Part shown: piece after piece, positions 1 through 64,000 of the stretch
Layout of the letters: each line of letters begins with the position of its first letter
Numbering within the stretch: position 1 is the stretch's first letter
Made by a program: the position numbers and the translations under genes
NCBI GenBank assembly: GCA_034780895.1
Contig: JAUZTB010000074.1
Coordinates: 11,629,127 to 11,693,126, forward strand
Direction of reading: 5' to 3'
DNA: 64,000 nucleotides
Origin: Rhynchobatus australiae
Lineage: Eukaryota
The notes under the pieces: model-generated
Seen by the model: only the letters and a program-made list of their open reading frames with translations
What the model was told of the DNA's origin: nothing
The model's database searches: none

Positions 1-299
1 TCTCTGTATCACAGGTAACTCCTGCATTACAGCCGTTCTAGTGATGGAAAACTGCCCTGATAGAATTCACAAATAGTGACAGAAATAGTGATAGAACCCA
101 CAAACTTGAGATACGGAATAAAATATGCTTCCATGGAATATATGTGAAAAAAAGTATATATATTAACACCAAATTTGCTTTCAATTCACATTTCTTGATT
201 CATGCGTAAATGACACGGCTTCACGTTGTGGAAAATCATGATATGGGCTGTTTTCTAGGAACCTACCCCTGTAATGAACTACTGACCCCTTTAGTTTCT

Positions 300-515
300 C
301 TCATCTGTCACCCCTCAGCTTACTGGCCTACAACTGACCAGTGTCTCCGTTTTAAAATTCCCATCCCCATATTCAAATCATTCCAAGTCCTCAAACTTCG
401 CTATCTCTATAATCTCCTCCCTCCATTTGAAACTCTTAGTGTTCATCCGATTCTAACCTCTTGTACAACTGTGATTGGAAACATTCCACATCTTCAGTTG
501 CTGAGGCTCTAAATG
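300..515 (+). mobile_element. Degraded L2-like LINE 3' fragment
   Basis: ttttaaaattcccatccccatattcaaatc...ctatctctataatctcctcc resembles the L2 ORF2 C-terminus (FKILILVFKSL...YLCNLL); similar to 62560-62935. Confidence 0.5.
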
Positions 516-1132
516 CCAGATTTCAACTCACCTCACCTTTAAATTGAAACCAACCTTGTTCACTACATTAAAATTTCTTCTCAATCAACTCAACCTTCAG
601 CTAAGATTGAAGAATGTGAGGAAAGAAATGACCTTGATTTTTCAAACCATGAGTCGTCTTTATTTGCATGGAGACAAATCTGACGCAGGGTGTAGGTGGT
701 AACTCGAACATTTAGATAATGACCTCTTAAGAGGGTTATTTCCCTAAAGTATGCATTCAGATTTAAGTCCAAAACATCATCAGCCGATTTGCTTAAACCA
801 TGAGCAATAAGGCATCAGCATGTGATACCATCACGTGTCATTCAAGCTAGTTAAAAAATAAAATGATAAATAAGATTGCATGGAAGCTCATATTTATGTA
901 ACTGTGTTATTCTATGACTATCTGTCAGCTTCATTGCATCACATCTTGGTCATGTATTCAAAGAACCATGGTGTGGTTACTGCTTTGTTTTGTTGATGGT
1001 GCCTGGGGTGGATACTGTTAGGTTTGGTGAGGATGGAAGAGGTAATTTTGACCATGTAAGGTCCGGAGCGTGGAGCAGGTCAATTGCTAATCCTGGTGAA
1101 GGAAGTGAGCAGTGTTTATTGCTCTTTTGCAG

Positions 1133-1324
1133 GCCCCGTGGCTGTGATGAGTGGTGAGGAAGACTCCGGCAGCCCTCTCCACCACATTAATCATGGGATT
1201 ATCACACCCTCATCCATGGATGTTGGACCAGACGCAGTGGTTATTGGGATGACCCGGATCCCAGTGATTGAAAACCCCCAGTATTTCCGGCAAACCCATA
1301 ACCTCGGGAAGCATCCAGAGACAT
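1133..1324 (+). CDS. NTRK3: NTRK3 (TrkC) internal exon, cytoplasmic juxtamembrane region with NPQY Shc/PTB docking site
   Basis: Acceptor gctcttttgcAG ends at 1132; donor GTaagt starts at 1325; 192 nt, phase 1/1. Peptide (G)[63 protein letters not shown] closely matches recalled human Trk[64 protein letters not shown], and fits TrkB (GPASVISNDDD...ISNG...QYFG) less well. Confidence 0.96.
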
Positions 1325-1859
1325 GTAAGTGCAAATATTTTTGAGTTCTGTACATCTTTTGCATTATGATCCGGCACGTTACACTGTGAATAGTAACTGT
1401 TGGGAACACGGTTGCATGCCAAAGCACCATAACAATGATATGGCAGCCAGTAACAGCAATGAACCACAGGTCCGTCCTCGTTTCTGAGAGCAGATTTTAA
1501 TCTGTACATGAGTGCCTTCAGAGGGAGTACTCCTATGGTGTGTGAAATCCAATCAGATCAAACTTTGGTAAGCAACTAAATGGTTCCTGAAATGTGCTGT
1601 GACAAAAGGGTCACATGAACTAAATGTGCAATAAATAGTAACACATACATTGAAGTTAGGATTCCCAACATTGTATTCCAATAATAAAGTGATTGTCACG
1701 ATAAAGTGAGGTAAGCCCGGCCACATATCAGAAGATCCTCAGAGCAGCATGGGTTCAATGGGCTAAACTGTCTCCCGTGACCACAGACATTTTATGAAAT
1801 TATATCAGGTTAGTGCAAGAAGGAAAGCAAAATATACCACAGGAATTGCCAGTAACCCA

Positions 1860-3605
1860 TTCCTGAAACTTAATTGAGTCCGGAGGGAATAAATGTACAG
1901 CTGAAACATTGAACAAGGACTGCTGTGTCTGTCTTCCTGAAAGAGGACAAAGAGAAATAGGAGAGAGCTTCAGATTGGGAGTGAAGGAAGAGTTCAGAGA
2001 AATTGTCATGAGTAATAAAATATAACATTGGTGAAATTAATGGAACTGAAAGATGATAAAACCCCAGCACTGATGACCACAGGGTTTCGAAGGAGGAGGC
2101 TATGGAGATAGTGGAAATGGTGCTGGTTGTTATTTTCCTGAATTCCATCAANNNNNNNNNNNNNNNNNNNNNNNNNNNNNNNNNNNNNNNNNNNNNNNNN
2201 NNNAGCAAAGGAGGGAGAGGGAAAATGGGAATTTATGGACCAGTTAGGCTGACATCAATAGCAGGGAAGACATTGGAATGTATTTTTAAGCAAGTGAAAA
2301 CAGTGGACTTAGAAAATAATAAGAAGACTGGGCAGAGTCATCATGGGTTTATGAAAGGAAAATCACATTTGACAAACCTGAGTTCGAACGCAGGAGGACA
2401 GATAAAGGCAAACCAGTTGATGTAATGTATTTGGACTTGCGGAAAGCCTTCAGTAGAGTTCATGTTATTGGAGCTAATATACTGAAGGGGACTGAGAACA
2501 GCAAATAGATAGATAAAATATCAAAAATCTATAATAAAAACAGAAAAGGCTGGAGAAACTCAGCAGGTTAGGGAGCTTCACTTTCCACAGATGCCGCCTG
2601 ACCTGCTGAGCCTTTCTGGCCTTTTCTAGCATCATCTCATGATGATGGAAAGCTGGGTGGTGGTGTGAGATGTGTGGATGATGCAGAGAGACTTCACTGG
2701 GATGTAGACAGGTTAAGTGAATATGCAAGGTCAAGGCACGTGGACTATAATGTTGGAACATGTGAGGCCAGCTGTGCTGGTAGGAAAAATAGAAAGAGAT
2801 TATTTTTCAAATGATTAGAGAAAGAAAGGTTCAGTGGTCCAGGGTGCCCTTGTACATGAATTACAGAAAGTTTATATTATGTTCAGCAAGCAATTCAGAA
2901 CATAAACAGTAGGTTGGCCTTTATTACAAGGGAATTTGAGTAAAAGTATAAAGGTCCCTGGGTGAGACTGCATCTGNNNNNNNNNNNNNNNNNNNNNNNN
3001 NNNNNNNNNNNNNNNNNNNNNNNNNNNNNNNNNNNNNNNNNNNNNNNNNNNNNNNNNNNNNNNNNNNNNNNNNNNNCATCTGAATATTGTATACAGGTCT
3101 GGTCTCCCTATATAAGGAAGGGTATACTTGCAATACAAGGAGTGCAGTGAATGTTGATCAGATTGATTCCTGGAATGGCAGGTTTATTATATGAGAGATT
3201 AAACAGACAGGGCATATAAACTCTTGTGTTTAAAAGACTGAGAGGTAATCTTATTGTAACAAATGAAATTTCCAAGGGCTTGACTGGGTTGGTGTCAAGT
3301 TGATGTTTCCCCTGGCTGGGATGTTTTAAAACAGATTAGAATCTCAAAATAATGGCCATTCAGATCCCAGATGAGAAGAAGGTTCATCACCCAGAGAGCA
3401 GTGAACCTTTGGAATTCACTACCCAAGACGGTGGAAGGCTCACTTGCTGTATATAGACAGAGATCTGGAGAATTTTTTTGATATTAAGGAAATCAAAGAA
3501 TATTGGTTTAGTGCAGAAATATGCACCAAGGTAATTGTTCAGCTGTGATCGTACTAAATAACAAAGGGCTGGAGAGATACTCATGGTCTATTTCTTATGT
3601 TCTCT
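1860..3605 (+). mobile_element. CR1-family LINE, degraded ORF2 (RT) through 3' tail
   Basis: Broken translations GIYGPVRLTSIAGKTLE, GQSHHGFMKGKSHLTNL, EYCIQVWSPYIRKGILAIQGVQ are CR1 RT hallmarks; tail tttcttatgttc near 3595; interrupted at about 2530-2630. Confidence 0.9.
2530..2630. mobile_element. Penelope-like palindromic element remnant inside CR1
   Basis: Inverted arms ctggagaaactcagcaggt ... acctgctgagcctttctgg; centre deleted compared with copies at 50440 and 56337. Confidence 0.65.
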
Positions 3606-3942
3606 GGTAAAGGTTATTCAGCAAAAATACATAAAAGCTAAGTAATTTTTTTAAGTTAATTTTTTCAAACTTCAATCTCAGAAAGTAAACTTTTCCACTG
3701 CCTTAAGGGAGTAACCTGGACAGATTTCCTATCTATCCATCCTCACAAACCATTGTCCCTCGTAACATCGGTTTCATCTGGGAATCCTTAAAGTTCACAC
3801 ACATGTACTTGTCTCCAACAAAAATAAAATCTATGGAGGGAAGGGACAGTAATTCAAGGCATTTTACAGCTCATTTTACCGCAACAACTTTTTAAAAGAG
3901 TTCTTTGAAATTGCAGTCAGTGAAAGCAAAGCATCTGCTCAA

Positions 3943-4250
3943 GCCCAGGCTACTCACAGATGCTCAGGCTCAGCTCTGGGTGCGCATCATGCACCAGGGC
4001 CTGGACACCCTAAGGACCCAGGCCTGACGTCCATGGGACCTCCAGGTCCTGGGCATGTCAGTGGACCCCTGGGTCAAGTGTTGGCTAGGCCCCAGGTCTG
4101 ACATCAGTTGAGGCCCCCAGGACCTGTGCCCAATGTAACATGGGTCACAGGGATCCAACTCCAATATTGGGTGGGCCCCAGGAGCTGGGCCTGACTTTAT
4201 GTGAGAAGTGAGGACACAGGCCTGAGTCCAGCTGTTCTCTGAAGCCCTGT
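3943..4250. repeat. GC-rich degenerate tandem repeat
   Basis: Recurring gg(a/g)cccagg(t/c)ctg units roughly 22 bp apart. Confidence 0.55.
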
Positions 4251-4365
4251 GCTTGATATCAGATGGAATTTACAGGATTCAGAAGGCTTTACAGGAAAAT
4301 TGGCATTTCATTATCAATGTCATTCGGGACCACAACTTTCTTTTCAGATATGAGAAGTTCAGTAC

Positions 4366-5105
4366 ACAGAACAGTACAGCACAGGAACAGGCCTTCAATC
4401 CATGGTGTTGTGCCGAACTAATTAAGCTAATGACACCTAATCCCTCCTGCCTTCATGTTGTCCATATCCCTCCATTTTCTGCATATTCATGTGCCTAACT
4501 AAGAGCCTCTTAAAGAACTCTATTTTATCTGCCTCCACCCCCACCCTTGGCAGCACATTCCAGGCACCCACCACTCTCTGTGTAAAAAAATGTGCCCCAA
4601 ACATCTTTGAACTTTCCCTCTCTCACCTTAAATACATGCCCTCCAGTATTAGACATTTCAATCCTGGGAAAAAGCTATTGGCTGCTTACCCTATTTCTGC
4701 CTCTTATAATTTTATAAACTTCTATCAGGTCTTCCTTCTGCCACTCCTGAGAAAACAACCCAAGTTTGTCCAACCTCTACTTATAGCACATGCCCTCTAG
4801 TCCATGCAACATCTTGGTAAACCTCTTCTGCACCCTCTCCAAAGCTTTCAAGTCCTTCCTATAATGGGGTGATCAGAAATGTATGCAATACTCCAGATAC
4901 AGCCTAAACAGAGTTTTATACAGCTGCAACATAACTTCCTGACTCTTGAATTGAGTGCCTCGACTAATAAATGAAAGCATACCATATGCTTTCTGTCCCA
5001 CCGTATCAACTTCTGTGGCCACTTTCAAGGAGCTAAGTACTTGGACCCCAAGATTCCTCTGTACATTAGTGTTGTTAAGGGTCCTGCCATTAACCGTGTG
5101 CTTTC
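4366..5105 (-). mobile_element. CR1-family LINE 3' fragment
   Basis: Starts with the reversed tail acagaacagtacagcacaggaacaggcc, then reverse ORF2 C-terminal motifs (gcaatactccaga, ccactttcaaggagct). Confidence 0.88.
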
Positions 5106-5896
5106 ACAGTACAATGTCGGCCTGCTGAGAAACCTAGAACTCATTTCCAAAATTGAGTTCCAGTGAAGGGAAGGTGGCCAAATTTGGGAAACAGATTAAA
5201 TTCGCATAGACCATGCATGTTACCACATATTTAGCACGTGATGCTGAAGACAAATTTCTACCTCAATACTAGTTTTGTTAAATCAAATGAAAAATGGTAT
5301 GAAATTGATGAAAAATTCTTAAAACCAGTTGGTGCATATTTTGTTTAATTATGTAATGATTCTTTCAGCTTTTGAACTGCTGCGTATCAATGTCTGTGTA
5401 GATGTGCATTATTTTTACAGTGAGTGAAACCACTGGCAGCCAGACAGTGAGGCAATTACTCCCTGGAAGGGGGGAGATGGCGGGGAGGAGATGGAAACTG
5501 CAAGTGTAACTGATTTGGGCAGGGATCCTGGTAAACAAACATGCCAACTAAAAAATTCAAATAAGTTTCGACATCCCTAAATGGTGGAAATTCATTAAAA
5601 ATTTACAACTGAAAAGCGGCTCACAGCTAAAACCACTTCTTCATGGTTAATCAATAACCTAAGTTCCCATTTATGGTTAGATTTCCAGATTTATCAGAGT
5701 GTTTCAGATGAATGTTCTGCAATGCTGTTATTTTCCTTTGCAAGTTAAAACCCATCAATCTTCTAATGTGCTTCATTGCTTATTACAACACAAAAAGTGG
5801 CCATTCAGTCTGTTAAGTCCATGTTACCTTCCAGCAGTACAACCCATCCCCCTACATCCCTGTAGCCTTACAATGTAGACACAGTAGTGTAACACA

Positions 5897-6048
5897 GCAG
5901 GCACGGTAGTATAGCGGTTAGCGTGACAATATTATAGCGCCAGCAACCCGGGTTCAATTCCTGCCGCTGTCTGTAAGGAGTTTGTAGGTTCTCCCTGTGT
6001 CTGTGTGGGTTTCCTCCGGGTGCTCTGGTTTCCTCCCACATTCCAAAG
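5897..6048 (+). mobile_element. tRNA-derived elasmobranch SINE (HE1/V-SINE-like), 5' part; runs into a gap
   Basis: Pol III A-box-like tagtatagcgg, B-box ggttcaattcc, then V-domain-like gtgggtttcctccgggtgctctggtttcctcccaca. Confidence 0.88.
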
Positions 6049-6339
6049 NNNNNNNNNNNNNNNNNNNNNNNNNNNNNNNNNNNNNNNNNNNNNNNNNNNN
6101 NNNNNNNNNNNNNNNNNNNNNNNNNNNNNNNNNNNNNNNNNNNNNNNNNNNNNNNNNNNNNNNNNNNNNNNNNNNNNNNNNNNNNNNNNNNNNNNNNNNN
6201 NNNNNNNNNNNNNNNNNNNNNNNNNNNNNNNNNNNNNNNNNNNNNNNNNNNNNNNNNNNNNNNNNNNNNNNNNNNAATCCTACACTAATCCTGTTTTACT
6301 CCTCTCACACTCACATCAACTCCCACCAACGCACTAGGA

Positions 6340-6790
6340 GCAATTTATCTACCAACTGCACATCTTTGGGACATGGGAGGAAACTGGAGCATCTGAGGGA
6401 AACCCACATGGTCACAGGGAAGACATGCAAACTCAACACAGGCAGCACTGGAGGTCAGGATTGAACCCAGGTCACTGGAGCAGTGAGGCAGCATTTCCAC
6501 CAGCTGTGTCACTCAGCTTCACATTTCATCAACTCTCTCTCACATGAGCATCAACTCCTGCTTCATTCTCTTGCCACCTACCTGCATTGAGGGGCAATTT
6601 ATCACAGCCACTTACTACCAGGATGTGAGAGGAAATCAGAGGACCCAGCAGAAGCCACCATGTAGTAAAGGGGAGAACGTATACTCCATACCAACAGACC
6701 CAAGGTCAGGATCAAACCTAGCAGCTAAAACTAAAGCCCTCCTTGGAGTTGTGAGAGAGCATTGCTAACTGCTGCATCACCAAGCCACCC
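6340..6790 (-). mobile_element. Two V-SINE-like copies, reverse strand
   Basis: gggaggaaactggagcatctgagggaaacccac...caggattgaaccc (6375-6470) and a more decayed copy at 6620-6790. Confidence 0.75.
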
Positions 6791-6815
6791 ATTACAGTTG
6801 GTAGTTATACAGATA

Positions 6816-7145
6816 GAAGCATTTGATGGCTCTGGGCCTGTACTCGATAAGAGTTCAGAAGGATGAGAGGGGATCTCATTGAAATCTGCTTAATACTGAA
6901 AGGTCTGGACAGAGTGGACATGGAGAAGAAGTTTCCATTAGTAGAAGAGTCTAGAGTCTGAGGGCACAGCCTCAGAATAAAGGGACGTCCCTTTAAAACT
7001 GAGGTGAGGAGGAATTTCTTCAGCCAGAGGGTGGTGAATCTGTTGAATTCATTGCCATGGAGGGCTGTGGAGGTCAAGTCATTCAGTATATTTAAGGTGG
7101 AGCTTGATATGTTCTTGATTGGTAAGGGGGTTAAGGAATGTGGGT
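6816..7145 (+). mobile_element. Relatively young CR1 LINE fragment
   Basis: Encodes ALGLYS.EFRRMRGDLIE...GHSLRIKGRPFKTEVRRNFFSQRVVNL; close to the copy at 23430-23730. Confidence 0.9.
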
Positions 7146-7149
7146 AAAA

Positions 7150-7420
7150 GGCTCCCACCGCACCTCCCAAACCTGTGACCACTTCCACCAAGATGTAGAA
7201 GGGGAGCAGGCAAATGGAAATGCCACCACCTGAGGGTTCCTCCAAGTCACACACCATCCTGGTTTGGAAATGTATCATCATTCCTTCATCACTGCTGCAC
7301 CAAATCCTGGAAGTCCCTCCCCAACAGCACTGTGGGAGCACTTTCACTGGAAGGCTGCAGTGACTCAAAGGCAACTTGAGATAAGCAATGAGTGCTGGCC
7401 TTGCTGGCTGCCCTGAAAAT
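7150..7420 (+). mobile_element. 3' end of a second elasmobranch LINE (CR1/L2-group)
   Basis: caagtcacacaccatcctg...aaatcctggaagtccctccccaacagcactgtggg...tgctggccttgc; same tail reversed at about 60240-60300. Confidence 0.6.
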
Positions 7421-10400
7421 TAGTAAGTAAAGAAATAAATAAAGGCCAAACATTTTTAATAGCCTGATCACACAATCAGCATCTGCATAACGCTTGCCCA
7501 ATGCCCTCGCTCAAATAATTCAATCCTCAGGTCTTTAGCACATTCAAGTCTTGAGTGCTCCAAGTTTCAGAAGCTAGGATAGATAGAACGGGTGCTNNNN
7601 NNNNNNNNNNNNNNNNNNNNNNNNNNNNNNNNNNNNNNNNNNNNNNNNNNNNNNNNNNNNNNNNNNNNNNNNNNNNNNNNNNNNNNNNNNNNNNNNNNNN
7701 NNNNNNNNNNNNNNNNNNNNNNNNNNNNNNNNNNNNNNNNNNNNNNNNNNNNNNNNNNNNNNNNNNNNNNNNNNNNNNNNNNNNNNNNNNNNNNNNNNNN
7801 NNNNNNNNNNNNNNNNNNNNNNNNNNNNNNNNNNNNNNNNNNNNNNNNNNNNNNNNNNNNNNNNNNNNNNNNNNNNNNNNNNNNNNNNNNNNNNNNNNNN
7901 NNNNNNNNNNNNNNNNNNNNNNNNNNNNNNNNNNNNNNNNNNNNNNNNNNNNNNNNNNNNNNNNNNNNNNNNNNNNNNNNNNNNNNNNNNNNNNNNNNNN
8001 NNNNNNNNNNNNNNNNNNNNNNNNNNNNNNNNNNNNNNNNNNNNNNNNNNNNNNNNNNNNNNNNNNNNNNNNNNNNNNNNNNNNNNNNNNNNNNNNNNNN
8101 NNNNNNNNNNNNNNNNNNNNNNNNNNNNNNNNNNNNNNNNNNNNNNNNNNNNNNNNNNNNNNNNNNNNNNNNNNNNNNNNNNNNNNNNNNNNNNNNNNNN
8201 NNNNNNNNNNNNNNNNNNNNNNNNNNNNNNNNNNNNNNNNNNNNNNNNNNNNNNNNNNNNNNNNNNNNNNNNNNNNNNNNNNNNNNNNNNNNNNNNNNNN
8301 NNNNNNNNNNNNNNNNNNNNNNNNNNNNTGTCAAACGCTCAAATGCGCTTACTGAGTTTCACCATCAATAATTAGAATCCAACTTACTTATGCCATTGAA
8401 CATTTAGTCTGTGAAATACCCCCCTCAGATCCTGTGCCGGGTTAGACCTGGATTGACAAGTCTATTCATTTCAATGAGAATGTTACTGCTGTGCGGAAGA
8501 AAATTAAAGTGAGATAATTTACATATTTTTTAATTGGCTTTGTTTTGTTGTTTTTAGTAATTTAAAGAAGCAGCTTAAGTAATTTAGTTATTTTTAAAGA
8601 TGTTAATTTTTAAATTTAATTGATTTTCTCATGGTTTTTTAAATGCTTCTGAATTCTAGGGACATTCAGGGGTGTTGAAAAAAACAACAGCTTTAACAGA
8701 TAGCAGTGCTAAAGTGTGACTTTGCCAACGGTCAAAAGTTTTCACAGCTGTTCTGTGCATTTTGCAAGTTGTTTTTTAGAGATACATATCAGGTAAATCC
8801 GAGAGAATTGAGTATCTCTGCTGTGAATTCAGGTGGTTGGCCACAATGAGCAAAATCCAGGCCAGAAGCTTATGTAGTGTTCCAATGTGATATAAGCAAT
8901 GTCATGTACATATTCAGCTTGTTATCATCTCCTGTTCAGTCCTGGGTTGCATAAAATTCACCTATTCCATTTCCATCTGGATACATATATCTATGTAATT
9001 TCATTCTACAATCTGTTCCTTTGCTCCCTTCAGAATCTTATTTTGAACATTCTTAAATTCTAAATTGTATTCATGTTTCCCCTCACTGAAATGCACCAGC
9101 TAACTACCTGCCTTCTCTGCTAACCTGGAAAAAACAGTGTTTACAGCACAGAAGTTCAGACCATCGCGGCTCTCAGCAGGGTGGCATACCCTCANNNNNN
9201 NNNNNNNNNNNNNNNNNNNNNNNNNNNNNNNNNNNNNNNNNNNNNNNNNNNNNNNNNNNNNNNNNNNNNNNNNNNNNNNNNNNNNNNNNNNNNNAAAGAC
9301 CAGGGGACTTGGCTCTCTCTGAATGACATACACATCTAGTCTCAAAACCCTCCACAGGTTTTTACAGGCACTTCTCCACTCCCTTTAAAAAGTAATTATA
9401 GATTCTGCTTCCATTACCTTCTTCTGCTCAGATATTCCATGTGGGCAGAATTTCCTCGATTTGCCTTATCAAAACAGCTCACAATGTTGAACATCTGTCT
9501 ATGTTCTCTTGCAGTCCCTTGCGTTTTTTTTTCCCACAGTTTGATGTCGACTAACTTCCATATTATTCTTTTCATGCTTGTGTCTGAAGCTTTTTCATGA
9601 ATAGTAAACAAAAGAGGCTCTTGTGCAGAACCACAGTGCAAAACAGGAGTCACTAAGCCAAAGAATATCTATTTATTCTTTCCTCTGCTTTCTGCTCCCA
9701 TACATCTCTCTATCCACAGAGCTACATTCTCTGTAATACCAAGCTCCATAGCAAGTCAATATTTGGATCTTTTGAAAATTCATATGTACAACGGGGTGGA
9801 TATCTGACTTCTGTTGTAAGCAGTAAATTCATGTCAAGCTCTGCTTCTGAAATTTGCTTTTATTTAAGTAAATGCAATTAGTTAAGTTAGCCAAGCAACC
9901 TCTGTTTTTCAAATTCTTGCTGGTTGTCTGCCCACACATGCAACACCAACATTTGAAAATGCTGGAATACATGACAGATCATTCAGCATCTGCATGGAAG
10001 AGAAACGAGTTGATGCTGACCATATGGTAGTGTCAGGAAGTTATTTCACCATGAGGAGTTAAGCAGCAGGGAATTCCACTACAAGCTGGAGTGAACTTGG
10101 AGCAGACAAAATGCAAGTCTCTTACAAATGAGTGTAGCAGCAAGAAATTGCCAACAATGATCAGGAGCTGAAGGACGCCTCTGAGTTACGGTGTTTTTAT
10201 GGAGTTTTGATTATTTTGAGGGTCAAACATGGTGATGATTATATGAGGTCCTCCAGTTTAACTTGACTACATTCAATGCATGATGTCAGTGTTCTTTGGG
10301 GCTTGGCAGCAAAGTTCCTAAGCTGCTGGTGATGTACTATTACACATCAGTGATGCTCTGCATAAGCACATTAACATCACAGTGACAGACGGAGTATAAA

Positions 10401-11574
10401 CGGTCAGGAATTTTTAAAGGGCGATTACAATATTTTGGGTTAAGACCAACTGGAAAGAAGAGCAACCTGACTGTCTGTCCCCATCAGCAACATTACAGGG
10501 TGAGTTGGCTCAGGAACTGCTCCAGGTCCGACAGATGTTTCTTGGTAGTTAAAATTCTGCCAGAAATGGTCCAAATGGATTCAAAAGCCTTTGGCTGCAG
10601 TCTTGTTTCACAAGTAACTTTGCCTATGAGGCACACAGTGATGTTATCATCCAGACATTGTGATGATCCAATTTCACTGAATCCGAGCATTCATATCGAG
10701 GATGTAGAGCAGTGCCTGTTAAACACCTGAAAATTATGAAAACTTTGAAATACACTCTGACCTTGCTTAAGCTGACCCCATTAATTTTTTATGTGGCATT
10801 GCTGGCTGCCTGATTTCCCAGCCCAAACCTGATGAATGATGGTGGCTCCATCAGTATCTTTACTTATCAAACAGTGAGTAAAACAGCTCATTGCAAAAGA
10901 TGAATTGAGACATTGAAAATCTGCTCCCCAGTCACCAAGACCTACTTTCATGTAATGTTTTTGTATTAAAAACTTACACTTGACATTTGAATGGAACTTT
11001 AAAATTCAATCCCTGACTAGAGCAGTTGTTTGGAAAACCCTTATTGAACTTTAAAATGATAAATTGTAGTTAGTACTTTAGTATCGAGAGAAATATATAT
11101 TGAAGTGAACTTTAATTTTCTAGGTGTTGATTTTAAGTTGTGATTACTGGTCACTCAGCAAAAAATGTTATTAGGTTATTATGGGTCAATTTATTAAAGT
11201 GTTGTGTTTGGCTCGGAGCCACTGTAAACCCTGCAGTAGCCCCAGAGCCCTCCTTAATATCTGAGCTGAGATTGTACTTTGGGACAGAGCAGTCAGCAGA
11301 AAGTGCCTGGCAACTATTCTTCTACTTAAAAACACTGCAAACGCTGCAGGGGACAGACTTACCACAAGCACTGCAATGGGCAGAAAATACAGCACAGGTA
11401 CTGCGACAAACAGAATTAATTCTACAGCTCTATTCCAATGGATGGAAGAAACAGAAAGTGTCAGAAATTAACAGCATGGGTACAAAAATCAATCAACTTA
11501 ATTCTGTGAATAAGAAACAAAACAATAAGCAATATAAGAGGCAGAGATTGTACCCTGAATCTATAATGGGCAGA

Positions 11575-12300
11575 AATAAGAACATGAGAAATAGAATTAG
11601 GAGTAGGCCAAATGGTCTCTGAGCCCGCTCTACCATTTGTTCGATCCTGGCTGATCTTGGCCTCAGCTTCACATTCCTGCCTGTTCTCTGTAACCTTGAC
11701 TCCCCTATAGTCCAATCTCTTATCCATCTATCTCAACTTGAATATAAAGGCTCTCCAGATTACAGAAGACCTGACTTATGGAAATCTGGCTGTACACAAA
11801 TTCTCCCACAATTTTTTAAAGAGATTTTTAAGATAGTAACATTAATAATGAAATGTTTTGTTGCATTCATTAACAACTGGATATGGTATATGTTCCATTA
11901 GTTTAATATTGGGTATTGTTAGGGTGAACATAGAATATATTTGAGGAAATGAAAGAGCAATAGGAAGTGCATGCAGAGTGATACAATTGGAGTAGCTGTG
12001 GAATGGATGTTTCTGACACGGAAAAATCAGTTTATGGACTGTTCTCAGGAACGGAACCCTTGTGTAAGAGACTGCCTGTATATTCAATGACGGTCTCCAC
12101 AGGTCATTGGGTGAGAGAATTCCAAGGATTCAAAACTCTTGAGAAAAATTCCTTCTCACCTCTGTCTTAAACGTCCAGTCATGTCAAGCTCCATCCCTAG
12201 CCACCCAGAATCATTCATGCTTCAATAAGATCACCTCTCTTTCTCAACTCTGTTAGTATAGGCCCAGCCTTTCTTCATAAGACTCTTTTATACCAGTAAT
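11575..12300 (-). mobile_element. CR1 3' tail split by a MITE
   Basis: ataagaacatgagaaatagaattaggagtaggcc...cttgaata [insert] tattcaatgac...ttcaataagatcacctct. Confidence 0.8.
11747..12078. mobile_element. Tigger/pogo-like (Tc1-mariner) non-autonomous MITE
   Basis: Flanked by TA (11745-46 and 12079-80). Left end aaggctctccagattacag..ctgacttatg; right end gtaagagactgcctg (reverse complement caggcagtctcttac). Host CR1 resumes after it. Confidence 0.65.
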
Positions 12301-12339
12301 AGAATGAACACCACTAACCATGAATAGAAATAAATGAAT

Positions 12340-12700
12340 AAATGAAGAGAAATGACACTGTTAGTACTACAGGAGGCAGAAATATTAATACTGATCCTGT
12401 AACGCACATAATTTCCACTACAGGTACTGCAATAGATAGAAATAACCATAATGGTAGTGCAGTGGATAGAAATAAGATTTCAGGTACGGATACTGTAGTA
12501 GACAATAATAAGTACAGTTTCTATAATCCACAAAAATAGCAGTGTTGCATTGGGAGAGTTGCTACCCATTTATTGTAGCAAATGGGAAGAATAGCATGAA
12601 TCCCGCAATAAACAGAAATAACTTACACAATTGACAAGAGAAAGTGTACCAGTGGCATAATGGACAGAAATACACAACAGACCCTGAGTAGAAGTGACAG
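12340..12700. repeat. Degenerate ~30-bp tandem repeat
   Basis: Recurring (c)aggtactgca...gatagaaataa / gacagaaata units. Confidence 0.5.
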
Positions 12701-15700
12701 GTCAAGTGGGGATTTGAAGGAGCCAAGGTTGCCACGTTGGCTTGCACTGCTGGATCAGAACACTGCACTAATCTGGTGCTGTGTATGTGAGACCAGCTGA
12801 TGGGAGTATGGACAGAGAGTTTGGAGTGAATTGTAGATGTGATCGAATAGTAATGAACTTCACACTGACAGACTGGAAGATGGATGAAATGCTGGGCCTG
12901 GTCTCTGACCTTGCACAGTCTCTCTCTAATGTGGGTGGACAGCAAAGATTTCAGTTTCTGACCTCTCAGGCTTAAAGTGGGAACCTCAGTGCTGTGACAG
13001 CTCCATTGCAATTCAGGGCTTCCTGTAAGACTGTGTTTAGAAGTAAAACCTGCTTTCGAAGCAGTCACTCCAGGTTTTGCTCTTTCATTCATGTTTTGCA
13101 AGAATTACAGCAAACATTGCATATTTCCCAATGTGGGGACAGCCCCATTGCGTAGAGCAGATAAAAAGAAACAGAGTGTCATCTTTTTAATGTTATTATA
13201 TTTTAAATCAGCCACTTTGTGCTTATCAACCAAAAATATCACTTGGATGCTCAGAGTCCATGCACTGCCAAAGATCTTCCCTCAGGGGTATAATTTCTGT
13301 GACTGGGGAATATAACCACAAGGATATATTGGCTTTTAGTCTCTTTCTAGTTCTTCTACAGAGTCAGTCACATTGAGTCAGTGAATGTACTTCTTTATAG
13401 AGGTGGAAGAATTAAATACAATGTTCTGGTCTGCTCAATGTTCAGCAGCAAGTAGAGCTACATCCAAATTTCCTCCTGTGTTAATTTAGGTTCAGTAAAA
13501 CACTGTTAATTTGGCACGTTCAGGTCTTTGATGGTGCTGAACCAGCAAATGTTCTGGACTGTCAGATGTTATTCTATTAATGTTCCCAACACACATTTAC
13601 TTTTTCTTTAAATATTATACTGTAGAATAATAATTTTTCCTGGGAACACAGTATGTTTAAAGGGAGCATGGGAGATAAAATCCCAATAAGTTTAAAGCAA
13701 CCATGAGTTTAAAGCTAGCGTGGGCACCAGGGCCCAAGTGGGAAAAATGGGAGCAAGAGAACGGGAACCCCAGCCGATGGAGTGGGAGATGAACCATCGG
13801 GATTTCCGAATAGTCAGATAGTGGATGATTGGAGTTCTGCTGTATCTTTGAAGCAGGCCTGGTGTGTACTACCATTTCCTGAGCATCCTCAACCATAAGA
13901 AATGTCCAAGTTAAAAAGGGTACGGAAGTCTAGCAGCAGTTAAGCATTGTTCGATAAAAAAGGCAGGCAGAGAGCAAATGGTTTCATGCATATTTTCTAC
14001 CAAAGCTCTCAGCAGTGCCTTCAGTCCAGATTAGCAGTGTCCCACTGAGCATCAGGTCAACAGGCAAGAAATATCCAATGATATTCTTGGTGAGGATTCA
14101 TAGGCTTTCTCCAAAAATGCATGACCGCTCCTTGATCTGCCTTTCATCAACTCCGGGCCAATTCAATTTAAACCTCCTGGAAAGAGCTGGCGTTGTCTCT
14201 CAATCCTGCTCAAGAGTGTTCATCGTTGCAGCAATATCAAAGGCAGAGAAGGGTAAGATCACCAGGCTTTCCCTGTGCAGCAGGAATGCCCAGATTCAAT
14301 GGACAAGACGCTGGCCTAAGAAAGGTTGCTGCGGTTGCTTACCCTGCCAGTGACTTTGGCAAGGTGACAGAATATGTGGCTTGTTCATCTGTGTCACCTG
14401 AATCTGAATTATTCCCACGTGGCTCACTCCTCTGCTCTCCGAGTCTCCAAGCAGTTTTCCCCATAATGACACCTGTGCTGTGGCTGTAATCCTTACTTTC
14501 ACTTTCCCTCACATCTTTCTCCTTAGCTTCCCAATCTTCATCTGCTGCTTCTTTCTGTGCTGAATCCACAGCCTGCCCAATCATTGATGGGCCCAGCTTG
14601 GGAAAGCCCTTATTCCAAACTGCTTTAAAAATGCTCCTGAGAGTCACTCAATCACATAAGAACATAGAACACTACAGCACAGTACAGGCCNNNNNNNNNN
14701 NNNNNNNNNNNNNNNNNNNNNNNNNNNNNNNNNNNNNNNNNNNNNNNNNNNNNNNNNNNNNNNNNNNNNNNNNNNNNNNNNNNNNNNNNNNNNNNNNNNN
14801 NNNNNNNNNNNNNNNNNNNNNNNNNNNNNNNNNNNNNNNNNNNNNNNNNNNNNNNNNNNNNNNNNNNNNNNNNNNNNNNNNNNNNNNNNNNNNNNNNNNN
14901 NNNNNNNNNNNNNNNNNNNNNNNNNNNNNNNNNNNNNNNNNNNNNNNNNNNNNNNNNNNNNNNNNNNNNNNNNNNNNNNNNNNNNNNNNNNNNNNNNNNN
15001 NNNNNNNNNNNNNNNNNNNNNNNNNNNNNNNNNNNNNNNNNNNNNNNNNNNNNNNNNNNNNNNNNNNNNNNNNNNNNNNNNNNNNNNNNNNNNNNNNNNN
15101 NNNNNNNNNNNNNNNNNNNNNNNNNNNNNNNNNNNNNNNNNNNNNNNNNNNNNNNNNNNNNNNNNNNNNNNNNNNNNNNNNNNNNNNNNNNNNNNNNNNN
15201 NNNNNNNNNNNNNNNNNNNNNNNNNNNNNNNNNNNNNNNNNNNNNNNNNNNNNNNNNNNNNNNNNNNNNNNNNNNNNNNNNNNNNNNNNNNNNNNNNNNN
15301 NNNNNNNNNNNNNNNNNNNNNNNNNNNNNNNNNNNNNNNNNNNNNNNNNNNNNNNNNNNNNNNNNNNNNNNNTTGAGCTGAAGCAGTGATAATTCCTTTC
15401 CTCCCATAGATGCTGCTTGACCTGCTGAGTTCCTCCAGCAGATTGTTACTGCTGATAGGAATAAGATTTGCACATTTTTAAACCAAAACATTATTTGGTG
15501 CAATAATGGTGCAAATCAGAGTAATACATTCAAACAGATATTTCATCAGCTTTTTTTCAGTGTTATTGAAAGTGCAAAAAGCAACAGAGAAATTCAGAGC
15601 CACTGTGTGTCTGTGCTCCTAAAAAGAAACAACAGAACTGGACACTTCCTCCCAGTGCCCCTAACTCTGTCAGCAGAACTCTGCCAGATGTGGGGACTTT

Positions 15701-15865
15701 CCACCTCACTCCCACCAAAGTAACACCATCAAATTTGGGGAGGATTTTTATCTGTTAAATACAGGTACAGTATGTCCTCATTAGACAACTGACATAATTG
15801 CTGAATGTGGACATGTTCTGATCTCAATCAAAGTGCAATTGTTTCCCTTAATTGACCAGATATAT

Positions 15866-16220
15866 GTAGAACAGAGAACAGTACAGCAGAGGAACAGGCC
15901 CTTCGGCCCACAATGTCTGTGCCGGCCATGATGCCAAATTAAACTAATTCGATCTGCCTGAATGTGGTCCATATCCCTCCATTCCCTGCCTGTTCACAGG
16001 CCTGAATGTTGCTGTCGTAGCTGCTTCTACCACCTCCCCTTGCAGCCCATTCCAGGCACCTACCGCTCTCTGTGTAAACAAAAACTTGCTTCGTAAATCT
16101 CCTTTACACTTTCACCCTCTCAACTTAAAGCTACCTCCTCTAGTATTTGATATTTCCATCTTGGGAAAAACACTCTAACATTCTGTCTATCTACCTTGTC
16201 TATGCCTTTCATTATTTTAT
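15866..16220 (-). mobile_element. CR1 3' tail
   Basis: agaacagagaacagtacagcagaggaacaggcccttcggccc...; same family as 4366-5105. Confidence 0.85.
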
Positions 16221-16989
16221 ATTGTGAATATAAGATGATTGTCTGGAGAGTGACAGGCACAAACTTTTCATGTAGATAGATGTGGGTCTTCTAGCAGTGC
16301 TCATGGCATGTTAGATAATCCTAGCTGTGCGTTCTTTTTCTCTCTGTCTACTTTAATTCTTCTCTTGGGACACTTACTTCTGCCTGTGTGACTCCATGTC
16401 AAGTGAAGGGAGGTAAAGCAAGAGAGTGCTGACATTGTATTCATCCGTTGGTCTACTGCCTGGCTAAACTACTACAGCTGCCACTAGTCCATTCTCAGCT
16501 CAAGCTGCCAGCACCTAACCCTAATGCCTTAAATCCCATCACAATTTTCCCGAGGTTGATCACTGTGATTCCCCTCACACATATACTCTTTCCGCCCTCC
16601 ATTTGCCCTGGTCCACGTGGTCTCCTTGATGACCCCTGGGCCCTTACATTTATTTTCCCTTCCCACCCATCTCTCACCTTCCCAATTCTATCCCATACTC
16701 CATGCATTCTCCTTCTAGCCACCCTTTATCTGCATTACTTACCTCTGCTTACAGCCTCCCCTTTTGTCTACCCTCCTGTCTGCATCACCACACCCACCTC
16801 ATGACCCATTCTCCACCTCTCCCACTATTCACCCTCTCTGTCTCAAATTGGAAAACAGGGATTTTCAGAAGAATTTGCAGCACAAGGATGCTACACAAGG
16901 CCACAACAACAACCTCTCATTCAGTAAAATTGCTTCATGCTGATGTTAATGGTCCACGTAAATTTCCTCCCAAATCATCTCATCTCATC

Positions 16990-17290
16990 GTACTGATATA
17001 CTCTTCTATTCCTTACTCTCTCATTTCCTGTCCACCCTCCATTTACTTGCTTCACTTCTATTCACCTCAACTCTCCCATGTGACAGCAAGTTCCACATTC
17101 TCACTACTGTCTGGACAAAGAGGCTTCTCCTGAGTTCTTCACTGGAGCTATCATTGACTCTCTTATGCTTATGGTCTTTGTTTTCTCCTGTACAACTATA
17201 TTTCACAGTGAAAAAATCTGTCAAAAAATTGCCCCTCAGATCTCTTTGAAACTACTTTGCTTTCACCTTAAACTTGTGCCTGCTAGTTAA
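16990..17290 (-). mobile_element. Degraded CR1 3' fragment(s)
   Basis: Minus-strand peptide ELRRSLFVQTVVRMWNLL resembles CR1 RNFFTQRVVRMWNSL. Confidence 0.6.
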
Positions 17291-17477
17291 TGTAAAAGTG
17301 TTCATCAGAACTTCAGCCCAGAAAACTCTTACCCTTTAAATTTGTGAGTTGATGGGTGTTTTTGGATCTGTGTCACAAACTGATATCAAAACCAAAGTTC
17401 TGCAAATAAAACACCTGAAAATTCTTTGATTTCAAAACTTACTGAAACACAGACATGCAATACTCTGAGTATCACTA

Positions 17478-17565
17478 AAGTCAGAGTCAAAGTCAAGTTT
17501 ATTGTCCTCTGCACATGTGTGCACAGGTGCAATAAAGAACTTACTTGCAGCAGCATCACAGGCAC
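17478..17565 (-). mobile_element. Rex1/Babar-type LINE 3' tail
   Basis: aagtcagagtcaaagtcaagtttattgtc...cttacttgcagcagcatcacaggcac is the reverse complement of the tail at 57695-57790. Confidence 0.75.
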
Positions 17566-18529
17566 NNNNNNNNNNNNNNNNNNNNNNNNNNNNNNNNNNN
17601 NNNNNNNNNNNNNNNNNNNNNNNNNNNNNNNNNNNNNNNNNNNNNNNNNNNNNNNNNNNGTCCATTTTAGTGCAAAATGATCAAAGTGGTCATTTTTGTT
17701 TAAACTGTTATCAGATAACCTCAATAGATAATTCAGTAGGGAGGTCAGTGTTTATGCACCATCTCATTGTTGTGGAAAGTCATATTTAATTGCTGATTAG
17801 TTTTTTTTGTTTTAGAAATCTTAGGAAAAATAATTTTAAATATTTTGGTAAAATAATGCAGGAAATATCCCATCAGATCCCACAACAGATACCAATATCA
17901 CATAAGTTGGATTACCACATCCTGACGTCCCCAACACTGAACATCTCATCCCAATTCCTGCTGAGCCTGAACATCGCATCTCATCTGCTATCCCATGAGA
18001 TCCTATACTGCAGCCCCGATGTCCCATCAAATAGGATATGAGACCCTGGCATCTCATGAGATCAAACACCATATCCTTCTGTCCTGTGAAGTGCTTTGCC
18101 AAACCTCATATACTGCAGGGCACTACATTGTAACCTGGAAAGATCTATAAAAATGGCTTTTATCTTAAAATGATCAGATATCTTCACATTTTCCATGTGA
18201 TATCATCCAGTTCCCTGCCTGGTGAACAGCATTCCCAGCAGAGTCCATTATCTCAATGCCACGTAAGTATGTTCCTGTTTGGAAACTAAAATCCCAGAGG
18301 ATACAATCCCTTGAAAATTGTTGACTTTCATAACATGCTTGCTTGGTCCCTGATGAATCAAGTGGTTTATCCTGAGAATCATTGAACCTTTCAGAATAGG
18401 ACAGCCCAGGGTCTTGCTCCACCCAACCCAGGGGCTGTGTTCCATCCTTGGCCTGGGGTTGGGCTCCAAATATGTGGCAGGTCTACACACCACTTGTTCT
18501 TTTGACCAACAATGCGTGCTCCATGCATC

Positions 18530-19000
18530 CCATGGGTCTGTGCTCTATCTGTGCCCTGGGTCTGCACTCTCTCCGTGCCCTGGGTCTGTGCTCTCTCCAT
18601 GCACTGGGTCTGCACTCTCTCCGTGCCCTGAGTCTGTGCTCTCTCCATGCCCTGGGTCTGTGCTTTATCTGTGCACTGGGTCTGTGCTCTCTCCGTGCCC
18701 TGGGTCTGCGCTCTCTCCGTGCCCTGGGTCTGCGCGCTCTCCATGCCCTGGGTCTGCGCTGTCTCCGTGCACTGGGNNNNNNNNNNNNNNNNNNNNNNNN
18801 NNNNNNNNNNNNNNNNNNNNNNNNNNNNNNNNNNNNNNNNNNNNNNNNNNNNNNNNNNNNNNNNNNNNNNNNNNNNTCTGCGGGCTCTCCGTGGCCTGAG
18901 TCTGCGCTCTCTCCAGGCCCTGGGTCTGTCCTGTATCGGTGCACTGGGTCTACGGTCTTTCCATGCCCTGGGTCTGGCTTTATCCGTGCCTTGGACCTAC
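18530..19000. repeat. 24-bp minisatellite (tgggtctgtgctctctccgtgccc)n
   Basis: At least 14 near-identical units visible, spanning a gap; explains the 8-aa periodic ORFs in several frames. Confidence 0.95.
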
Positions 19001-20117
19001 ACTCCAACTATGTGGAGGGTTGTGCTCCATCCATTCCCTGAAGTACCTTCAGACAATTTGAAACACTCCAATACCTAAACATTTAAGAATGTCTAAACTA
19101 ACCAATTACCTAAAGCTTTCAACGTGTTCCACTCCATTCAAATCTTGATACTTTTTCCCCATGTGCTGCAGAACTCTTAGAAGAACTCCCCACCATAGGT
19201 TGTGTGCATTCATGCCAACTTCTTACTCCCTTGCAGAACTCCTGCATTGGACCAGGGATGAATCACTTGACAGCAAATTTCCCCATATGTATGTGCGTGC
19301 AGTGAAATCCCCAAATTTGCTGTCACTCAGGGTAATGATGCCAAAGCCTGACAATTTCACTGTCAAAATCCTCCTGCAAAATACAGGACAATGTTGCTTA
19401 GTGACTGATGCAGTGTTGTCAGTAGGCATTGCGAACACTCCTATTTACTCTCAAAGATTCATCGTTATACAGCAATGAAACAGGCCCTTCAGGCCAATGT
19501 GTTTGTACCAACCATGAAGCACCCATTTACAATAATCCAACACTAATTCCTTTCTATTCTCCCCAATACCCCTCACCTCCCCATAGCTTTTTCCACTCAG
19601 CTTCACCATCGAGGCAATTTACAGCTGGGAATTAAACTTGCAATCCACACACTGTTGGGAAACCAGAACACCAGTAGGAAATCCATGCAGTCACACTCTA
19701 AACGATTCCTACTAGACATCAGTTCTAATAATGTCATTGGAAACAGGATTAGCTTCAGCTGTAATACTTGTCCTGTAGTTCAGCAGCCAGTAACACTCAC
19801 TGTCTTGATGTATGTGTACTCCAATCTCATTAGTTTGAAATGTTTGTTGGGATAGTCCAACAAACCCCATAAAGAACCAATCTCATCGACAGAGAGAAAT
19901 GATGAGGAAGAGAAATTAAATTTCTGTTTCAAATTATGAATGCTGAATATTTCATTAAGTTTTACAATTCTTCATCTCAGTCTCATCAGTCCTAAAGCAT
20001 GCTGAACATTCAGTGAGTTTGCACATCACAAGCTTATAAGTCAACAGCAAAAAGAGAATTCTATGAAAATAATTACATTGTAAGTTTGTAATATGATTTC
20101 TGGCCCATGCTGATTTT

Positions 20118-20410
20118 CAAGTCAAGGCAAGTCAAGTCGAGTTTACTGTCATGTGCATAAGTATAGTGACGTACAGGTACAATGTAAAACTTGCTTGCAG
20201 CAGCATCACAGGACATAATTTCAGACAACACACAGAACATAAAATTATATGTAAATTATCAAAGAGAGTGAAGAAAAAGACTCTGCAAAACAAGACGTCA
20301 GTGTAAAAAGACACAATCAGAGACAAGTTCATGGTAGTGTAAGAGATGGCCCCCAGTATTCTTTTGCTGAGGTAGAACGAGGGCTGTGCAGGTTGGTTCA
20401 AGAATTTGTT
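20118..20410 (-). mobile_element. Rex1/Babar-type LINE 3' tail
   Basis: caagtcaaggcaagtcaagtcgagttt...cttgcttgcagcagcatcacagg...gcaggttggttcaagaa. Confidence 0.75.
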
Positions 20411-22999
20411 GAATTTTTCTGGGGTAGCCCAACTAACGGCTTGGTGCCCTAGACCAGGAAGGAGAGATGTTATCCAGAGCCACTCCACTTATTCCAATGG
20501 AAGTAGCTTGGATGCAGGGAGGGACGAGTTCAGTTGTAATGTCCCTGGGTGAAATACTAATATTTAATCTCTGTTCCTCTTCTCACCTTAAAGAATGAAA
20601 TAAATGTGAATCTAAAAATTCACCTTTATCATTGATAAATAAATGACTGAGCTTATGCATTATAAATCATATGAATTTTTAACGCTTGAGAAATGTAGAT
20701 GATTTATCATAGATAATTCCCAGCGAGGATTTGCAAATTAATAAATAAGTTACAGGAACCTTGTATTAAAGATATCACTCATGTCTGTCTACCTTCATCA
20801 TCAATGATTTATGATACATAACAAGGCGCTTGCTTATCGACGTAAAATTGTTGTACGTGTGAAGTTAATGGTGATAGTACATTAGTGTAAAAACATGCAG
20901 CATGTCTGCCAATCCCCTTGTCATCCTTTGGCAAAAAAAGCTCGATTGTGAAAAATCAGGCCATTACTGCACCCTGGCTCCATATATCTGTTTGTTTACA
21001 AGCAGCAATNNNNNNNNNNNNNNNNNNNNNNNNNNNNNNNNNNNNNNNNNNNNNNNNNNNNNNNNNNNNNNNNNNNNNNNNNNNNNNNNNNNNNNNNNNN
21101 NNNNNNNNNNNNNNNNNNNNNNNNNNNNNNNNNNNNNNNNNNNNNNNNNNNNNNNNNNNNNNNNNNNNNNNNNNNNNNNNNNNNNNNNNNNNNNNNNNNN
21201 NNNNNNNNNNNNNNNNNNNNNNNNNNNNNNNNNNNNNNNNNNNNNNNNNNNNNNNNNNNNNNNNNNNNNNNNNNNNNNNNNNNNNNNNNNNNNNNNNNNN
21301 NNNNNNNNNNNNNNNNNNNNNNNNNNNNNNNNNNNNNNNNNNNNNNNNNNNNNNNNNNNNNNNNNNNNNNNNNNNNNNNNNNNNNNNNNNNNNNNNNNNN
21401 NNNNNNNNNNNNNNNNNNNNNNNTTCAGGTGCTCATCTTCAATGTTGTCAGCAACCCAGCTTCAACTGCTCTCTCAGGCAGTGTATTCCAGGCACTTACC
21501 ACTCTCTGGTGGAGAAGGTCCCCCTCATACCACCTCCAAATCTCTTTCGCCTTACCCTAATCCTAGGTCCTCTAGTCTTATCTACCTCTGAAATCAGGAA
21601 ACAATTCCTGCTGTCTACCCTATCTATACCCTTCCTAATTTTATGGCAATATTTTTTTATGGATGGTCTCATCACCCATGGACTAAGGAAAGCAACATGT
21701 TTGGCACTCGAAATCCTGATATCCATCCAATGGCATCCCGTCCAGGGAACCTGGTTGAGGACAGGATCAGGTTTGGCTGTGATATCCTCCTTGGTTCAAT
21801 ATGCAGCTGACACTGCCTACATTCACACTTGAGGAGTGGCTGCTTGAGCGTGAAGACAAACATTGTCCATGGGCACGGGGAAAAGTAAGTCACTCCCTTC
21901 AGATGAAGGAGGGAAGAGAATTAGTTTAAAGACCAACAGAGTGTTGCAGTAATTCTCTATATCAGGTTCTCCTGTTAAGTTAATTATGTCATAATTTCCA
22001 TTCCCTGCGGCTGACTCAATTATGTTCCAACATGCATCTCCGTGTTGCTCAGATAATTGTATCTTAACACCTCCCTCATTAAATCTGCTTTGGCAGCTAA
22101 TAATAATGAAGGGGAGCAGAATAAATAAATTATTCAGATTTTAAACTTCTATTTTGACTACTTCCTGAGTCAGCCTTATCTAAACTTTTGACCTGTTTTT
22201 TTATATAAATATTCATTTACTAACTCTTTCTATGTAGATAAAGTTTTTCAGATAGTATCAGTCCCAATTATAGGCAGGCATTGGGTTTATATCTCCAGCA
22301 GTTTCATTAAAACTGGCCACTGATAACAGCATTATTCAATTGACTCTGTTGATAAGAATTCATTTCTAATAGAAAATATTCAGTCAGTACATAAAGCATT
22401 GTAATTTACATCCGCCCGACCTCCCCACTCACATCACATTCTCTCAATGCAAAATCAAAATACTTTGAATGCCGGAAATCTGTAGGAAATGCTGGAAATT
22501 CTCAGCAGGTCTGGCTATATCTCTGAAAGGGAGAGACTATTCATCAATCTGCAGGGTTAATGTTTCTCTCTCTGGAGATACTCCCTGATTTGGTGAGTTC
22601 CCTTGAACTTGTGCGAATGTCTGGAGACTACTTTCTCTCTCTCCATCAGTAACATCATCTNNNNNNNNNNNNNNNNNNNNNNNNNNNNNNNNNNNNNNNN
22701 NNNNNNNNNNNNNNNNNNNNNNNNNNNNNNNNNNNNNNNNNNNNNNNNNNNNNNNNNNNNAACATCATCTGTCAAATGTCTGCAGTTTCCTTATTCCCTT
22801 TCATTTTCAGTCTTCTGTATTTTCTGTCTAATATGGAGGATTATTGCAGTCCCACCCCTCCCCATCTAATTCCCATTTTCCCATCCATCCTACTCCAAGC
22901 TTTTCACCTCCACGATATCTCTAATGTTACTGCAAATCCCCAACCAACCCTTTAATTCTCATTCCAGTCTTTGTTCTTTTTTTCCTTCTTGTATCCACG

Positions 23000-23890
23000 T
23001 TTAGAGCTTAGAAGAGTTAGAGGGAACTTGATTGAAACATATAAGGTCATGACTTTTCACAGAGTGGATGTGTAGAGAATTGTTCCCTTTGTGGGAAAAA
23101 TCGACATCTAGAAATCTCTGTTTAAAATTAAAGCAGCACCCATTTAAGTCAGAGATGAGATTTTTTCTCTCTCTCTCACAGAGTTATATGTCTTTAGAAC
23201 TCTCTTCCTAAAAAGATTTTGGAAGCAGAGTCTTCTAATGTTCTTTGAGGCAGAGGTAGAGAGAGATTTGATGAGCTAGAGGGTGAAAAGTTATTGCAGA
23301 TAGACAGGGGCTGGGGAATTGAGGTTACAGTGAGATCAGCCTCTATCTAAGGAAGGATGTGCTAGCCTTGGAGAGGGTCTAGAGAGGTTCACAGGAAGGA
23401 TCCCAGGAATGAAAGGATTACACTTGAGGAGCATTTGATGTCTCTGGGCTTGTACTCGATGGAGTTCAGAAGGATGAGGGGGGGATCTCATTGAAACCAA
23501 CTGAATACTGAAAGGCCTGGATAGAGTGGACATGGAAAGAATATTTCCATTAGTAGGAGAGTCTAGGATCCAAGGTCACAGCTTCAGAATAAAGGGACAT
23601 CCCTTTAAAACTGAGATGAGGAGGAATTTCTTCAGCCAGAATCTGTGAAATCTGCTGCCACAGTGGAGACCAAGTCATTGGGTACATTGAAGACAGAGAT
23701 TGACAGGTTATTGATTGGTAAGAGGGTGAAGGGTTCCTTGGAAAAGGCAGGACAATAGGGTTGGGAAGAATAAACAGCCATGATTGAATGGCGGAACAGA
23801 CCTGATGGACCAAATGTCCTAATTCTGCTCTTATATCTTGTGGTCTTGACAGGCTGAGTGGACTGCTCCTGTTCCTAATTCATATATTCA
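23000..23890 (+). mobile_element. Old CR1 3' fragment with a younger CR1 (about 23341-23847) nested in its tail
   Basis: Old copy stops at gaggttacagtgagatcagc; young copy runs from ctctatctaaggaaggatgtgc to cttatatcttgtggtctt; old tail resumes at ggctgagtggactgctcctgttcct. Confidence 0.8.
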
Positions 23891-25650
23891 TATGTCTTTT
23901 GATAATAATGAATAAAAGGTGATATCTCCCCACAAGAAATTCTGGAGAATGCTACCTTTACAAGATTAAGTAAATTGGGCACTGGCATGACAGGATAGCT
24001 TGTTTGTGCTCAATGGGAAGAGTGATTTTGATAGTTTTGTCACAATTAACTGAAATGGACTGAACACAGTTGACCCCAGTGTCAGTCTGGGTTGAGTTAG
24101 AACAATGAGAAAGAAATGGATGTCATAGAAACAAAAGTCAAGTCAGACAATCATTGGGTGACATTACAGAGCTCAGAGTTTTTCTCCTGAATTTGAAGTG
24201 TTTTAATAATAAGCTGAACAGTATCAGCATGCCTGTTTCAGAAATAGATTGTATTTCATAAATATTAAACATGCATCAATTCCCATTATCTCCACCATGG
24301 CTTTTAACGTGATATTATAAAATTTATTGGTGAGCCGCTATTACCCCGAAATATCTTCATTTCTGCTTCTTATTAAATTCCTGCCTCACTGTCTCAAATA
24401 ATCAGAATGTGTGGGATATTACTTCAATAGCATTGGCTTCTGCACTAATTTCATCAGTGTGAAAGCCTCATAAGTCACAAGAACTGCCATCATGTGTAAG
24501 CAATCAGTTTTCTCACACCACTGAAGAACTCAAAGGACCCGCTTTCGTAAACCTATCATTATGGAGTATTTGTATCATCTAAAGGTGTAAGAAAAAGAGA
24601 AAATTATTTTTAATGTTTTTAGATAAGAAATTTCATTAATATATTTTGTGGATAAGATTTTATGATGCGTCTTTGGTCTTTCTAGCTGCTTTTTCACTGA
24701 GTTAATAAGATCACGGGATTCCAGTTCCCAGCATTTGGATCTTGTTCTGTAGGCATTAATCCTATATAAATTCCCTTTTTTTTTAAGTGGACTGTGGACC
24801 TAAGTAATTCCTTTAAAAAGCTTCTGTTTTGGAGATATTTTCTGGAGGTCATTGCATTTGGTCCATTTGGGATGTTTCTTCTGTTTCAAATCTACAGAAG
24901 GTCTGTGTTTCATTCTAGGTTCTGAACACTATCTATGAAGGGTTTCATCATTCTACAGTCTTATAATAACATTAGCACTCTCTGAAGAATCAGAGCACCC
25001 TCTAATTTAGAGCCATGCACTCTCCATGTAAGAATTAATCACCCTCGGGCATGTTAGAACTTTCCCTAATTTGTCCAATCATTCTTTCATATCTTCTGCT
25101 TTCTTTGATTTGTGATCATTCTGGGTATATGTGCTTCTCTTGTGCTAAGGGAGATCTTTGGAGAATTATGGAGAGCATGTTAAGAGGAAAAATGATTAGC
25201 AATAATTGTCGTGTTCATTTTAAGTGCAATATGAGAATTGTATTACAATAAAGTATNNNNNNNNNNNNNNNNNNNNNNNNNNNNNNNNNNNNNNNNNNNN
25301 NNNNNNNNNNNNNNNNNNNNNNNNNNNNNNNNNNNNNNNNNNNNNNNNNNNNNNNNNNNNNNNNNNNNNNNNNNNNNNNNNNNNNNNNNNNNNNNNNNNN
25401 NNNNNNNNNNNNNNNNNNNNNNNNNNNNNNAGGTGTATCGAAAAGAGGATCAAGCTGAGTGATGATTCCTACATATTGCATAACTGTGCAGTCCAGACAA
25501 GCTGGAGTAAGACTGCATCTAAGCAAAATCCTTCTCTGAATAAGGAGTAAACTAGCATGGAGATGTCAAAAAAAAATCAGTCAAAAGACTGAAAATTGAA
25601 ACTATGGAAAATATCCAATAATGAATGAGAAAAACCATGTTAATACTTTG

Positions 25651-25730
25651 GTCCAGATGAAGGGTCTCAACCCGAAACGTCAATGATCCGCCTGACCCGT
25701 TGAGTTTCTCCAGTGCTTTTTGTGTTGTTT
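25651..25730 (+). mobile_element. Penelope-like palindrome right arm with minimal hammerhead ribozyme-like motif
   Basis: cAgatga-a-gggt-ctca-accc-gaaac-gtc (25654-25681), followed by cgcctgacccgttgagtttctccag. Confidence 0.65.
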
Positions 25731-27469
25731 AATAGTTTGGTTGGGACTTTGCACCAGACTGTAATAGTTTAGTGATTACAGATTTCTGATGGAAGATCGG
25801 AATCAGTATGTACCCACCGATGTGCAAAACTGAAGGATGAATCTTCCTTTATCCAGTGTTCGGGCCTGGACTTGCTGTGGTATTGTCATTCCTTCAAAGT
25901 CCAGGATCCGTATGTAACTTGCAGTCCTGTTGAGTGTGACAGAGGCCCTGCTGTACTGGTGATATTGAGCAGAGGCTGTATCCCTCTTGGGAGGTAGTTT
26001 ATTCGTTTAGTATTCATTAAGTCACTTATGTCAGCAACAGCAGCCTCTGCAAATGGCTTTTCGGCTATTGGCCTCAGTGGTTCGAATCGTTTTTTATCAG
26101 CTGTAAAGATCATCAATTGTTAAAACGGAGAACTCTCTTGTTGGTTGTAGCATGATATTTCTATAATTTCTAAGCAAACTATTCACCAAACCTATTCTCA
26201 TGCAGCCCTGCAGAAAGTGACATTCAGTAGAGGGATTTGTTTAACCTGTTCTATCAATGCATTATTTAACAGCTGGGCAACAAAATACATTCCATTCAGA
26301 TTCATTTTGTTCCTGTCTGTGAAATGAAATAAACATGAATGCCTGTGGAAAAGGTGCCAACAGTGTGCTTGCAGTCCTGACACAAGAAAAACAGCCAACA
26401 GAATCACTAAGCACTCGTTGGGTTTTTGAATGGGATCAGTTGCTAACAACTACATCCCGCCCAACCTTATAACAGGAGAAATTTATTGCACACACCTCAT
26501 AAGAATGTACTGCACTAAATAAATGGACAGCAGGTGAGACTATTACAGACCACATTACATACATATTGGCAATGCATTACATTCCTGATTACAGTCTAAT
26601 ACAGCCTGCAAAAAATTTATAAAATGCTTATGCAGCCACCATCTTCAGTGGGCAGCTAAAAGCATGGTGTACAGTAGTGACAGCAAGTTATACTCTTCCT
26701 CCAAAATNNNNNNNNNNNNATTAATTTTAGTTAATAATATTATAAATTTCATTCCAGATTAGATTAAATTACGAACTGTGCTATATTGCAGATAGTTGTA
26801 TGATGCTTTACAAAATCTTTTGGGTACCTGCACATTGTATAGACAGTTATGCATTATAAATTTTTACATTAGACAGCAGCATAGTCTTTTATGTAATTAT
26901 ATTACATTCATGTAATGTATTGACTATAACTGACTTGTGGGTATATTACACACTAAAGGATTATAGACTATTATATAATTTATCATGTAATGTTGTAAGT
27001 AATTTTAAATTACAAATTGCAGTATATTACAGACTAATAAATTAAGAGTATCATTGCTAAAACTTCAGTGCAATCTCATTCATCTGGGAGCTCTTCTGTG
27101 TGGTGTAAAGTTAATCCTTGATCCACAGGTGCAAACTCCACACAGACAGTGCCCGAAGTCAGTATTGAACCTGGGTCTCTGGTACTGTGAGGGAGCGGTT
27201 CTACTAGCTCGCCAATGTGACCATAGCTTTTATACACTTCTTAAATGTTGTGAGAGGACCTCGCTCCACCAACCCCTCAAGCAGTGCATTCCAGATTCCA
27301 ACAGCTTGCCCTCTTCTGATGCCCTTTTACTTCTTATCTGAACCCATGCTCTCCAGTTTTAGGTACAGATCTAAAATTTGGGGCATAAGATACAAAGGAG
27401 ATGTGANNNNNNNNNNNNNNNNNAAACCTTTTTTACCCAGAGAATAGTTCTGAGTACAACTATTAAAGG

Positions 27470-27785
27470 TGCCATTCCTGAGAGAGAGTGCACTCTCAGA
27501 AGAGATGTGAAACTGAGATCCTATTGTGTGGATATTACTGATTACATGGCCACTATTTCAAGGAAAAGCAGTAAAATGATTTCTAGTGTTCTGACTAATA
27601 TTAATTTCTCAATCAACAACACTAAACCAGATTATCTGGGTCAATAGTACATTGCTACTTGTAGGAGCTTGTGTGTGAAAATATGTTATTATGTTTATAA
27701 CAGTGAATGTAATTCAGAGGTCCTTCATTATTGATAAAGCAATTTGAATGACAGAGACCATGAAATGCTCAATGCAAATAAACAC
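27470..27785 (+). mobile_element. Degraded Deu-domain SINE (SacSINE1-like)
   Basis: catggccactatttcaaggaaaagcag...ctaatatt...ctcaatcaacaacactaaaccagattatctgg...cattgctacttgtaggagcttg; matches the reverse of 58955-59385. Confidence 0.65.
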
Positions 27786-27789
27786 AAGT

Positions 27790-28010
27790 TTTTGCAGATG
27801 CTGGAGATCTGAATTAAAATCGGAAGGAGCTGGAAATACCCAGCAGGTCAGGCAGCATCAGGGAGAAAGAAATAGAATTGATGTTTCAGTTCAAAAACCT
27901 TTCTTCAAGAGTTCTGAAGAAAGTTCATCAACAGGAAACAGTAGCTCCATTTCTCTCTCCACCAGTGCTGCCTATCTTGCTAAGTATTTCTTGTTTTTTT
28001 CCAGATTTTA
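27790..28010. mobile_element. Penelope-like palindromic element
   Basis: tgcagatgctggagatctg...cagcaggtcaggcagcatc ... ctgaaga..gaaac ... tgctgcctatcttgct inverted arms. Confidence 0.7.
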
Positions 28011-28429
28011 TTTTATGATGATTGAAGCCTCTCATACATTAGAGGTTGACAGTTAATATATGCATACTTCAATGATACTTGAGTTGAAAACACTTTGGGA
28101 TATTCTAAGGTCATGAAAGAAACCATGTATGTACAATCATTTTTATTCTGTAACTGAATATACTATAGATTTGCTTGAGCTAAGTTAAAGGTTATCTTAT
28201 TTAAAAGGGGATACTGGATTGTGCAAGAATGGAATCATTGCATAATGGAAGGAATGAAATATTCCCTTGGACAGTTCAAGAGTTCTTTTGGATTGATTCT
28301 GAGAAAATAATTAAACATTCTTCAATTTTTAAACCAGACTAGATATACAAATACCATTAGTGCAGAAAATAACTAGTCTTGGCATTTATGATGGTGGGAC
28401 TTTACATCTCCTTTATCAATTTACGAGTG

Positions 28430-28715
28430 TGTTCATAGCTTCCAACACTCTCCACTGACTCCAAGAATGGAGGAGAAGCATTTGGGATGGTATTGAGAAC
28501 CTTGCAGCCATGCATGGGGAGCACAAGAAAGCCCCAAATAAGTGGCAAAAGTAGTGCATCACCCTAAAAACTACCGGCCCTGTTTACCACCTCCTGCCCC
28601 ATCTGTGGATAAATCTGCAAGTCCCAGATTGCGTTATTGATCACACCTCAGAACCCACAAAGCCAGAGTAGAAGCAAGTCAACCTGAACCTCAAGGGACT
28701 GCCAAAAAGAAAAAA
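28430..28715 (+). mobile_element. RTE-clade LINE 3' fragment
   Basis: C-terminal zinc-finger-like tgccccatctgtgga...tgc...cacctcagaacccac (CPICG..C...HLRTH), then the tail gaagcaagtc...ctcaagggactgcc. Confidence 0.7.
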
Positions 28716-31700
28716 ATCTCACTGCCTTTTTTTGTTCAATTGTTAACAATATTGATTTGTACCACAAAGGACACAAATAGTAAAAAAAAATTACACCATC
28801 CTCTTTTAACCATTATCTTTGCATGAAGTGCTAAGTGTGACTAAAAGATTCTGCTTGAATTAATGACCCTAAATGTTTTGTCAAAATAACAGAGAGGCTA
28901 ATATTACTTGTGTTTCTTTAAGTGCAAATACAACAGCAATCTCAAATCAAAAAATTGCCATCAAGAATGGCATTTTCAACTGCAAGTTCTCTAAAATGGC
29001 AGCATACACTCTGCTCCCCTGTGAGATACACTGAACAACATAATGTTGCTCTGTTTGATCCTTGGGAACAATTTGAATCAGCCTCAGTGTTAAGAAATCA
29101 TTTAAAGGCTAAATAATCTTTCAGTGGCCAGATAGGAGTTAATTACTATCAGACAATCTCTCTCCCTCAGAACATGATAAGCATGAAGCTAAATGCCTTT
29201 AACTTGATTTTTTTTCTTTCTGTCTTTTCCTTTCTATCTCACTGCAATTTTTCTTTTCTTCCTATTTGTCTCTATGATTTGACATTGAATTTGTCATTAT
29301 AACTTACATTTCTTTGTTAAGACTTTGCACTGTTCTTTTTCTAATCCTTCAATCAAATTGATTAAAGAGTTGCTTTCCTTTTTTACCCAGATCCCAGATG
29401 CCCAGCAGAGAGTTTTTGTGCCGATTCTATTGCACACTTGGAAGAACCACCCGTGCATAATATCATGGAGATTAATTGGGGAAGTCTAACTAAAGGCAGG
29501 CGCCATTTGNNNNNNNNNNNNNNNNNNNNNNNNNNNNNNNNNNNNNNNNNNNNNNNNNNNNNNNNNNNNNNNNNNNNNNNNNNNNNNNNNNNNNNNNNNN
29601 NNNNNNNNNGGCGCCATTTGATGGGAAGTTACATGAATTTTGGGCCAATATGATTGAATCTTAGACCTCTATGCAAAGTCTCCCTCCAAACGAACAGTCT
29701 CTCCAGAATGCTTGCTTTATTGCTTACTATTTAATTTCAATGATTGTTGATTTCTGAGATAGATATTATTAAAATAATTAATCCACAGAAAGAAATAGAA
29801 AATTCCACTTTTCAAGTTGAAAAGAGGTTTTTGCCACATATGGGAAATGTTGCATTGTTTGTTTACTAACTCCTTAAACCTCAGGGAACAGTTGCAAAGA
29901 GAAAAGACTATGAGGGCATTTTATTTCCACTGTCAGGGTGGTGGAGATAGATTCAATAGTAATTTTATAAAGAAATTGCATAGATGCTTGAAAAGGGGAA
30001 CAAGCTAAAGAGTGCAACTAGTTGGATAACTCCCTCTGAGAAAAGGCACAGACATGATGGGCCAAATAACTCTGCTACATTGCTTCAACATTTCATGGTT
30101 TTACTTTGAACTTGTGTTACTTTCATTCCTCACTAAAACATTGCCTTCCATTGAATAGAGGCAGGGATAAAGGGTGGAAACAGTGATGCTGATCCTCTCT
30201 GCAAGTGGGCTGTCAATCACAGCAGAATTCCAGGAATTACAGTGCAGACGTATGCTGGAGGAATCTCTGAATTATCAGTTATAGTCCTGTTAGTTCAAAG
30301 GGTTTCAATGAAGTTCAGGCCCGGCTTCTTAGAGGCACAGTCCTTCGGTGAAAGACATACATTCCAAATGCTTTCCTCAGTCATTTTAATAATTTTCTTG
30401 CAAAAAATTGTAAACATCTATCATTTTACACCTTTAATTTAATGTCATTTCATTGTTTGTCTTTTGTTGATATTGGCTAATTCTGTGGCTTACTCATTGT
30501 GGACTTGTCTTTTCTCATGGTCTTTGTAATCTTTCCTCAGAAGCCTAAACTGCTGAATTTGATTGGTGACTGCCTGCCAATTGATTTGGATCTATTGCAA
30601 TTTTATAAATGTATGCACAGAAATTCACTGCAGCCTGGTAATGCTGTTTGTCCTTGTATGTAATGATAATGGAATGAATTTCAGTGAAATGCAAAGCACA
30701 AAGATAACTAAATAGTGAGTTTAGCACTGCAGACCAGAATGAATTTCCAGTCAATAAACATTTCAGCCAATCATTTGAAAACAAGATATAACATTTCTAT
30801 ACCAGTTGCAATACATACAAGTACTAGATGCAATCTCTTTCTTGGCATATTGACAAAATGACATTGATAGTTTCACAGAAATGGTTCAGATGAAGAGATC
30901 TTTTGGTTCATGTTCACCCAAGACCATATTCCCAAGTCTACCTATTTCCTGAGGCAGGTTCTTGGAATTGAGGATGACTTACTTTCATGGTGGGACCACA
31001 AGAATATCTGTAGTCGCCTCAGAGTGACCTTGGGGCCCACAAGCCCCACCTGGTTGCCATTAGTAAAATAAAGATTAAGGAAGGGAATTTGGAATGGGAA
31101 AAGGAGAAGGTAGCCAAAGATGGCGACTCCTACACTGGTAGAAACAACTCTGGTTCTGTGGATTCTGAAATGACTGGTAAGGCCAGTGTGGGAATTGCAG
31201 ACTCTTCCACTGGTGATACAGAAGGTGCCTGACCGGGCGGGCAAGTGAACAGGCAAGCAGTTTGTGAGGTGGTGCACTCCCTCGACATATTCCTGCAGGG
31301 CTTCTGCATATTCCTGATGGTGTCAACTGGAAGTTCTCAATACCATCTTGAATGTTTCTTCTCCACTATGAATGGTTATGGGGCAGGGATTCAGAGAATC
31401 TTACAAGTCAGTGAGGATGTTTCATTTTTTTACAAGGACACTTTGAGAATATCCTTGAATGTTCTCTTTTGTTTGCCTAGTAATCTCTTCCCAGAATGGG
31501 GTTTCAGGAGGCGGGTGATGGTTATGCAAATAACACAGCCTGTTCAATCATGCTGACAAAGAGTACCAGTATCCTCAATGGAGATGATGGCCTGTGAGAG
31601 GACACTGACATTGGCTGTCTTGTCCTTACAGTAACTTTGGGCAATTTTACTGAGACAACATTGGTGGTATCTTTCCAGTGCCTTGAGTTGCCTACTACAG

Positions 31701-31804
31701 TTAATCCAGGTCTCAGAAACATACTGAAGAGCAGGGCTCACTTCTACCAAGTAGGACAAGTATTCTGCTGGGTATGAGGTCTTGATATTCAAACATCCTT
31801 TTTC

Positions 31805-32443
31805 CTCAATCAATCTGTCCTGGTTCCAGCACATAGATGCAATCACAAGGAAGTCGCACCCGTGTCTTTACTTTCTTAGGTTTGGCTTNNNNNNNNNNNN
31901 NNNNNNNNNNNNNNNNNNNNNNNNNNNNNNNNNNNNNNNNNNNCATGAGTGGCTGCATCATGGTGTGGTACAGCAATTCAAATGAGCAGGAAGATAAGAA
32001 GCTGCAGAAAGTAGTGGATTCAGCCCAATACATCAAGGGCACATCCCTTCCCACCATTGGAAGTATCTACATGAGGCACTGCCTCAAGAAGGCAACATCA
32101 TAGATCCTCACCATCTGGGGCATACCATCTTCTCGTATCTACAATTGAGCAGAAAAGCCTGAAGTCCCATGCCACCAGATTTAAGAACAGCCACTTCCCT
32201 TCAACCATTCAGTTCTTGAACCAAACTGCACAACCCTAATCACTATCTCAGGATAACAACACTCTGACCACTTTGTACTACAATAGACTTCATTTTTTTT
32301 GTTCTAATTGTGTTCTTTCCTGTATAATTTTGTATTATTTATGTTTTTCTTGTGAATATTGTGTATCTGATGCTGAGTGCCAGTGATGCTGCTGCAAGTA
32401 AGTTTTTCATTGCACCTGTGCATACTTGATTTTGACTTTGAAT
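31805..32443 (+). mobile_element. Rex1/Babar-type LINE fragment inserted into the RTE
   Basis: LSWFQHIDAITRK...LYFLR; GCIMVWYSN...KKLQKVVDSAQYIKGTSLPTIGSIY; tail ttgattttgactttgaa. Confidence 0.85.
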
Positions 32444-32892
32444 CAAAGACTTTGTTGGCGCATCATCGATGCCTGTTTCTGGGTGGCTGCTAGGATAATG
32501 GAAGTGGTCCACATTTTTCAATGTCTCACCCACAACTTTTATTGTTGGATGCAGTGTAGTACAGCAGAGGCAGATTAGTAGAGGAACCTTGTTTTACAGA
32601 TATTGAGTGTAAGGGTGATCCTCTCAAATCCTTCAGTGAGTCATTTGACAATGACCTGGAGCTTTGCACAAAGGCGTTCATCACCTACATATGGTTTAGA
32701 TGACTTTAGTTCCATAGTCACTGTAGATTAAACAGTTTCCCGTTAGTTTTAAAGAATAATAGGAAGCTGTTTAACCTGCAGAAAGCTTGTTGGAGGTGAG
32801 GTGCAACACTGCAGTGAGAAAAATATGCAGAATGTCTCGCGAAATACTGCAGCCTTATTTAATGTGAGTCTTCACTGAACTTGGTTTTGTTA

Positions 32893-33305
32893 GAGTTATA
32901 CAACACAGAAACAGGCCTTACACCCCAATTCACGCATGCCGACCAAGTTGCCTATTTGAGTCAGTCCCATTTCCCATCATTTGACCCATACTCCTCTAAA
33001 CCTTTCCTGTCCGTGTGCCTGCCCAAATGTCTTTAAAACATTGTAATCGACCCACCTCTACCACTTCCTCTGGCAGCTCATTCCACAGAGCCACCACCCT
33101 CTCTCAGTAAAAAAATTACCCCTCAGATCCTTTTAAATCTTTCCCATCACACCATAAGTCTATGCCCTCTAGGTTTAAACCACCCTACCCTGGAAAAAAG
33201 ACAATGACCATTCAACTTATCTATGCCCCTCATGATTTTATAGATCTCTATAAGGTCACCTCTCAGCCTCCTACACTCCAGGGGAAAGATGTCCCAGCCT
33301 CTCCA
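32893..33305 (-). mobile_element. CR1 3' fragment inserted into the RTE
   Basis: gagttatacaacacagaaacaggcc...; minus-strand peptide LECRRLRGDLIEIYKIMRGID. Confidence 0.85.
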
Positions 33306-35011
33306 GTCTCCCGTGAATATTTTCTGCACGCTTTCCAGCTTACTGCCATCCTGTTCTGGATTCATTATGATGATCACTTGCATGATACCTTGATGCAGAA
33401 GCAAGATGGAAATGAATTTCCTGGGCAACACGAATTAAAGAGAGTGTTCCACAATCCTTCTCAGTTGAAGGAGTCAAAGGCTTCAGTGAGATCAGAAAAG
33501 GCCATGTATAGTAGTCGGTGCTGCCCCCTACAATTTTCTAGGAGCTGTTGGGCATTGAATGTCTCGTCCACTGTGCCTCCAGAGACATGGAATCCACACT
33601 GCGATTGGCGAAGCAGCTCTTCGACGCTGAGAGAGGGTGGTTGAGGAGGATCCTNNNNNNNNNNNNNNNNNNNNNNNNNNNNNNNNNNNNNNNNNNNNNN
33701 NNNNNNNNNNNNNNNNNNNNNNNNNNNNNNNNNNNNNNNNNNNNNNNNNNNNNNATCCTGGCTTCTTCTCACAGTAGAGGGAACCTTCTGTAGTTTACAT
33801 AGTAGGACTTGTCTCCTTTCTTGAAGATGGAATGATTACATCATCTCCAAGGTCCCCTGATGTACAGTATATACTCCTTTTTCTTGATGTGACCAATGGG
33901 CTTGTGGATTCACAATTAACCTCTTCGCCACCAAGTTCAAACTTCACTTGGGGTACAATCTACTCCTGAGGACTTGCAGATTCCCATACCAGCATGTAAT
34001 TGGCCCTGTTCTAGCCCAATCCATCTTACCCATTTGTGTTACAAGTTATAAGGGAAGGTGTTTTCTTGATTACATTTCAGCTTATTTAATCTGAATTAAA
34101 GGAGATCCTTGTTCCAAGTCCCTCACTACTACCTGTGTAAAAATGAAGTAACGTGTATATCAACACATGCTTTTNNNNNNNNNNTCTGTGAGAAGGAGGT
34201 TCAGTATCTGAACGTCATTCCCTTGAAGTGCTGTCAGGAAGAGGCTCTCTGCATCTTGGAGCAGCTCTGCTCACATTAATTGGCACCAGATCTGTGGAGC
34301 TGCAGCAGGTCCACCTTCCCTGGAACGCTCCCTACCCAGGAGCATATTAAACCACTCATAACGAGCACAGTAAAAATAATTGACTCAGTGTGCTCTTATT
34401 CTAGCTCTGCATATAGATGCCAATTATAATCTGGTCACTACCTGTCACCTATGAACGTTATATGGTCACGGACTGTGGGGGCACTGTATTTGAATTCATG
34501 AGCTGAAGACAAAAGGCCTTTACCCTCCAATCTCATTGAATGCAGATTAGGGGCTAGGGGCTAGGGGCAGCGTTTATTGTCTGTACCACATCTACCGTCA
34601 CATATAGGCCAGGCTTGGTGAGGATGGCAGATTTTCTTCCCTGAAGAACATTAGTGAACCAGATGGATTTTTAAGACTAATAGTGAATTGAAATTCTCCA
34701 TATGCCATTGTGGGATTCAAAATCATGTTCAGTGACATAACCACTACCCCATATGGTATTCATTTGAAGTGAAGCTAATTCGAGTGATTTAGTAAGAGTT
34801 TTGCTGAGGTTATTAGTTGATTACCTCCTTATTTCAGAGTTTCCCAATTCCAGTTTTTGACTAATTTCTGTAGTGATTCCCTGGTTTGTTCTTTTATTGA
34901 CAAATATGTCTTCTGTAGTGCATGTTGCATTGTGCCTTTACAAATCTCCTTTTCATCAGTAAATAGTGCCTGTGAACTGTAGACAGTTGGAAGAGTCTGT
35001 CATGGGGGGTC

Positions 35012-35770
35012 AATGAGTTATACAGCAGGGAAACAGGCCCTTCAGCCCAACTGGTCCATGCTGACCAAGATGCCCATCTAAGTCCCATTTGCTCACATTT
35101 GGCCGATACCCCTCTAAACCTTTCCTATCCGTGTACCCGTCCAAGTGTCTGTTTAGTGTTGTTACTGCACCCACCTCAACCATTTTCACGGGCAGCACGT
35201 TCTATATACTCACCAGCCTCTGCAATGAAGAAGTTGACNNNNNNNNNNNNNNNNNNNNNNNNNNNNNNNNNNNNNNNNNNNNNNNNNNNNNNNNNNNNNN
35301 NNNNNNNNNNNNNNNNNNNNNNNNNNNNNNNNNNNNNNNNNNNNNNNNNNNNNNNNNNNNNNNNNNNNNNNNNNNNNNNNNNNNNNNNNNNNNNNNNTCC
35401 AAGGCATAAAGTCCCAGTCTACCTAACGGACCTTTTCAACTCAGGCCCTTGATTCCTGGCAACATTCTCGTAAATCTTCTTTGCATTCTTTCCAGCTTAA
35501 TAACGTCTTTCCTGTAACAGGGTAACCAAAACTGCACACAATACTCCAGGTGCAGCCTCACCAACGTCTTGTACAACTACAACATAATGTCCCAACTCCT
35601 TTACCCAATGTCCTGGCTGATGAATGTCAGCGCGCCAAATGCTTTCATCACCACGCTGTCTACCCGTAACACCACTTTCAGGGAACTATGTACTTGTATG
35701 CCCTGGTCCCTCTGTTCTACTGCACTCCCCATGGTCCTACCATTCACTGTGAAAGTCCTAGCCTGGTTGA
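35012..35770 (-). mobile_element. CR1 LINE 3' region
   Basis: Minus-strand peptide RTFTVNGRTMGSAVEQRDQGIQVHSSLKV...VVMKAFGALTFISQDI; tail gagttatacagcagggaaacaggcc. Confidence 0.9.
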
Positions 35771-36069
35771 GTGAGAAGCTGTCCATTTCACACTCCTTTT
35801 GAAGTGGTTTCAATTGTGCTGTTAGTTAAGCAAGTAATTGCTTCCTCAGACAGCCTATTGTCATCTCCTGACTGCGTCCACCTCAGAAAACACGCGGGTG
35901 AGTGAAAGGAACAGCAAGCTGGCTAGTGCTGTGTAAATGCATGCATCAGGGGGTCAGATAAACTAAAACAGAGAGGAGAAGAAAACATGACCAGGTTTTT
36001 CAGGTGACATATTAGACAAAAATCATTTATTGAAAAACTGCAGATAAGTGGGTGGAGGTTGGTGCAACA

Positions 36070-36715
36070 CCTGGGTCTGCCCCCTCCCAGTCTCTATCTG
36101 ATGGATGCCTCACACCCAAGCTGTATGTGTCGGGTTTCTCAATCCCAGTCAATATCAGCTGGGTCTCTCCCTTCAATCTGTATCCACTGGAGGCCTTGCT
36201 CTCTGTCTGTATATGCTGGGTCCCACAATCCTGGTTTGTAACTGCAGGGGCCATCACTCCCACTCTTATATCTGCTGGGTACCTCACTCTGGCACTGTAG
36301 GTGCTGAGACCCTCACTCCCAGTCTGTGTCTACTGGGCTCTTTCTCCCATTTTGTACCTGCTGGGTCCTTCACTTACAGCTATATCTTCTGGGGCTCTTG
36401 CTCACAGTCTGGGTCTACTGGGCCTTTACACCCTGGTCTGTATCTACAGGGGTCTTTGCTCCCAGGTTGTACCTGCTGGGGTGTTCATTGCCAATCTGCA
36501 TCTGCTGGGACCCTCCATGCCAAACTGCATCTGCGGGGTCCTCACTCGCAATCTGTACTTGATGGTACCCTCAATCCCAGTCTGTGTATACTGAGGTCTT
36601 CACTGCCAGTCAATATTTGTTGGGGTCCTTTGCTTCTAGTCGATATTGATGGACCATTCATTCCCAGTCTATTTCTACTGGGTCCCTCCTAGTTTGCATC
36701 TGTTGGGTCATTCAC
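36070..36715. repeat. Degenerate ~30-bp minisatellite (ccagtctgtatctgctggggtccctcactc-like)
   Basis: About 20 diverged units; explains overlapping ORFs at 36027-36692. Confidence 0.8.
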
Positions 36716-37209
36716 TACCAGATAGCACCTGGTAAATCACTACCACCAATATGAGGGCGGGTTTGCTATGTCGGCCCTGCGTTCTGGATGTGCTCTTCAG
36801 ATGTATCAATGCACATTTTTCTGAAGTGGATTACCTGAATTGTCTTCTTTTTACTGCACAGCCATTCCTGAGATTTGAGTTTGCCATTTACTTTGCAAGA
36901 TCTTGGGGAAGTATTGCCTTAATATTATTGATAATGCCCAGTACTCATTCATGCCTCTTGCACATTCATTTCTTTTGAACTCAATGAAATCTAATGTATG
37001 AAGCCAGTCCTTATGCATGTGATTAGTGCAAGGCACCAAGGATAGATAGTTCCCCTTTAATATTAGTGTAAGATAGAATTTACCTGAATAAGTTTGTCAG
37101 AACTTCTCAATTCTCTGTTGATTTTTACACCAGGGTGAGACCCCAACACTGCTGCCGTGTAAAACTTTCTAACCTTCAGAACATATTAACATGCAATTCC
37201 ACGTCCCGC

Positions 37210-37460
37210 TTCAGGGCATTAAAGCTTCCATGTGACTACTTAAGAGCAGGGAGTTCCTCTGATATTTAGGACAACATTTCTCCCAAACCACCACCCAAAG
37301 CAAAGCAAACTAGTAAATTCAAGTCACTATTATTTACAAGGTCTTTCCAGACGTAAAATGACTGCAAATTTATCCAATTGCAAACAGTCAACACGCTTCT
37401 GAGTAGTTCATTAAGTATAAAGTATTTTCAAGAGATGTTATAAAGCACTACATAATTCCA
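37210..37460 (+). mobile_element. Degraded Deu-domain SINE just upstream of the putative T1 exon
   Basis: ccatgtgactacttaagagcagggagttcct...gacaacatttctcc...aaaatgactgc...aaagcactacataa. Confidence 0.5.
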
Positions 37461-37614
37461 ATTCATCAGGCTCCAAACTGGCAAAATTTTCTTGTATATT
37501 TTAATGTTTCAGTTCTGTTTCACCATGTTTAATTTCAGTTCTCTTTTCATTTGCATAGTTTTAATTTGATGTTTTCTGTGTTTTTTTTGTTTGTGTTCTG
37601 TTTTTCTTTTTTAG

Positions 37615-37670
37615 GTTTTAAAGAGTCGACGGTCACAATACCTAACCCACCCTGGGACCTGTGCTACTGA
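37615..37670 (+). CDS. NTRK3: Putative alternative terminal exon of NTRK3 giving a kinase-less, TrkC.T1-like isoform (CFKESTVTIPNPPWDLCY*)
   Basis: A >40-nt T-rich tract (37571-37612) ends in ttttttAG at 37614. Joining to the leftover T at 1324 gives TGT TTT AAA GAG = C F K E, like the recalled amniote T1 exon start C/G-F-R-E. TGA at 37668-37670. Confidence 0.62.
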
Positions 37671-40156
37671 AGCAGGACAGTTAGACTCAAGATGCCAAAG
37701 ATTTGAGTGTGTTTCACGTGCTCTTCATTTGTTAAAACCTTTGTCTCCGTTTGTGTCCATCCTTGTGCCCTTACTTATTTTCTTTCTCTGTAAGCTGCCA
37801 CTCATCTAGGGTGGTGCATGCAGAGTAGAAAGACCCAAACTTAAGCCCAGGCCAATGATTGACACATCATCCGGGACTGGGGAGGGAGAGGATCAATCCA
37901 AATCCCAGTTTCTGTCCATTATCCTGTGAGTGGGTGCAAGTGTGATATCAGGTGAGAACAAATTCTGGTTTGGATGTGATGCCCCTCACATTCAAATAGC
38001 CTGCCAACTACTCACACCCCAGTGGCCATTTTGGGTGAGGTGTTGTAAGGCACAGAAGCAAAATTCCAGTGAGAATCCGTATTCTCAGCAGAGGAGGAGA
38101 AAAGCGTCTGACTTCATATTCTCCACTGTGTGAAGGTTTAATGATACTGGGTGGGAATTGCACAAACTACAACAGCCAATCACAAAAAAATGACCAAGGG
38201 CCATGCCCTGGAACCAGGTAGACTTAGCAGTCCACTGACTCCAGTCAGTCAAGGACAGTGCCTGTTATATCTCCATTGCAAACCTCAAGCTTAAAGAAAC
38301 TTAAAACGTGGTACAGATGTGCTTGAGCAAGCAAGAGGAGCAGCAGTCTTTTTCGTCCCGTNNNNNNNNNNNNNNNNNNNNNNNNNNNNNNNNNNNNNNN
38401 NNNNNNNNNNNNNNNNNNNNNNNNNNNNNNNNNNNNNNNNNNNNNNNNNNNNNNNNNNNNNNNNNNNNNNNNNNNNNNNNNNNNNNNNNNNNNNNNNNNN
38501 NNNNNNNNNNNNNNNNNNNNNNNNNNNNNNNNNNNNNNNNNNNNNNNNNNNNNNNNNNNNNNNNNNNNNNNNNNNNNNNNNNNNNNNNNNNNNNNNNNNN
38601 NNNNNNNNNNNNNNNNNNNNNNNNNNNNNNNNNNNNNNNNNNNNNNNNNNNNNNNNNNNNNNNNNNNNNNNNNNNNNNNNNNNNNNNNNNNNNNNNNNNN
38701 NNNNNNNNNNNNNNNNNNNNNNNNNNNNNNNNNNNNNNNNNNNNNNNNNNNNNNNNNNNNNNNNNNNNNNNNNNNNNNNNNNNNNNNNNNNNNNNNNNNN
38801 NNNNNNNNNNNNNNNNNNNNNNNNNNNNNNNNNNNNNNNNNNNNNNNNNNNNNNNNNNNNNNNNNNNNNNNNNNNNNNNNNNNNNNNNNNNNNNNNNNNN
38901 NNNNNNNNNNNNNNNNNNNNNNNNNNNNNNNNNNNNNNNNNNNNTGAGCATTGTACGGTGTGCATTGCATTACAAACAGAACCCTTTCATCCCAGGCACA
39001 TGATAGCAGCTGATAAGTTAGAGTCAAGAGTGTTCAAAGATGTTGTTGTAGGGTAAAAAGAATGGTTTACTTCCAAGTGGTCCAAAGGAAGGAGTCTCGA
39101 AGATACGTGTAAAGAATTGAGAGGCAGGTTAACTCCTTACACTCAGAGTGCTTAGAATTTTGTACCGGTGCCACTAATTGCTGAATTCAAAATCAAATTC
39201 TACAAAGAGAGGACAGCTGGAAAAGATGGAGCAGCAAGGAGAGCGTCTCCAAGATTTATGAAAAAAATTGAGAGGCAGTCCAACAGAAGAATCTTTACAC
39301 TTGGAGTGCTTAGAATTTAGAATCCCTGTCACAAATTATTGCTGAATTTGAAAACAAGTTCTACAATGAGAGAGCAGCTGGAAGAGGGAGCAGCGGAAGG
39401 GTGGGATTCTCATCGAGCCAGCCAGCAGAGATTTGGTGGGTTGAATGGCCTGTTTCTGTGCAAGAAGCTTTCATGATTCTGTCATTTTAAATATACAGGA
39501 TTTTACATATTTTTTAAAAAGGCAAAAGAATTTGTCCTTTGTAGTTTGGAAAACCTGAGGGTTTCAGAAGCAAGTGCCACAGTGGGACTTTGCTACGTTG
39601 TTCTCAGGATGTGATAGCATCAAACCTGAAACAAGAGGGAAATCTCACTTTGTAGAATATTTATTTAGACAAATGAAACCTGTGACTTGCCCACCCTGCC
39701 CCTCCCTCTAAGCCACTCATTTAATCTCCTCACCATGAAATATTGTTTGCCATCAGTGCGTATAATATAATTGTGGATGAGCTACTGAGCAGCCCTGTTG
39801 GAACTCTGCAGGGGTCCGTAGAGATTTCATTATTGCATTCTTATCTGTGGCATTTTCAACACAGATGCTGGTCTCCTGTCCTGTGGGATCCCCTGTTTTA
39901 AAGACCCAACAGCTTCTTTAGTTCATGCACGTCAGAGGGACCACAAGGAAATACTACAATCAGCCTTTAATCTGCTGTTTTACTTCAGGTTGCTTTGTTT
40001 AATTTTTAATGTTCTCAGAATCAACCGTAAAATTGTAATGATTTCAGAAGATTTATTCAATGTAATTAAAGTTTTACAATTTATTATATATGTGGTTGAT
40101 TGATTATTTAGTCAGGTATTCAGATGGCATATGTATGAGATATAGGTACACTGTAC

Positions 40157-40202
40157 AATAAATATATCCATACATATGCAAAGTCCAGATCATATCAATA
40201 AA
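40157..40202 (+). terminator. Candidate polyadenylation signals for the truncated NTRK3 isoform
   Basis: AATAAA at 40157-40162 (just after TGTA) and at 40197-40202; ATTAAA at 40065-40070. First AATAAA seen downstream of the 37670 stop, ignoring the gap at 38362-38943. AT-rich context. Confidence 0.35.
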
Positions 40203-41299
40203 TGGTACCTTGCTGGAACATAGCAAACATCTATAGTCAAGGTACTGGGTAAAATGCTGCACCGATACACAATGAGGGAAGGTAATACAGGAAAATATAT
40301 CACTGCAGTGAAATTGTTCCCACTGTAAGCTTAGGCTTCTGGGGGTTACTGTTGAGCTTTGTGACTAAAATTCTAAAAGTGATCTTGCAGAATTGGGCGA
40401 AAATCTCAAGCAACAACCTTATTGCTGAATGCCAGTGGAATACAAAGCACCAGGCTTTTCACAGGAACACTAACAGTCAAAACAACACAGAATGTGACAG
40501 AGTGACACATGGAGGGGTGACCAAAAGCTCGGCCAAGGAGGTAGGCTTAAAGAAGTGATGAAGAAGGGAGGTAGATGGGAGCTTTACAGAGGGAATTCCA
40601 AACCTTTGGCCCCAGGCAGCTGAAAGCCAGTAGTGAAGTGATTAAGTTTGAATGTGCAAAACAGGCTGCTTTGGTTTATATTTTCCTGATTTCAAAGTGG
40701 AACACCAAGCAGTTTGAACCAGAATGATATGTGAGGGTCCCGTCCTCCCCATTCTCTCGTACTAACACATGTCGGAGCTCAGGAGAGGACAGAACAAATA
40801 CCAGTAACAGCAGCTTAAGAGTGAAATGACATCCCCTCCAAATCCACAGTGTGAAGTTGCTCTGTCTCTTAAATGCCCAGCTGCTTGTGGTGTCTGTGAC
40901 ATGTGGTGTTATCTGTAATTCATGTTCAATAATTCTCCTCGACAATTACTGGGAGATTATAGGAGCTTAAAATGAAAAAAAATCAAGAGCTTTTTGTTCA
41001 TGCTTAAATCTGAGTCTTGACAATGAAATAGNNNNNNNNNNNNNNNNNNNGGTTTTGTTAATTACTAACATTACTCTGTAACTCACCATCACCAAGCATA
41101 ACAAGATAGTGGTTATTTGTTCAAACTCAATTTAGGATGAAATTATTGTAAAACTGATGTGAGCATTAAAATTACTGATGGAGAGAAATTGTTCTTTCTT
41201 TGTTAAAACATTTGCTGTTACACATTTAATGTTATCAGTGAAGTAATAAAGTTTATTTGAAATGGCTGTCAGCCCTTTGGCAATGTTGATGGATTTTAA

Positions 41300-42120
41300 A
41301 CAGTTTTACAGGACATGCACCTCAGCAAAGGTTCACTCAGTGCCATTGGCTGTCAGCATGTCCAGGAGTACAAACAAGGCAGGCATCAACAATGGAACTT
41401 ACTGCATTTTCAGGATTTCCAAAGAGTGTTTTGGATTGTTTGGTATTTTACCAAATGAAGCTGGAATCGGATTTGAATTTTTTGAAGTGGGGAAAGGGAT
41501 GAGTAATGTCCTGTGTGGATTGTTGCCTGTGGTAGGAACTGTTCTCTCAACAACAGAGTGGGCCACAGGTTCCTGATGCCAGCGTGTTGCGTTGGAGTGG
41601 GTAAGTACCAAGTTAATCTTAAACAATAGGTTTTTCAATCCTAGATGTTCAATAGCATAAAGGCTTCAGAAACGCAGGCAGCTGAACTGGCTGTCTTGAG
41701 TCATGAAGCTCTGATAGCACTTTCCTAGGGCTGAAGGCCACTCAGCTTCTTGTCCTCAGGTGGGCTCTTTGAAGAGGTCATCTAATTTGCCTCCAGTCTC
41801 ATTCACCTTTCTTCATGCTCTTGAATTTTTTTTCTTCACGAGCAAAGTTACATTGAAGCTCGGTCCAGCTCTCCCTCTGCCAGTACATCAGTCTAAGTGG
41901 AAAATTTTCTCTTTTCTGATTCTTGTTAAGTCATCCCAGGATGTTGAACCAGTTGATGCTAGTGCATATGCTGTATGTCAGTGTTTGGTGATTGTTGTGA
42001 ACTATCAGCCTTTTGTTGTAGGAGTGGAATATGCAGCTTACTGTTGTTTTGCAATGAATATTGTCCTTGGCATGGATCTGAAATTGCCAAAGACTGTGGG
42101 ACAGCAAAATGGGGTGACGA
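41300..42120 (+). pseudogene. Probable PIF/Harbinger transposase fossil
   Basis: Ordered motifs in shifting frames: AFSGFPKSVLDC (about 41405), W..GS/DASVLRWS (about 41560-41600), CQCL..YQP.....CCFAMNIVLGMD (41976-42080). Compare recalled HARBI1-family GFP.VIGAIDC, WPGS.HD..VL..S and FRCL...QYSP.....CCVLHNISL..GMD. Confidence 0.4.
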
Positions 42121-42529
42121 TATTGTGGGGAGATTTCACTGGTAACCACTACATACATTTATGCCATTACAACAACATTTGAAGGAGAACAAGGTTATTT
42201 CAGAGTCTTCCCCACACCCATTCCCAACACCCTGATCCACATACTGCTGTGAATTAGTCAAAGGTGACATTCAGTCCTCAGGAGGCAGCTGGCAGGATCA
42301 CCACTCCTACTCGTTCACTCCTATCAATGTACCAGGTAACAGTGTGACAATTAGCACCACGACTATTAGCTGAATAAAGGCAGGCTCCTAACACAGCTGT
42401 GTCACTTCAGCATATGGTACATAGTCTGGCATTAGAATAGCACAGACCTTTTAGTATCAACTCTCAACCTCAACAGCTAACAGAATATTTTTGCTATGGA
42501 GCTGGTTTGAGCAAAATACAATGAGTTAC

Positions 42530-42800
42530 ATCAGAGCAAAGTGAGAGAAGGAATAAGCTATTCATTCCTTTGGGCCTGCTCTGCCATTCAATTCAATCAT
42601 AGCTGATTATTTGTCTCCATGCCATATTCCTGATCCCTCCCTATATCCCTTGATGCCTTTTGCATCTTGAAATGTGTCAATCTCCTTCTTAAAGATATTC
42701 AGTGACAGCCTCCACAGCCCTCTGTGAAAAATCCACAGCTTCCTCCACCCTCTGAGTGAAGAAATTTCTCACCTCAGTCCTAGATCACTTGCCCTGGATG
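42530..42800 (-). mobile_element. CR1 3' tail
   Basis: gcctgctctgccattcaat...atatcccttgatgcct...ctctgagtgaagaaatttctc. Confidence 0.75.
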
Positions 42801-42802
42801 CG

Positions 42803-43078
42803 ATTTATATATATTTTTTATTTTTATATTTTATTTACAGCATGGNNNNNNNNNNNNNNNNNNNNNNNNNNNNNNNNNNNNNNNNNNNNNNNNNNNNNNN
42901 NNNNNNNNNNNNNNNNNNNNNNNNNNNNNNNNNNNNNNNNNNNNNCACGCAGACACGGGAGAATGTACAAACTCCTTACAGGCAGCGGCGGGAATCGAAC
43001 CCGGGTCGCTGGCGCTGTAATACCGTTGTGCTAACCACTACACTACCGTGCCGCCCCTTGCGCTACCGTGCTGCCCCT
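42803..43078 (-). mobile_element. Young tRNA-derived SINE
   Basis: CpG-retaining ggcgggaatcgaacccgggtcgctggcgctgtaa...gctaaccactacactaccgtgccgcccc; AT-rich tail at 42803-42840; duplicated 5' end. Confidence 0.88.
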
Positions 43079-45214
43079 TTTGAAAGGCCATTTAAATGAC
43101 CTTTCAAAAAATAAACCAAAACCTCCTGAGCTGAGCAACATAACATTGAACAGGGATATTTTTGGTCTGCGTGAGGAGCTAGTTAGTTCTGAATTATATT
43201 ATTTCAGTGAAAGGTGATGTCTGTCTCAATACCACCACATGATTGTGGAATGGCAATCTACCTTAGTATCTGTGAATTATTTTTAAGTAAGGAAGGCAAT
43301 GTCTGTCTCAATCTATCAGTAACATCATGTGAACAACCGCAAAGACCCTTTGAAACCTGCAGTACTGAGCAGACATGAATCGCCTGCTTAACATATGGAC
43401 AGCTGACAAACTATGTGGAAATGAGTTGTTCTGATGGTTCTCTTGAGAGGGATAAGGAATGGGCTGTAATTCTGTAGCTAATCTGGGTGGGATAACATGA
43501 AAGAGTGTAGGAATATTCATTTATTAGTACTTGTTCTGCGCATGGGAGAAAGATATTGTGCAGCAGGACTATTCTAAAGTTAATCTATGCCTCTCTCCAC
43601 CCCTCTTCCAGCCCCAAGTATTTACGTATAACAAGAAAAACAGGAAAGGCTTCATGGTTAATTGTAAACCATCTTGTGCCCTTGATATCACCCAGCAGAG
43701 CATTGAGAAAGCATCCAAATGGAGTTCAATTAACGATTGGAAAATATATAAGGAGAGTATAGTTTATATTGGCCACAGCAGGCAGACAATCCCACTGATG
43801 TGGAGACCTATGGTGTTCAACGGCCAGTTTTCTCAGGCTTTTGTTTTGCCGTTGTCAACAAAATTAGCCGCATCTATTGCTACCAATATTCCTAGCCAGA
43901 ATGGAAATGATTGGCTAATTCTCCCATCAATCATACCTGACAACAACACTGCTACAAAGTGACCAGGATTGATTTTATGTCTATAATTTGTATGCCACTA
44001 TTCTCCAGTTACTACTTTTATATTCACCCTGATTTAATCAGGTGATATTAGCATATGTTGGTTGAGTTTTGTGTACTGTAGTTCAACAGCAATTTTAAAA
44101 ATGGACTCCATAAACTTAGTTATTGCAATGTACCATTTAAGTAGACTCTGTAGACTGGTTGTTGCAGTATTTGTTTAAATAGACTCCATAGAGTGGTGTG
44201 TGCTGTTTAAATAGACTCTAGTTTCTAGATGCACCATTGCACTATTGTTCTATTTAAACCTTAAACCAAGTGCTGAAATGTTCTGTTTCCATAGACCCTG
44301 TTCTGTAAATAGACCAGTTATTGCTTAAACTCCTGTTTTCAGTCTTATCGTAAGTTTTACTCCATTTAATTGGTGGAAACAATACCACCCATGGACAACG
44401 AAACACAATGATGTTTTTAGGACCATTTTCAAAGGCAGATACCATTTCTATCAGTTTCATTTGCATCTCCTTCAGATTTGTCCTTTCTTTTGGTCTCCTT
44501 TGTTAAAGGAAACTATCACACCATACGCAGTTCTCACATATAACCCATTACCAGAAATCTCTTTAGTATCTTTCTTCTTCCTTCCTTCCTTCTTCAAGAG
44601 CCAACACTGTTTTATTCATATGACTTCCAGTGAGGTTTTTGATACATGTTCTGTTTTGTAGACTGCGTTAAGCAATGGGTGGAAGTTGACTCAATTAAAT
44701 CCAGTGACCAGTAGGTTTCATTCATCAGTTCAGGGCAACATTGAATTCAAGTTAACCATATGAATTGTGGTCACCTTGTCAACTGTGCTGCCTAGTTCAA
44801 TGCTTTTGTCTCCCACTGAGCAGTTTAGAGGTTCCCTGGAGATTTTTTAAACATATCAATGCTCCACCAAATTAACTGAATAATAGGACAGGGACGTGAG
44901 GAAACATCTTTTTTATTTAACTAATATTGGTGTTGGAGCTTTTAAGGCTTGGAAGTTAGTGTCAGGTCTTGTAACCTATAACATGGTGAACTGAGGAGAA
45001 TGCTTCAAAAGAAACCTGATATACAGAAACTCTTTTCTTCATGTTCCTCTCCTTGCAATGGGATTTTTTTTTGCAGTGCGTGATATTTAAACAGAAGGAT
45101 GATGTCAGCTTTGGCTGGGTGTTAATATTCACATCCCAGAATCAGATATTTGTAAATTCATATCCCAGTCTATGACTAAGCACACAAAACAGGCTGACAC
45201 CCAGTTCACCCACG

Positions 45215-45860
45215 TTCTCGGGTGTGATGTTGAACCTCGTGGAGCAAGTCGATAAGTTGGTTAAGAAACAAGCGAGATAATGACCTTTATTAACTGAGGT
45301 GGAAAAAATATGAGCAGGAAAGTCATATCTGAACTGTATAAAGCAATAGTTAGGCCACAGCTAAAGAACTGTGTTTGGTTCTGTTCACCACATAGGAGGA
45401 AGGCTACGATAGCATAAGAGAAAAAACCTACACAGCTGTTGCCAGAGTATTTTAGTTGTGAAGAAGGGGCGGGGTGTTTCTTTGGAGCAAAGACAGCTGA
45501 GTAAAGTTTTAATAGAAATCTATAAGCTGAAGTGAGGTTTGGGAAAGTTAACAGGATATTGCTCTATATTTTTCTAGAAAGGTCAAAAACTAGGAGACAC
45601 GGATTTAGTGTAATTGGTAGAATTATCAAGAAAGCAATTGAGGAAAGCTTTTTCTCGAAGGTTACTGCGGGTCGGGAATCCACTGCATGAAAGGATAATG
45701 GAGGCAAGAGATGCCATCACATTGAAAAATTACCTGGATGAGGATCTGTAGAACCATGTCCTATGGGGACCATGGGCTGGGGACAGGAGCAACATAAATA
45801 GCTTTTCTTTGTCCATTGATGTCAAGATGGGCTGAATGGTCTCCTTTTGTGCTGCAGATT
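45215..45860 (+). mobile_element. Old CR1 3' fragment
   Basis: gaactgtataaagcaatagttaggccacagcta...ttctgttcaccaca (LYK..VRPQL..C..F.SPH), tail gatgggctgaatggtctcct. Confidence 0.75.
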
Positions 45861-48800
45861 TCCATATTACATTCAGCTCCAAAAGATCCCATCATACTCT
45901 CTGAAAAAGACCACCATCCTGGTCAATAATTATTCTACAAAGAACAATACAAAAACAGATCATCTGGTGATTTATACATGCAGTCCCCACTTGAACAAAC
46001 ACGGGCACAGTGCCCACATCCTATTTTGCCCAACAAGCAACTCTAAAATGTCAGCCAGTAGAAAACAAACACTCACATCTGCCGGGTGTATTACTTATGT
46101 ACAACTCATTACAAAGCTAGTACTGAAGCAGAAAATACAGACTTGGCTTTGAAATTCAAATCCAAGCATCAAGGAAGATAGAAGCCTCACATCAGGAGAA
46201 ATGTTATCCTTTTGTCAAAGCTCCTGAGAAAGGCAATGACAGTGGTGGAGTTGCTGGTAACTGGAAGTGTGACATGGAAGGTACTGGTGATGGAGGGACT
46301 AGTCTCTGAGGCCAGCACAGCATTAATGTTAGTGCAGATGAAACTAGTCTCTAAGACCAGGACTGTTGGCAATGAAGGGGCCAATATATAAGGATGAGGT
46401 AGGCTGGATGCTAGTGCTGGAGAGGCTGATATTTGTGAGTGATTCATGTTCTGTTAGTTGATGCAGGAAGTTGTCTCAGTGTGGAGGTGCTCAGTCCTCT
46501 CAGTCCTCCCTCACTGCAGGCTAAAGTATGTCTAAAGTATGTAACAAAGCTGTGGGCAGAGGTGCTTGAGTTTGGGTCTGGCTTGTTTGGTTTTGGAAGG
46601 AGTATTGGCTGTGGATGGTCCACTTTCCAAATATTGGGATGTCGAGGTGGTGCTGAGTGGGGCAAACAGTCCTGGTGATGAAATGTACCACAGCTTATTA
46701 TCTCTGATAAGAAATATTAATGACGCATGTGCATGCCTTCTATGTGCATTCTGTTCCTCTTTTGGAAGTATTCAAATAGGAAACATTGAATGAAGCCACC
46801 AGTTCATATCTCACTTAACACTAATCCCAATGTACAGATCTCCCTATAGTCACCCAAAGAATTGATAGTGGTTGAATTCAGCCACAGTAGGGTGACAGGA
46901 CCAAAATAAGCAAGCACCAGACAATGGTGCTGAGAAAGGGCCATGGCTCTTAACAGATTGGTGCTTAAAATTCTCTCTTTAAATTCCCTTTGCCAACTTC
47001 TAATTTTATGCAATGATTTATTGATGCCTGAAACCCTGGAGGTTCCCCAGCTGATCTTGAATTGTTGCCTTCATTGGTCCTGGAAGTACTTTCTCAGTTC
47101 CCAGATAGTCCAGTCTTTCTTCTCTTGTTTCTGACTTTTACCCAGAAAGCTGCAGTTACACTCAACCATTATGTAAATAAAGGGAGGTGATTTGAGGACA
47201 CATTTGATGCGTGAGACTCAACCAGGCAGGAAGGAGAAAAATTAGTTTGTGAGGTGGTCATGGCCCCATGATTCTATAAGTTCTCAGAACGTTCAGATGG
47301 GTTTTTTATTCGATGAGATTTTGCTTCTATTGATTATGTCCAATGTCTCGAAATGAGTGGATCACTGCACCACTTTGACCTACTCCCCCAAGGCAGGTAA
47401 TGTTCACTCTTTCACCTTGATTGTGGTGCAAATCTCTGATGCTGAGCCCGCAGAGCTGTGCCCACTGACTTAAGAACACCTGATAGTGGTGGCATAGTCT
47501 ATGGGAGATATTGGTTCTCCCTAACTCAGTCTAATTGCTCTCCAAGATGAAGTTAAATAACTCAGTGCAAAAGAGTTTCTCAGCCTGCAGTCCTTCTATG
47601 GCAAGTACAGCACATAAAAGAAATCTGAAGTAACACAGAAAGCAATTCAAATATACAGCAGGTTTGGCAAGATCTGTGGAGAGAAAATGAGAATTAATAT
47701 TTCAGGTCAAAACATGGTTCAGTCCCACACTGAGTGGTTAACACACTAGCTGAAGGATCTGAGAAGACCTTAAGAACATGAACATAAAAATAGAAACAGG
47801 AGTTTGTCACTCAGCCTCAGATACCTTCTCCTCCACTCAACCTTTTACCTCTGAGCCACTTTCTTGTATATCTTTACTGTCCAAAATTCTGTTGAACTCT
47901 TGTGACTGAACCTCCACAGCCTCTTGGGCAGAGAATTCCACAGACTCACCAACCTCCAGAAGAGAAAAAAAAATTCTCATCTCCTGAATGGCTAGCCCCT
48001 GACTTTAAGACTGTGATCCTTCTTTTAAAATGTTGTATAATTTCTCATATGTTCAGATATGTGTTCTGGTCGATGAGATTTTGTTTTTGTCGATTATGTC
48101 CAATGCAAATTCCTTATGATGGAGGATTTGCCAAAGTGTGAATCAGCCTGTCATGGTTTGACATTTTCAGATAGAAACACCAGAACTATAATGGGAAGAA
48201 ATGAGTGATGTTAAATTCTGCATCATGCCTTTATGTGATAAGACCTGGCAGTGCTACGCATCCTACTTGACCTTGGTTCATCCCAAGGTCAGCTCTCTGA
48301 TGTCTCATCAGTGAGTTTATAAAATTATTCACAGTCTCTAATGGCTGCTTTTGTTACCTAGAGACACCCACAGCAGAGTTCAGTTTCTCTTTATAGATCG
48401 GATTGTGCTGTGTGATTTGGTGCCAGTAGCTTGTCATTGGTGGGCTGTTCACTTCTTTAACTCACAAATAACTGGGGTTCCTATTTAAGGCCAGCTGCCT
48501 GATTAACTTCTGAATTACCAGGATGTGGTCAAGTATCAAGTGATTTACTCTTTAGTTTCCATAATCTGATGAAAGATTGCAAATTCCACCGAGGTAAGGC
48601 AGTCCATTCTCAGGGTGTGGCTGTGACTCTGATCAGCATCACCCAACATCTAAAAGAAATGGTATGTTGACCGTGGGTGCAATGGGTTGGTGGGAGACAT
48701 GTTGCTACCCCAGCGTTTTCACTGTCATACCAGTCCTGAAAATCATTGTGCATTGTGTTAATTTGACAGTCCCCTGTGACTAGTTTCTGAGCATTTATTG

Positions 48801-49568
48801 AGAGTTTAATGGAGGGAAATAATGGAGATTCCCTCTGGAGGTTTCATTATTCCTGCGTTTTGAGGGAAAGTGATGGAGAGATGGCATATAAAAGAAAGGA
48901 AGCTGGCAGAAAATATGCACAGGGTCTGTCCCTGACCCACAGGAACGTGAGACACGAGCTCCGTAGATCTCTGAGGTCCTACGTGAATAATTATCCTGTG
49001 GCTGTATTTGAGAAGGCTGATTTTATCCCTCTCAACCTATTGAGAGATATGTCAGTCACTGTGAGCTGACTTGCAGGCTGTTTCTCACAGTAGCCTTGCA
49101 GGCAGCTGTGAAGGTGACAACAGTGCTTAACTTTATATGCATTGGAGTCATCCAGGCAAACTCTGGTGATATTAGTCACAGTCAGTTAGCAGTTCATTGC
49201 TGCTGGACACATCACGGCTGCCCTGTTTAGGCATCCCTCTGAGTTCATTTATTTCTACAAGAGTCCAAGAAAACAAAGATAGATAGATAGAGCGAGAGAG
49301 ACCATCAACATTTTCCGAGTCGCTGGATTCCCATTAGTGGAAGTTACCATTGATGACACTTGTGTTTATAATATCCCTATCTGAAAATCCCATCAACCTC
49401 ACAAACAGAAAATGATTTCATTTGCTAACTGTTCAGGTGGTGAATGATGTTAACCCTTTCTGTTTATATGTCCGTTAATACTTCCTGGTTAACTGTTTGG
49501 TGAATTATCCACAGCAGTTGCCTTGCTGGGAAAGATCCCATTGTTGCCCTTGGAGTTTCACCTAGTTA

Positions 49569-50000
49569 ATCAGAATCAGGTTCATTATCACTGACTTATA
49601 TGTTGTGAAATTTGTTGTTCTGCAGCAGCAGATATTTTGATGTGCAAAGATATAAAATTACTATAAATTACAAAATTAAATAGTGCAAAAAGAAAGGAAT
49701 AATGAGGTAGTGATCATGGGTTTATGGACCATTCAGAAATCTGATGGCAGAGGGAAAGTCGCTGTTTCTGAATCACTGAGTATGAGTCTTCGGGCTCCTG
49801 TACCTCCTCCCTGATGGTAGTAACGAGAAGGGGGCATGTCCCAGATGGTGAGGTTCCCCTAGTGATGATACCACCGAGGCACTGCCTTGATGTCCTTGAT
49901 GGTTGGGAGGATTGTGCCTATGATGGCGCTGGCTGAGTCTATAACCCTCTGCAGCCTCTTGTGATCCTATGCATTGGAGCCTCCACACCAGGCTGTATAG
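49569..50000 (-). mobile_element. Rex1/Babar-type LINE 3' fragment
   Basis: Minus-strand peptide PHHLGHAPFSLLPSGRRYRSPKTHT; tail aatcagaatcagg. Confidence 0.85.
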
Positions 50001-50439
50001 TCAGCCTTCAGGATCTCTGATACCTCCAACTAGCAAACACTAATCATAATTAAAGTGGTAGAGACTTTTCTGCAGTAAATAGGTAAGCAGGTAGGTCTAT
50101 CAGGTGTGTACATTCTGTTTCCACCTTGACCTTGCTTTGTGCCTTGTTCCTACTCCTACCTTGTTGCTATAACCACCCAGCTAAATTATCCCTATGACTA
50201 CCCCTTGTTACCTCATCACATGACTGCCGTATCTGTAGTTTATTATTAGTTACTAAGGCAATGAAGAGGTAGAGCTACCATCAAACATCCTTGATTGAGG
50301 GCAGTAAACTCTTAACTGACAGCAATGTCTGGTACAACAGTGGATCAAGAATTACATACGACATGATACACTCAGTTCAGTACACTTACACCTATATACA
50401 CACTACAGTGACCTCAACAGTAAAGCAAACTAAGAAAAA

Positions 50440-50615
50440 AAAACTGCAGTTGCTGGAAATCTGAAATAAAAACAGAAAATTCTGGAAACACTCAGCAGGT
50501 TAGACAGCATCAGTGGAAGGAGAAACGGTTAACGATTCAGGTCCGAGACCCTTCCTCAGAACTCTCTCCACAGATGCTGCCTGACCTGCTGAGTGTTTCC
50601 AGCAATTTCTATTTC
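50440..50615. mobile_element. Penelope-like palindromic element with minus-strand hammerhead-like core
   Basis: Arms ctggaaacactcagcaggt and acctgctgagtgtttccag are exact inverted repeats; minus strand reads CTGAGGA-AGGGTCTCGGACCT-GAATC-GTT. Confidence 0.75.
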
Positions 50616-51199
50616 TATCACAGCAACCTCACCTTGTCTATGCTATGATTATCACTCGTTATCTTGTCATCTTGATTACTTCCCTCATTTTCTCATCACC
50701 ATGGCTACCATTTATCAGTCATGACTTTAACCTCTTACACCTATTGAGTGTTTCCGCAGCATTCGGAAGGTTTGTGATTTGTGGCCAGGACTCTAAAGGT
50801 CAGGGAGTGATCTGCCACAGTGAACTCAAAGCCCATTGAAGGACAACTTTCACTGTATGTTGAATGAGCACCAACATAACAGTGAAACTCCACCAGAATG
50901 AGACTGGAACCTCCCTAATAAACTAATGGAAGGAAGTGCCCCTCTATCACCACTACTACCTGCAGCCCTGTAGTGTTGGTCACAGGGCTCAGTTGGGCTG
51001 ATAAGCCATGAGATAACAGGGCAGGGCAAGTAATCCAGTGGAAGCGCTGGAACCATCCAAGGAAGCAGTCACTGCTGCTACTCTAAGATTGACGTGTCTC
51101 CCANNNNNNNNNNCCTAACTGCCCATTGTCCAGTCATGGACTGGTGCTGACCACCAATACCACCTGCCTCCAGAACTGTGGTCTTCAGACTTGAACAAT

Positions 51200-51515
51200 T
51201 AACCGGAATACACGAGTCTGAATCCAAACGTGGCAACTGAGAGATTTAAATCCAACTAATTACACAAACAAAGAATCTTATTTTTTTAAATCTAGTCTCA
51301 ACAACTGTAATATTGTAAGAATTTCTCTAGTTCATTTTGTCTTTCAGGAAGGAAGTCTGAAGTCCTTACTTGTTTTGGCCTATGTGTGACTCCAGATCCA
51401 CCAGTAGATTTGTCTCTTAACTGCCCCCTAAAATACCCCAGCAAGCCACGAAGTTAAGGGACCATTTGGGGGTGGACACTAAACGCTAGCCTAGTCAGTG
51501 ATATAAATAAAAACA
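51200..51515 (+). mobile_element. Ancient elasmobranch SINE with LINE-derived tail
   Basis: ttcaggaaggaagtctg...ggcctatgtgtgactccagatcc...cttaactgccc...gcaagccac; related copies at about 55280-55520 (+) and 34570-34750 (-). Confidence 0.6.
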
Positions 51516-52404
51516 ATTCTCATTTTGGTAGAATATAGACCATCCATTGAATGGCAGGACAGTACTGAAGGGTTGAATAGCTGACGTCTCTTTTGTTATT
51601 GTCTTGGGCAGACTCTCTGTGATTGCATTTAGACATTCATCCTTCGTTATTCACACTCACCCCCTTCTCTGCATTCTGTCCTCCCGTGATTCAGACACCG
51701 TCTGCTCTGGAACTCTGCTAAAAACCATTCTGCCCTGCCAGCTCTCTCCACCTTCAGTGAGTTCAGCAGCTGCCATCTGCCTCATCACTTCCCCTAACTT
51801 TGCACCATAGCTTGCCATCCATTTCTCCATTATGAACTTCACAGTGTTAACGGCATTCCATCGGTGCAAGTTGTTGTGATGATATTAGCCAATACAGGAG
51901 CACCCGTTTTGTGATGAGTGAGGATTCTCACTTTGCTTCATGAGGTGTCATCCAATTTTGGAGGCTTGAGTGAAAATTCACAGCTGTTTAATCAATTTTA
52001 CAAATGTCATCAGTCAGCTTGGGCACCAGGCCATTGGCACATGTTTCACACTCAAGAACTTCTTTGTAAATACGATGCAACATTATGGCAGTGGTTGGCA
52101 CTTCCCAACTCTTCCTAGTATTTGCTTCTGGTGACAGACCCATCCTTAACATGACTCTTTGTTCCATCTAGAGGTCCGGTCTCCTTGAGCATAAAATTAA
52201 AACCTGACCCGACCGTGAGTGTTGTGAGTCTGGGTACTCAGAAAAATTTTTCCATATCTAACTCAGCCCACTTGAGAGGCATTTATCGAAATACAGAGGA
52301 AGAAAACTTGCTCTGCTGCACATTCATTGTGATTGGTTAAGAAGAGGAAGCATGAAGTAATACTAAGCAAATCTTCTTGACCTGGCCAAAGTGCCAAGGT
52401 GGAC

Positions 52405-52714
52405 TGGCATAGCAGAGCACCTAGTAGAGCTTCTGCCTCATGACTCCAGCGACCTGGGTTGAATCCTGACCTTCAGTACTGTCTGCGGAGTTTGCCTGTT
52501 CTCCCTACGACCATATGGGTTTTCCCCAGGTGCTGAAGTTTCCTCCCACATCCCAAAAACACGTGGGTTGGTAGGTTAATTGGCCACTGTAAATTGTGTA
52601 GGTGAGTGTTAGAATCTGGAAGATTTGATAGGAAAGTAATAAGAATAAAATGGGATTCGCGTAGCTTTGGTGTAACTTGATGCTTGATGATTGGCACAGA
52701 GTTGAAGGGTCTGT
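52405..52714 (+). mobile_element. V-SINE-like element with CR1-derived tail
   Basis: tagtagagcttctgcctca...gggttgaatcctgacc...gtttcctcccacatcccaaa...taattggccactgtaaattg; related copy at 57822-58145. Confidence 0.8.
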
Positions 52715-52975
52715 NNNNNNNNNNNNNNNNNNNNNNNNNNNNNNNNNNNNNNNNNNNNNNNNNNNNNNNNNNNNNNNNNNNNNNNNNNNNNNNNNNNNNN
52801 NNNNNNNNNNNNNNNNNNNNNNNNNNNNNNNNNNNNNNNNNNNNNNNNNNNNNNNNNNNNNNNNNNNNNNNNNNNNNNNNNNNNNNNNNNNNNNNNNNNN
52901 NNNNNNNNNNNNNNNNNNNNNNNNNNNNNNNNNNNNNNNNNNNNNNNNNNNNNNNNNNNNNNNNNNNNNNNNNNN

Positions 52976-53245
52976 GCCATAGACTTAAGGTAAGGGGTAA
53001 GAGTTTCAGAAGGGATATGAGGGGGACGTTTTTCACCCCATGAGTGGTACCTGCCAGAGACAGCGGTGGAAGGAGAGTAACTGACAGCATTTAAAAGGTG
53101 TCCTGATAAGCACTTGAATCACCCAGGCATTGAAGGCTATGGCCAAGTGATGGAAGATGGAAATAATAGGGATGGGTTCCCACAGGTTGGCGTGGACATG
53201 GTAGTCTGAATGGCCTGTTTCCATGCTGTATAACTCTATGAAACT
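52976..53245 (+). mobile_element. CR1 3' tail
   Basis: HRLKVRGKSFRRDMRGTFFT, then ggcctgtttccatgctgtataactctatg. Confidence 0.85.
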
Positions 53246-54699
53246 AAATGTCTTATCAGGATGTACACTTGACTCCATGTGACACATTTAGTCACATCTC
53301 ATCAGGCTCAGGTTAAGTAAACATGCTATCGTTAACACGAGGGATTAGTAAAGGGATCACAACCTTGTGTAATTATTGAGGTTTATGCAGTTAGAGAGAC
53401 TCAGGTTTGTTGGAGCTAATGAGGGAGACCTGCACTGTTGGTAATTAGTAAGAGGGACTTGGAGTTTTCTCTAATTATTAGGATATATATGGCAAAGGTT
53501 AATTGCCAAAGTTCCCCTAGTAAAATAGCTGCCAGAGGAGGTTTTATGCTGTTGATAGACAATGGGACAACACTGGATTTTGTTGAGGCACAGGTCTTCC
53601 CAAAGCTCTCCACAATTTATTTGCTAACAGCATGATTTGGAACAGGGCCATGGCTGGTAGGGAAAACTTTGTGAATATTGCAGAACAGTAGATGATTGGA
53701 GTTGCTGTTTTAAAGTGAGTAACAACTTTAATTGTTGGGATTCAGAAATAAATCGTTTATTTAAAATGTCACAGTCAGCAAGGCAGTTTTCTGGTTAAAG
53801 GATGCCTTGGTCAATGCATACATACTGAGATTCTGGAGATTAATTTTTGTCTCATGAACTGTTACCCCATTTAAAATTTGCACTGATGTCAATACAACAC
53901 AGCCCTTTCCTACAAAAATCACAGCATTTGGTAGGTAAACTGAAGAATTAAACTGACAGTATACCAAACACACTTCAAGGAATTAACTCATGAAGAGTGA
54001 TGATAGATATAAAGAAGGCAAAAGGGATTATATTTTCTTTTAATGTTGAGTTAAGAGGAGAAATTCCAGTGAGAAACGCGTGTATATTTTTGCAAAGACT
54101 GTTTGTTGTAGAGTGTAGACCTCAGTCAATCATTTGCCGCACAGGAGCAGAAACTCACAGTGGAGTAGGTGTCAGTCAGAGTAATTGCTCTGCTGCATAT
54201 CTTATGCAGATTAAACAGAAACTGTTCACAGCCTACACATTGATTGTCTTTCACTTCTGTAATGGCTCAGGCTTCAGTGCCTGAGGCCATGGATATCTGT
54301 GCTTCAATCCTCGCCTGCCAAAAATACATCAATGCTTTTTTTCAAGGTTGCACAGCATTGCTAATGTACCTTCACCAATGATCTATATTATATAGAAAAA
54401 CTGCGTCTGATGACTGGATAGACCCAGGGAAAAAGATCTATCCAGCTAGATCCTTCAGGGATACAACTTACCAACTTTGTGTCTTCACTTCCTGAAAGAC
54501 ATCAATTCCTTGCAATGACAGGAACAGATTGGTCTCATTTAATACTAAATGATAATGACAATAACTTTCATATAAGTAGCAGCTTTAATATGACCAAGAC
54601 TTCTAATGGTGCTTAACAGGATTTAATCAAACAAAACATTCGAGTTCACCCACAAAAGGATATGCTTGAGCCTATGACCAAAAGCTTGGTCAACTCCAG

Positions 54700-54990
54700 C
54701 AGGCATAGTACTGTAGCAGCTAGCGTAACGCTTTACAGTGCCAGCGACTTGCGTTCAATTCCGGCCTCTGTCATTAAGGAGTTTGTACGTTCTCCCTGTG
54801 TCTGTGTGGGTTTTCTCTGGGTGCACCAGTTTCCTCCCACATTCCAAAGACGTACAGGTTAGGAAGTTGTGGGCGTGCTATGTTGGCGCCAGAAGTGTGG
54901 CGACACTTGNNNNNNNNNNNNNNNNNNNNNNNNNNNTTTCACTGTGCGTTTCGATGTTCATGTGACTAATAAAGAGATCTTATCTTGTCC
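54700..54990 (+). mobile_element. tRNA-derived SINE, nearly complete
   Basis: A/B-box head, V-domain-like core, tail gtgactaataaagagatcttatctt; same family as 5897. Confidence 0.88.
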
Positions 54991-55874
54991 TTAAGGATAA
55001 AAGATAGGTGGAGAGGTGGATGGGTTTAGGGACGGGATTTCACAAAGGGTCATGGCAACTGAAGGCACAGTACCCACAAAGGAGCAATTAAATTTCAGAA
55101 AATCCTGAGGCCAGAATTGCTGTGTTATGGGGCTGGAAGAAATTTCAGAGATAAAGAGGAATGAGACTACGGACTGATTCAAAAAAAAAGGAATTGAGGT
55201 ATTGATTAATTGAGAACCAGCCCCAAATGGTTAGATAATGTATACCGTGGTATTGTGCTTAAGTTGCTAAAGGAACATTCAGGGGCTTGCACTATTGAAT
55301 CTGGGTCATGAGTTTAAATCCCAACATGGTAGCTGGTGACTGTCAATCTAGTTAATTCAATACATTTAAATGAAACAGCTGATATCATTGATGATAATTA
55401 TAAAACCATCAGATTGGCATACAATCTGGTTCACGAATGTCCCACACATGCCCCTAATATGGTCGACTCTCTGAAATGGGTTAGCAAAACATTCTGTTCC
55501 ACTGGGGATAGACAATGAATATAGACAGACCAGTACCATCCACAACCCATGAACAAACAAATAAATAAAGGATTAAAATGATTTTCAGCTAATTTAAAAT
55601 GTGACTGCTGGTAATGTACATCACCAAAGAACTGATGGCAGTGAAGCTGATTCTCTATTTCTCTATTGAGATCATTGTAAAGAAAGCCTGTGCCTCGGCA
55701 GCAGCTCTCTTCACCCCCACACGCGCTGTAAGTTTCCAGACTGTCCATGCCATACTGATTGAACAGAAATACCCTACAACTAAAAGGTTGAAAAGATTGA
55801 AGAGATTGCTTTTGGACCCCTTTGCAAACTTGGTTCCCCAGCCTCTTACTGCATCCTTCGCTCTGGCAGCCATC

Positions 55875-56336
55875 TAAAACTCAGCCAGACTATTCTCAAT
55901 CTTGGTGTCACACTTGATCACGAAGTGATGATCAGCCCACATACCTGCATCATCACTGTGACCACCTTTTTCTATCTCAGTAGCATCACTTGATTAGCTT
56001 CTGCTGCACCTAATCTACTGCTGAAACCTTTCTTGGCCTTCTTATCATCAGACCTGACTATTCCAATATATTGCAGACTGGCTTCCCTTGTTATGTTCTT
56101 TGTAAATTTGAAGTCACGCAAAGCTCTGCTACCCTGTCCAAACATGCATTGTTCCATTTGCCATCATCCCTCCCCTGCTGGCCAGTGTGCTGCACACATT
56201 AATTCAGATGTACAAAATATTATAGTCTCCTCCCATTGTCTCACCCTACAACCCTCCTCAAGTTCTGTTGCCTGATCCATGAAATCAATTGGCCCCCATT
56301 AGCAGTTATGCCTTTGGCTGCAAGGCCCTAAGCACT
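55875..56336 (+). mobile_element. Degraded L2-like LINE
   Basis: aatcttggtgtc (NLGV), gctgaaacc (AET), agacctgactattccaat (R.DYSN). Confidence 0.65.
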
Positions 56337-56561
56337 GGAGACACAAGAGACTGCAGATACTGGAATCTGGAGCAACATACAACCTGCTGGACAAACTCAT
56401 CAGGTTGAACAGCATCTGTGGGTGGAAAAGAATGGACGATGTTTCGGGTTGAAGCTCTGCATCAGGACTGAGCAGAGTTTCGACGCAAAGTGTCGACCAT
56501 TCCTTTCCTCCCACAGATGCTGCTTGACCCGCTGAGTTCCTCCAGCAGATTGTTTGTTGCC
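56337..56561. mobile_element. Penelope-like palindromic element (about 95-bp inverted arms)
   Basis: gcaacatacaacctgctggacaaactca...cagcatctgtggg pairs with cccacagatgctg...tgagttcctccagcagattgtttgttgc; minus-strand centre CTGATGC...CCCGAAACATC. Confidence 0.8.
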
Positions 56562-56989
56562 TGAAGCACTGGAAATCCCTCCCAAAACTCATCCAATCTC
56601 CACCTCTCTTTTCTTCTTTAGAATGGTCATTAAAGCCCAAAACTGTCACCAAGCCCTCATCCGCCATAATTTTTCCCTATATTGCTCAGCACTGATTTTG
56701 TTTTGCATACAACGACCTTCTAAAACACCTTTAAAATGGTTTCTGCTATGGTAAGGATGCTATTTATAAGTGGGGGTTGGAGGTTGCTGTTGTTTTTGTA
56801 CCAGGAAAGGCTTGCCCTTACCCTGATCTCAGAAATAGGGCATCTTGTGAATTTATTAATAATTCTAAACAAGATATTTTATCCTTTATCTTCTTTTGTT
56901 TCATTCTCATGGCTGCTCATATGTTTAAATCTTTCTCAATACAAGGCAAAATTAATGTATCCTTGAAAGAAGAAAATGAAGTAAAGATA

Positions 56990-57792
56990 TGAGTTGTCCT
57001 GGGCCCAACACATAGGTGCTGTGATAAGGAAGGCGTGCCAGCATCTTTTCTTTCTTAGGAGATTAAGGAGGTTCGGCTTATCACCAAACACTTCAAAAAA
57101 CTTCTACAGATCTAATGTTGAAGTATCCTGACTGTTTGCATCATGGTCTGGTATGACAATTCGAATGCATAGGAACATGAGAAGCTACAGAGAGCAGTGG
57201 ACTCTGCACAATACATCACGGGCATATCCCTCCCCACCATTGGTAGTATCTACAGGAGGCGCTGCCTCAAGAAGGCAACATCCATCATCAAAGATCCCCA
57301 CCNNNNNNNNNNNNNNNNNNNNNNNNNNNNNNNNNNNNNNNNNNNNNNNNNNNNNNNNNNNNNNNNNNNNNNNNNNNNNNNNNNNNNNNNNNNNNNNNNN
57401 NNCAAAGATCCCCACCATCTGGGCCATGCCATCTTTTTGCAGCTACCATCAGGCAGGAGGTACAGAAGCCTGAAGTCCCACACCAGCAAGTTCAAGTGCA
57501 GCTACTTCCATTCAACCATTTGGTTCTTGAACCAACCAGCAAAACCCTAATCACCACTACAGTTTAGCAACACTATGACCACTTTGCATTAAAATAGACT
57601 TTATTTTGTTCTAATTGTGTTTTTTCTTGTAAAAATTGTGTATAGTTTATGTTTAATTGATATTTTTCTTGTGAATGCTGCTTATATTATGCTATGTGCC
57701 TGTGATACTGCTGCAAGTAAGTTTTTCATTGCACCTAGGCACACATGTATTTGTGCAAATGACAGTAAACTCGACTTTGACTTGGACTTTGA
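56990..57792 (+). mobile_element. Rex1/Babar-type LINE 3' 0.8 kb
   Basis: SWAQH...FFLRRLRRFGLS; DSAQYITGISLPTIGSIYRRRCLKKATSIIKDPHHLGHAIFLQLPSGRRYRSLKSHT; tail ctcgactttgacttggacttt. Confidence 0.9.
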
Positions 57793-57821
57793 GTTGATAA
57801 GGAGGTGAGAGGATTAATTAT

Positions 57822-58145
57822 CTGGCATAGCTAGTAGAGCTACTGCCTCACAGCTCCACCAACTAAGGTTCAGTACCCACCTCCAGTGTCATCTATGTGG
57901 GGTTTGCATGTTCTCCCCGTGACTGGATAGGTTTTCTGTGAGTGTTCCAGTTTCCTGCCACATATCAAAATTGTACAGGTCAGTAGGGTATTTAGCTGCT
58001 GTAACTTGCCCCAAGTGTGCAGATGAGTGGCACAATCTGGCGGGAATTGATGGGGATTAGTGTAGGATTAGTGTAAATGGGTGCTTGATGGTTGGTGCAA
58101 ACTAGTTGGGCTGAAAGGCTCGTTTCCGTGCTTGATGTATCTATA
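57822..58145 (+). mobile_element. V-SINE-like element
   Basis: ctagtagagctactgcctcacagctcc...gtttgcatgttctccccgtgact...gtaaatgggtgcttgatgg. Confidence 0.75.
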
Positions 58146-58954
58146 ATTTGCATATCATAATTTGCAGTAAAGTATTCTTAATATGGTGAGTGTTAATATT
58201 TATATATATTTTTGTGGAACATTTTGTTGCTGTTTTTCCTCATTATTCCTCTATTAGTTGTTTATTCTTCAATGTTTGATTGTTGCGATACTCTGCAGCT
58301 GATAATGAACCTGTGGGTCCACTAACCAAATGTTTTAACAAGAGATTTCTCTGTTATCCTGGGCACATTACCAACAATTGCCTAGAAATTAGGGGATTGA
58401 TGGTAAACCAAAGGCTGTGAAAGAGCTAAGGTTTGCTCCTGAGAGCAACCTAAAGCACGGAGGCCAAATTTGTCTAGAGCCAATAGGGCAACTGAGAGTG
58501 TAAATGAAGTAGAGGATTCAGCTACTTCTTCTTGGAAGGATGTCTTCGGTCTCGAATGAGAATGAAATCAGCATAACCTTAGTATTTTCAGGGAATACAG
58601 TTTTGGGACTCCATAGNNNNNNNNNNNNNNAGCACATCAGGCCAGAACAGAGACTAACCTTGGTCACTGCAGCTTCTAATTTACCCATGCTTGGCTCCAT
58701 CACATTGCTCTCTCTTACTTCATTGATAGCAAATTTTCTAATCTCTGAATAAAAGATAAGAATTTGACGCTCGGTCTGGGTTTCATTCTTCATTTCTCTA
58801 TACATGGAGAAAAGGATAAAATTAGGCAGAGATCCCTGCAATAATCCAAAGGCTTTGTATTGGTCAGAAAAGTGAAGATTACCTGGCTGCTGGGATACAT
58901 ACTTCAGAATAGACATTGAACAGGAAAATCTGTTTAATCCCAACCAGTTAAAAA

Positions 58955-59385
58955 GAAAGACTTGCATTTATATATCACCCTTCAGGTCCCTTTCAGGATG
59001 TCCTCAAGCCAATGAAGTACATTTTAAATTTTAGTCATTGTTGTAATCCAGAACACATAGCAACCAAATACATAGTAAGGTCCCAAAACAGCATTGTGAT
59101 ATTTACCAATTTTTATTAGTGAAGTTGGTTAAGGGAAAATACTAGTCAAGACATAACGGATAACCCTCCTGTTCTTGACCAAGTTCAAGCTGAGGATCCT
59201 TTACATCAACCTGGGAAATCAAATGGAGAATATTTTGTAATGTTTCACCCAAAGGGCAGCACNNNCAACAATGCAGTAGTTCCTCAGTCCGGCAGAGAAG
59301 TGCAAACCCAGACTGCTTGCTCAGATTTTTAGAGTGGGACTTGAACCCACAACCTTTTGACTTAGAAACAGGAGTGCAAAGAAAT
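58955..59385 (-). mobile_element. Deu-domain SINE (SacSINE1-like), near full length
   Basis: Reversed tail gacttgcatttatat, core caggatgtcc...gccaatgaagta...aacagcattgtgat, tRNA-like head gagtgggacttgaacccacaacc. Confidence 0.75.
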
Positions 59386-59399
59386 ATTTGGTGAATCAG

Positions 59400-59920
59400 G
59401 GCATGAAAATAAAAGAAGACGGTAGTTGCTACCTGGTCACTCAAGTCTGCCCCGCCAATTAATATGACCATGGCAGATCTATCCCAGGCCTCAACACCTC
59501 CTTTGTGTCAGATTCCTTTAGCTTTCAATCCCCCAATCTTTCAAAAATTTATCTACCTCCACTTTAAATACTTCTAATGGGCTATCCTTCACAATTCTCT
59601 GAGGCAGAAAATTCAAGAATTTCACCATTCTCTGCAAGAAGAGATTTCTATATACCTCCATTTCCTTAAGGTCCCAACCTGTTTAATCTCTTGACAGGAC
59701 AATCTTCTCATCCCCAGAATTCTTATGCACTGCCTCCAATGCTACTATATCCTTTCTTTAGATGAGGGGACCAAAACTGTGCGCAGNNNNNNNNNNNNNN
59801 NNNNNNNNNNNNNNNNNNNNNNNNNNNNNNNNNNNNNNNNNNNNNNNNNNNNNNNNNNNNNNNNNNNNNNNNNNNNNNNNNNNNNNCTTTAGATGAGGGG
59901 ACCAAAACTGTGCGCAGTCC
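59400..59920 (-). mobile_element. CR1 3' fragment
   Basis: Minus-strand CAQFWSPHLKK; tail tctgccccgccaattaatatgaccatggc. Confidence 0.75.
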
Positions 59921-61139
59921 TCTTGCTGTAGACCCTCTGCTCTCTGGGCTGCTGATTCCTGTCTGCTGCAGGGAAGTATAACACATTATTATCTCAATTT
60001 TTCTACCTAAAAAGATAAAAGAATTGCATTTATGAAACTTCTTTCACAACTAGTAGATGTTCTAAGGTGTTAATGGTCAGTGTTGTTTTATGAAGTGGAA
60101 TCACCATGTGTTTGAGGTGGAAGTTGGATTTCTTGTCCTCAGTTAAAGCATGGTTAGGACCATTAGGTGCTCGATAGCCAGGTGGGTTTCCCATGGTTGG
60201 CTGAAGGTGGCATGTCAGTGGGTATAATGTAGCTCTTTTTATTCTTTCATGGGATGTGAGCATCTTGTCAAGACTGGCATTTATTGGCCATCCCTAGGGA
60301 AACATGGACTACTGCAATCTGTGCATCATGCAATCAAGTCATGAATAGAAGAACATTGACAGCAATGCCAGAGCCATGTGATTGTAATAGATACAACACT
60401 TTGAACATGCCACCACTGGGGACCCTGCCTGTGGGAGCCCTGTCTGCTGTTAGCCTTGTCTGGCTGGTGCTCCATCTGCTGGGAGTACATCTACTGGAAG
60501 CCCTATCTTCTGGCCACCCTATTTCTTTTATTGCCTTGTGGAAAATGATGACACACTGTCCTCTGTCTGTTGCCATTATCCCTTTTGTGTAATAGCCACA
60601 GAAGACAACCTGGGCAGAACAGGATTTAGCACTCAGGATCTTGGCAGCAAATGTGAAACTCATGAATAACCATGCTTTGCATTGAAGATGTGGCTCTAGA
60701 TTGTGTTCAGAATACGTGGGTGGCCAGATATGAATAGGTGGGGGTGTATTTTTTTACATTACAATTGTCCTTTGATATATGGGGGAAGATAACATTTTGT
60801 TTTGTATTTAATTAAATTATTTGTCATTAGCATTACTGTCACGTTATGTTCATCCACAGCACACTGTGTCAGTTGAAAGGCTCTAATTAATCCAACAGGT
60901 TTATATGGCAAGTGGCATTTTCACATGATTTGTCTGTCAGTGTTTAAGAGNNNNNNNNNNNNNNNNNNNNNNNNNNNNNNNNNNNNNNNNNNNNNNNNNN
61001 NNNNNNNNNNNNNNNNNNNNNNNNNNNNNNNNNNNNNNNNNNNNNNNNNNGGTGTCATTGTTTTCAGATTTAGAAAACAAAATATTAGTCTGGTGTCCAT
61101 TTCCAGTGATATGCTGGAGAGTTTGTGGACATAGCGTGT

Positions 61140-61790
61140 TGATGAGACAGGACCTACTTCCTGTCAGGAGCCTCCTTATTTAAAGTTGCCATTGCCTTCA
61201 GTACACCAACACAGCCTTTGGCCATCTGAAGAAAAGGATGTTTGAAGATCAAGACTTCAAACTTGGCACAAAACTGATTGTTTACAAGGCCAGAGGTGAT
61301 CTCTTCCCTCCTAGATGCTTCTGAGTTTTGGTCTATCTACAGCAGACACCTCAAAGCTCTGGAGAGATACCACAAAATACTCCAAGTCCACCTTCAAGAT
61401 AAACAAACCGACATTAGCATCCTCTACAAGGACATCATCCCCAGCATTTAGGCTCTGAAGAGTTTACCAGGTAGACAGAGGAAAAGGTTCAAGAATAACC
61501 TCAAAATCTCCTTGGGAAAAATGCTGCACCCCACCTCACTCCTGGAGCTCCCGGGTCCATGACCATTAGGAATGGCAATGTGAAGCTTGAGTCCATGAAT
61601 GGGGAGCATATAGAAACCCATCATAAATGGCGGAAAGCACAGATGGATCACAAATTTCCTGTCTCATTAAACATCTCCTGCTCCACCTGCGGTTCCCACA
61701 TTGGCATCATCAATCATGTCAGAATCCTCAGAACTATCATGGAAGCAAGCCTTCTTTGATCCCGAGGGGCTGCCCAAGAAAAAGGAGTGC
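61140..61790 (+). mobile_element. RTE-clade LINE 3' region
   Basis: AFGHLKKRMFEDQD..LGTKLIVYKA, RHLKALERYH, terminal CSTCGSHIGIINHVRI; same family as 30945-33860. Confidence 0.85.
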
Positions 61791-62032
61791 AGATAGGATG
61801 AGCCCCACCTCTCATTAAAGGCTCTAATTAATCCAGCAGGTTTATATGGCAAGTGGCATTTTCACATGATTTGTCTGTCAGTGTTTAAGAGCTCAATTGT
61901 TGGGAATTTGTGCTTATAGGGAACAGATTACTTGATGTAAATAGGCACTAGTTTAAGACTATGCAAAATAGAACATTATAAAGTTACTTGCGGCTCTTCT
62001 GTAAGAGAACAATCCTTGAAAGGATTCAAACT

Positions 62033-62380
62033 TAAGAACATAAGAAACAGGAAAAGGAAAAGGCCCTGAAGCTGCTCCACCATTCAATAAGATAATTGCT
62101 GATCTTTTCCCTCAAAACCATCTTCCCGCACTGTTCCCATACATACCTTGACTCCTCTCATATCCTGAAATCTATTGATTTTGAAAGCAGTCTATGACTG
62201 AGTCTCCACACCCCTCTGTGGTAAGGAATTCTAAAGGTTCTTCATCCTCCTAATGAAGGAATTTCTCCTCATTTCATTCCTAATGGTCCATCCCACATCT
62301 TGAGGCTGTAATCATTAATGCCAAAATGCTTAGGCAGAGGAAATATCCTCCCCACTTCAGACCTAAGGAATCCATTCAAT
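62033..62380 (-). mobile_element. CR1 3' tail
   Basis: taagaacataagaaacagga...ctgctccaccattcaataagat...gaaggaatttctcctcat. Confidence 0.8.
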
Positions 62381-62559
62381 ATCTATTGTTCAAAAAAGCT
62401 AAGGCTCAAGGACAGCCATTAAGTGCTTGTGGAGTTCATGAGAGAGATTCTAAACAGCATCTCAAGGATCTGAATACAGATTAGTCCAGCGCTTGATTGC
62501 TAGTAGCTGACTGCTTTTCTGGCCTGTCTCTTATCTTCCACCTTACGAACTTTTCCACA

Positions 62560-62935
62560 CATCCAGAGTTCAGCCTCCCATGCTCTAACGCAGACCAAGA
62601 TTTTTTCACTCACTCTCCATGTTCGCTGACCTTCATCGACTACCTATTCAGCAGCACTTTGAAAATTTAAAGTTCTCATCCTTGTATCCAAAGGCCTCCT
62701 ACCTCGGTAATCTCCTCCAACCATGCAACCTTCAAAAGTCTTGGTGTTCCTCCAATTCTGTCCTCCTGCTGCTTCCCGATTACCAACTTCCAAGCATTGG
62801 TGATGATGCCTTCAGCTGTCTTGAACCTCAGCTGTGCAATTTGCTCCTTAACTCCTTCCACCTGTCTATCTCATCCTCCTCTGCTCTGGTCAAGAGGATG
62901 ATCATCTCACCTGATCTCCTCATATGCTTTGGTGG
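62560..62935 (+). mobile_element. L2-like LINE 3' fragment
   Basis: MFADLHRLP...YLGNLLQP...IGDDAFSCLEPQLCNLL resembles L2 LADLHWLP...IGGRAFS..GPKLWNSL. Confidence 0.7.
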
Positions 62936-64000
62936 CATATTACTTTCTGAACCTGTTTCTTTGTATGGTATTACAACATCTTAAGAGGCATTTAGACAGG
63001 CACAAGAACAGGCAGGTAATCCACAGGCAGATGTGTAGTCTAATTCGATGTTATGATCAGCATGAACATTATGGGCTGAAGGGTTTGTTCCTGTGCAGTA
63101 CAGTTCTATGTTCTATTAAGGGTGTTATACACNNNNNNNNNNNNNNNNNNNNNNNNNNNNNNNNNNNNNNNNNNNNNNNNNNNNNNNNNNNNNNNNNNNN
63201 NNNNNNNNNNNNNNNNNNNNNNNNNNNNNNNNAATAGGCACTAGTTTAAGACTATGCAAAATAGAACATTATAAAGTTACTTGCGGCTCTTCTGTAAGAG
63301 AACAATCCTCGAAAGGATTCAAACTTAAGAACATAAGATGTTCTTATGGTTGGATATGCTGTTGAGATTCATTGTCTAGGATCAGACAAGGATATTGGTT
63401 TGATTGATTCTAGCTAATTGATACCAAATTCTCTTAGATCCTTGATCGCAGTGGAAGCCAATATCAGGAATGAAGAGGAGAAAGGAAGAAAGAAAAATAG
63501 AGGAGGTAGAAATAATTTTATAATGACCAAGACCAACCTCAATATCTGAACTGCAGCTCAAAAGAACTTTTCAGTCAGACAGCCAGGGCAGAGTATTACA
63601 GCACAGAAGACCCATGGACTCCTTCAAAGAGCAATCCAGAGAGTTACACTGCCCCACACACATTGCTGCAAGCATTTTCTCCTTCTAGTATTTACCAATT
63701 CCCTATTAACGGCCACCATTGAATTTGTTGCAACCATACTATTAGGGAACCCCATTCCAAGTGCTGTTCAACAAATAAAAAAGCTTATCCTCTGTTATTT
63801 TTTGCTTGTTGCTAATGACGACGAATCTGTTCCCTTTGGCCCTTGACCTTAGAATCAAAAATTTGGTTCCACTTTACTTACTTGATCTAACACCTCCACC
63901 TCTTTATTTTCAGAACCTTAATCAATTTTTAATTAAGTCTCTTCTTTTCTTTCAATGCTGTATGGAGATTGACCCCAGCTTCCCCAGTCTATCCATGATC

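Follow-up and report, generated by a model that had tools for sequence, protein, structure and literature searches.

Does the NTRK3 gene of a cartilaginous fish carry a last exon of its own for a kinase-less TrkC receptor, and if so, how does that exon relate to the truncated TrkC of tetrapods? The question arises from a long T-rich acceptor far inside an NTRK3 intron, in the stretch of ray DNA analyzed here (64,000 nucleotides, hereafter the window). The sole NTRK3 coding exon found in the window is the juxtamembrane exon with the NPQY motif at 1133–1324 on the plus strand; its donor GT lies at 1325 and its final base is codon position 1 (phase 1). The protein encoded by this exon is 94–97% identical to elasmobranch NTRK3 and 83% identical to tetrapod NTRK3, and in the database it comes closest to an NT-3 growth factor receptor from a shark (94%). 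The encoding gene is NTRK3, as NTRK2 proteins score far below NTRK3 against a fish NTRK3 NPQY exon. A tblastn-type search of the sequenced part of the 64-kb window found no kinase exon, so the intron after the NPQY exon exceeds 62 kb and the alternative exon at 37615 precedes the kinase exons; 29 N gaps take up 4,645 of the 64,000 bases, and exons inside them would be missed. Near the start of the NPQY exon, a Met is common to all five skate and ray proteins viewed (5/5), with Ile in the shark and chimaera proteins, which points to a batoid as the most likely source, and at its end all cartilaginous fish proteins viewed have one extra residue compared with bony vertebrates. The window also contains degenerate tandem arrays at 18533–18994 (24-bp unit) and 36313–36544 (29/57-bp units), which yield long low-complexity open reading frames (ORFs). 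ORF pieces at ~2060–2425, 33111–33835 and 57173–57567 are, judging from their translations, presumably decayed LINE reverse-transcriptase fragments.

The initial annotation had proposed a phase-compatible terminal NTRK3 exon, 36 kb past the NPQY exon, that removes the kinase. Its coordinates and reading held, from acceptor and phase to the Cys junction, the 18-aa tail and the stop. Joining 1324 to 37615 creates a Cys codon, followed by FKESTVTIPNPPWDLCY and then TGA at 37668–37670. The translated portion of this terminal exon thus occupies 37615–37670 on the plus strand, with the junction Cys counted in its 18 residues. It is preceded by a long, T-rich polypyrimidine tract that reaches, with the acceptor AG (37613–37614), from 37510 to 37614 on the plus strand, as marked by T content, an AG-free zone and the starts of assembled contigs (see below). 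The same annotation had called this site the strongest acceptor in the window, which is only nearly true. The T content of the tract is indeed the highest among all 50-, 80- and 110-nt segments of both window strands (0.74, 0.68 and 0.62 T), and AG is absent for 56 nt upstream of the acceptor AG. By a crude acceptor score, the site ranks 3 of 3,894 plus-strand AGs and 5 of 8,003 when minus-strand AGs are counted as well, the score being a weak yardstick by which the known acceptor at 1133 ranks only 177th. Further high-scoring plus-strand acceptor-like sites lie at 44599, 16000 and 51348; read in phase 1, those at 44599 and 51348 meet a stop immediately, and the one at 16000 opens 59 codons.

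We looked for the junction in assembled sequence runs. The query 37560–38360 matched at least 21 runs from 11 studies, and four runs from four organisms were compared over 36900–38360, namely three of the 17 guessed to be RNA (X1, X3 and X8) and one of the four large ones (X20, DNA-sized). "RNA-like" is a guess here: none of the runs is recorded as RNA, X1 is flagged as probably DNA, and the contigs give neither strand, tissue, level nor poly(A) site. Of the listed runs, these four alone serve as evidence, and the missing cover of X3 and X8 ahead of 37615 carries no weight by itself. In all three RNA-like runs, which represent three organisms and three studies, the first aligned base of the contig is 37615, and the loose 5' end ahead of it matches window positions 1295–1324, the 3'-terminal 30 nt of the NPQY exon, apart from a single mismatch in each case. 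This 30-mer is found once in the window. The DNA-sized run X20 covers 36900–38359 as a single piece and has no junction end there. The junction between the NPQY exon and the candidate exon was thus present in the sequence of other species, in 3/3 RNA-like runs. Upstream of the exon, the X8 contig extends over 1,806 nt (30 of these letters are displayed), which could accommodate the 1,549-nt upstream ORF and leaves room for a complete ORF of ~534 codons. The X1 contig has exactly 30 letters there, a break that would be expected where a second continuation branches off. Despite its probable-DNA flag, the joined X1 contig cannot derive from the genomic locus. One codon in the loose end of X3 agrees with Mobula and Hypanus proteins, and the three organisms with the junction may all be rays. 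X3 and X8 assemble the upstream exons and the alternative exon in one long contig, and X1 breaks 30 nt upstream; the truncated form may be dominant in some tissues, although contigs cannot show levels.

The contigs of X1, X3 and X8 also read across the stop and across six donor-like sites without a splice-type joint, which identifies an alternative last exon and not a cassette; the sole joint in them is a 232-for-235-letter replacement in X8. Together with the stop, the contig junctions support the annotated terminal exon and the removal of the kinase, and we regard it as almost certainly a real alternative last exon.

The exon is more conserved than the neighboring intron. Between X1 and the window, 21 of 739 nt differ in the exon (2 gaps), whereas the intron before it shows 34 differences in 490 nt (18 gaps; Fisher p = 0.001). 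X3 and X8 are ~9% and ~11% divergent, respectively, and the junction is kept in both. Among the 40 of 135 difference rows listed, which do not include 12 indel rows, the only coding-part change is C to T at 37647 (Pro to Ser) in X1 and X20; in these rows, the last six codons of the tail show no difference in the four relatives, and 37615–37722 shows none in X3 or X8. Moreover, X8 contains ~6 sampled words, whereas its 37615–37976 piece would yield ~1 under even divergence, an excess that hints at a near-identical block.

How does this exon compare with that of tetrapods? Tetrapod kinase-less TrkC proteins carry a 39–40-aa tail that is joined at the same point and begins with Cys-Phe (59 proteins). 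The long tail ending in RHGF had been described as an amniote feature; amniotes do have it, but frogs have a long tail too, with the end RHVF. In the tamalin paper, mammalian TrkC.T1 uses two exons, 13b and 14b (PMC2063819); 13b often precedes 14b in mammals. Many truncated TrkC forms of frogs, reptiles and birds also lack 13b, and the ray form matches this directly spliced 39-aa type, not the 13b-plus-14b type. Mammalian exon 13b had no significant tblastn match in the window (4,645 of 64,000 bases being N). Two frog models of truncated TrkC (P0059 and P0033) place a short segment of their own ahead of the T1 exon, with no relation to mammalian exon 13b; judging from these sequences, optional exons preceding 14b may have several origins.

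Unanchored searches of the window gave no match to 13b or 14b that stood out. The best short T1-tail match elsewhere (10638–10706, E ~0.01) needs two large gaps and was rejected; the sequenced part of the window has no better T1 match, whereas a better one would, according to the initial annotation, have spoken against its reading. In an anchored test, the peptide read from every AG of the window (7,717 sites) was scored from its start against the tetrapod tail. Against the frog tail the candidate came first of the 7,717 sites (0/7,716 others reached its score, 0–1 with other gap costs and 46 of 7,716 without gaps), a score that relies on a one-codon gap in an alignment seen by eye before the test. 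Similarity to the amniote tail was modest: 27 of the 7,716 other sites were as good, and 25–63 under other gap settings. Among sites at which the AG is followed by GT, 0/462 reached the candidate's score against either tail. When the first Phe was left out, 2–10 (frog) and 231–437 (amniote) of the 7,716 sites were as good, and the amniote-tail similarity without this residue is not significant.

The 39-aa tails were also back-translated into a nucleotide profile, which aligned over 84–87 nt, past the ray stop. In three settings, 0, 2 and 0 of 1,500 sampled control sites were as good, as were 5 of 2,500 when only the first 60 nt were considered. The stretch past the stop, at 37667–37702 on the plus strand, weakly resembles tetrapod tail codons 19–30, with the frame shifted by one base and an in-frame TAG. 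For this stretch alone, 14–73 of 1,500 controls were as good within 3 nt of register and 55–61 within 12 nt; for a segment chosen post hoc, 18 of 1,500 were. The resemblance hints at, but does not prove, one ancestral exon read in two frames. Additionally, in a turtle gene model whose translation runs on through the intron preceding 14b, 25 of 33 residues are Phe, Leu or Tyr, compared with 17/33 here, indicating a similar long T-rich tract before exon 14b.

Conservation of the splice site and first codons across jawed vertebrates, as had been claimed, is not what the retrieved proteins show, for among them the T1 tail occurs only in tetrapods. A search with the bird T1 tail gave 19 matches of 20 candidates, 19/19 from tetrapods, and missed the Rana cluster, so it was not sensitive. 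Lobe-finned and tetrapod proteins with the NPQY exon comprised 96 that continue into the kinase, 59 with the T1 tail and 29 others, and a T1-like tail was found in 0/4 coelacanth proteins. For ray-finned fish, no T1-like tail was present among the 120 of 157 matches listed for a fish NPQY exon query (198–630 aa); the 75 ray-finned proteins with the NPQY exon included 47 that continue into the kinase, 28 others and 0 T1-like, the 28 looking mostly like intron read-through. Likewise, among the 44 members of the cartilaginous fish clusters, the 19 in view (15/40 elasmobranch and 4/4 chimaera) showed no T1-like tail; the 17 of them that include the NPQY exon all lead on to the kinase (0 truncated), but 90% clustering conceals short-tailed isoforms under full-length representatives and 25 elasmobranch members were out of view. 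Absence of the isoform from ray-finned fish and from annotation is thus only suggested. A 30-aa query of intron plus tail gave a single match among 1.84 billion representatives (P0303), which was rejected as its match region has no Trk context.

On these comparisons, the exon is probably orthologous to tetrapod TrkC.T1 exon 14b, because it shares the intron and the phase and its start-anchored similarity ranks first against the frog tail. The main competitor is an independent origin in rays or elasmobranchs, in which truncation arose convergently in the same large intron and the shared first residues reflect chance and a T-rich acceptor context. Such an origin would agree with the low identity of the tails, with the weak amniote-only statistics once the first Phe is removed and with the lack of a bridging taxon among the ray-finned fish and coelacanth proteins. 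Moreover, at the paralogous position NTRK2 proteins carry a 9-aa tail of unrelated sequence (P0300, P0302, P0340, P0341 and P0344), so an intron of this kind can gain last exons more than once. However, the anchored protein and DNA-profile scores exceed those of nearly all control AG sites, the weak resemblance extends beyond the stop with nearly the offset that would be expected, and the phase and the long T-rich tract recur in the turtle. We therefore consider convergence unlikely.

A more specific form of orthology is offered tentatively and, as a whole, remains rather doubtful. It would place a kinase-less exon in the jawed-vertebrate ancestor and make the tetrapod tamalin-binding tail and the 18-aa ray tail two frames of one exon that a small frameshift set apart. 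Sequence that tetrapods translate would then persist in the ray 3' UTR, and ray-finned fish would have lost the exon. Truncation would have come first, with scaffold signaling added by a frameshift into the UTR.

Taken as a whole, the locus is best explained, and likely so, by an alternative last exon of NTRK3 that is likely a 14b orthologue with a shorter tail and that acts by a tail-independent mechanism. Splicing of the NPQY exon to 37615 would end TrkC 18 residues later, before the kinase domain. The predicted product is a membrane receptor of ~534 aa with the whole NT-3-binding ectodomain, the transmembrane segment and NPQY, but no kinase. Its ectodomain would account for most of its action, either by dominant-negative pairing with full-length TrkC or by acting as an NT-3 sink, and it may also serve as a synaptic adhesion partner of PTP-sigma. 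Dominant-negative and ligand-sequestering actions are the classical roles of truncated Trks (PMC2063819), and the synapse organization driven by PTP-sigma needs no intracellular domain (PMC7452315). The ray form would likely recruit no tamalin, and thus lack tamalin–Arf6–Rac1 signaling, because the C-terminal residues needed for tamalin binding are missing. Exon 14b is necessary and sufficient for this binding, which is lost when the last residue is removed (PMC2063819, unpublished data there). The ray tail stops after 18 aa, ends in neither RHGF nor RHVF and has no in-frame match to the tetrapod C-terminal half, in agreement with the divergent tail (18 aa versus about 39 aa, without the RHGF end) described in the initial annotation.

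Could the short tail, which ends in Leu-Cys-Tyr, nevertheless bind tamalin or another PDZ scaffold, so that an orthologous exon would have kept its signaling? The hydrophobic-X-aromatic end of the tail and the invariance of its last six codons in the four relatives would fit this idea. By the class rules, the tetrapod ends RHGF and RHVF are themselves not textbook PDZ ligands. Conserved signaling is nonetheless improbable, as the tetrapod C-terminal half is unmatched in frame and tamalin binding needs the exact C-terminus (PMC2063819).

The tail-independent isoform proposed here can be set beside three known systems. Tetrapod kinase-less TrkC (TrkC.T1, also named TrkC NC2 or ic158, with 14b as last exon, and also a directly spliced 39-aa form known from proteins of frogs, reptiles, birds and mammals) comes from the same gene and the same intron. 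Like TrkC.T1, the ray form has its junction right after the NPQY exon in phase 1, a tail that starts Cys-Phe-basic-Glu, a long T-rich acceptor and a long 3' UTR (1,981 bp in the human truncated form, PMC3019150, versus ~2.5–2.9 kb estimated for the ray exon). Unlike TrkC.T1, it has a tail of 18 aa instead of 39–40, without the RHGF/RHVF end and without a match to exon 13b, and it is predicted to lack tamalin, Arf6–Rac1 and TNF-alpha signaling. Because its tail lacks the defining end, we do not file the ray isoform as TrkC.T1 proper; it is a variant that works like truncated TrkC.

The 9-aa tails of the NTRK2 proteins mentioned above are presumably those of TrkB-T-Shc. This form (NTRK2 exon 19) likewise keeps NPQY and then adds a very short unique tail (PMC3676832, PMC7452315), encoded in an alternative last exon that supplies both a stop and a poly(A) signal (PMC7452315). 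Unlike in TrkB-T-Shc, the gene here is NTRK3 and the tail is unrelated, making the ray form a functional analogue and not an orthologue. TrkB.T1 truncates before the NPQY exon. It is also kinase-less and uses an alternative last exon (NTRK2 exon 16) with a short 11-aa tail and its own UTR (PMC8934854). The gene differs, however, and rodents, human and chicken share an unchanged TrkB.T1 tail (PMC8934854), whereas the ray tail diverges from that of tetrapods.

A clean knockout of kinase-less TrkC has proved difficult (PMC8934854), and it is debated whether this receptor mainly dampens full-length TrkC or signals through its tail; tail conservation is one argument for tail signaling (PMC2063819). 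A spliced and conserved ray form without the tetrapod tail suggests that truncation is retained for tail-independent reasons. If the exons are orthologous, truncation would be as old as jawed vertebrates, and the truncated receptor may predate the scaffold-signaling route. The ray tail also offers a natural tail-swap control for mammalian assays. Kinase-less TrkC is reportedly abundant in mammals and is said to be the subject of drug-targeting efforts. The literature within our scope, which excluded most subscription papers and the 1993–1998 isoform papers, contained no account of a truncated TrkC from cartilaginous fish, and the word "truncated" occurs 0 times in the available text of a review on fish neurotrophins and of a paper on catshark p75 (PMC11785713, PMC11993139). 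The ray exon thus appears undescribed; truncated Trk isoforms themselves are already familiar, and no new pathway is revealed.

Downstream of the stop, the part of the 3' UTR covered by the contigs of X1, X3 and X8 occupies 37671–38361 on the plus strand, up to an assembly gap. The contigs extend to 38353 (X1), 38275 (X3) and 38358 (X8), i.e., 660–740 nt on the window. A probable distal 3' UTR lies at 38945–40220 on the plus strand and would end near AATAAA at 40157 and 40197. These are the first such signals after the exon start, and the gap at 38362–38944 could conceal an earlier one. From the exon start, the X8 contig measures 2,952 nt, compared with ~2,550–2,600 nt to the AATAAA region in the window, and we infer a long 3' UTR of ~2.5–2.9 kb.

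A switch at the RNA level, in which the exon terminates transcripts early and lowers full-length TrkC while the protein is unstable or irrelevant, would account for conservation that spans the UTR and not the 18 codons alone, and for the missense change in the tail. It is highly improbable, given that X3 and X8 each contain the joined form within a single long contig and, indirectly, that the word excess of X8 and the lack of listed X3 or X8 differences in 37615–37722 hint at a near-identical block. A stop in the last exon predicts no decay by the exon-junction rule, which also counts against this switch. An artefact, in which the exon is of the cassette or poison type or the joined sequence comes from a processed DNA copy, could draw on the six donor-like sites, the lack of any run recorded as RNA and the DNA flag of X1, but is extremely unlikely since the contigs cross those sites unspliced, X20 lacks the joined form and the junction is identical to the base in three organisms.

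Rfam gave 0 matches in 36000–42000. The UTR contains one miR-128-type and one miR-9-type 7-mer versus ~1.4 expected over six seed motifs, which is at chance level. Behind 38353–38359, inside the N gap 38362–38944, X1, X8 and X20 share the same stretch of ~23–24 nt, which is conserved across these three organisms and holds a 7-mer that we take to be a miR-9 site. Human truncated NTRK3 has been reported to be regulated by miR-9 (PMC3019150).
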